Virus record (IMG/VR): IMGVR_UViG_3300018877_000052
Span: 1-40,122 of that record
Origin: a virus
Lineage: Duplodnaviria; Caudoviricetes
Strand: one strand, 5' to 3'
DNA: 40,122 nt
Below the pieces are notes generated by a model. The model had not been told where the DNA came from. It did not search any database and was given only the letters and a program-made list of their open reading frames with translations. Both the position numbers and the translations under genes were made by a program. Shown piece by piece: positions 1 through 40,122 of this stretch (position 1 is its first letter; each line of letters opens with the position of its first letter).

Positions 1-705
1 TTGGATAAAATTAAAAGCATATTATTAATACTAGTAATAACGGTTGTATTGATTATGGGTATTCTTTTTCTTACGGAATATATTAATAGCCAATCATTCG
101 ATCAGCAATTTTTTACTGTATTGGGTTCTGTTTCCACTTCTATAGCCGCGATTGGCGGATTATTACTTTTGTTAGTAACGTTCTTATATCTCCTAGAAAC
201 TAGAAAAATGGCGACTGAAGCAAGAAGACAACGAGAACTATTAGAGGAGCCAGCGGTTAGTTTAAAGATCGTTCCAGATAAAAAAGATCCTAATTTTTTA
301 TTTGTAATTATGAAAAACACTGGAGGTGGACCTGCATACGATGTGTCTGTAGTATTTACTCCAGATTTAAAATACAGTGATTCTTCTTTAAATCAATTAA
401 AGATGTTTAATAATATGCCACTTTTAGATAAAAATGAAGAAATAAAATTCTTCTTTGATTCAGCGGTTAACTTATTTGATAGTGAGAACTCTAAAGAAAC
501 AACTGTTAAGATTACTTATTATAAAACACCAAAAGCAAATGTCTGGGCAAAACAATATACAAGGGAATTTGCTGTTGATTTCGAAGAAAGAAAAGGACAG
601 CTTTATTTATCACGAAGAGACATACATGATTTGGTAAATGAAGTAGAAGAGTTAAAACAGGTTTTATTAATTGGGGCTGTCGAGAGAAAAGGTGATTTAC
701 AATGA
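1..705 (+). CDS. Hypothetical membrane protein (two N-terminal hydrophobic helices), AT-rich
   Basis: 234-aa ORF with two TM-like segments; overlaps next ORF by ATGA. Confidence 0.75.
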   Translation: MDKIKSILLILVITVVLIMGILFLTEYINSQSFDQQFFTVLGSVSTSIAAIGGLLLLLVTFLYLLETRKMATEARRQRELLEEPAVSLKIVPDKKDPNFLFVIMKNTGGGPAYDVSVVFTPDLKYSDSSLNQLKMFNNMPLLDKNEEIKFFFDSAVNLFDSENSKETTVKITYYKTPKANVWAKQYTREFAVDFEERKGQLYLSRRDIHDLVNEVEELKQVLLIGAVERKGDLQ

Positions 706-1109
706 TCGATAAATTTTATAAGCCCTTATCACCAATAATTTTGCCAGAATGTTATTTATTGTTGGGTAGTAATCCAGTTCCCTTGATTAAAACTTATCTG
801 TTTATAAATCAAACTAAAATTAAGGTAGTTAAAGTAGGGAATAACTGGATTGAAGATATATTGAAAGACAAGGTGTATATAAAAGGTTACTTTTACTCCA
901 AAGTTGACCTTTCCTTAGGGTTGTTTGACGAAGAAATAGTAGATAAGGATATAAAGCTAATTGGAAAAAGTGGCAATAGACAATTTAAATTAGAGGGCAT
1001 TTCAATCGGTAAAACAAAAAGTTATTTTGGAGACAGTAATTTCCGGATTTCAAAATTTTCTGCTCTAAATTATGAGATTATTGTCACTTCATCTAAATCT
1101 AAAGAATAA
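702..1109 (+). CDS. Hypothetical protein, translationally coupled to upstream gene
   Basis: 135-aa ORF, AAGGTG RBS, ATGA overlap. Confidence 0.7.
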   Translation: MIDKFYKPLSPIILPECYLLLGSNPVPLIKTYLFINQTKIKVVKVGNNWIEDILKDKVYIKGYFYSKVDLSLGLFDEEIVDKDIKLIGKSGNRQFKLEGISIGKTKSYFGDSNFRISKFSALNYEIIVTSSKSKE

Positions 1110-1112
1110 GCT

Positions 1113-1140
1113 AAGACCACTTTAAGAAGTGGTCTTTTTT
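1113..1140 (+). terminator. Rho-independent terminator overlapping the integrase stop codon
   Basis: AAGACCACTT-TAAG-AAGTGGTCTT followed by T-run. Confidence 0.8.
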
Positions 1141-2291
1141 GTTAGAGTATCAAAATGCTTTGCAGCTTCTTGGTCCGCAGATCGGAGAGCATGACCATAA
1201 ATATTCATCGTGGTTAAGATGTTTGCATGACCAAGTCTCTCAGAAATGATCTTAGCATGCACACCTTTATTAATCAGCAGTGTGGCAGACGTATGTCGTA
1301 AATCATGAAAACGGATGTATTTTAGATTGTGCCGTCTGATAAACCGAGACCACCAAGTTTTCACACTAGAAGGATATAGTGGTTTTCCATTCCATGAAGA
1401 GAAGACAAAAAAACGGTCTCCTCCTTGCCATAATTCCTCAGCATTAGCCCGATCTTCAATAGATTGTTGTTTCAGGGCCTTCAGATCCGGTATTACACTT
1501 GAAGGTATAGACACGATTCGAACAGAGCTTTTGGTCTTTGGTTCCTTAATGAGGTAGCCTGTCTCTTTAACAAATGTGAGTGACTGTCTAACATCAATCG
1601 TTCCTTCTTCAAGATTTACATACTTCCACTCGAGCCCCAGCAATTCGCCCCTTCTTAGCCCCGTAGTTAAGGCTAATGTAATCATAACTCTCCACATTAA
1701 ATCTTCCTTTTCAAGAGCAGCGAAGAGGAGTTGAACTTCCTCCTCATCATAAACAGACATCTCCGTATGTTCGACTTTAGGTTTCTTAATTGACTCCATA
1801 GGGCTAGTTTTAATGACTTTCCACTCAACCGCCCGGTTGAAGATATTTTTTAAAACGCGATGAATATATTCAATCATCCCAGAAGATAACTTGCCTTCTT
1901 TACCATCTTTTCTTTCGCCATTATCTTCTAATTCCCGAATGAAACTGACGATATGGAGAGGCTTTATCTGATCCAGCCGCATATGCCCGAACTTAGGGAT
2001 GATTCTGTTGTTTATTTGTATGAGGTAATTTTCAAGGGTTTTTGGGCTTAGCTCCCGCTTAGCATATTTGTCTTTCCATTCATCAATGAAGGCTGCTACA
2101 GTCATTTTTTCCGGGGCGATATACTCACCGGCTTCAACTTCCATAACAAATTTGGCAAGCTCTTTTTCAGCTTCGCGCTTTGTGGAGACTTTTACTGTTT
2201 TTGTTTTCTTGATACGTTTTCCATTCGCATCGTATCCGGCCTCTACAACTAATAGAAATGAGTTTGGACCACGTTTTTGTATACTAGCCAT
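1122..2291 (-). CDS. int: Tyrosine recombinase / phage integrase (ICEBs1-Int-like)
   Basis: Motifs TGLRRGEL, HDLRHT, LGHA...Y; N-terminal arm-binding domain. Confidence 0.97.
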   Translation of the reverse strand: MASIQKRGPNSFLLVVEAGYDANGKRIKKTKTVKVSTKREAEKELAKFVMEVEAGEYIAPEKMTVAAFIDEWKDKYAKRELSPKTLENYLIQINNRIIPKFGHMRLDQIKPLHIVSFIRELEDNGERKDGKEGKLSSGMIEYIHRVLKNIFNRAVEWKVIKTSPMESIKKPKVEHTEMSVYDEEEVQLLFAALEKEDLMWRVMITLALTTGLRRGELLGLEWKYVNLEEGTIDVRQSLTFVKETGYLIKEPKTKSSVRIVSIPSSVIPDLKALKQQSIEDRANAEELWQGGDRFFVFSSWNGKPLYPSSVKTWWSRFIRRHNLKYIRFHDLRHTSATLLINKGVHAKIISERLGHANILTTMNIYGHALRSADQEAAKHFDTLTKKTTS

Positions 2292-2296
2292 TTACT

Positions 2297-2647
2297 TCAC
2301 CTCCACGGGTTCATCTGCAATATTTCCTCCAGATCGGAAACCTGGACTATCAGGTATTCTGCATTCCAATAGTCACTTAAATTTTCCATCGCTCTTCGAC
2401 GAAGAGGGTCAAGTAAGATACCAAACATGCCTGGTTTCTCGTGGTGTATTGTCAGATCTCCCAATGTAACTGAGATTCCCATCTTATCTGAAATGAACTC
2501 CTCAGTTCCTTGGCGCTGAAAGGGAGCGGAGACAGGAATATAAGCTGTCTCTTTATGCCAGTCCAACTCTCCCTTTCGGAAATTAGCAACAAACCAAAGA
2601 GGGGAGAGGAGACCCTCAAAATAATCGTAATAGACCGCTAATTTCAT
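2297..2647 (-). CDS. Hypothetical protein in the immA-orf-int operon
   Basis: 116-aa ORF overlapping the immA stop and ending 5 bp before int start; GGAG RBS. Confidence 0.75.
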   Translation of the reverse strand: MKLAVYYDYFEGLLSPLWFVANFRKGELDWHKETAYIPVSAPFQRQGTEEFISDKMGISVTLGDLTIHHEKPGMFGILLDPLRRRAMENLSDYWNAEYLIVQVSDLEEILQMNPWR

Positions 2648-3276
2648 TGGATTACGACTCCTTTACCCTTTTCTAACTTTCTGCGAATTGCAGTCAGGAA
2701 TAGCTGCTTGGTTTCTTCGGACCAATTTGAAGGATGGGCCTTGCTGTGCTTGTTTTGAAAATACGAGTTGATAGTTTGCTGATACTCAGCTTGGTTAATG
2801 CGGCTTTTAATTTGTCGGAAACGCCGCATAGCAAGAGATAACGGAACTCGGAAGATCTGCGACCACTGAAATGCAACATTGTGTTCGTGCTGCCCAATTT
2901 CTATGTCTTTAACCATGAAGAAGGGAATGGCTGCGTAAAGTTGAAAGAAAGTGGCTTGTGTTTCTTGTAGGTCCCGAAACGCTTTGGGGAGCAGCTGCTG
3001 GTTCCCCGCGTGTCGGATTGGATGGCACAGTTCATGGAAAAACTCACTTCTCTGTGTCGGTTCATCTAGGCGAGAGTCAAGCATGATTAAGAACTCATTG
3101 CTTCCATCATCAAGCCATCTCGCATGTGAACGTGTTTTTAGGTAGGCGACTTCACCGCCAAAAATTGCAGCAATAGTATCTAGGTCGAGATCTTCTGGAG
3201 TAAGGAGTGAATGCTGCTGATAAACGGATGTAATCCATTCCTCGAGTGGGCTCATTTTATAGAGTGAGAAGTCCAT
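2644..3276 (-). CDS. ImmA/IrrE-family metallopeptidase (anti-repressor)
   Basis: HExxH motif (HELCH) plus downstream E; next to an XRE repressor. Confidence 0.9.
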   Translation of the reverse strand: MDFSLYKMSPLEEWITSVYQQHSLLTPEDLDLDTIAAIFGGEVAYLKTRSHARWLDDGSNEFLIMLDSRLDEPTQRSEFFHELCHPIRHAGNQQLLPKAFRDLQETQATFFQLYAAIPFFMVKDIEIGQHEHNVAFQWSQIFRVPLSLAMRRFRQIKSRINQAEYQQTINSYFQNKHSKAHPSNWSEETKQLFLTAIRRKLEKGKGVVIQ

Positions 3277-3292
3277 TAAGATCCCTCGTTTT

Positions 3293-3306
3293 CAAACGTA
3301 CGTTCG
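3293..3306 (-). promoter_or_regulatory. LexA/DinR (Cheo)-like box upstream of immA
   Basis: CGAACGTACGTTTG on the minus strand, close to the Bacillus consensus CGAACRNRYGTTYC; 17 bp before the start codon. Confidence 0.6.
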
Positions 3307-3318
3307 TATTTATGGCTG

Positions 3319-3342
3319 AAAATAATAGCCCAGAGGGCTATG
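3319..3342 (-). terminator. Possible terminator after the repressor gene
   Basis: ATAGCCC-TCT-GGGCTAT then TATTTTT on the minus strand. Confidence 0.45.
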
Positions 3343-3363
3343 TATGTTAACTCAGAGGTGTAA

Positions 3364-3735
3364 TTACTTTTCGCGTTCTTTTGCTCGTTTTTCTTTCATT
3401 CTGCGGAAGAGCTCAAGACTTTCTTTAAGATACTCTGCTTCTTCCTCAGTCAGACCGTCTCCACCAGTGATGAAGGCTAGGCCCATATTCGGATCGTTCT
3501 CAAATTGCTTGTCCTTTTTGTCGGTAGGATTAGGGTCATCAGTTAGGCCGAGCAGCCAATCTAGAGAACAATTATAGATTTGCGCAATTTTTGATAATGC
3601 TTCTTTATCAGGTGAGCGGTAGTCACGTTCATAATTTGAAACAACTTGAGATGAAACACCAAGTTTCTCGGCAGCTAGAGCCTGAGTCCATCCTCTTTTT
3701 TCCCTAAGCATTTTTAACTTTTCGCCAAGAGTCAT
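3364..3735 (-). CDS. XRE-family HTH phage repressor (ImmR/CI-like)
   Basis: HTH_3 pattern (LREKRGWTQ...VSNYERD); GGAGGTG RBS supports ATG at 3735. Confidence 0.93.
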   Translation of the reverse strand: MTLGEKLKMLREKRGWTQALAAEKLGVSSQVVSNYERDYRSPDKEALSKIAQIYNCSLDWLLGLTDDPNPTDKKDKQFENDPNMGLAFITGGDGLTEEEAEYLKESLELFRRMKEKRAKEREK

Positions 3736-3770
3736 TAGTGTCACCTCCAATAAGAGTATATTACCATTTA

Positions 3771-3870
3771 TAAACGTACCGTTTAAGTATTTAAACGAAA
3801 AGTTTATAAAAATGATTGACTAAACGTTTCGTTTAGTATATTATCAAGTTGCAGGTAAACGATTCGTTTA
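3771..3870. promoter_or_regulatory. Four palindromic operators TAAACG-N3-CGTTTA at 3771, 3792, 3821 and 3856
   Basis: TAAACGTACCGTTTA, TAAACGAAAAGTTTA, TAAACGTTTCGTTTA, TAAACGATTCGTTTA between the divergent HTH genes. Confidence 0.88.
3816..3844 (+). promoter_or_regulatory. SigA-type rightward early promoter
   Basis: TTGACT-N17-TATTAT with operator 3 in the spacer. Confidence 0.8.
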
Positions 3871-3887
3871 GTTTGGAGGTGATACAT

Positions 3888-4121
3888 TTGATATTGGTAC
3901 ATGATCGAATTAGACAGATAAGAAAACAAAAAGGTGTTACAAAAGCTTTTGTTGCAAGAGCTTTAGGTTTAACTGCAATGGGATATCATCACTTGGAATC
4001 TGGCAGATCTCCGATTAGTACAGATAGATTACAAATTATTGCAAAGGTTTTAAGTGTTGATCCAAGGGAATTTTTATGTCCTGATGTAAACGAATTGGTT
4101 AGTTCTGAAAAACTTGCATGA
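3888..4121 (+). CDS. Cro-like XRE HTH protein
   Basis: HTH pattern; GGAGGTG RBS before TTG 3888; divergent from the repressor. Confidence 0.88.
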   Translation: MILVHDRIRQIRKQKGVTKAFVARALGLTAMGYHHLESGRSPISTDRLQIIAKVLSVDPREFLCPDVNELVSSEKLA

Positions 4122-4135
4122 GGGAGGGGCTTTAT

Positions 4136-4327
4136 ATGGATCTACAATCAATCCTTACAGTATCTCAATTGGCTGACCTCCTCGGAGTACATCAAGATAC
4201 CATCTACACAATGGTTCGCCAAAAACAAATTCCACACTTTCGCATTCGTTCTCGTATCTTTTTCAGGGTAGAAAGCATCAATGCTTGGATGCAAGAACAG
4301 GAACGCAGCAACACTCAAGTGGTTTAA
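4136..4327 (+). CDS. Excisionase-like HTH_17 protein
   Basis: LTVSQLADLLGV...IYTMVRQKQIPHFRI motif; GGAGG RBS. Confidence 0.85.
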   Translation: MDLQSILTVSQLADLLGVHQDTIYTMVRQKQIPHFRIRSRIFFRVESINAWMQEQERSNTQVV

Positions 4328-4418
4328 AAAGCCCTCGGTCCGAAGATGCCGAGGGAGCAAGGAAGATGAGCACATCTTTATGGTAAAGCACTTAAAAAAC
4401 TGAAGGGAGAGAGAACAA

Positions 4419-5024
4419 ATGGCGAACACAGCATATGCTCGACAGCAGATTGGTCTGTACCTAAAAGAGTTCCGGATAAATAGTTATGACCCTAGCTTAC
4501 GGACCCAATCAGGATTAGGAAGTGTGCTAGATATCACGCAAAAACAGGTTTCATTAATTGAATGTGGATTGACGGAAGCTCCGGTACAACTAGCAGCCAG
4601 ATGGTGCAAAGAGACGGAATGGTTTGAGGGTTGCGACTTGTTATCTCATATTTATGGGCTTGACCCATTCGGATTTGTTCCGGTTGATCCCGGGTTAAAT
4701 CAAAACGTCTCTGAGGCTCTGCATAATCTAAAGCGGCAACTCAAGCAAGCACTAGAAGCAGTGGACAAGCTTATCGAGGAAGAACCAGGAACAAACATAG
4801 CAATTCGACATGGTACATATACGCTGACATCGGAACTAAAGGAGTGCATCAAAGAAGTAGCCGACCTAATCCCCGCAGTAAAAACTTACTTTTACGCATC
4901 GGAGAGACAGGATAGAGCTCATATGCGGGAGATCGGCTCCATGTGGAATATCGAAGCTTTGGATGATCGTGTAGCGATGCCGGGAATTGAGAATTTTGCT
5001 TCTACAACCTTAGCCCTTAGATAG
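4419..5024 (+). CDS. HTH-containing phage regulatory protein
   Basis: N-terminal XRE-like motif (TQSGLG...QKQVSLIECG). Confidence 0.75.
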   Translation: MANTAYARQQIGLYLKEFRINSYDPSLRTQSGLGSVLDITQKQVSLIECGLTEAPVQLAARWCKETEWFEGCDLLSHIYGLDPFGFVPVDPGLNQNVSEALHNLKRQLKQALEAVDKLIEEEPGTNIAIRHGTYTLTSELKECIKEVADLIPAVKTYFYASERQDRAHMREIGSMWNIEALDDRVAMPGIENFASTTLALR

Positions 5025-5035
5025 GAGAGGACCTT

Positions 5036-5209
5036 ATGGAGCCCCAAGATTGGAATAGTCGCTTATTGATTGTTCTTGAAAAAACGTATTCTTACGAAGC
5101 TAAGCAGCTGGCTCACTTTTCTAAAGAAGGAGAGCAAGAGATTTATCATTATGCAAAACGATTAGCAGAGTTCCGGAGAGACCGCAAAACGAAGGAGGAA
5201 ATTTCATGA
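5036..5209 (+). CDS. Small hypothetical protein (57 aa, MEPQDWNSRLL...)
   Basis: Translated manually; AGGAGAGG RBS; ATGA-coupled to next ORF. Confidence 0.65.
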   Translation: MEPQDWNSRLLIVLEKTYSYEAKQLAHFSKEGEQEIYHYAKRLAEFRRDRKTKEEIS

Positions 5210-5358
5210 AGGATCTGACTACAGCAGAAGGGGTAATTCAGTTGGTTTGTAACGGTGACCGCCCAATCGGTCGAAAAATAATCACCCTGGGAGAAATGAC
5301 CGAGCTACTTTTGATGGCAGAAAAAGAGAAAACCGCCTGCAATGAACAGACGGCTTGA
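5206..5358 (+). CDS. Small hypothetical protein (50 aa, MKDLTTAEGV...)
   Basis: Translated manually; AAGGAGG RBS. Confidence 0.65.
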   Translation: MKDLTTAEGVIQLVCNGDRPIGRKIITLGEMTELLLMAEKEKTACNEQTA

Positions 5359-5412
5359 ACAAAACACTCGTTATAAAAATCATAGCACACCATCTGTAAG
5401 GAGGACAAGCAT

Positions 5413-5676
5413 ATGAGCATACCTTCAAAAGAGATCGTGACAACAATCATCGGTGGTAACTTCGATCGATTGGCCATATATACACCAAACGGAGCACTAA
5501 AAATAACTGATTTTCCGGATTTGATTCCTGGTCAAGGATGGCCACCATCACAAGAGGTTGTTTTACGAAGCTGGGAAGAAATCGAAAGGTTGCGTGACTT
5601 CCTCAACAGCCTGAAACCAGCTGCATCTCAATTAAAAGTATCGGAGGAAATTCAATATGAACGCAGTGCTGTCTGA
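5413..5676 (+). CDS. Hypothetical phage protein
   Basis: 87-aa ORF with GAGG RBS. Confidence 0.7.
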   Translation: MSIPSKEIVTTIIGGNFDRLAIYTPNGALKITDFPDLIPGQGWPPSQEVVLRSWEEIERLRDFLNSLKPAASQLKVSEEIQYERSAV

Positions 5677-5884
5677 TTTTCCAACCTATGTACAAAAAAC
5701 GGAATCGTTGAGACAACGCCAAGCGGAAGTTCTTGCTTTCGATATTCCGAGCGATGAACTGCTCTATCGATTAGAAGACATTATGGAGGAATTCGAATAC
5801 ATCAGAAGCACGTGGAGGGATCGTTCCGTATCGGAGAACCGGGACGCAATCCAGGAGCAAATCAGAAAGTTGAGTCGAAACTAG
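5657..5884 (+). CDS. Hypothetical phage protein
   Basis: 75-aa ORF with GGAGG RBS. Confidence 0.7.
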   Translation: MNAVLSDFPTYVQKTESLRQRQAEVLAFDIPSDELLYRLEDIMEEFEYIRSTWRDRSVSENRDAIQEQIRKLSRN

Positions 5885-6020
5885 GGCCCGTCCCTAGTCG
5901 CAGGGGAGTGGCTTACCCTGCCTGATGATGACAGGCCATACATAATGCGGGGTCACAACGGGAGCAGTCATAGGAGCTGTACGGCTGGCAGAGAGGTTGG
6001 GCTGCCGGCGGCCTCGTGAC
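5881..6020 (+). ncRNA. Candidate structured RNA (multi-hairpin, GC-rich intergenic region)
   Basis: Stems CTAGGG/CCCTAG, GCAGGG/CCCTGC, GCCTG/CAGGC, CTGGCAG/CTGCCGG, closing GTCAC/GTGAC. Confidence 0.4.
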
Positions 6021-6039
6021 TAAAGAAGGAGGTTTTAAC

Positions 6040-6219
6040 GTGGAAATGAGCTTTTCTTTTGGAAAACCAGTTCCCTCGGATGAGTTTAATCGTCTTCTTG
6101 AATCATCCGAGGTAATTGATTTATCCACTGTAACAGTTATCGAAGCTTTAGCTCAACCAATTAAACCGTGTATCGCTTCCACGGAATGCGTCGATGGTCA
6201 CTGTTCGCCAAAAACTTAA
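6040..6219 (+). CDS. Small hypothetical protein
   Basis: AAGGAGG RBS before GTG 6040; 3' end overlaps a convergent gene. Confidence 0.45.
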   Translation: MEMSFSFGKPVPSDEFNRLLESSEVIDLSTVTVIEALAQPIKPCIASTECVDGHCSPKT

Positions 6220-6418
6220 CGATATCAGTTCTTCCGTGGTAGGTGGGAATTCCTCTTGAATCCTGCGCCATCAGGATAAGAGGAACACCCATAGGGAAGA
6301 AGCGACGGAAACTGTCACGTACATCTTCTCGGTCGCTGCTATTCAGGACATGGGGCTTGACGATGACAATAGCGAAAGTAACTCCCTGTTCTTTTACTAG
6401 AGCGCCATCAAATTGCAT
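6161..6418 (-). CDS. Hypothetical protein, antisense insertion in the early region
   Basis: Compact globular-looking ORF MQFDGALVKEQGVTFAIV...; AAGGTGGTG RBS before ATG 6418. Confidence 0.75.
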   Translation of the reverse strand: MQFDGALVKEQGVTFAIVIVKPHVLNSSDREDVRDSFRRFFPMGVPLILMAQDSRGIPTYHGRTDIVKFLANSDHRRIPWKRYTV

Positions 6419-6631
6419 AAGACTCACCACCTTCTAGTTCCGTCGTTGTGAGGTGGAATGTGACAAAAGTACCACTATTTGGACGGGAATCGACAGGGAT
6501 GGAGGAAAATCCTCCCAAAAAAACGAAAAAAGCCCAGCGCTGGCACGCTGAGCCTTAGGTGAAACGCTTCGCAAGATTCGTTACTTATAGCGTAGCGGAG
6601 TAGCCACTAAAAAGCAAGCGGGGGAGACTAC

Positions 6632-7570
6632 ATGGCACAAGTTTTAGTTAATACCAAATACTTATCACGCGAAATGTGGTTACAGTACCGCACAAAGGGA
6701 TTCGGCGGTAGTGATGTTTCAGCAATTGCGGGTTTGAACAAATGGAAGTCTCCTGTACAGGTGTGGCTAGAAAAAACGGGACAAGCACCGTTAGAAGAAT
6801 CACATAGTGAAGCAGCATACTGGGGAACAAAGCAAGAAGCCCTTGTTGCCGAAGAGTTTGCTTTACGAACAGGTCTGAAAGTGAGGAGATGCAACCAGCT
6901 CCTGCAACATCCAGAGTACCCATTCATGCTGGCCAACGTCGACCGCTTGATAGTAGGGGAAAAAACGGGTCTCGAGTGTAAGACTGCATCTGAATACCTT
7001 AAAGAGCTATGGACTGGCGAGGAAATTCCAGCGGAATATCTCTTACAGTGCCAGCATTACATGGCGGTTACCGGTTATGAAGCATGGTGGATTGCAGTAC
7101 TTATCGGCGGCAATAAGTTCGTGTATAAGAAGATCGAGCGCGACGAAGAGCTCATCACTCAAATCATCCAAATTGAATCAGACTTCTGGAACAAACATGT
7201 GCTGACAAAGATCCCTCCAACTTTCGATGGATCTGACGCTTCGACTGAGTTGATTAAGCAAATGTATCCGGTTGGAGAGCCGGAGAGTGAAACAGAACTG
7301 CCACTTGAGGCGGACAAGCTAATCGAAGAGCTTGCAGCTATCAAAGAGCAGGCAAAAGAGTACGAAAGTCGAGTTGCCGAACTGGAGAACCGCCTCAAAG
7401 CCATGCTCGGCGAGTACGAAACAGGGATCGCCAGCAATCATCTTATTACCTGGAAGACGGTCACTTCGAATAGGGTTGACATACAAGCACTAGCTAAAGA
7501 TCACCCAGCTATTTATGAGAAGTACATTAAACCATCCATTTCACGACGTTTCAACGTAAAAGCTGTTTAG
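6632..7570 (+). CDS. YqaJ-family (lambda-exonuclease-like) recombination nuclease
   Basis: WL..R..GFGGSD, ANVDR, LECKT, QCQHYM motifs. Confidence 0.95.
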   Translation: MAQVLVNTKYLSREMWLQYRTKGFGGSDVSAIAGLNKWKSPVQVWLEKTGQAPLEESHSEAAYWGTKQEALVAEEFALRTGLKVRRCNQLLQHPEYPFMLANVDRLIVGEKTGLECKTASEYLKELWTGEEIPAEYLLQCQHYMAVTGYEAWWIAVLIGGNKFVYKKIERDEELITQIIQIESDFWNKHVLTKIPPTFDGSDASTELIKQMYPVGEPESETELPLEADKLIEELAAIKEQAKEYESRVAELENRLKAMLGEYETGIASNHLITWKTVTSNRVDIQALAKDHPAIYEKYIKPSISRRFNVKAV

Positions 7571-7583
7571 GGGGAATTGAGAC

Positions 7584-8417
7584 ATGGCCACCAATCAGGA
7601 TTTAAAAAACCAACTGGCGAACCGAGCGAATAACTCCCCAGATAAACCTCTAACGCCGGAGCAAACCATTGCTGCTTATCTAAAAAGAATGGCCCCAGAG
7701 ATTGAAAAGGCGCTTCCTTCTCATATGAACGCAGAGAGGATGGGTCGAATCGCTCTCACCACGATCCGGTTAACACCGAAACTCCTGGATTGCAGCGTTC
7801 CTTCTCTGATGGGTGCCATCATGCAGGCCGCTCAGCTAGGGTTGGAACCAGGACTCATCGGACATTGCTACATCATTCCTTACGGCAAAGAAGCCACTTT
7901 CATCATTGGTTATAAAGGCATGATTGATTTAGCTCGGCGCAGCGGCAACATCGAAAGCATTTATGCTCACGCTGTTTATGAGAAAGATGAGTTTGATTAC
8001 GAGCTCGGTCTCCACCCGAAGCTGCATCATAAGCCTGCCACTGGTCACCGCGGAGAAATGAAATATGTGTACGCTGTGGCTCACTTCAAAGATGGTGGCT
8101 ATCAGTTTGAAGTCATGGATACCGGAGAGATTGAACGCCGCCGTAAACGTTCCAAGGCGGCGAATAACGGTCCGTGGGTTACAGACTACGAGGAGATGGC
8201 GAAGAAAACTGTTATACGCCACATGTGGAAGTACCTACCGATCAGTATCGAGATCCAGCAGCAGGCTGCGCAAGATGAAGTGATCCGTAAGGATGTCACG
8301 AGTGAGCCTGAAAGTATTTACACTGACCCGATCGATATCTCTGGTGCCACAGTGGAGACAGTGCCCGAAGAGGGCAAAGTTGATCAAGATCCGACGCTAT
8401 TTGATGAAGGCAAATAA
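7584..8417 (+). CDS. recT: RecT-family single-strand annealing protein
   Basis: AAQLGLEP, IGYKGMIDLARRSG, PW..DYEEMAKKTV motifs. Confidence 0.95.
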   Translation: MATNQDLKNQLANRANNSPDKPLTPEQTIAAYLKRMAPEIEKALPSHMNAERMGRIALTTIRLTPKLLDCSVPSLMGAIMQAAQLGLEPGLIGHCYIIPYGKEATFIIGYKGMIDLARRSGNIESIYAHAVYEKDEFDYELGLHPKLHHKPATGHRGEMKYVYAVAHFKDGGYQFEVMDTGEIERRRKRSKAANNGPWVTDYEEMAKKTVIRHMWKYLPISIEIQQQAAQDEVIRKDVTSEPESIYTDPIDISGATVETVPEEGKVDQDPTLFDEGK

Positions 8418-8419
8418 AA

Positions 8420-8614
8420 ATGCCACCGGTTGAACAATGGTTTCCACTTCCGGACTTGTATCGAGCTATTGAGAATCCAGAAACTTTAAAACGATTTGCA
8501 GCAGCTTATATGAAGGTACGACATCCGGGGTGGAAGCCAATAAAAATTAGAAACTACCAAGTCTTGGCGACTAAAGAAAAACAGGGAGGAGAAGAAGATG
8601 GCACGAGCGCGTAA
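8420..8614 (+). CDS. Hypothetical phage protein
   Basis: 64-aa ORF between recT and the initiator. Confidence 0.65.
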   Translation: MPPVEQWFPLPDLYRAIENPETLKRFAAAYMKVRHPGWKPIKIRNYQVLATKEKQGGEEDGTSA

Positions 8615-9584
8615 CATCAAACCAAGTTTCTTTAAAAATGAAGACCTCTCAGATATGGATACATATGCAAGGTTATTATTCATTGGTCTATGGTGCCTTG
8701 CTGATCGAGAGGGAATTCTTGAAGACCGACCAAAGCGGATTAAAGGGGAGTTGTTCCCTTACGAAAATGTCGACGTTGACAAGCTTCTTCAGGCGTTACA
8801 CGAGAAAGGATTCATTCTTCGTTACACGGCTGATGAACAGGGATATATCTTCATTCCCAATTTCGCTGCACATCAGAACCCGCACCATAGAGAGGCCCCT
8901 AGTAAATATCCAAAACCGAAGCAAGACGAAGCTTTGTCGAACAAGGATGGGAAAGAACAGGGAAAGCCTGATGCCAGCCTAGGGCTTTCCTCGGAAATTC
9001 CTTACCAAGGCGAGGAAGAGCCTGCGGAAAGCCGTGCTGATTCTCTGATTCCTGATTCCCTTAACCTGATTCCTGATTCCCCATTACCTATTACTAAATC
9101 CGTGGCGGCCCACAAAAAAGTGGTGGTGGTCGGTGGAAGAGAATTACATGTGTTCTCGAGTGTGATTGATCTTTATCAGCATTACTTTGTTTACCAACCG
9201 AATGCTTTTGTGATAAAGCTGCTTAACAGTTACTTGGATGACGGGATGAAGACTGATTCGCTAGCTTGGGCCATGCGTGATGCAGCTGAAAAAGGCAAGC
9301 AATGGACTTATGCGAAGGGAACCATTGAGAACTTGTTCCAAAAGGGGATTCGGACAGCGGAACAAGCGGAAGCTGCTGATCAAGAGTTCAAAAAGAAAAG
9401 GGAACATACGGTGCCAAACAAGGTTATTCCCCTACGATCGGACAAGCTTCCAGAGTCAGTTCAACGCCAGTTAGAGCGCGAACAGAAAGGTCTTCCTGTA
9501 GCTGTAGGAGAGAAAGCCACGGTCATGGATGACCCGGAGCTTAGGCAGCTTTTGGAAAGTGCTAGAAAAAGGACGACTAGGTGA
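8598..9584 (+). CDS. Phage replication initiator (N-terminal MARARNIKP domain, C-terminal DnaD-like domain)
   Basis: LLFIGLWCLADREG motif; Y..G.I.N....GI.T DnaD-like motif; internal iterons. Confidence 0.85.
   Translation: MARARNIKPSFFKNEDLSDMDTYARLLFIGLWCLADREGILEDRPKRIKGELFPYENVDVDKLLQALHEKGFILRYTADEQGYIFIPNFAAHQNPHHREAPSKYPKPKQDEALSNKDGKEQGKPDASLGLSSEIPYQGEEEPAESRADSLIPDSLNLIPDSPLPITKSVAAHKKVVVVGGRELHVFSSVIDLYQHYFVYQPNAFVIKLLNSYLDDGMKTDSLAWAMRDAAEKGKQWTYAKGTIENLFQKGIRTAEQAEAADQEFKKKREHTVPNKVIPLRSDKLPESVQRQLEREQKGLPVAVGEKATVMDDPELRQLLESARKRTTR
9037..9080 (+). repeat. Iteron-like CTGATTC repeats (x5), probable phage origin
   Basis: CTGATTC at 9037, 9045, 9052, 9066 and 9073 in the initiator linker. 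Confidence 0.65.
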
Positions 9585-9596
9585 GGAGGATCAAAA

Positions 9597-10376
9597 GTGA
9601 AGGTACTTCAAAACTTCAACAATACGGAATTCGGGCTAATTCGAATGATTGAAATCGAAGGCAAGCCACATGCAGTGGGGAATGACGTGGCAAAGGCACT
9701 CGGGTATGCTCGCCCATACGAAGCTGTGACAACACATTGCAAGGGGGCGGTAACTTACCGTGTCCTTACAGACGGTGGCGAACAGGACATGAAGGTCATT
9801 CCAGAAGGAGATATATATCGGTTGATTGTAAAAGCTGCAGATCAGAGCAAAAATCCAGCAATTAAGGAGAAGGCAGAACGTTTTGAGCACTGGGTATTCG
9901 AAGAGGTTCTTCCTTCGATCCGCAAACATGGAATGTACGCAAAAGACGAGCTGCTAGACAATCCGGATTTGCTTCTTGATGTAGTCGCAAAGCTCAAAGA
10001 GGAACGTGATAAGCGAATCGCTGCAGAGCACAGAATCGAATTGGATCGACCCAAGGTGATTTTTGCAGAAGCTTTGGAAACGTCTAACACCAGCATTTTG
10101 ATCGGTGAGCTGGCGAAGATTCTGAAACAAAACGGGATCGACATTGGCCAGAATCGACTCTTTGCGCTGCTAAGAGAACAAGGGTACCTGGGCCGTAAAG
10201 GAGAGTACCATAACATGCCGACCCAGCGATCCATGGAATTAGGGCTCTTTGAGATCAAAACCCGGACCATCAACAATCCGGATGGTAGCGTGCGTGTGAC
10301 GAAAACGACAAAGGTAACTGGTAAGGGCCAAATGTATTTCGTGAACAAATTCAAAGGCGAGAAACGGCCGGCATAG
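9597..10376 (+). CDS. Phage antirepressor (Bro-N plus ANT/KilA-C)
   Basis: DVAKALGY, WVFEEVLPSIRKHG, KVTGKGQ.YF motifs. Confidence 0.93.
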   Translation: MKVLQNFNNTEFGLIRMIEIEGKPHAVGNDVAKALGYARPYEAVTTHCKGAVTYRVLTDGGEQDMKVIPEGDIYRLIVKAADQSKNPAIKEKAERFEHWVFEEVLPSIRKHGMYAKDELLDNPDLLLDVVAKLKEERDKRIAAEHRIELDRPKVIFAEALETSNTSILIGELAKILKQNGIDIGQNRLFALLREQGYLGRKGEYHNMPTQRSMELGLFEIKTRTINNPDGSVRVTKTTKVTGKGQMYFVNKFKGEKRPA

Positions 10377-10378
10377 GG

Positions 10379-10774
10379 GTGGAGAGGATGAATCAAAGTC
10401 TTCATCTCGTCATACCTGGTAATCCACCGACAATCAATCATGTGTACCGGAACATTGCCATCAACCGAAGGATTACAACCAAGGAGGGCCAGCGATGGGT
10501 AAGGGAAGTGCAGCTGCTGGCTAAAGCATCAATCAAACGACAAGGCTGGATTTTGAGCGAGGAAGAAAAACTGGTGGCTGAGGTAGTAATCTTCTGGCCG
10601 ACACGCAGAAAACGCGACGTGGAGAATGTGGGGAAATTGCTTTGAGACGCATTAGAAGGTATTGTCTACGAAAATGACCATTGGCTGCTGCCGCGGTACA
10701 TGGACTTTCAAGTCGACAAGCATAACCCGAGGGTAGAGATTCGTTTCTATCGACAATCGGAGAGCATCGCATAA
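10379..10774 (+). pseudogene. RusA-like Holliday junction resolvase interrupted by in-frame TGA at 10643-10645
   Basis: RD.EN..KLL*DAL.G..Y.ND continues in frame to NPRVEI...TAA 10774. Confidence 0.85.
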
Positions 10775-10798
10775 AAAGAAACCGGGAGAGTGTGGAAG

Positions 10799-10960
10799 AT
10801 GAGTAACTCTCGAGCACATAAGCCAGCACCCAATCATCCATGGAGGAAGTATCGAATTCTACGCAAGGATGTATCTGAGCATATTTATCGGTCCGGGACG
10901 CTGGCAAAAGTAAATACAAACATCATCGGAAGTGGACAATCGTGGAACAGCTGTAAGTGA
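10799..10960 (+). CDS. Small hypothetical protein (53 aa, KPAPNHPWR)
   Basis: Translated manually; GGGAG RBS. Confidence 0.55.
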   Translation: MSNSRAHKPAPNHPWRKYRILRKDVSEHIYRSGTLAKVNTNIIGSGQSWNSCK

Positions 10961-10962
10961 TA

Positions 10963-11184
10963 TCACGACGGATAAGGCAACCAATGATCTCCTTCAAAAA
11001 GCTCACGAACAGTACTGTATGTACGAACCGACAAGTCAGGGAAGACGATAGCAAGTCGGCCGTCGGGGATTGAAATGGCTTTACTAGAGGACTCTACAGC
11101 GTGTTCAATCCCTAGTTCATCGAGTGTTTGTCGAAGGTAACTAGCTTCATCCCAGGTGACGAGGTAGTAAAATGATTTATCCAT
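10963..11184 (-). CDS. Hypothetical protein
   Basis: 73-aa ORF with AAGGAG RBS. Confidence 0.75.
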   Translation of the reverse strand: MDKSFYYLVTWDEASYLRQTLDELGIEHAVESSSKAISIPDGRLAIVFPDLSVRTYSTVRELFEGDHWLPYPS

Positions 11185-11268
11185 AACTTCAACTCCTTTT
11201 GATTAGGCTACCATAGGGAGTTGGGACAAAAAAAGTGGAGATTGGATTATAGGAGAAATGTCTTCGCA

Positions 11269-11538
11269 TCACTTACTATGAATTGCTTGTTGGGCCGTAT
11301 GTTCATCTTCGGGTTTAACATAAATATCATACTGAATATTATCTACTCTTCCCTGGAGTTGTGAGGAGTTGTAAGTGTTATTGAATGTTTCAGTACGATA
11401 TTTCACGCCATGAGACTGCAGCTTGCTGATTACTCTAAAGTAGTTTTCACTCCCAAAGGATGTATACACTAAAACTTTGTATTTTGAGAAAAGCGAAAAC
11501 AGACTCATAAAAAGTATCTCCTTTTCAACGAGATACAT
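11269..11538 (-). CDS. Hypothetical protein (likely start at MSLFSLF, 11508)
   Basis: AAGGAG RBS; C-terminal YDIYVKPEDE..AQ motif. Confidence 0.7.
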   Translation of the reverse strand: MYLVEKEILFMSLFSLFSKYKVLVYTSFGSENYFRVISKLQSHGVKYRTETFNNTYNSSQLQGRVDNIQYDIYVKPEDEHTAQQAIHSK

Positions 11539-11612
11539 CTTAATACGTACTGGTCAGAATTCAGTTTCTGGTCATTTGTCACAATCTGTATTGAGGAGAA
11601 CGGAGGGGAAGT

Positions 11613-11837
11613 ATGGATAATACAAAGCAAATAAAAATCATGTGCATTGAAAAACTTCATCCCCAATACCTGCGCCAAATTGAGGTTGGAAACCAATACA
11701 CAGCACGGTTAAGTCGAGACAGTGTAAGTCCAATCATTTTTGTTTCCGCTGGAAAAGAAGAGATCCCTGTCAGGTATTACAAGAAAGACGGAGACTTATT
11801 CAAAGCAGTAGAAGCTGTATTTAGATTGGTATCGTAG
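11613..11837 (+). CDS. Hypothetical protein (cassette)
   Basis: GGAGG RBS directly after site 11574; stop abuts site 11837. Confidence 0.7.
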   Translation: MDNTKQIKIMCIEKLHPQYLRQIEVGNQYTARLSRDSVSPIIFVSAGKEEIPVRYYKKDGDLFKAVEAVFRLVS

Positions 11838-11854
11838 CTTGCCTAAACTAGCAC

Positions 11855-12220
11855 TTAGTCAAATGTGAGGAAATCATCAAATGTCTCTCCATCCAAATTA
11901 AAGAGCAGTTTGTACCAGCCAAGTTTCTTGCCTTTAAAAACAATTGGAATATAAGAGACAACATAATCAAACCCATATGAGATAGCCTCATAGTTTGAGC
12001 TCTCGTCCCATCTATCAATGAATAGGGCTACTTCTTTTAGAGAGATATTTAAATCTTCAGGTCTAAAGTCATCTCCAAATAATGATTTGAATCCTTCGAT
12101 ATCATCGCTTTGGAAGTTCCGAAAACATTTCCAAAAAGATTTTATAGACCTGATTTCAACCTCATGTTTAAGGCACCATTCTTTTAGAAAACCACTATTC
12201 ATTCGATTCACAACCTTCAT
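11855..12220 (-). CDS. Hypothetical acidic/aromatic protein (antisense cassette)
   Basis: 121-aa ORF; stop lies inside site 11837. Confidence 0.7.
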   Translation of the reverse strand: MKVVNRMNSGFLKEWCLKHEVEIRSIKSFWKCFRNFQSDDIEGFKSLFGDDFRPEDLNISLKEVALFIDRWDESSNYEAISYGFDYVVSYIPIVFKGKKLGWYKLLFNLDGETFDDFLTFD

Positions 12221-12264
12221 GACTATCTATAACAATCTGTATTGAGGAGAACGGAGGGATAATT

Positions 12265-12561
12265 TTGAGAGGAAACTATTTTGATGAGCATCGAAGGAAA
12301 ATGCGAATAATGCAGCGAGTTTTCTGGACAATCTTCTCACTCACGTTGTTTTTAATCGTGGCAAGTTCGTTGATTTATGGGTACTTTGCTCTTTACGTGT
12401 TGGATAACCCAGAAAGTGTTGGTAATTGGTTCGGAAGATTACTCAACGGAATATCAGGTCATAAATCACAACTAGCAATATGTCAAATGGAGCCCATAAT
12501 CATGTGGGGTTATCACATTTCCGAAATACACAGAATGTGTATTACCATATGGGAAGGTTGA
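12265..12561 (+). CDS. Hypothetical single-TM membrane protein (cassette)
   Basis: GGAGG RBS after site 12225; one TM helix; C-terminus reads through site 12461. Confidence 0.6.
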   Translation: MRGNYFDEHRRKMRIMQRVFWTIFSLTLFLIVASSLIYGYFALYVLDNPESVGNWFGRLLNGISGHKSQLAICQMEPIIMWGYHISEIHRMCITIWEG

Positions 12562-12754
12562 AGATCAGCATCCTAATAATGACATAAATGATTGCATCAA
12601 TAGAAGAGGCAATGACTAGAACGATTCCAATCCAAAGAAGTCTCGTCTTTTCGAAAATGAAGGAAAAAACCGTTAGTAATAGGCCGCAAACTAACATGAT
12701 TATGCAAACTAATAAAATCACTAAAAGCAAGTCAAATTCCATGAATCTCACCAA
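12542..12754 (-). CDS. Small two-TM membrane protein (antisense cassette)
   Basis: Highly hydrophobic 70-aa ORF; stop inside site 12525. Confidence 0.55.
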   Translation of the reverse strand: MVRFMEFDLLLVILLVCIIMLVCGLLLTVFSFIFEKTRLLWIGIVLVIASSIDAIIYVIIRMLIFNLPIW

Positions 12755-12862
12755 ATTTTATCTGAGGACTTGTCGTAAGGACAACCATATTTTACCTGTT
12801 ATGCATGGTTTTCTACAATAGTTATTGAGGAAAACGAAAGAATATAGCACATTTGCATCGAA

Positions 12863-13228
12863 TCATTTTTTGTTTCGCATTGATTCCCAGAGGAGGGCGA
12901 TTATGTAGAAAGCCATCAAAAGTAGAGATGCAGTTAAAGAAACATCATAATATCTTTCAAACTTTTCATGTGACCATTGATCGTCACCTAATATGAAAAA
13001 TGCTACGGAATTACTTACTGAAATGCCGTCATAGATTCCAGGAATAAGACTTTGAGTATAGTTTTGACCGAGGCAAGACGTCGAAAGAATACTAAACATT
13101 AGAAGTATTAACAACATGCGAGAAAGTGGATAGGGCACATTTGCTTTCCGAAAAACAATGTACAAAATTACAATAAAAATTACGGCAGACAAATGGAATA
13201 AAAACAAAACTAACCCTCCCATAAACAT
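12863..13228 (-). CDS. Membrane protein, about 3 TM (antisense cassette)
   Basis: 121-aa hydrophobic ORF. Confidence 0.7.
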   Translation of the reverse strand: MFMGGLVLFLFHLSAVIFIVILYIVFRKANVPYPLSRMLLILLMFSILSTSCLGQNYTQSLIPGIYDGISVSNSVAFFILGDDQWSHEKFERYYDVSLTASLLLMAFYIIALLWESMRNKK

Positions 13229-13322
13229 CTATCTTTAACATCAATTTGTATGACGGGGTTTGGAAAATTTTGTTTCAAACAAAGATTCAAAATTATACAC
13301 AACGGTAAATGAGAAGAATGAA

Positions 13323-13538
13323 TTACTTTTTAGAAATAAGAACGATAACTAAAAAGATTATGTACAGTACAGTACTCCCCAATCCCAATAGTAATCCAAG
13401 GATCATGTCAACAAAAAAGAGTCCAGACTGATTATATAGGTAAATACTGAATCCAATTACAATAAGCCAAAGAATTGTTCCGATAGTAATAAGCATTGGT
13501 ATCACCCTTGCTGCTTTAAAAATCAGTATTCTTAACAT
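13323..13538 (-). CDS. Small two-TM membrane protein (antisense cassette)
   Basis: 71-aa hydrophobic ORF; stop 3 bp from site 13292. Confidence 0.55.
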   Translation of the reverse strand: MLRILIFKAARVIPMLITIGTILWLIVIGFSIYLYNQSGLFFVDMILGLLLGLGSTVLYIIFLVIVLISKK

Positions 13539-13639
13539 GTATTTTAAATTTTTATTAAAAGAAAAAAAGTACTAATAAAAATTAGTACCCAAAGGTTCAT
13601 TTATCACAACTCACATTATGGAAAACGGGAGGAAATTCG

Positions 13640-13924
13640 ATGTTAAAAGCTGGCGATAAAGTAACTTGGACAAGCCAATCTGGAGGGTCTACAAAGCGAA
13701 AGACAGGAATCCTGCTCGGTAGCGTAGAGGCAAAAGAAAGTGGATTTGCTGCGCTAAATCAGTTCAAGGGAAACGAATTGTTTGCATCCGAGAACAGAAG
13801 CAAAATCAAGTTCCAGGATACAAACATTGTGTACAACCGAGCAATTGTTGAGGTTCCACGTGGCGGCAAGAGTGTCCTGAGCGATTACTATGCGCCGAGT
13901 GTTACTCTTGTAAGGCTCGTTTGA
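13640..13924 (+). CDS. Hypothetical phage protein (cassette; GDKVTWTSQ)
   Basis: GGGAGG RBS after site 13599; TGA stop inside site 13919. Confidence 0.75.
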   Translation: MLKAGDKVTWTSQSGGSTKRKTGILLGSVEAKESGFAALNQFKGNELFASENRSKIKFQDTNIVYNRAIVEVPRGGKSVLSDYYAPSVTLVRLV

Positions 13925-13958
13925 CAAAACACACGATATGTAAAACGAGGTGAAAGAC

Positions 13959-14141
13959 ATGTATCTTGTTTTGATTGAAGGAGAAGTAAAGCGATCCTAC
14001 AGAGTAGATGATGTGGTGGATTTCATCGAGGACAAGGTTGCGTTTGAGGTTGACTCAACCGCGCTTATACAGGAATTGCGATGCATGGAATATGGGGAAA
14101 CCATTGTTTTGCGGGACGACTGCAAGGTAATTCGTATCTGA
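13959..14141 (+). CDS. Hypothetical phage protein (cassette)
   Basis: GAGGTG RBS after site 13919; stop overlaps site 14141. Confidence 0.7.
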   Translation: MYLVLIEGEVKRSYRVDDVVDFIEDKVAFEVDSTALIQELRCMEYGETIVLRDDCKVIRI

Positions 14142-14184
14142 TTCAACAAAACATTACTTGTGATGAATGGGAGGTAGTAATGAC

Positions 14185-14298
14185 ATGAAATGTCCGCAAT
14201 GTGGTGAGGACTTTTGGGTTAGTGGGCCAAGGTGGGGCGTTGAAGTTTGCCATGAGTGTGGCGCAGATAAACCTAAAAAAGAAGACCAAGATGATTAA
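14185..14298 (+). CDS. Small zinc-ribbon protein (37 aa, CPQC...CHEC) (cassette)
   Basis: Translated manually; two CxxC motifs; GGGAGG RBS after site 14141. Confidence 0.6.
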   Translation: MKCPQCGEDFWVSGPRWGVEVCHECGADKPKKEDQDD

Positions 14299-14347
14299 TG
14301 GCAAGTCGTTTTACTAAATGAAACTTGTGGAGAATGGAGGGGACAGG

Positions 14348-14638
14348 ATGGAAGAGTGGAAGAAGTTTGCCGCTGGGTTTAATACAACAAGATGGTGCGT
14401 GGGGTTGCAGATACACGATTGGCGACAAAAGCGCGGGTACGGTGTTATCGAAGTAAATATCCTGCCACTCACATTTTACTTTCGATTCGGGAACGGTCTG
14501 AAAAAACTATATTGCCAATACTGCGAAAGTTACATTGGCGATGTTAATCCTGAAGAAAGCGAGTCAGTTTCGTGCATGGATTGTTATCGGCATGACTGGC
14601 GGGACAGGATGGAAAGCAGAGCGAAAACGCTCGTTTGA
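14348..14638 (+). CDS. Hypothetical protein with C-terminal CxxC...CxxC (cassette)
   Basis: GGAGG RBS after site 14308; TGA inside site 14633. Confidence 0.7.
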   Translation: MEEWKKFAAGFNTTRWCVGLQIHDWRQKRGYGVIEVNILPLTFYFRFGNGLKKLYCQYCESYIGDVNPEESESVSCMDCYRHDWRDRMESRAKTLV

Positions 14639-14721
14639 CATAATGGATAAAGAGAAAAGCCCCTAATTAGGGCAAATGTTCTTTACTATAAGCAAGTTTA
14701 ATAGCTAGGGGGAATAGGAAG

Positions 14722-15174
14722 ATGAGCGCTCAACAAATATCATTGATACCGGAGTTGAATCGATCAGCCACAGAAAAAAAAGTTAAAGAAGCACTGGAAA
14801 AAGCGAGACTTTTTATTCAAGTAGGTTATCATCCAGGCATTGAAGTAAGTACAACTGCTGGTTACAACATCGCTCCCCCATCGCATACAAATCAGTTTCA
14901 TAGCAGTACAGAGAATGCAGCAATAAAAAACGTAGACATTGAACGGGAAAGAAAAGAGCATGTGCAACGGGTAATAACGGCGGTAAAGCGTTTAGAAAAA
15001 AGGGAAAGGGAGTTAATTTTGATTCGCTGGTTTGGTGATGAGGATAAATCAGATATCGAGACTTATATGGATCTATGTTTATCTCCTGCGACCTATTATC
15101 GAATAAGGAGTAGGGCGTTTTTGAAGTTGGCTCTTGCATTGAGATTGGAAGTATTTAAGGGGATTGAGAAGTGA
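14722..15174 (+). CDS. ArpU/RinA-family late transcriptional regulator
   Basis: C-terminal L...ERELI..R.F...LS..TYYR.R.RA motif; position at the early/late boundary. Confidence 0.9.
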   Translation: MSAQQISLIPELNRSATEKKVKEALEKARLFIQVGYHPGIEVSTTAGYNIAPPSHTNQFHSSTENAAIKNVDIERERKEHVQRVITAVKRLEKRERELILIRWFGDEDKSDIETYMDLCLSPATYYRIRSRAFLKLALALRLEVFKGIEK

Positions 15175-15196
15175 TAGATTTTCGATGAAAAAAAGG

Positions 15197-15210
15197 AGAA
15201 CATACGTTCT
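15197..15210. promoter_or_regulatory. LexA/DinR-like box next to a putative extended -10 (TGATATGAT, 15218-15226)
   Basis: AGAACATACGTTCT, a perfect GAAC-N4-GTTC palindrome. Confidence 0.6.
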
Positions 15211-15242
15211 TTTTCGGTGATATGATTATAACATCGGTAAAT

Positions 15243-15276
15243 AACCACTCGTAGCTTCGGGTGGTTTTTTTGTTTT
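15243..15276 (+). terminator. Terminator/attenuator-like hairpin downstream of ArpU
   Basis: AACCACTCG-TAGCTT-CGGGTGGTT followed by T-run. Confidence 0.7.
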
Positions 15277-15340
15277 ACCGGGTAGATAGCAAATAAATGC
15301 TTTCTTCTCAAAAATTTAAATGTTAGGGAGATGGTTTAGT

Positions 15341-17800
15341 TTGAAACACATCATTACATTCAAGGGAAAAGAGAAAGTAAAGAACAAGGAAAAGCTGGGC
15401 AAACAAATTGAAAAACACTTGAGGGAGTGGAAGAAATCAAAAATTATTAAAGAATTTAAGCATTTTCCTGAAATCTTTATCCTTGTAGATGCAGACGAAG
15501 AGTTGCTAAAAGAGTTGAGGAACGATCCTGATGTACTAGATGTTGAAGAAGATTCAGATGATATTTATCCAACAGCTCAAATAACAGAATGGTCTCACAG
15601 TCAAGGTCATAGTGATATCGCAGGATTCCATTCTCGTGGCTATACGGGTGCCGGAGTTAAAGTAGGTTACCTTGACACCGGAGCAGCACCACACGAAGAC
15701 CTGGTTTACGCTGGGAAGCTAAACGCTTACCCCGAAAACGGTGTAACCGCAGACCATGACTTTGACGGGCATGGGACAAATGTTGCAGGTATTATTGGTG
15801 CGAAAAACAATGGTCTAGGTTATGTGGGTGTCGCACCCGATTGTCAGTTATACGGTGTTAAAGTGGATAAAAATGACGGCGGTAGTTTTGTCAGAAGTGC
15901 AATAATTGATGGGGTAGATTGGCTTGTTGACCAAGGAGTAAAGATCATTAATTGTAGCTTTGGATCTGGAGTAGATAGTACTGCGCTTAAAACAAGTTTT
16001 GAAAACGCATATAAAAATCACGATGTACTGTTTATTGTGGGTGCTGGTAACGAGGCAGCCGGGGGTCAATATCAAACAAACCCAGACCCAAATAACTGCG
16101 TAAACTACCCAGCCAAGTATGATTTTGTTATAGCTGTAGGCACAGTATCATACAACGGAGCATTGGCTGCATCTTCTAGTCGTGGCCCGGAAATTGATGT
16201 ATCTGCACCTGGAGTAAGTGTAAAAACTACACGACCAAGCGACGCAAATAAAGCAGGAACCGACGTGTTAACACCAAGCAATGAGTATATTTCATTTAGT
16301 GGAACATCTTGTGCAGCTCCTCATGTTGCAGGATTAGCAGCGCTTTATCGTCAAATGTACCCTAATTATACTGCGGATCAAATTCGTAGTTTGATCGAAA
16401 CCAATGTAATTGACTATGGAGCTCCTGGAAAGGATATCGCATATGGTAAAGGCGTGGTAGTGTCTCCGTGGGCAGAAAGAAACGTAAATCGCAAGGTGTT
16501 TACTGGCACTTCGATAAGCGGTACTGTTGCACAGCCGGAAGGTGACTTTTATGAATACACTGCATCTACAACGGGTAATGTAACATTTACTTTTACTGGA
16601 TCTGGTTTTACCCCACGTATGGAAGTTTTTGATGCGACTGGAAAGCGTGTTGGAGGTGGAAATGCCAGCTCTCCAGTTGTCGCATCGGTAGTAGCTGGTC
16701 AGAAGTATTATATTGGTCTTTATTCAGCAATTAATATTCAAGCTGGTGGTGCATATACCATTACAAGTGATGTTCCAGCTTCAGGAGGGGGTAGTACACC
16801 AGGGAGCTCCTTTTCCAATGCAATCGTGGTATCAGGTACATCTTCGAGCGGCATAATTCCTTCTGGAGGCGAATTGTACTTCAAGTATACTGCTCCTACT
16901 ACGGGAAGCTATACTTTAACTCTTACAACCAGTTTTGATTCTTACTTGGAATTGTATAACTCTTCTCAAACTCTTTTAACTTTCGATGATGATAGTAACG
17001 GTAGTGGTCAGCCTAAGATTTCATATAACCTAACTGCAGGTCATGTATACTATCTTAAAGCGTTTGGTTATAACCACAATACATCTTACTATGGAGCTTG
17101 CAGTTTGAACGTTATTGTACCAAGTGGCAGCGGTGGTACCGCCCCTACAAACGTCAAAATTACTGCACAGAACCCGAGCTCTAGCCAAACTAGTATTCCT
17201 CTTACATGGTCGGCAAGCGGAGCAACATCGTATGACGTTTACCGAAATGGTTCTCGTATATTGGGTGGCACTACTGCAACCAGTTACACTGATACTGGAC
17301 TGTCTGCAAATACTACTTATTCATATTATGTTGTGGCGACTAACGCCTACGGATCCACAACAAGTGCAACAGTTACGGGGAAAACAGCTGCAAGTAGTGG
17401 TGTAACTCCAACCACTATCATTGAAGATTTTTCGGATGACAATATGAATTTCAATTTTTCCGGTGCATGGGTGAGAACGGATAATGGGCTCTATCGTGGA
17501 TCAACAGCAAATGGAGGAGTTACAGAAACAGCATTTACAGTAACTGTTCCAACAAATGCTACAACACGCAGTTTAACAATGGATTTCCGTGTTGCGAATG
17601 CATCCTCTTCTGCTGGAGAAAAATTTGAGGTTTTGGTAAATGATGTGGTCAAATTTACCAGTACACAAGCTGATAACACGGTCAGAAATACAGGATTAAT
17701 TGTTCTTGGAACCGGTACGCAAACTATTAAGATAAGAATAGCCAATACTTCAGGTGTTACCTATGCGTACATCGATAACGTACAGGTTAGTTGGTCTTAA
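15341..17800 (+). CDS. S8 subtilisin-like serine protease with propeptide, two PPC-like domains, FN3 and C-terminal beta domain (moron)
   Basis: Triad motifs LDTG, HGTNVAG, GTSCAAPHVAG; DDDSNG PPC-like and YDVYRNG/YTDTGL FN3 motifs; no hydrophobic signal peptide. Confidence 0.93.
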   Translation: MKHIITFKGKEKVKNKEKLGKQIEKHLREWKKSKIIKEFKHFPEIFILVDADEELLKELRNDPDVLDVEEDSDDIYPTAQITEWSHSQGHSDIAGFHSRGYTGAGVKVGYLDTGAAPHEDLVYAGKLNAYPENGVTADHDFDGHGTNVAGIIGAKNNGLGYVGVAPDCQLYGVKVDKNDGGSFVRSAIIDGVDWLVDQGVKIINCSFGSGVDSTALKTSFENAYKNHDVLFIVGAGNEAAGGQYQTNPDPNNCVNYPAKYDFVIAVGTVSYNGALAASSSRGPEIDVSAPGVSVKTTRPSDANKAGTDVLTPSNEYISFSGTSCAAPHVAGLAALYRQMYPNYTADQIRSLIETNVIDYGAPGKDIAYGKGVVVSPWAERNVNRKVFTGTSISGTVAQPEGDFYEYTASTTGNVTFTFTGSGFTPRMEVFDATGKRVGGGNASSPVVASVVAGQKYYIGLYSAINIQAGGAYTITSDVPASGGGSTPGSSFSNAIVVSGTSSSGIIPSGGELYFKYTAPTTGSYTLTLTTSFDSYLELYNSSQTLLTFDDDSNGSGQPKISYNLTAGHVYYLKAFGYNHNTSYYGACSLNVIVPSGSGGTAPTNVKITAQNPSSSQTSIPLTWSASGATSYDVYRNGSRILGGTTATSYTDTGLSANTTYSYYVVATNAYGSTTSATVTGKTAASSGVTPTTIIEDFSDDNMNFNFSGAWVRTDNGLYRGSTANGGVTETAFTVTVPTNATTRSLTMDFRVANASSSAGEKFEVLVNDVVKFTSTQADNTVRNTGLIVLGTGTQTIKIRIANTSGVTYAYIDNVQVSWS

Positions 17801-17808
17801 CACTACAT

Positions 17809-17839
17809 GCCCTCTGCAAATGCAGAGGGCTTTTTTATT
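17809..17839 (+). terminator. Rho-independent terminator after the protease
   Basis: GCCCTCTGC-AAAT-GCAGAGGGC-TTTTTT. Confidence 0.9.
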
Positions 17840-18029
17840 TGAGAGAGAAATGAGTAGGAATCGAGAAGAAAGTGAAGATTAGCGCTGGTAAAATTGCATT
17901 AGATCTTGTTGTAACTAAATGATTTGCGAGGGACAAAGGACGGGGATTATTGATTGTTAACGAGACTACTGCTTCGGACACTCGCTCCCTGTCCTTTGTT
18001 GCTCAAAGAGTGTATGGCGAGTGGCCGGC

Positions 18030-18225
18030 ACGGGACACGGGTCCTTCTAGGGGAGATTGAATCCTTACGGGTAGAACGAGCCCCGAAATTCAGCTAGACA
18101 CAATTTTTGAAAGTCACTTCCTATTCCCGAGAAATGGCTTTTTTCTTGGAGAATCACTTCATTTAATGCACTCAAAATAAACCACCAAAAATTCGGAAGT
18201 AGTGAAAGATTCAACTTCCGAAGGA
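18030..18225. other. Putative cos/packaging-initiation region
   Basis: GC-rich GGGTCCTTCT...ACGAGCCCCGAAA followed by repeated ACTTC/GAAGT boxes just upstream of terS. Confidence 0.45.
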
Positions 18226-18238
18226 AAGGAGAGAAATC

Positions 18239-18745
18239 ATGGAAACAATTGTGGGCACCCAGGAATTTGCCGATGTGATCGGTAAAACACCCAAATGGGT
18301 CAATACGTTAACCAGAGACGGTGTGTTGGTTCAAGAATCCAGAGGAAAGTACCACCTGGCAAATAATGTGCAGCGATATATCAAATATGTGCAGCATCTT
18401 AGCGACAATACAGATGTGGATTACAACGAAGAAAAGGCGTTGCATGAACGTGCCAAGAGGAAGATTGCTGAAATGGATCTTGCTGAGAAAGAATTGACTC
18501 TCATGCAGGTCAATGAGGCAATCAAAATCATTGAAAAGATGGTGAGCCTTTTCAAAGCGCGGTGTCTTACGATCCCATCGAAAGTATCTCCTTTACTTCA
18601 ATATGAAACGGAGCTGCCGGTAATCACAGGCATACTTAGGACAGAAATCACGGAGGCGCTGAAAGAATTGTCCGATCTATATCAAAAGTTTGCTGAGAAT
18701 CGCGGTCAACCTTCGGAGGATGAACATGAGTCCGAAGAGTCGTAA
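18239..18745 (+). CDS. Terminase small subunit (Nu1-like, N-terminal HTH)
   Basis: wHTH plus coiled coil; precedes terL. Confidence 0.85.
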   Translation: METIVGTQEFADVIGKTPKWVNTLTRDGVLVQESRGKYHLANNVQRYIKYVQHLSDNTDVDYNEEKALHERAKRKIAEMDLAEKELTLMQVNEAIKIIEKMVSLFKARCLTIPSKVSPLLQYETELPVITGILRTEITEALKELSDLYQKFAENRGQPSEDEHESEES

Positions 18746-20570
18746 GATCTATCATGCGATTGCGTCATTTATAGCGCCACCACCGACGTTGACGGTTACG
18801 GAATGGGCAGATACTTTCCGCTATCTCTCTCCGGAGTCTGCAGCTGAACCTGGAAAGTATCGAAGTGATCGGGCTCCCTATCAAAAAGGAATGATGGATG
18901 CGGTCAGTGATCCGGAGGTGGAGGAAGTCGTTTTCATGTTGGGGTCACAGCTGGGCAAAACATTGTCTCAAGAGAACATTATTGGGTACTTCATCCATCA
19001 GGATCCATCCCCAATGATGTTGGTTGTGCCTACTTTAGACATGGGAAAAAGCTTCTCAAAAGACCGATTAAGCACGATGATAAGGGACACACCGGTTCTG
19101 ACAGAGAAGGTTGCGGATTCAAAGGCGAAGGACTCAGGGAATACAATCCTGCACAAATCCTTCCCGGGAGGCCACATCACCATCGTGGGCAGCAACTCAC
19201 CGGCCTCCCTCGCCAGCCGGCCCATCCGTGTTCTTCTTGTGGACGAATTGGACCGTTTCGAAGCTACTTCCGAAGGTGATGCGTTGGACTTGGCACGACG
19301 CAGGACGGCAACCTTTAACAATCGGAAAATTGTCATTGCCTCCACACCTACCATAAAGGAACATTCACGAATCGAGCAGTTGTACAATAACTCCTCAAAG
19401 GGGCACTGGAATTTACCGTGTCCCAAATGTGACGCATATCAACCTCTGGAGTGGAGCCGTATCGTTTTCGATACGGTTTCAATACGTTGTAGGGACTGTG
19501 GGTTCGCATCCAGTGAAATGGAGTGGAAAAAGCAGCAGATCTCCGGTAAAGGTCAATGGATACATGAGCACCCTGAGCGGAAAGTAAAAGGCTTTCACAT
19601 GAATGCCTTGGCGTCTCCCTGGACACGTTGGCAAGAAATGATTGATGCTTTCCATGTAGCAAATGAGGAGTTAAAGAAAGGCAATCCCGAACAAATGAGG
19701 GTATTCGTCAATACGCTCCTCAGTGAGACTTGGGAAGATGATTACAACCAGGATGCTATCGATCAAGATGCGCTGCTAAAGCGACGGGAGGAGTATGAAG
19801 CTGAGCTTCCGGAAGGCGTCTTGGTATTAACGATGGCGGTGGATACTCAAAATGATCGACTTGAGTATGAGGTAGTCGGTTGGGGAAGAGAAGAAGAGGC
19901 TTGGGGGATTGAAAAAGGGATTGTCTGGGGGAAACCGGATGACAAAAGGACCTGGCAGATGCTCGAGGATAAACGAAAAAAGGTATGGAAGTTTGCAGAC
20001 GGCACTGGAATGATCGTGGCTTGCACTTGTGTGGACTCCGGTGGCCATTTTACTGATGATGTTTACCGTTATTGTGCTGAACATCTTCAAGAGAGAGTCT
20101 TCCCGATCAAAGGGGAAGGCGGAGATGGCATTCCTCTGGTTTACAAGGTATCTCGGAATAACAAATACCGTCTTCCGTTGGTACTGCTTGGTGTAGATTC
20201 AGCGAAAACGGCCATCATGCAACGAATTCAGATCGAAGAGCCAGGTCCGCGGTATTTCCACTTCCCGAAGGATGACAACCGCGGCTACGATCGTGTTTAC
20301 TTCACCGGTCTCGTATCGGAACGGCAGGTTTTCCGTAAAAAAGGCGGGCAAGTGGTGATGGTTTGGGAGAATATCGCAAAAGACAAGCGCAATGAGCCGT
20401 TAGACTTGCGAGTGTATGGAATGGCAGCACTCCGGCTGCTCAATCCGAACTTTGAGGCCTTAGAAAAGCGTTTAAATAAGGTTGCTGCAGGGGTCCAAGC
20501 CAACGAAAAACCGAAAAAATGCAGTGCCAAAAAGCGATATGGAGTCGTTAAAAGAGCCGCCGATTTTTAA
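18726..20570 (+). CDS. Terminase large subunit, GpA family
   Basis: SQLGKT Walker A, DELDR, STPT, CxxC pairs, RNEPLD. Confidence 0.96.
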   Translation: MSPKSRKIYHAIASFIAPPPTLTVTEWADTFRYLSPESAAEPGKYRSDRAPYQKGMMDAVSDPEVEEVVFMLGSQLGKTLSQENIIGYFIHQDPSPMMLVVPTLDMGKSFSKDRLSTMIRDTPVLTEKVADSKAKDSGNTILHKSFPGGHITIVGSNSPASLASRPIRVLLVDELDRFEATSEGDALDLARRRTATFNNRKIVIASTPTIKEHSRIEQLYNNSSKGHWNLPCPKCDAYQPLEWSRIVFDTVSIRCRDCGFASSEMEWKKQQISGKGQWIHEHPERKVKGFHMNALASPWTRWQEMIDAFHVANEELKKGNPEQMRVFVNTLLSETWEDDYNQDAIDQDALLKRREEYEAELPEGVLVLTMAVDTQNDRLEYEVVGWGREEEAWGIEKGIVWGKPDDKRTWQMLEDKRKKVWKFADGTGMIVACTCVDSGGHFTDDVYRYCAEHLQERVFPIKGEGGDGIPLVYKVSRNNKYRLPLVLLGVDSAKTAIMQRIQIEEPGPRYFHFPKDDNRGYDRVYFTGLVSERQVFRKKGGQVVMVWENIAKDKRNEPLDLRVYGMAALRLLNPNFEALEKRLNKVAAGVQANEKPKKCSAKKRYGVVKRAADF

Positions 20571-20620
20571 AAATCTGGCGGTTTTTCCTTGTAAAATCCC
20601 TCAGAAAACGGTGGTTTTGA

Positions 20621-20860
20621 ATGACAAATACGCGATTGCAATTAGTGAAAGAAAGGCTTCAAGCCTATTATCAGGCCGAAATGGCCGTTTTAACAGGTCA
20701 AGAATACAGAATTGGAACGAGGGCAATGCGCCGGGCGGACTTATCTGAAATCAGAAAGGCCATAAACGAGTTGGAAAAGCAAGTTCAGGATTTGGAAGCT
20801 CAAACGATTGGTGGTAGTAGATCCAACCGAGCAAGGCGAGTAGTAATCCGCGATTTATAA
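20621..20860 (+). CDS. Head-tail joining protein (gpW-like)
   Basis: AE.AVL.GQEY.IG.R...RADL..IR; between terL and portal. Confidence 0.8.
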   Translation: MTNTRLQLVKERLQAYYQAEMAVLTGQEYRIGTRAMRRADLSEIRKAINELEKQVQDLEAQTIGGSRSNRARRVVIRDL

Positions 20861-20878
20861 GAGCAGGGAGGTGATCAC

Positions 20879-22462
20879 TTGAATGCAATTGATAAGGTTT
20901 ATTCCTATTTCAACCCACTGGGAGCTCTGAAGCGTCAAGCAGCACGAAAGGCCATGGATGTAATGAACACTGGATACTCAGAATCGGGCGCTTCCGTCAC
21001 AAAAAAATCGATGAAAGGCTGGAGAGCTAAGTCAAAAAGCCCCCAATCTGATATCGATTTAAACTTGGATACGTTACGACAGCGCTCTAGGGACCTATTC
21101 ATGGGCGGTACTTTAGGCAGATCAGCCATCGTCACTCCACGAACAAATGTCATCGGTGCAGGCTTGAAGCTAAAAGCACGGATTGATTATGAATTGCTCG
21201 GGATGACCCGGGAACAAGCCGATGAATGGGAACGAAAGACGGAGCGAGAATTTTCTCTTTGGGCAGAAAGTAAATTCTGTGATGCACTGCGGATGAATAA
21301 CTTTTACGAAATGCAGTCCATTCTGTTCATGTCTACTTTACTTAATGGAGATGGATGGGTTGCGTTGAAGCACGGAGAATCCAAATCATTCTTTCCATAC
21401 ACGCTGCGGATCCATCTGTTTGAAGGTGATCGAGTTTGTACACCATGGGGCGCAACTGGATATCCCACCATCAGTTCAGTGATTGGGAAGAACGACGCTA
21501 ACGGAAATCGGATTATTAACGGGGTAGAAATCGACAACGATGGCGCTGTTGTTGCGTATTGGATCGCCAATAAATATGTCAATGATCCCACAACACCTAT
21601 GACTGAAATAAAGTGGTCTCGTGTGGAAGCGTTCGGAAAACGTACAGGGCAGCCCAATATTCTTCAAATCATGGAATCAGAACGTTGTGAACAGTATCGA
21701 GGTGTACCATTCCTTGCTCCTGTCTTACAGAGCATCAAGCAGATAACCCAATATACAGAGGCGGAGCTGACCAGCGCGATCATCCTAAGCTTCTTCACGG
21801 TTTTTGTGAAGGAAGGACAAACGCCAATTTCAGATTTTGCAATTGCGGAAGCCGTTCCTGAAGAAGAAAAAGTCGATTTTGACCCGAATGCATTGGAATT
21901 GGGTTCCGGGACCATCAATGTTCTCCCTCCAGGTTATGAAATCGAAACGGCAGATCCAAAGCGACCGGCTTCTTCTTTTGATGTTTTTGTAAACGCATTG
22001 GCAAGACAAATTGGCGCTGCTTTGGAAATGCCGTATGAATTGCTTCTCAAAAGCTTTACCGCTAGTTATTCAGCAAGTCGAGCAGCATTATTGGAAGCTT
22101 GGAAGTCTTTCCGAATGAAACGAACATGGTTTGCCAATGATTTTTGCCAGCCGGTCTATGAAATCTGGCTGGCTGAAGCTATTGCACGAGGAAGAATTCA
22201 GGCTCCAGGGTATTTCAATGATCCTTTGCTTTCGAAAGCATGGAGTCAAGCTGAGTGGTACGGCCCGGCACCCGGTCAACTCGACCCGGTGAAAGAAGTC
22301 GCAGCCTCTAAATTAAAAGTAGAGAATGGCTTCTCCACAAGAGAAAGAGAAACCATTGAAATTAACGGAGGAGACTTTGATCGTAACATTGCGCAGTTGC
22401 AGAGGGAAAATCAATTGATGAGGGATGCGGGCTTACTAAGAGAAGGGAGTGGTACACAGTGA
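20879..22462 (+). CDS. Portal protein, lambda family
   Basis: LRQRSRDL, QYRGVP, SYSASRA, DPVKE motifs. Confidence 0.95.
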   Translation: MNAIDKVYSYFNPLGALKRQAARKAMDVMNTGYSESGASVTKKSMKGWRAKSKSPQSDIDLNLDTLRQRSRDLFMGGTLGRSAIVTPRTNVIGAGLKLKARIDYELLGMTREQADEWERKTEREFSLWAESKFCDALRMNNFYEMQSILFMSTLLNGDGWVALKHGESKSFFPYTLRIHLFEGDRVCTPWGATGYPTISSVIGKNDANGNRIINGVEIDNDGAVVAYWIANKYVNDPTTPMTEIKWSRVEAFGKRTGQPNILQIMESERCEQYRGVPFLAPVLQSIKQITQYTEAELTSAIILSFFTVFVKEGQTPISDFAIAEAVPEEEKVDFDPNALELGSGTINVLPPGYEIETADPKRPASSFDVFVNALARQIGAALEMPYELLLKSFTASYSASRAALLEAWKSFRMKRTWFANDFCQPVYEIWLAEAIARGRIQAPGYFNDPLLSKAWSQAEWYGPAPGQLDPVKEVAASKLKVENGFSTRERETIEINGGDFDRNIAQLQRENQLMRDAGLLREGSGTQ

Positions 22463-23574
22463 AATTTTGGGAGTTTAAGAACATCTCCGAATCAGAAGCG
22501 GAGTTGCTTTTGTACGGAAACATCGCTTCACAAAAACCATGGTGGGATGAAGGAGACACAGTAACACCCAAACAATTTGCCGATGATCTGCGGAACCTTG
22601 GCACAAAGTCAAATATCGCCGTAAGAATCAACTCTGTCGGTGGGGATGTATTTGCAGCTCACGCAATTTTCACCCAACTGAGGACAAATCCAGCCAACAT
22701 CACTGTGATTGTGGACGGAATTGCCGCCAGTGCAGCAACAATCGTGGCGATGGCCGGGGATACCGTAAAGATGCCATCCAATGCACTTTTCATGATTCAT
22801 GACCCGTTGGTGGCGCTGTGGGGATATTACAATACATCCGACTTTGAGAAGTTTATAGCCACCTTGGAAACGGTGAAAGAATCTATCATTGCCTCTTACT
22901 TGAATAGGACGTCACTGGACCGTGAAACACTGTCTCAAATGATGAGAGACGAAAGCTGGATGACGGCGGAGGAGGCGTTGGAGAATGGTTTTATTGATGA
23001 AATCATTGCATCTTCGGATATGCAAGCCGCCGTAAATGGTAACTTCCTTGTAGTAAACAGTATTAGTCATGATCTGTCCCAGTTTAAAAACCTACCAAGC
23101 GCTTTACCCAAAACCAGCCAACCAGCTGGTTTTTTCAATACAGGTGGTAAAGAAAGAAAACAAAGCAATAGTCAGAAGGGGGATTCAGTTGTGAAAACAG
23201 TGGACGAGTTGAAACAAGCTTATCCTGACCTTGTAGCACAGATTGAAAATGCGGCAAAAGAGGCAGGAGTAAAATCGGAACGGGAGCGTATGAAAGGGAT
23301 CGAAGAGATCAGCAATACCATTGCTCCTGAGTTGGTGAATAAGGCCAAATACGAGCAACCCATAAACGCCCAAGAATTGGCTTTCCAGGCGTTGAAAAAC
23401 GATGCCGCAAAAGGAAATCGATATCTGAACAACGTGAAAGAAGACGTTACAGATTCGGGTGTATCCGATATAGGTGGCCAACCAGCTGATGTGAGCAACG
23501 ATGGCAAGAAAACAGAAGAAGTAAAAAACGTAGTGAATACGTTGGCTAATTTCTTGAACAAAGGAGTGAAGTAA
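22459..23574 (+). CDS. ClpP-like (S14) head maturation protease with scaffold-like tail
   Basis: INSVGGDV, AASAA, MIHDP, ESWMTAEEALENGFID. Confidence 0.93.
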   Translation: MKFWEFKNISESEAELLLYGNIASQKPWWDEGDTVTPKQFADDLRNLGTKSNIAVRINSVGGDVFAAHAIFTQLRTNPANITVIVDGIAASAATIVAMAGDTVKMPSNALFMIHDPLVALWGYYNTSDFEKFIATLETVKESIIASYLNRTSLDRETLSQMMRDESWMTAEEALENGFIDEIIASSDMQAAVNGNFLVVNSISHDLSQFKNLPSALPKTSQPAGFFNTGGKERKQSNSQKGDSVVKTVDELKQAYPDLVAQIENAAKEAGVKSERERMKGIEEISNTIAPELVNKAKYEQPINAQELAFQALKNDAAKGNRYLNNVKEDVTDSGVSDIGGQPADVSNDGKKTEEVKNVVNTLANFLNKGVK

Positions 23575-23576
23575 TC

Positions 23577-23954
23577 ATGGGTAAACTGAACAGCATCACA
23601 GGGACCTTTACCCCGGACAATCTGATCGCTGGCATTGATGTACCACAGCAAGTCAAAGCAGTAACCCTGAAATCTGGTCAAGGCGTACTTAAACGCGGCA
23701 CCGTGTTAGGGGTCATTACTGCTGGTGGTTTGGCGGTTAAAGTAAACAGCGCGAACACCGACGGCAGCGAGACTGCGGATTGTATCTTGATTAATGACGT
23801 TGACACAACCGCTGAAAATGTTGTGGCCGAAGCCTATATCAGTGGTCAATTCAACCGAAAAGCACTCATCTTCGGAGGCTTAGATACAGCAGCTAAACAC
23901 GAAACTACGCTTCGAGAACGTGGTATTTTCCTGAGCGATAATCTCACTTACTAA
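23577..23954 (+). CDS. Head decoration protein
   Basis: GQGVLKRGTVLG motif; precedes the capsid gene. Confidence 0.85.
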   Translation: MGKLNSITGTFTPDNLIAGIDVPQQVKAVTLKSGQGVLKRGTVLGVITAGGLAVKVNSANTDGSETADCILINDVDTTAENVVAEAYISGQFNRKALIFGGLDTAAKHETTLRERGIFLSDNLTY

Positions 23955-23968
23955 GGAGGCTGATTCAC

Positions 23969-25024
23969 TTGGCTATGATCAATATTTATGACACTCGCAC
24001 AATGATGCAAGCAATTGAGCAGATGAAACCTGCTCACACGTTTTTCCGAGATACTTTTTTCCCTACGGTTGAAACATTTGTTACAGAAAAAATCGATGTG
24101 GAGACCAAGAAAGGGAAGCGTGCGATGGCACCATTCGTTTCTCGCAATCACGGCGGGATAACGGTAGCACGTCAAGGTTTCCGCACTGACACCTATGAAA
24201 CACCATATATTGCTCCGCAACGTGTTCTGACGAAGAACGACATTAACCAGCGGATGATGGGTGAAAACATCTATAGCACACGCACTCCCGCACAACGAGC
24301 AATTGAGCTGCTGGCGAAGGATATTACTGAGCTTTCCACGATGATCACACGTACTGAGGAATGGTTCTGCCGTGAAATCCTCATTAATGGACGTGTAACC
24401 ATCAAAGGATGGGTAGATAAAATCGGTGGTTCCGACTATGTGGAAGACGAAATCGATTATGAATTTACAAATAAAGAAACTCTGTCCGGTGCGGACGCAT
24501 GGGATCAGTCTACTAGCAAGAAATATGATGACTTGAAGCGTATCCGTATGGAAGTCATTCAAAACTCGGGTATGAATCCAAACATTGTCATTATGGCTAG
24601 CAACGTTGCAGATCTGTTTATCAATGACCCAACAATTCAAAAGCTACTGGATATCCGTAATCTTACGATTGGTACGATTCAGCCAAGTGTTCAGATGGAC
24701 GGTTTGACGTACATTGGAACGTTGACTAGCCTTGGCCTAGAATTGTACACCTATGACGAATGGTTCCTGGATGAAAGTGGTGTGGAACAACCGATGATGC
24801 CAGCTGATCATCTGATCATGGGACGCCGCGGTCTTGGGACCCGCCTGTACGGTGCAGTCACTCAAGTGGAGCAAAGCGACGGCGACTTCCACACTTATGA
24901 AGGGACACGAATCCCGAAAGTGTGGACGGACGTGAACAACGATCAGAAGATGATTCGACTTGCTTCTCGACCACTGCCAAAACCGGATGATGTAGACTCC
25001 TGGTTCGTTCTGAAAGTGAAATAA
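23969..25024 (+). CDS. Major capsid protein (lambda gpE family)
   Basis: FFRDTFFP, MAPFV, EEW, C-terminal SRPLP. Confidence 0.93.
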   Translation: MAMINIYDTRTMMQAIEQMKPAHTFFRDTFFPTVETFVTEKIDVETKKGKRAMAPFVSRNHGGITVARQGFRTDTYETPYIAPQRVLTKNDINQRMMGENIYSTRTPAQRAIELLAKDITELSTMITRTEEWFCREILINGRVTIKGWVDKIGGSDYVEDEIDYEFTNKETLSGADAWDQSTSKKYDDLKRIRMEVIQNSGMNPNIVIMASNVADLFINDPTIQKLLDIRNLTIGTIQPSVQMDGLTYIGTLTSLGLELYTYDEWFLDESGVEQPMMPADHLIMGRRGLGTRLYGAVTQVEQSDGDFHTYEGTRIPKVWTDVNNDQKMIRLASRPLPKPDDVDSWFVLKVK

Positions 25025-25041
25025 GAGAGGGGGAAATAGTC

Positions 25042-25323
25042 ATGGACGTCTTTGTAAACCGTTATCGTGTTCGTCACAACGGAATTGTATATGGTCCCGG
25101 TCAACCTGGTGGGCAGTTAATCGAGGGTCTCTCCGAAGAGGAAGGGACCCTTTTGATTGAACCGTCTAATGGGAGCGTGACTGAATATACACCTCCAACG
25201 AAAGGCAAGAAGCAAAATAAGGGAGAAACACCTGAAGCAGAAGAGGAAGCGGAGGACGACCTCTCTGGTGAAATAAATGCGGATGATCTAATCAAACCAT
25301 CATCCACCCGAAAGGGTAAATAA
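25042..25323 (+). CDS. Hypothetical head-associated protein
   Basis: GAGGGG RBS; position after capsid gene. Confidence 0.7.
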   Translation: MDVFVNRYRVRHNGIVYGPGQPGGQLIEGLSEEEGTLLIEPSNGSVTEYTPPTKGKKQNKGETPEAEEEAEDDLSGEINADDLIKPSSTRKGK

Positions 25324-25325
25324 AG

Positions 25326-25658
25326 ATGCCAACCTTTCGAGACTTCCTTGATGCTGATCTTTCTACTTTTCTCAATCCGATTGAGTTTGGAGATCTTCAC
25401 GATGTGGATGGGAAAGAAATCTTGGCGGTTATTGATGAAGACCTATCCCAAACCAGGTCTCGTCAACCGCTCGAATTGTACAACGCTACTCCAGGAATCT
25501 ATGTCCAACGAATCATTATGTTTGTGCGGAAAAGTGATCTAGGATATCGGCCGGTCAGCGATCAATTGATGAAGATTGACGGTGCGATTTATAAGGTGGC
25601 CAACTGTTCGGATCAAATGGGTGTCCTTGAAATCACCCTGGAGGCGAACCAAGCATGA
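25326..25658 (+). CDS. Head-tail adaptor/closure protein
   Basis: FLN..EFG..H..DG motif; position. Confidence 0.75.
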   Translation: MPTFRDFLDADLSTFLNPIEFGDLHDVDGKEILAVIDEDLSQTRSRQPLELYNATPGIYVQRIIMFVRKSDLGYRPVSDQLMKIDGAIYKVANCSDQMGVLEITLEANQA

Positions 25659-26212
25659 TTGAGTTGAACGTTGATCAGTTGTCTCGTGTGGAGAGAACGT
25701 TGGGGCATATACCTGATTCCATTCCGAAAGTGGTTGCCAGAGCAATCAATCGAGCTGCAGATACAGCCAAAACGGAAGCAGCGAAAACAGTGCGTAGAAC
25801 TTATTACATTAGCCACAAGGACGTTCTTTCCACAATGCGAATCTATCGGGCAACCCCGAACGATATGCAAGCGGCAGTTGTTTCAAAGGGTCAAGTCGTT
25901 CCTTTGGCAAAGTTTCGGATGACTCCAAAGAAACCGGATCCACGTCGCAAGAAACCGATCGTGGCAAGAGTCATGCGCGGCAGTGGCGGCCCTATCAAGC
26001 ACGCTTTCGTGGCTCGTATGAAAAGCGGCCATGTTGGTGTGTTCTGGAGAGTAGGGAAGAAACGCCTTCCGTTGGAACAACGGTTCGGACCGTCTGTTCC
26101 CGAAATGCTTAATTCACCTAGTACGATCGCATGGGTGGAAAGAAAGGCAAATGAGAAATTGGATGAACGGTTGGATCATGAGATGAAACGTGTATTGGAG
26201 GGGAACGAATGA
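25655..26212 (+). CDS. Minor tail protein Z-like
   Basis: RAINRAA, AFVA.MKSGH.GVF.R, GPSVP.M. Confidence 0.8.
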   Translation: MIELNVDQLSRVERTLGHIPDSIPKVVARAINRAADTAKTEAAKTVRRTYYISHKDVLSTMRIYRATPNDMQAAVVSKGQVVPLAKFRMTPKKPDPRRKKPIVARVMRGSGGPIKHAFVARMKSGHVGVFWRVGKKRLPLEQRFGPSVPEMLNSPSTIAWVERKANEKLDERLDHEMKRVLEGNE

Positions 26213-26679
26213 CACCGATCATGCTAGTCGATGATCTGATCGACTTTCTTAAGCCGGTTGTTGCTAATTATGAATTGGATTCAAATGTGAAGGGAGTAAG
26301 AAAGCCGCCTCAAGTGTTGGGCGGCTTTTTGCCTGATAAACGGCCTACTCAGCAGCAAGAAACACCCGATTTCCCCTGGGTGATTGTCCGGTATATCGAG
26401 GATGATGACACGGAAGAAAGCAATATGGCAACGGTAAAAATCATGGCAGGAACGTACAGCGAAGATCCGCAAAATGGCTGGCGCGATGCCCTGAATGTGA
26501 TTACCCGGATCAAGCAGGAGCTACTGAAACACCCCACTGTTAAAGAGCGCTTTCGTATTGAAAAGCCAATCAAAACCGAACTTCCCGAGGAGCAACCTTA
26601 TCCCGAGTGGGTGGCGTGGATGACATTTCAGGTAGAAATGCCGCAGATCGAAGAAGAAGGAGTGATGTACAAATGGTGA
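26209..26679 (+). CDS. Tail completion/terminator protein
   Basis: FPWVIVR, EQPYP motifs; position before sheath. Confidence 0.7.
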   Translation: MTPIMLVDDLIDFLKPVVANYELDSNVKGVRKPPQVLGGFLPDKRPTQQQETPDFPWVIVRYIEDDDTEESNMATVKIMAGTYSEDPQNGWRDALNVITRIKQELLKHPTVKERFRIEKPIKTELPEEQPYPEWVAWMTFQVEMPQIEEEGVMYKW

Positions 26680-27041
26680 CTGCAAAAAAGAAGACGATGG
26701 AAGAACAGCCAGCAGCGGTGGAGCAAGAAACCGAAATTGCTACTACAGAGGAACAAGCAGGAGAACAGGAGTCAAACAAGGTGGAATCGCCCAATAAAGA
26801 CACCTTGATTTATTGTGGACCGAGCTTGCCCAATGGGTTACTGAGTCGTTTTGTGGTCTTCCGAGGCGGCCTACCTACTCATTTAGATAAGTACTTGACC
26901 GCATGCCCAGCTCTTACAAAGTTGTTTGTTCCGCTTGAAGCCTTTGCGGACACACAAAAAGCGTTGGAAACAGTGGGGTCGGCAGAAAGTTATTTGTTTG
27001 AAGAAGTGAAAAAGCATTTTTACGGAGGTGGTAGTCAGTGA
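26673..27041 (+). CDS. Hypothetical tail-region protein
   Basis: IYCGPS motif; AAGGAG RBS before ATG 26673. Confidence 0.7.
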   Translation: MVTAKKKTMEEQPAAVEQETEIATTEEQAGEQESNKVESPNKDTLIYCGPSLPNGLLSRFVVFRGGLPTHLDKYLTACPALTKLFVPLEAFADTQKALETVGSAESYLFEEVKKHFYGGGSQ

Positions 27042-28498
27042 GTTTGAAACACGGTGTATATGGTGGCGAAGTCCCTACCTCTATAGTCTCTCCGGTTGAA
27101 GCAAGTGCAGGATTGCCAGCGGTTTTTGGTACGGCACCGATTCATTTGGCAAACACACAGGAATACGTCAATAAGCCTGTATTGGCCTATACCTATGGCG
27201 AAGCAGTTGCGGCATTGGGGTATTCGGACGATTGGGAGAAGTATTCCCTTTGCGAATACATCTACTCACAATTTCAACTGTTCAATGTAGGCCCTGTTGT
27301 CCTGGTCAACGTTTTAGATCCAGCGGAACACAAGACAAGCGTACCAAACCTAGTCATTCCTCTTGAGAAACGAGTCGCAAAAATCGAACAAGACGGTATT
27401 CTGCTTAATACCCTTCATGTTAAGACAACCTCCGGTGGTGCATCACTTGAGAAGGGAAAAGATTACACCGCCGCTTATGACAAAGATGGAAATGTAATCA
27501 TCACGGCGCTTTCTAGCGGGGCGATCCCAGAGGAGCAAGAAAGTCTGTATGTATCTTTCGATTATCTGGATGCAGGGAAAGTGACAAGCTCCGATATCAT
27601 CGGTGGTGTAGATGGAACGACTGGCGAATATTCCGGTTTAGAACTAGTAAATAAAATTTTCCCTATGTTTCGTCTTGTACCTGGGCAAATCCTCGCACCG
27701 GGTTGGAGTCAGGATCCAGTTGTGGCAGCTGTGATGAAAGCGAAATCAAGCAACATCAACAGTGTCTTTAAAGCTATTTCGATCGCCGATGTGGATTCAA
27801 GTGCATCTGCAGCAAACCTATACAGCAAGGTTCCTGCTTGGAAAAACGACAACAATTACACGGACCCGTTGCAAGTCGCTTGCTGGCCCAAGGTGATACT
27901 GGGCGACAAGGTCTTCCATTTGTCCACGCAAACAGCTGGTGTCATTTGCAAAACGGATGCAGACAATGACGACATCCCTTATGTTAGTCCGTCCAATAAA
28001 AACGTCCAGGCCAACGGCGTAATTACGGAGGACGGTAAAGAGGTGACGTTGGGACTTGACCAGGCCAACTATCTGAATTCGGAAGGCATTGTCACCGTTT
28101 TGAACTTTATCGGCGGCTTTAAGCTGTGGGGTAACCAAACAGCAGCTTATCCAGGCGTTACGGATGTAAAGGATTCCTTCATCGCTGTACGACGCATGTT
28201 TAACTGGTTGAATAACAGCCTCATTCTAACCTATTGGCAGTATGTAGACGATCCAACCAATCGCCGTCTCATTGATTCAGTTGTGGACAGCGTAAACATT
28301 TGGTTGAATGGTCTATCTGCACGTGGGGCGCTACTGGGTGGGAGTGTCGCGTTTTTGAAGGAAGAAAACCCAATCACTGATTTGTTGCGAGGAATCGTTC
28401 GTTTCCATGTGTACGCAGGCGGGCAGGTTCCAGCTCAAGAAATTGACTTCATTCTTGAGTACGATGTGTCCTATCTGCAGACGCTCTTTGCTGCTTAA
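27038..28498 (+). CDS. Contractile tail sheath protein
   Basis: HGVY, GTAPIH, SPSNK, LWGN, VRRM motifs. Confidence 0.95.
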   Translation: MSLKHGVYGGEVPTSIVSPVEASAGLPAVFGTAPIHLANTQEYVNKPVLAYTYGEAVAALGYSDDWEKYSLCEYIYSQFQLFNVGPVVLVNVLDPAEHKTSVPNLVIPLEKRVAKIEQDGILLNTLHVKTTSGGASLEKGKDYTAAYDKDGNVIITALSSGAIPEEQESLYVSFDYLDAGKVTSSDIIGGVDGTTGEYSGLELVNKIFPMFRLVPGQILAPGWSQDPVVAAVMKAKSSNINSVFKAISIADVDSSASAANLYSKVPAWKNDNNYTDPLQVACWPKVILGDKVFHLSTQTAGVICKTDADNDDIPYVSPSNKNVQANGVITEDGKEVTLGLDQANYLNSEGIVTVLNFIGGFKLWGNQTAAYPGVTDVKDSFIAVRRMFNWLNNSLILTYWQYVDDPTNRRLIDSVVDSVNIWLNGLSARGALLGGSVAFLKEENPITDLLRGIVRFHVYAGGQVPAQEIDFILEYDVSYLQTLFAA

Positions 28499-28517
28499 TA
28501 ACCGGAGGTGAAATCGG

Positions 28518-29039
28518 ATGAACAAGATTCCTGAAAGATTAAATGATTTTCGTGTATACCGAAACGGGACAAGTGATCTTCTCGGGGTGGCAGATATTAC
28601 ACTTCCATCACTTGAGCCCTTAAAAGAAAGCCTGAAAGGTGCTGGCTTTGCGGGTGAATATGAATCCCCTACTCTCGGTCACTTCCAAAGTATGAAACTG
28701 GGACTTAATTGGCGGACGATTTCGAATGAGCAAATCAAGTTGTTCCGTCAAGAAGCACAGCGATTGGATTGTCGAGGAGCCAATCAGATTTACGATGCAG
28801 CAACCGGTAAATACTCATTCCCGTCGATTCGCGTAGTAGTTCAAGGGCCGCCTGGTAAGTTGGATTTTGGCAAAATGGAAAAGGGGGCAACTTCTGACGG
28901 GAATAACGAAATTGAGTGCCTGTATTTGAAGGTGGAAGTGGACGGCAAAACCTTGATCGAGATCGACAAACTCAACTACGTCTGCATCATTGATGGCGTA
29001 GATATTTTGAAAGATATCAGAAAGGCCCTTGGGCTGTAG
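28518..29039 (+). CDS. Major tail tube protein (P2 FII-like)
   Basis: ITLP, GAG.AGE, IEID.LN...IDGVD. Confidence 0.92.
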   Translation: MNKIPERLNDFRVYRNGTSDLLGVADITLPSLEPLKESLKGAGFAGEYESPTLGHFQSMKLGLNWRTISNEQIKLFRQEAQRLDCRGANQIYDAATGKYSFPSIRVVVQGPPGKLDFGKMEKGATSDGNNEIECLYLKVEVDGKTLIEIDKLNYVCIIDGVDILKDIRKALGL

Positions 29040-29051
29040 GAGGCATATACC

Positions 29052-29408
29052 ATGATCGTTCCTTTGAAAAAAACACTCAAAAAAGATGGACAAGAAATTA
29101 CTAGCCTAAACCTTGACTTTGACTCCCTCACCGGGTTGCAAATCGCGGAAGCGGAACAAGAAGCAAGACTAGCTGGGAACCGAACCCTTACACCGTTGCA
29201 TACCACACATGGACAGGCATTTGTTGCGGCCAAAGCTTGCGGGATGATTCCGGATGATATTTTCAAACTAGGAGCCAGCGACTTCTTGAACGTGACAGGA
29301 TTGGTCTTCATTTTTTTAAACGATGGGGATTTGCCGGAGATGAAGAAGGAGAGCACGGAGGCGAAAGAGAAGATTCCGCACTCCACCGATTCCGAAAGCA
29401 AATCCTAA
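29052..29408 (+). CDS. Tail assembly chaperone (gpE-like)
   Basis: LDFDSLTG motif; between tube and tape measure. Confidence 0.85.
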   Translation: MIVPLKKTLKKDGQEITSLNLDFDSLTGLQIAEAEQEARLAGNRTLTPLHTTHGQAFVAAKACGMIPDDIFKLGASDFLNVTGLVFIFLNDGDLPEMKKESTEAKEKIPHSTDSESKS

Positions 29409-29521
29409 TACTTGCAAGCAAATCCTCCACCTCAGTTGAATACTGGATGGGATTGCGGCTGGCCGATCTGAATGATTGGATGAAAGCCGGTGTTGAATTG
29501 TGGCCGGGGGAGGAGAAATAG
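29312..29521 (+). other. -1 programmed frameshift site T TTT TTA and gpE'-like extension frame
   Basis: -1 frame is open from 29312 to TAG 29519-21 (...STSVEYWMGLRLADLNDWMK...), ending 1 bp before the tape measure ATG. Confidence 0.8.
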
Positions 29522-31825
29522 ATGGCCCGGAAAATACATGAAATCAGTTTTAATATTGCGGGGCGGATAGAAAGCACCTTCAAGGGGGCGTTTTCTTCCG
29601 CCTCTTCTCAAATCCGAACTCTTGGAAACGATGTAAAAACATTGAAGGGAACACTGCGCACCCTGGACGATGAATACAAAAAGGGTGCGATGGCAACTGA
29701 AGCATACCAGAGGGCCCATCAGCGACTAACGTCTCAACTGGAGAAAACCGAACAAGTGCAAAAACGTCTAAGAGATGCGACTCAACAACAGAGTGAGCTG
29801 CAACAGCGTGCTGCAGACATCCACGGGAATATGGTAGATACAGCAGTGATGGCATCTCCATTTGTGGCTTCTGCAAAAGCAGCCATGAATTTTGAGGATG
29901 CGATGTTGGGCGTAGCGCGACAGGTACAAGGTGCCCGAGATAGCAATGGACAGTTAACCCAGGTCTATTACGATATGGGGAAACAGATCCAGCAGCTGGG
30001 GCGAGAAATCCCGATTGCAACGAATGAAATTGTTGAGATGGTTACGGCGGGCGCTCGTATGGGTGTCGCTCGTGAGGAGCTAATTGGCTTTACTCGGACG
30101 GCAGCAATGATGGCCACCGCATTCGATGCACCAGCAGGTGAGCTTGCGGAGAAAATGGGAAAGGTCGCAACCAACTTCAAGATACCCATCACAGCTGTAA
30201 ATGGATTAGCGGATTCCATCAACTACCTAGATGATAATGCCATCAGTAAAGGCACAGACATCATCGAAGTCTTGAACCGCATTTCAGGACAAGCCCAGCA
30301 GGTTGGCATGTCGTCCAAAGATGCAGCTGCCTTGGCATCGACCTTCCTTACCACCGGCTCATCAGCGGAAGTGGCGGCAACCGCAGCAAACGCCATGATG
30401 CGTGAGTTGGCAATCGCCTCCGAGCAACCGGCCAGATTTGATGAGGGTTTGAAAGCGCTGGGACTTACCGCCTCAGAAGTCCAAAAAGGTATGGCAAAGG
30501 ATGCAACAGGAACCATCCAAAAGGTCCTAACTGCCATCAATAAGCTGCCAAAGGATCAGCAAACGGCTGTAACGGTTCAGCTATTCGGAAAAGAATATGG
30601 GGACGACGCTGCAAGGCTGGCACAAAACATTGGAGAATTCCGCAGACAGCTTGCTTTGGCAAATGGCGAAGCAGCCAAAGGATCAATGGGCAGAGAGTTT
30701 GCCGCGCGACTTCAAACATCATCCGCCCAAATGCAGATGATGAAAAATAGCATGACTGAGGCGGCCGTCGCCATGGGAACTGTAATGCTCCCCACCTTAA
30801 ACGAAGTCTTTTCCGGCGTTGCTCGAGTGTCCCAAAAGGTGGCTGAACTATCAGCTGAACATCCCACACTAACCAAAGTGATTGTGTTAGGGACTGCTGG
30901 GCTCATTGCGTTCCGAGTTGCCACACTTGGTGTAAGCTTCGCTATGAATTCGGCCAAGATCGCTGGTAATGCTTTGTCAATTATGTTCTTGCGACAAACG
31001 GCCGCACAAACAGCTGCCACGACTGCCAGTACAGTTGCAGCCGTAGCCACACAGCGCCTTACAATCGCCCAGCGTCTGCTTAATATCGCGATGTCTTTGA
31101 ATCCGATCGGTCTTGTCATTACGGGGATCGGACTCCTGGTTGCTGCAGGTGTTTACCTGTACAACAACTGGGAACAAGTGAAGCAAAAAGCCACTCAGTT
31201 ATGGGAAGTCATTCAGAATAACCCCATCTTGGCTGTCATCGCGGGTCCGATCTCGAATATGATCGCGGCTGGCTCTTTTCTCATTAGCCATTGGGACAAT
31301 CTTGGGCAAGGGCTTTCCGATTTATGGATAAGGATTTCAAACTACTTCCGTGAGGGAGCAAACAATGTCATCCAGTCGCTCAACAATATCATAGATGGGA
31401 TCAACAATTTGACAGGCACATCCATCCCCAAACTACAGGAGTTACAGCTAGATTACTCTGTTCAGGTGCGGCAAATGAATGAACGGAAGATAGCCCGAAA
31501 CATGGATGTGGACGGTTCCCATGCGAATGGTTTGCGGGAGGTACCCTTTAATGGGTACATAGCTGAGTTGCACGAAGGTGAAGGTGTTTTGACGAAAGCC
31601 GAGAACAAACGATATTTGAACGGCGAAGCGCCTGCCTGGAGTAGCCGGAGTCGCTCAATGGCAACTGGAGGATCTAGTCAAACCGTGCAATTTGTCTATG
31701 CACCAAACATCCAGGGAGGAAATGCAGGAGAAATAGCGCAGGTTCTCCAGGAAGATAGGAGATCATTTGAAACGCAAGCGAACGCTTGGATACATCAGCA
31801 GAGGAGGGTGTCTTTCAGTGTCTAA
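29522..31825 (+). CDS. Tail tape measure protein (TP901-like core)
   Basis: Ala-rich helical protein, AMNFEDAM, LFGKE, NPIG, ELHEGE. Confidence 0.93.
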   Translation: MARKIHEISFNIAGRIESTFKGAFSSASSQIRTLGNDVKTLKGTLRTLDDEYKKGAMATEAYQRAHQRLTSQLEKTEQVQKRLRDATQQQSELQQRAADIHGNMVDTAVMASPFVASAKAAMNFEDAMLGVARQVQGARDSNGQLTQVYYDMGKQIQQLGREIPIATNEIVEMVTAGARMGVAREELIGFTRTAAMMATAFDAPAGELAEKMGKVATNFKIPITAVNGLADSINYLDDNAISKGTDIIEVLNRISGQAQQVGMSSKDAAALASTFLTTGSSAEVAATAANAMMRELAIASEQPARFDEGLKALGLTASEVQKGMAKDATGTIQKVLTAINKLPKDQQTAVTVQLFGKEYGDDAARLAQNIGEFRRQLALANGEAAKGSMGREFAARLQTSSAQMQMMKNSMTEAAVAMGTVMLPTLNEVFSGVARVSQKVAELSAEHPTLTKVIVLGTAGLIAFRVATLGVSFAMNSAKIAGNALSIMFLRQTAAQTAATTASTVAAVATQRLTIAQRLLNIAMSLNPIGLVITGIGLLVAAGVYLYNNWEQVKQKATQLWEVIQNNPILAVIAGPISNMIAAGSFLISHWDNLGQGLSDLWIRISNYFREGANNVIQSLNNIIDGINNLTGTSIPKLQELQLDYSVQVRQMNERKIARNMDVDGSHANGLREVPFNGYIAELHEGEGVLTKAENKRYLNGEAPAWSSRSRSMATGGSSQTVQFVYAPNIQGGNAGEIAQVLQEDRRSFETQANAWIHQQRRVSFSV

Positions 31826-32024
31826 GGTGTACACAACCATACAAGGAGATATGTGGGATGCAATCGCACGTAAAACGCTGGGGAACGAATACCTGATGCA
31901 TGCCTTAATTGATGCCAATCCCATGCATATCGATACCGTCATTTTTCCAGCAAATGTTCAGCTCGTTATTCCCGCGGTTGAACAAGCAGAGAGCGAAAAT
32001 CTTCCTCCTTGGAAAAGGGAGTAA
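31818..32024 (+). CDS. Tail protein X (LysM-like)
   Basis: YTTIQGDMWD.IA...LPPWK. Confidence 0.88.
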   Translation: MSKVYTTIQGDMWDAIARKTLGNEYLMHALIDANPMHIDTVIFPANVQLVIPAVEQAESENLPPWKRE

Positions 32025-32030
32025 TGCAAG

Positions 32031-33047
32031 ATGAAAACACGCAGAGCCAGGCTGCAAGTCATGTACGAGAGCAAAGACATCTCGGAAGACTTACAGCCTT
32101 ATTTATTGGGGTGGACCTACACGGATAATCTCAGCGGTCAAGCCGATGATCTTCAGTTGAACCTGGAAGATAAGGATCATCTTTGGAGTGGAAGCTGGAT
32201 GCCGGACGAAGGAGCCTCCATGACCGCGAAGATTATTCGAGAGAACTGGGCTCAGGAAGGGAAGAGCGACTCGCTTCCTCTCGGTTCCTTTGAGATCGAT
32301 GAGATCGAGATCAACTTTCCACCTTCCACAGTCGCGATTAAGTCCATTTCTGTGCCGGAGTCCTCTTCCTTGCGAGGACAAAAGAAAAATAAAGCCTGGG
32401 AGAAAACCAAGCTTTCATTGCTGGCCCGTGAAAAGGCAAACGGTTCCGGGCTGAAATTGTTCTATGAATCTGCAGACGATCCCGATTATGACCGGATCGA
32501 GCAAACCGAAGAGACAGATCTCATTTTTTTGATGCGATTATGTAATGATGCAGGGTTGTGCCTCAAAGTGACAGGCACACAGCTGGTGATTTTTGATGAG
32601 GAGAAATACGAGGCGCAAGCGCCGATAACCACCCTTACAAAAGGGGATCGAAATATTAAGTCATTCCGCGCTAGAACAACAACAGGTGGTACGTATCGCT
32701 CCTGTCATGTGGCTTATACAAGCCCAAAAGGGAAAAAGAAGATCAGCTATACGTATACGCCACCAAAAGCACCCAAGACCGGGCGGACCTTGTATATCTA
32801 TCAGCGAGTTTCCTCCGTTGGGGAGGCGCAACGCCTGGCCAAAAAGAAGCTGAGAGAAGCGAACAAGAACGCTGTCTCTGTCTCTATGACTCTAATGGGA
32901 GACGTTCAATTTGTTGCGGGCGTAACAGTGTCCTTATCCGGGTTTGGGAAGTTTGAGGGGAAATACATCATCACACAGGCCACTCATAGCCAACAGAACG
33001 GATACGAAACAGCCATTGAACTAAGAAGATGTTTGGAGGGATACTGA
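32031..33047 (+). CDS. Baseplate hub / late control D protein
   Basis: YTDN..G.ADD, Q..ETD..FL.RL. Confidence 0.88.
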   Translation: MKTRRARLQVMYESKDISEDLQPYLLGWTYTDNLSGQADDLQLNLEDKDHLWSGSWMPDEGASMTAKIIRENWAQEGKSDSLPLGSFEIDEIEINFPPSTVAIKSISVPESSSLRGQKKNKAWEKTKLSLLAREKANGSGLKLFYESADDPDYDRIEQTEETDLIFLMRLCNDAGLCLKVTGTQLVIFDEEKYEAQAPITTLTKGDRNIKSFRARTTTGGTYRSCHVAYTSPKGKKKISYTYTPPKAPKTGRTLYIYQRVSSVGEAQRLAKKKLREANKNAVSVSMTLMGDVQFVAGVTVSLSGFGKFEGKYIITQATHSQQNGYETAIELRRCLEGY

Positions 33048-33472
33048 TGGACCTACTTTCGCTTTTGAAAAATTTGATCCGGGTGGGGAGAGTGTCCTCT
33101 GTCTATCCCGAACGCTGTACAGCCCGTGTTGTTTTTGACGATAGAGACGATCTTGTCTCATATGAGCTCCCTACGCTTGGACGCGGTTCATATCGAACGA
33201 AAGACTATTGGCTGCCTGAAGAGGAAGAGCAAGTCTTGTGTTTGTTCTTGCCAACCGGCAACGCGGAGGGATTTATATTGGGAACGCGATTTAATGAAGA
33301 GGATCTGCCACCAATTCAGGATAAGAACAAAAGACATCTACGTTTTGCAGATGGCACCTTCATTGAATATGATCAGGAAACTCATACTCTTACCATTGAC
33401 TTGCTTCCCACAAACGGGACAGTCATAATCAACGGCCACCTCATAGTGAACAATCCTTCAGGGGGGAGTTGA
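33047..33472 (+). CDS. Baseplate assembly protein V (spike)
   Basis: RVGRVSSV, WLP...EQVLCL, F.DGT.IEYD. Confidence 0.88.
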   Translation: MDLLSLLKNLIRVGRVSSVYPERCTARVVFDDRDDLVSYELPTLGRGSYRTKDYWLPEEEEQVLCLFLPTGNAEGFILGTRFNEEDLPPIQDKNKRHLRFADGTFIEYDQETHTLTIDLLPTNGTVIINGHLIVNNPSGGS

Positions 33473-33891
33473 TTATGGCGTTAGTTGGCACCTTTGGCGA
33501 GATCGTTTTTGAAGTCTCACATGACAGGGTCCGTACGTTTGACAATTTTTCGCGAAGTGGTTCGGGTAGATGGGCCACACACGAAGCGTATCATCAAAAA
33601 CCACTCCCTGAGTTTTTAGGACCAGGACAGGAAGAGATTTCTTTCTCTATTCGATTGAGTGCTTTTCATGGCGTTAACCCCAAGGAGGAACTTGCACGGA
33701 TGCGGAAAATGCGAGACAGCGGAGAAGCCTTTGAACTGATCATCGGCGGGGAACTGGTGGGAGATAACCTATGGATCCTGGAATCACTGCGGGAGCAATC
33801 GTCCACGTACACAGGAGACGGAAAGACACTCATAGCAAATGCTGAAATCACCTTAAAAGAATATCCGAGACGAGGTGGTTTGAAACGATGA
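33469..33891 (+). CDS. P2 GpU-like tail protein
   Basis: G.FG.IVFEVS, RWA.H, EF.GP, L.EY. Confidence 0.85.
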   Translation: MIMALVGTFGEIVFEVSHDRVRTFDNFSRSGSGRWATHEAYHQKPLPEFLGPGQEEISFSIRLSAFHGVNPKEELARMRKMRDSGEAFELIIGGELVGDNLWILESLREQSSTYTGDGKTLIANAEITLKEYPRRGGLKR

Positions 33892-34205
33892 ACGAATATG
33901 ACGTAATAGCCGAGAGCAGGAGCATTGATTTTGGTGCCACAGGAGTGAAAGAAATCCTCCAGAACGTATGGATGATCATTTCCACTGTGGTTTTTTCGTG
34001 CCCGTTGGATCGTGGGTTTGCCTGGGAACCTGTATTGGATACGCCCTCTCAATTTGCTCAAGCGAAACTAACAGCGCGGCTTACCACCGCGATTCATCAA
34101 TATGAGCCGAGAGCCCAGGTAGTTCGAATCACTTACCGTGGCGATCCATTAAAGGGACAGCTCATACCAGTTGTGAAGGTGAGGATAGCTGATGACGCGA
34201 TTTAA
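33888..34205 (+). CDS. Baseplate wedge gpW/gp25-like
   Basis: QNV..I.ST....PLDR, YEPRA. Confidence 0.85.
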   Translation: MNEYDVIAESRSIDFGATGVKEILQNVWMIISTVVFSCPLDRGFAWEPVLDTPSQFAQAKLTARLTTAIHQYEPRAQVVRITYRGDPLKGQLIPVVKVRIADDAI

Positions 34206-35304
34206 TTTGAAGGACATCACCTTTGTTGAGAAAGACCCCGAAAAGATCGAGGCAGAAGCTTTGGCCATTTATGAAGCAGAAACCGATATCCGACTTGCAC
34301 CAGCAGATCCACGCAGAAAATTCATGCAGGTACTTATCGCGCTCTTAGCACAGCAGCGGAGTAAGATCGATTTTAGTGCAAAGCAGAATTTATTGGCGTA
34401 TGCCGTTGGTGAGCACCTGGATCATCTTGGCGTACCAAGTGATACTCCCCGGTTAGAGCCGTCCTATGCGACAACAACAGAGCGATTTTACTTCTCCGTC
34501 ATTCAACAGCAGACCATTCCCAAGGGCACACGGGTAAGTCCGGGAGACGGTGTTTTTTTTGCTACCACTCAGGATGTGACCGTTCAGAGCAACCAATCAT
34601 TTGTGGATATAGAAGTGGAGTGCCTAGTGGCCGGAGATATTGGAAACGGGTATGTACCTGGGGAAATCAATCAACTGGTTGACCCATTGCCTTGGGTATC
34701 CTCCGTGGAAAACATCACAAAAAGTGAAGGTGGAGCCGATTGGGAGGCTGATGATCCTTATGCGGATCGAATTCGGCAAGCTCCAGAAAAATTCTCGGTT
34801 GCTGGCCCTGACGGAGCCTATAAGTATTGGGCAAGAACAGCCAGCTCTTTGATTGTGGATGTATCCGTTAGAAGCCCTTCACCTGGGGTGGTAGAAATTC
34901 GGCCACTTTTAAAAGACGGTGAAATACCTGGCGTGGAAATCTTGGATAGAGTGTACGAGATTTGCAATGACCGCAAAGTGCGACCACTAACGGATCACGT
35001 CCAGGTACTTGCTCCCGAAGAAGTCCCGTACACCATCACTGCAAAGTATTGGATCGGATTGGACCAAAGCACCGTTGCTTCTAGTATCCAATCAAGCGTG
35101 CAGCAAGCACTTGAAGATTATAAGCTGTGGCAAAAGTCCAAACTCGGAAGAGATATTGATCCTTCCGAATTAATCGCTCGATTGAAGAATGCGGGTGCAA
35201 AACGTGTGGTGGTAACCTTGCCGACTTTTCAGCAGCTTGAAAAATTCCAAGCAGCTAGGGAGAACAATGTCACACTGGAGTACGGAGGTTTGGAAGATGA
35301 TTGA
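34192..35304 (+). CDS. Baseplate J protein
   Basis: A.G..LD.LG, GG.D.E.D, SVAGP.GAY, RPLTD. Confidence 0.93.
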   Translation: MTRFNLKDITFVEKDPEKIEAEALAIYEAETDIRLAPADPRRKFMQVLIALLAQQRSKIDFSAKQNLLAYAVGEHLDHLGVPSDTPRLEPSYATTTERFYFSVIQQQTIPKGTRVSPGDGVFFATTQDVTVQSNQSFVDIEVECLVAGDIGNGYVPGEINQLVDPLPWVSSVENITKSEGGADWEADDPYADRIRQAPEKFSVAGPDGAYKYWARTASSLIVDVSVRSPSPGVVEIRPLLKDGEIPGVEILDRVYEICNDRKVRPLTDHVQVLAPEEVPYTITAKYWIGLDQSTVASSIQSSVQQALEDYKLWQKSKLGRDIDPSELIARLKNAGAKRVVVTLPTFQQLEKFQAARENNVTLEYGGLEDD

Positions 35305-35860
35305 TATTTACAATATTTCGTTGCTCGACATTCTCCCTTATAGCCTCCAGCAAGATCAGGATATCGTGGCCATGGCTAAAGCACTTACGCCTGAATTTCA
35401 GCAGCTTTCCAGGGAAACCAAGCTCTGCATCATTCTTGATAACATCAACAATCTTTCCTCTGACCTAGTGGACCACTTAGCCTGGGAATTACACGTTGAT
35501 TTCTATGATCCAAGCTTACCCTTGGAGGTCCGCCGCTTGCTTGTCAAAAATAGCATTCCTTGGCACCGCAGAAAGGGAACGCCAGCGGCCGTGGAAGAAC
35601 TCATCTCCACGGTATTTGGGGAAGGGCATGTCGAAGAATGGTATGAATATGGGGGAGATCCCTACTACTTCAAAGTGATTACGAACAATCGCTCTGTGAC
35701 AACAGAACAAGCGATTTTGTTTACACGTGCTCTGGATTCCGTAAAGAACACCCGATCATGGCTGGAAAAGGTTGAAATTTCTCAGGTAGAGGACCACAAT
35801 CTCTATTTTGGTGTGGCTCTACACATGGGCGAAACTCTTACATTAAGGCAGGTGACATAG
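35297..35860 (+). CDS. Tail protein I (P2 gpI-like)
   Basis: LAWE.HVD, HR.KGT..AV, EW.EYGG.PY.F. Confidence 0.9.
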   Translation: MIDIYNISLLDILPYSLQQDQDIVAMAKALTPEFQQLSRETKLCIILDNINNLSSDLVDHLAWELHVDFYDPSLPLEVRRLLVKNSIPWHRRKGTPAAVEELISTVFGEGHVEEWYEYGGDPYYFKVITNNRSVTTEQAILFTRALDSVKNTRSWLEKVEISQVEDHNLYFGVALHMGETLTLRQVT

Positions 35861-35861
35861 G

Positions 35862-36821
35862 ATGGGAGCGTTTGGAGGATTACTCCTGACAAACACGGGC
35901 CGCAATTTACAGGCAAAAGGGCAAACCGGAGTCCAATTGAAATTTACTCGAATCGCATTAGGGGACGGCAACCTAGATGGGCAAAACGTCGCAGACCTTA
36001 ATCGCTTGATCAATGAGAAGCTAACCTTGCCCATCAGCAAACTTAAAACCCAACCGGGAGGGAAAGCAGTCGTTGGGACGGTATTGCGTAATGCTGATTT
36101 GACAGCGGGCTTCTACTTCCGCGAAATTGGTGTATTTGCGCAAGACCCGGATATAGGAGAGGTCCTGTATTGTTACGGAAACTGCGGTCCCACTGCTGAA
36201 TACATCCCTGCTGGAAGTAGTCCTGATGTAATCGAGAAGACAATTGATATTATCACTATCATCGGAAATGCAATCAATGTCACAGCCACTATTGATGAGT
36301 CTCTTGTGTGGGAAACACCAGCCGGTGCGCAAGCAAAGGTGGATATTCATGCCAACAATACCGTCATGCACGTCACGCAAGCGGACAAGGACCGATGGAA
36401 TGCCTTGCCAAACACACCGCTTGCAACCACTGGCCCGGCTGAGCTCAAAATTGCAGGGAAGGCTGTCATCGGTACAGCTTCGACAGCTGCACGCGCTGAT
36501 CACGAACATCCGATGCCGGGTTTGGCTACACCAACCGTTTCCGGGTTCATGGATGCCGTTGATAAGGATACCTTGCAATCCCTTCGAAAATATCGCTCGA
36601 GTAAAGATGCCACGATTGGGATATACACGGTAGTCGAATACAAGCGAAAAGACGGCACGCTGTTCATGAAATCTGTCTTGTCCAATAAAGTGGGAGACAA
36701 CTACCTGGTTGACACTCGTACATTTTACGCAACCAATGGAACCACGATTAGGAAAACCGAAGTGTGGGATCTCACTTATGACAGTGATGGAGACATCGTA
36801 AACGAGGTGTTGCGATCATGA
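35862..36821 (+). CDS. Tail fibre protein
   Basis: N-terminal fibre anchor (LT..G..L.AK, GFY.REIG.FA.DPD) plus modular repeats. Confidence 0.85.
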   Translation: MGAFGGLLLTNTGRNLQAKGQTGVQLKFTRIALGDGNLDGQNVADLNRLINEKLTLPISKLKTQPGGKAVVGTVLRNADLTAGFYFREIGVFAQDPDIGEVLYCYGNCGPTAEYIPAGSSPDVIEKTIDIITIIGNAINVTATIDESLVWETPAGAQAKVDIHANNTVMHVTQADKDRWNALPNTPLATTGPAELKIAGKAVIGTASTAARADHEHPMPGLATPTVSGFMDAVDKDTLQSLRKYRSSKDATIGIYTVVEYKRKDGTLFMKSVLSNKVGDNYLVDTRTFYATNGTTIRKTEVWDLTYDSDGDIVNEVLRS

Positions 36822-37822
36822 ACATTTTCGGGGATATTTTACGCGATCATGGGATAGGGGCAAATCGAAAGTTTAAGTATTACCGTGTAAGGACTCGTAA
36901 ACATTTGCCTATTGCACCGAATTCCGGCGGAAATCCATTCGCAGAAATGACCGATGACGGAGGTTTTATCTGTTTGGACCAAACGGGCGGACTTTACCTT
37001 AAAAAGTACAATAAGACCCTTGGCCAAGTGTATTCGGTTGCGGTGCGTACAGGGGGTGGTTCTGTAATCGATCCGGATGCTCACTATGACAGGGGAGACG
37101 GGCACGTTTACATAGTGGACCGCGGCCTCAACACCCTGTATAAGTTTCGTGCAAGTGATGGGTACAAAGTATTCGCCGTAACAACACACCCGGTAAGTAG
37201 GTTGCACACAAATACTGACGCTCTCTTTATTCTTGATTGGGCTTCGAAAAAAGTGTCCAAGCTGTCCAAATCGACTGGTTCAGTTATCTGGTCATATACG
37301 CTGCCCGAGATAACGTCAAACTCCGTAATCCAGGTAAATGACGCAGGAGAAGCATTTGTACCTGGCAGCACAGTTATGTATAAGATTAACGCCAGTGGGA
37401 CTGGTCATGAACAAATCATGTATGATGGCCGATATAAAGATAACAAATTCCGCGTTTTCCCTGGACTGAATCACATTTTTTATAAACTGCTGGGGCTTTA
37501 CCAAGCTTACTCTTTTACCGGGGCACTGGAAGCTGATCTGGAAGCGGAATCTGCCGATTTAGGGTACTTTACCAATCACAATTACAACCCATTAGACATT
37601 AAGGTGACAAAAAATCGGCTGATTGTTATCGCAGGAACCCAAGATACTGCGGAAGTGCTTATCTTTGACAAAACCACATACGCGCTACTAGACGCACTCC
37701 CTGTCAAGAACGGGACTATCGCAACACACCCTGATCACGATGATTTTATTCTCGTTGCCCATGGTGTGGATTCCCAGGCAAATAGGCAAATCAACTACAG
37801 CTATACATTACGACCCGTTTAA
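36818..37822 (+). CDS. Beta-propeller-like protein, candidate receptor-binding subunit
   Basis: Repeated beta-blade motifs (YKFRASDG, KLSKSTGSVIWSY); ATGA-coupled to the fibre gene. Confidence 0.65.
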   Translation: MNIFGDILRDHGIGANRKFKYYRVRTRKHLPIAPNSGGNPFAEMTDDGGFICLDQTGGLYLKKYNKTLGQVYSVAVRTGGGSVIDPDAHYDRGDGHVYIVDRGLNTLYKFRASDGYKVFAVTTHPVSRLHTNTDALFILDWASKKVSKLSKSTGSVIWSYTLPEITSNSVIQVNDAGEAFVPGSTVMYKINASGTGHEQIMYDGRYKDNKFRVFPGLNHIFYKLLGLYQAYSFTGALEADLEAESADLGYFTNHNYNPLDIKVTKNRLIVIAGTQDTAEVLIFDKTTYALLDALPVKNGTIATHPDHDDFILVAHGVDSQANRQINYSYTLRPV

Positions 37823-37834
37823 GGAGGGACAATC

Positions 37835-38245
37835 ATGATTTTCGTTCGATACAAAGCTGTCTTGGAAAATAAAGCGATGGTAGAGTTTGAGCATTACATG
37901 CCACTTGACCCGGTACAGGGAATGGGCATGACTGAAGAAGAGTTGCAAGAAATGGGGTTGTTGGTAGACGCCTTGCCTGTGCAAGAGCCGATACCGGGCA
38001 AAATAGCAACCCTGTACTGTAATCCATCCACAAAAGAATTTTGGTATGAGTACGCCGATACGCCTCCAACTGAGACACAACTTCAAGAACAAATCAAAAC
38101 CGCCCAGAATACCATTAATGCTTTGGGCCAGGAACTTGTAGTAGAAAAGCTCAAAGATATGGAAAAAGAAGCGGTTATCCAGACGCTCGGGCAAGAACTA
38201 GCTGGTATAAAGCTGGAATTGATGAATTTGAAAGGAGGTGCATAA
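37835..38245 (+). CDS. Tail fibre-associated chaperone-like protein
   Basis: H..P.DP..G, LY.NP...EFWYEY, C-terminal coiled coil. Confidence 0.7.
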   Translation: MIFVRYKAVLENKAMVEFEHYMPLDPVQGMGMTEEELQEMGLLVDALPVQEPIPGKIATLYCNPSTKEFWYEYADTPPTETQLQEQIKTAQNTINALGQELVVEKLKDMEKEAVIQTLGQELAGIKLELMNLKGGA

Positions 38246-38248
38246 CAC

Positions 38249-38386
38249 ATGGCATTCTGGAATTTGGCTTACAAGTACAAGTGGGTCAATGCTGACCAAC
38301 TACGATTGGCAGTGAAAACAGAAAGTAATCCATACGGAGAAATCACACCTGAAGAGTTCAAGCAAATTACCGGCCAAGATTTATAG
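38249..38386 (+). CDS. XkdX-family protein (45 aa)
   Basis: Translated manually: ...GEITPEEFKQITG; AAGGAGGTG RBS. Confidence 0.85.
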   Translation: MAFWNLAYKYKWVNADQLRLAVKTESNPYGEITPEEFKQITGQDL

Positions 38387-38463
38387 TCGGTGATTTTTTT
38401 ATTCGGAGGGCATCGGCTCTTTCTATTATTTTGCCCCCAAGGGAGTGAAGGAGGAAAAGGCGC

Positions 38464-38772
38464 ATGGAAGACAAACGACAAAATGACAGTTTAGTATTGG
38501 AACGTTTGGCGCGGATGGAGGAGCAATTGAAAAGTGTAACTGATATCAAAAGCAGTATCGATCAGCTCAATCATCGGTTGGGCAGCTTGGATCAAGTTTA
38601 CCTCACCCGTGCTGAATCTCAGGCTTTGAACACAGCCAGGACGGAGCAAATCAGTAATTTAGAAAGGCGAATTACAAAACTGGAAGCATGGAATACATGG
38701 CTTGGACGTACCGTTGGTGGCATCATTATTCTGGCATTGCTCGGGCTCGTCATCATCCAGGGAGGGAAATAA
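38464..38772 (+). CDS. XhlA-like lysis protein (coiled coil plus C-terminal TM)
   Basis: ERLARME, RI.KLE...TWL.R...G.II. Confidence 0.75.
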   Translation: MEDKRQNDSLVLERLARMEEQLKSVTDIKSSIDQLNHRLGSLDQVYLTRAESQALNTARTEQISNLERRITKLEAWNTWLGRTVGGIIILALLGLVIIQGGK

Positions 38773-38775
38773 GAC

Positions 38776-39138
38776 ATGGTTACATACGGACAGATCGGCG
38801 GAGTTGTCGGCGTGGTATTAGCCGTTGGTCTAGTTGCCCTCCTTGTTCGTGCCGGTGGGAAAATGGCCGGTTTCTGGAATGATGGGGACGGGCTATCAAT
38901 CACGGACATCATTGCCGTGTCGATCGTCGGCAGTTACATCCTTTTCCTAATCACATTTGCTTACAAGCTGGTTAAAGGGAGCCTGACGATGAATGATGTT
39001 TCTCTACTCGGACAAGCCATCATTCCAGTTACTACTGTGCTTGGCGGGTATTTCGTTGATAGAGCATCCCGAAACTTCTCTCCGCTAAGACGACAGGAGA
39101 AGGAAGCAAAGGAGGCGGACATTGATGCCCGAGTCTAA
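38776..39138 (+). CDS. Membrane protein, holin-like (about 3 TM)
   Basis: Hydrophobic helices and charged C-terminus; in lysis cassette. Confidence 0.65.
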   Translation: MVTYGQIGGVVGVVLAVGLVALLVRAGGKMAGFWNDGDGLSITDIIAVSIVGSYILFLITFAYKLVKGSLTMNDVSLLGQAIIPVTTVLGGYFVDRASRNFSPLRRQEKEAKEADIDARV

Positions 39139-39838
39139 ACAAGAAAGAGTTATTAACACACTTGCTCAGTACATTGTTGGTAAGTATCCGTGCCCTTCTG
39201 GTGTGATAGCACAGATCATCCAAGAGTGTGGATGGGATCTCAAAACTCCCAAAGATATGACCACCGGAAAGGAAAGCTACAACCTAGGGAACATCAAGGG
39301 AGTCGGCCCCGCTGGAAGCGTTACGATCCTGACTACTGAATATTACAAAGGAGTCAAAACGCAGGTAAAAGCCAATTTCCGCGCCTATAACAACTACGGC
39401 GAGGCGATCGACGATCATCTCTCATTGCTCAAGAAGCCCCGATATGTAAACGCCGGGGTACTAAAAGCAACTATTTCACGAGATTACGCAGAAGCATTAC
39501 AACGGGCCGGTTATGCGACTGATCCGAAGTATGCTGATAACATCATGCGAATTGTAAATCAATATAACCTCACAAGGTTTGATAAACCAGTCATTCCAGT
39601 TAAAAAAGTCGTTGAAAAGGCGGTTGATGAAGTTATGAAAGAATATGAACAGTGGCAACTTGACCTGGCTTATAAGGCTATTGATAGCTTGGCAGCAGAA
39701 CAAGGTGAGGGTGGGCAATTTGTCTTGCAGAATCCGGAGGATTGGAAAAAACGGTTGAAAGAAAATCCGCAAAGCATACTTCAGGATCTGCCGTGGCTTA
39801 CGTTTGTACTTGTAGATCGAGCAAATAAGGAGGCGTAA
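39122..39838 (+). CDS. Endolysin, GH73 glucosaminidase family
   Basis: AQ...E.GW, N..NIK, FRAY, GYATDP.YA. Confidence 0.92.
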   Translation: MMPESKQERVINTLAQYIVGKYPCPSGVIAQIIQECGWDLKTPKDMTTGKESYNLGNIKGVGPAGSVTILTTEYYKGVKTQVKANFRAYNNYGEAIDDHLSLLKKPRYVNAGVLKATISRDYAEALQRAGYATDPKYADNIMRIVNQYNLTRFDKPVIPVKKVVEKAVDEVMKEYEQWQLDLAYKAIDSLAAEQGEGGQFVLQNPEDWKKRLKENPQSILQDLPWLTFVLVDRANKEA

Positions 39839-39840
39839 TC

Positions 39841-40122
39841 ATGGATGCAATCACTGCTTGGATTCTTGTAGCATTGCTTACGGAAGGGGTCACGGAGATT
39901 GTAAAGGTGGTGTTTCCGGATAAGATCCGGGATAAGGCAGCGTACGCTACATCTATTGTGGTCGGGATAATTATGGCTTTTGCCTTGAATGTTCAGTTAT
40001 TCGATTTGACTGGATCAAGTGCTCATGTAACCACAGCTGTTACTGGAATCTTAGCCTCTCGAGGGGCCAACTATCTTTACAGCTTTCTGAGGAAAATCGA
40101 TGTAATCAAGACATCAAAATAA
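39841..40122 (+). CDS. Holin-like membrane protein
   Basis: TM helices, TGILASRGANY motif. Confidence 0.75.
   Translation: MDAITAWILVALLTEGVTEIVKVVFPDKIRDKAAYATSIVVGIIMAFALNVQLFDLTGSSAHVTTAVTGILASRGANYLYSFLRKIDVIKTSK

Follow-up and report, generated by a model that had tools for sequence, protein, structure and literature searches.

The window analysed here, the whole 40,122-nucleotide stretch of the viral record IMGVR_UViG_3300018877_000052, is a Brevibacillus-type prophage in which 11 two-armed sites of 28 bp, each built of two 11-bp arms and a 6-bp core (11-6-11), partition ten single genes. Where the original prediction had usually one gene per interval, all ten intervals contain a single gene, in forward orientation in six and in reverse in four. 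In the following list, letters denote the cores, and L097, L296 and L300 are related loci.

1122..2291, −: prophage integrase, the sole PF00589 protein of the window
6632..8417, +: RecE-like exonuclease and RecT-like annealing protein
10963..11184, −: conserved 73-aa gene (phrog_24281), marker of the array head; the mini-recombinase gene starts divergently beside it in many relatives
11269..11538, −: 89-aa gene at the place of the relatives' mini tyrosine recombinase
11574..11601, +: site 1 (core a); found by PWM; L097 homology stops 10 nt beyond; core also in L097, L296 and L300
11613..11837, +: cassette gene 1, 74 aa, without family match
11837..11864, +: site 2 (core b), flanked by two convergent gene ends; PWM and relatives
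11855..12220, −: cassette gene 2, intact; 90 relatives begin at residue 7 of the ORF
12225..12252, +: site 3 (core a repeated); right arm and RBS match site 1
12265..12561, +: cassette gene 3, small membrane protein, DUF7248 slightly below cut-off; the ORF runs through site 4
12461..12488, +: site 4 (core b repeated); PWM; contig joints at 12467-12489
12542..12754, −: cassette gene 4, 70 aa, hydrophobic
12808..12835, +: site 5 (core c); contig joint at 12815, loose end at 12836
12863..13228, −: cassette gene 5, 121 aa, hydrophobic; also in a second contig, over 12874-13271
13292..13319, +: site 6 (core d); PWM and relatives
13323..13538, −: cassette gene 6, 71 aa, hydrophobic; interval of 29% GC
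13599..13626, +: site 7 (core e); start of L296 homology
13640..13924, +: cassette gene 7 (phrog_11941); in the same slot of L296, 95%
13919..13946, +: site 8 (core f); end of L296 homology; contig joints
13959..14141, +: cassette gene 8 (phrog_36459)
14141..14168, +: site 9 (core g); L097 homology begins at 14150, immediately ahead of the core
14185..14298, +: cassette gene 9, 37-aa zinc ribbon; identical in L097, same slot
14308..14335, +: site 10 (core h); L097 homology stops at 14329, L296 homology begins at 14318
14348..14638, +: cassette gene 10 (phrog_13979), common to L296 and L300
14633..14660, +: site 11 (core i), the final one ahead of ArpU; L296 identity ends 1-3 nt past the core; loose ends at 14654 and 14658
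14722..15174, +: ArpU-family late activator, right border of the array

The original prediction listed 12 related sites, and all 12 strings are present where it placed them; 11 of these belong to one family. Under a leave-one-out symmetric PWM, all 11 score above 10 bits (range 10.7-24.4), compared to a mean of 0.24 such matches (maximum 3) across 300 Markov simulations of the array region and none in the rest of the window, so that the expected enrichment was recovered. The twelfth string, at 12525, was rejected: its best nearby register reaches −7 bits, a model trained mostly on relatives gives −17 bits, a score attained by 4% of window positions, and L097 has no counterpart. A possible degenerate site at 10958 (−20 bits) was left out of the count. 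Three of the 11 sites score low under the PWM trained on relatives, namely 11837 (2.7 forward and 9.5 reverse), 12225 (6.2) and 12461 (5.7); their cores reappear at equal rank in L097, L296 and L300.

The anatomy of the sites is that foreseen: a variable 6-bp core in the Xer-like 11-6-11 geometry, between arms that form imperfect inverted repeats, with complementarity at 4-9 of 11 positions per site. The two-fold symmetric arm positions T3, T4, C7, A10, A11, G22 and A26 are constant across all addresses, and the core is address-specific; symmetric arms with differing cores point to site-specific recombination. The best-scoring strand is the same throughout the array, and the core series reads a-b-a-b-c-d-e-f-g-h-i, that is, nine different cores over 11 sites. 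Stop codons lie inside or abut the arms at 11837, 13919, 14141 and 14633. Beyond the original prediction, we observed that sites 11574 and 12225 have the core, right arm and RBS in common (34 nt, 91%) and that sites 11837 and 12461 have identical cores. The origin of site 3 by truncation of the gene at 11855-12220 was considered and rejected, the gene being of full length.

A PWM search with the 6-bp cores masked detected arrays of the same site family in a further 54 non-redundant loci, most of them prophages of Brevibacillaceae; orphan chromosomal arrays also exist. The 198 sites in 38 loci contain 33 cores, nine of which account for 168 sites, and the order of the cores is concordant in 383/397 cases, against 0.63 (maximum 0.69) in 2000 shuffles. 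The close relative L097 possesses all nine window cores in the same order and has one gene in common with the window, the others being different; L300 possesses 8/9. Cassettes shared in full have retained their slot and the core on either side in 27/27 cases, and no inverted orientation was found among 212 shared cassettes. The exceptions are a single cassette in L300 that stands behind the wrong core and the shared 3' ends, 12/51 of which adjoin a different core, a count to which missed sites possibly contribute. Repeated cores, present in up to 17/41 loci, appear to reflect occasional duplication or insertion. The sequences thus accommodate the insertion component of the proposal that cassettes are inserted and reordered, as an occasional event, and speak against free reordering.

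Outside these arrays, 17 stretches beside chromosomal xerC, xerD, the XerS-family gene and other conserved recombinases yielded no notable sites. A class-wide search with an RNA model, which is too insensitive to speak for absence, gave scattered single matches in 50/151 genomes and clusters only in Brevibacillaceae; a generic spaced-dyad count missed even known arrays. Similarity of ArpU was rejected as a predictor of the array because the prophages with the most similar ArpU (L001-L003, L004, L012 and others with a short region) are array-less.

Alignments between related phages show homology breaking at the cores, as was anticipated: 79/223 alignment ends fall in site zones, where 7% were expected. 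The contrast with a control set is weak (49/134 compared to 39/154 at site-less gene junctions), and part of the breakpoints lie beyond the right arm. When only the upstream gene is shared (12 pairs), arm identity is 0.93 on the left and 0.67 on the right; when only the downstream gene is shared (20 pairs), the values are 0.77 and 0.89, and with neither gene shared (1509 pairs) they are 0.74 and 0.57. As judged by these identities, each arm moves together with the gene it adjoins, upstream for the left arm and downstream for the right. Same-core sites have about 20 of 28 bases in common, and their arms are barely closer to each other than different-core arms (0.74/0.57 and 0.72/0.49, respectively). 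In a biocrust metagenome, co-occurring phages branch at the sites. The metagenome contigs contain no joint deleting 11574-12225 or 11837-12461; because contigs lose rare variants, the missing joints tell neither for nor against excision. Taking into account the conserved core order, the breaks at the cores and the arms that travel with genes, the system appears to act mostly by slot-specific gene replacement, and the breakpoints support, at the sequence level, the idea that elements with the behaviour of recombination sites bound single-gene cassettes.

Many arrays in relatives are headed by tyrosine recombinases of about 180 aa that form one clade (support 0.994) and retain the PF00589 domain with intact R-H-R-H-Y catalytic residues. 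The N-terminal core-binding domain is absent, with profile matches beginning at XerD position ~126, and this mini-recombinase may therefore need a partner. In the PDB, it is best matched by 4a8e, the catalytic domain of archaeal XerA (E 1e-13). The gene is co-directional with the array, and sites lie downstream of it in 11/12 of the closest viral loci; in 10/19 loci of the clade, a site begins 0-8 nt past the stop codon, compared to 1/101 upstream bins. In L300, the gene precedes the window's own core series. Among distant relatives that were not used for training, the gene is followed at 6-137 nt by the top forward site in phi105 and in 7/7 Streptococcus phages, the hosts of which reportedly use XerS/difSL (PMC5357621, in part); in phiCD146, no site follows the gene. 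A site is found after ArpU in 39/48 loci with the recombinase and 5/51 without it, a difference that is partly circular, the PWM having been trained there, and confounded by lineage.

The mini-recombinase is missing from the window, from the complete L097 record and from the L296 record, and is carried by only 2/16 arrays whose head gene is in view; G023, in which site clusters number about nine, yielded no copy at E<=1e-25. An earlier dismissal of the mini-recombinase as irrelevant, because any family member occurred in only 7/38 stretches, was overturned by searching from the recombinase side. The annotation of the gene beside ArpU in phi105, Bacillus and Streptococcus phages is only integrase or site-specific recombinase, and the parts of PMC6669507 and PMC4168068 that were available only name phage recombinases. 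The 73-aa head gene has matches in the ESM Atlas to unnamed clusters only. Given its association with the sites, this clade is the likely candidate for the enzyme acting on them, and appears to track the site type better than the host XerC/D; since the window phage has no mini-recombinase, the enzyme would act here in trans.

These observations can be combined into a model, to which we assign a probability of roughly 0.6, in which the array consists of ordered single-gene cassettes between crossover sites of a tyrosine recombinase, probably served in trans by the ~180-aa phage mini-recombinase. Because the cores keep their order while the genes between them change, the sites are likely to be fixed crossover points for gene swapping. 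Under this model, the arms would serve as binding sites for the recombinase, and strand exchange would depend on a match between the non-palindromic cores, as it does at dif or lox sites. Between co-resident phage genomes, two crossovers at two different cores, through a cointegrate and its subsequent resolution, would swap cassettes with order and orientation unchanged. Rare events between mismatched cores would produce deletions and repeated runs, such as a-b-a-b in the window, and repeated cores would permit circle excision (11574-12225 or 11837-12461). Given that the right arm often extends into the RBS, a forward cassette would reach the early operon ready for translation.

The addressed exchange could instead be performed by a host enzyme, either XerD/RipX alone or with XerC, or a chromosomal XerS-family recombinase, the mini-recombinase being a linked passenger or an accessory. 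We regard this as unlikely, although genes for XerC, XerD and an XerS-family protein are present in the hosts, most arrays have no mini-recombinase in cis, and orphan chromosomal arrays occur. The left arms agree with the XerD arm of the host dif at 7.3/11 positions, the right arm of the head site is an almost textbook XerD arm, and RipX reportedly binds the two halves of Bsdif as well as those of E. coli dif (PMC5357621, in part). However, no site arm is similar to the host XerC arm (3.3-4.2/11), the site model assigns the host dif −6 to −10 bits, and arm position 10, which is C in every listed Bacillales dif D arm, is mostly A or G here. Moreover, Streptococcus phages that carry the mini-recombinase also have the site type, and few loci without the gene show a site after ArpU.

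The combination of constant symmetric arm positions and an address-specific core is not a pattern that homology alone would select, and it is quite improbable that the sites are conserved boundary sequences for short-homology recombination by the phage RecE/RecT, with no site-specific enzyme involved. The RecE- and RecT-like genes of the window, the precedent of a boundary-sequence model of phage mosaicism (PMC3233612, in part), the similarity of same-core sites and the breakpoints past the right arm are all compatible with such a mechanism; nevertheless, same-core sites scarcely exceed different-core sites in the likeness of their arms, and the linkage to a tyrosine recombinase would be left unexplained. 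Least probable, and by our estimate very much so, are operators or start-associated regulatory sites of a dimeric transcription factor, with which breakpoints coincide only because both are intergenic. Such a regulator would not account for the conservation of a private 6-bp spacer, in fixed order, between flanks that are unrelated, and sites also occur between convergent gene ends (11837) and before reverse genes; the region has no more promoter matches than chance would give (13 vs 12.8±3.8). What favours regulation is the palindromic, intergenic character of the sites, the RBS-like word after or overlapping the right arm in 118/198 of them, and the weakness of the site-less junction control.

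The nearest known counterparts of the crossover sites inferred here are the pdif/dif modules of Acinetobacter Rep_3 plasmids, small modules flanked by 28-bp 11-6-11 XerC/XerD sites; these require identical or nearly identical spacers, modules are replaced between matching spacer pairs, and cointegrate formation with resolution is the proposed route (PMC13141974, in part). The phage array shares the 28-bp site, the two 11-bp arms, the 6-bp spacer and, with the one exception in L300, the exchange between matching spacer pairs. Unlike pdif, both of its arms are XerD-like and none is XerC-like (left arm, 7.3 of 11 to D and 4.2 to C; right arm, 5.5 and 3.3), and therefore these are not pdif sites. 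There is also no C/D-D/C alternation, with one reading direction and no inversions found, and the array comprises about ten addresses in fixed order, in a tailed temperate phage, with a phage recombinase that tracks the site. The likeness to pdif that had been proposed thus does not extend to the details, and the array is not an integron.

Integrons and CALINs consist of arrays of single-gene cassettes, with IntI, attI and attC as their components, and recombinase-less arrays are common among them. The phage system resembles them in its cassette array and, in relatives, in the recombinase and primary site at the head, the recombinase being absent from the window. However, its sites lack attC-like hairpins (best folding z above −2.5 for 9/11 sites, the 28-mers ranging from 0 to −4.4 kcal/mol; an Rfam search gave zero matches), and IntI is absent: TIGR02249 scores are 52 for the prophage integrase and 34 for the mini-recombinase, against a cut-off of 265 bits. 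The candidate enzyme is instead a protein of 180 aa, made up of the catalytic domain and encoded in the direction of the array, and the cassettes occupy fixed slots in both orientations instead of being piled at one attI.

With chromosomal Xer/dif systems, the array shares the geometry, XerD-like arm bases and a gene beside the site, as reported for XerS and XerH; XerS, XerH and XerA are single-recombinase systems (PMC5357621 and PMC3025954, in part). It differs in having many sites with differing cores instead of one dif and no link to dimer resolution, and the host dif itself is negative in the array site model. Nor does it correspond to IMEX, elements that enter the chromosome at the host dif by means of one dif-like attP, given that the window has its own integrase and that none of the array cores is identical to that of the host dif. 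In engineered recombinase-mediated cassette exchange, heterospecific lox or FRT sites with mutually incompatible spacers direct ordered, orientation-keeping exchange at two sites; the phage array is natural, has about ten addresses and involves another enzyme family.

Whether phage gene swaps at gene boundaries reflect targeted boundary sequences or illegitimate recombination followed by selection is a long-standing question, and in the boundary-sequence model, short conserved intergenic sequences mark the exchange points of phage modules (PMC3233612, in part, citing Clark 2001). The boundaries described here differ in having symmetric arms and varying only in the address core. As they combine the anatomy of recombinase sites with an address code and a candidate enzyme, they open the question to direct testing with a 180-aa protein and 28-bp substrates. 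A literature search, with most subscription papers outside its reach, found neither the array nor a function of the mini-recombinase described. In a broader form of the model, for which we see about even odds, the widespread 180-aa recombinase would be the enzyme of a natural addressed cassette exchange, Brevibacillaceae would have expanded its single downstream site to about ten ordered, mutually incompatible addresses, and recombinase-less prophages together with orphan chromosomal arrays would form a shared cassette pool, such that mosaicism is programmed and not random. If this is true, a common orphan phage recombinase acquires a function, one route by which host-like genes enter the phage early operon is explained, and about ten orthogonal sites become available as a natural set for ordered DNA assembly. 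Finally, the shared distal core is similar to a −10 hexamer and might be conserved as a late promoter.

The region of the window between the RusA-like ORF and the ArpU gene, within a low-GC stretch, is a real, ordered and addressed gene-cassette array. Eleven of the 12 related 28-bp sites (two arms around a 6-bp core) of the original prediction form one family, far above chance, whereas the twelfth, at 12525, fails site-model scoring and was rejected. The anticipated enrichment of sites was borne out by a PWM scan, in which no family member appeared elsewhere in the window, as was the arrangement of one gene per interval, seen in each of ten intervals. With the cores lettered a to i, their order is a-b-a-b-c-d-e-f-g-h-i. 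The window as a whole is a 40-kb provirus record, 86% complete, that encodes an integrase, CI/Cro, RecE/RecT, a replication initiator, Ant, the RusA-like ORF and the ArpU-type activator, followed by contractile-tail morphogenesis genes. The genes adjoining the array are:

10379-10645: RusA-like ORF
10963..11184, minus strand: conserved 73-aa head gene
14722..15174, plus strand: ArpU gene, the right border of the array
15320-17800: S8 (subtilisin-family) protease gene

ArpU of the window shares 70% identity with a Brevibacillus aydinogluensis locus, and the nearest arrays are in Brevibacillaceae genomes; on these grounds we infer a Brevibacillus-type host. The RusA-like ORF meets a TGA after 88 aa, compared to 131 aa in its homologue in the related phage L097, and related contigs have a different base at position 10645; the window copy therefore looks broken. 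The protease (826 aa, with FN3 and galactose-binding-like domains) is a moron situated after ArpU and ahead of the small terminase, and array sites do not flank it.

The core order is conserved among relatives. With the core masked, we scanned 147 stretches of DNA lying upstream of ArpU-like genes, taken from the Brevibacillaceae genomes of GTDB and from IMG/VR. In 38 array-bearing stretches, chosen by eye with the window included and one duplicate and several single-hit stretches left out, there are 198 sites with 33 different cores among them, and 168 of these sites have one of just nine cores. Pairwise core order was concordant in 383 of 397 cases, compared to a fraction of 0.63 in shuffles (maximum 0.69), in a set of phages that are not all independent (L084 and L085 are near-identical). 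By the final tally, at least three clustered sites occur in 59/298 stored stretches (55 non-redundant, window included). The cassette genes themselves are mostly unrelated across loci, given that clustering of 212 cassettes (54 loci) yielded 157 clusters. L097, with 88-94% nucleotide identity to the window in homologous parts, carries all nine window cores in the same order plus one extra, and shares a single cassette gene with the window, between 14141 and 14308. Another relative, L300, has eight of the nine cores, and a third, L296, has seven called cores, to which the alignment adds core i and a weak site with core b, sharing cassettes 13599-13919 and 14308-14633. In L061, L078, L083, L198 and L199, whole core runs occur in two or three copies that enclose different genes, which suggests array growth by tandem capture. 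On the reverse strand of L296 (~7990), a core-i site abuts the 3' end of the head gene homologue; the matching place in the window (10969-10974) holds a core-like hexamer with one mismatch, and 10958-10985 was rejected as a site, its arms scoring -20 bits. The head gene is present twice in L097, whose homology to the window breaks at this place.

We put the probability of site-specific exchange at the cores at about 0.8. The expectation that breakpoints between related phages fall at the sites was upheld. Alignment ends are enriched five-fold in site zones (79/223 versus 7% expected), whereas the contrast with site-less junctions, based on crude ORF calls, is weak (49/134 versus 39/154). Comparison arm by arm is a sharper test: pairs with only the upstream gene in common have near-identical left arms, and right arms whose similarity is close to background, and in pairs with only the downstream gene in common the two arms change roles. 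Identity between the window and L296 ends 1-3 nt past core i, and that with L097 begins just before core g. Wholly shared cassettes kept both cores in 27/27 cases (six from the L084/L085 pair), none inverted, and the core was kept at 45/48 shared 5' ends and 39/51 shared 3' ends, compared to 11% at random. An exception is L300, where core g is joined to a right arm and gene found after core h in the window; this join, along with the cores repeated or reset in up to 17/41 loci (an upper bound, cores one mismatch apart being merged), would fit rare mismatched-core events. Co-occurring relatives in biocrust metagenome contigs also branch at sites; this support is not independent, because the window itself may derive from X1, and there may be overlap between X2 and the relatives L097 and L300.

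That such exchange is carried out by the mini-recombinase, a ~180-aa tyrosine recombinase consisting of the catalytic domain only, we consider moderately likely. In some arrays its gene directly follows the divergent head gene, and the array-head proteins, their catalytic residues intact, fall into a single clade. In a protein-based search, sites lay downstream in 11 of the 12 closest viral loci (only one or two sites in two of these; the twelfth locus ends at the gene), and in 10/19 loci of the clade the first base of a site lies 0-8 nt past the stop codon. L300 has an intact gene ahead of the core series found in the window. A site follows ArpU in 39/48 loci with the gene, compared to 5/51 without it. 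No Brevibacillus-type array was present at loci below 67% identity. More distant members, most of them directly downstream of ArpU in low-GC phages, have the same type of site behind them, in many cases two sites spaced 84 nt apart, under a PWM trained on those loci. Outside that training set, in 11 GenBank phages picked from 177 records, the gene is followed at 6-137 nt by the top forward site in phi105 and in 7/7 Streptococcus phages, of which about five are independent; this site lies at +112 (9.7 bits) in an Acetoanaerobium phage and at +457 in a Listeria record; the scan of phiCD146 found no site after the gene. The same core is common to phi105 and six Streptococcus phages; as a point against the recombinase reading, the distal core that is shared might belong to a promoter. 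Two sites 84-85 nt apart often lie downstream of the gene in Bacillus-type and Streptococcus phages (the L126-L170 group, L316, L317 and L319). If the mini-recombinase is the enzyme here, it would have to act in trans, because its gene is absent from the window, the complete L097 record and the L296 record, occurs in only 2/16 arrays found without using it and in only 21/61 family genomes (counting any member), and is broken in several copies. NCBIfam holds a further XerD-named family, PRK02436, which we take to be streptococcal. Streptococci are reported to use XerS/difSL (PMC5357621).

The proposed integron-like or pdif-like nature of the system stands as an analogy and not as membership. 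Host dif, located once per genome in five genomes with a motif from the Kono 2011 supplement (PMC3025954), scores negatively under the site model; both phage arms resemble its XerD arm, and in these genomes neither resembles its XerC arm. A pdif site requires a C arm and a D arm that differ, and such sites alternate in orientation (PMC13141974); the array sites, with both arms XerD-like, are therefore not members, although the nearest working analogy is the replacement of pdif modules between spacers that match. Folding and Rfam searches found no attC-like hairpins at the window sites, the window contains no IntI, and by profile score neither the prophage integrase nor the mini-recombinase is IntI. 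No description of this array system was found in the literature searched, which did not extend to subscription papers and bioRxiv supplements that may bear on novelty.

On complete chromosomes, sites cluster at many places. By an insensitive test, the window's phage landmark proteins were unmatched within 14-19 kb of 9/12 clusters. These orphan arrays share the cores and, for the most part, their order; the genes in them are host-like, NIPSNAP and DinB among them, and mostly on the reverse strand. The arrays are probably decayed prophages that could serve as cassette reservoirs.

L196, L198-L202, L204, L208 (chromosomes G023, G033, G014): orphan arrays without recognisable phage landmarks

Apart from their one dif, the chromosomes of Brevibacillaceae have several dif-like palindromes with AT-only centers, clustered around the terminus:

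G014:C1, 2.64, 3.45, 3.53 and 3.64 Mb: terminus dif-like sites
G023:C1, 2.74, 3.39 and 3.57 Mb: terminus dif-like sites
G006, G020 and G032 (L193-L195): further terminus dif-like sites

These could be terminus-binding sites or targets of the XerS-family protein. Alongside XerC and XerD, the hosts seemingly encode an XerS-family recombinase (L173, at ~2.228 Mb of G020:C1, with matches in G006, G015, G023 and G032), the one copy scanned scoring 428.8 bits against a cut-off of 267.
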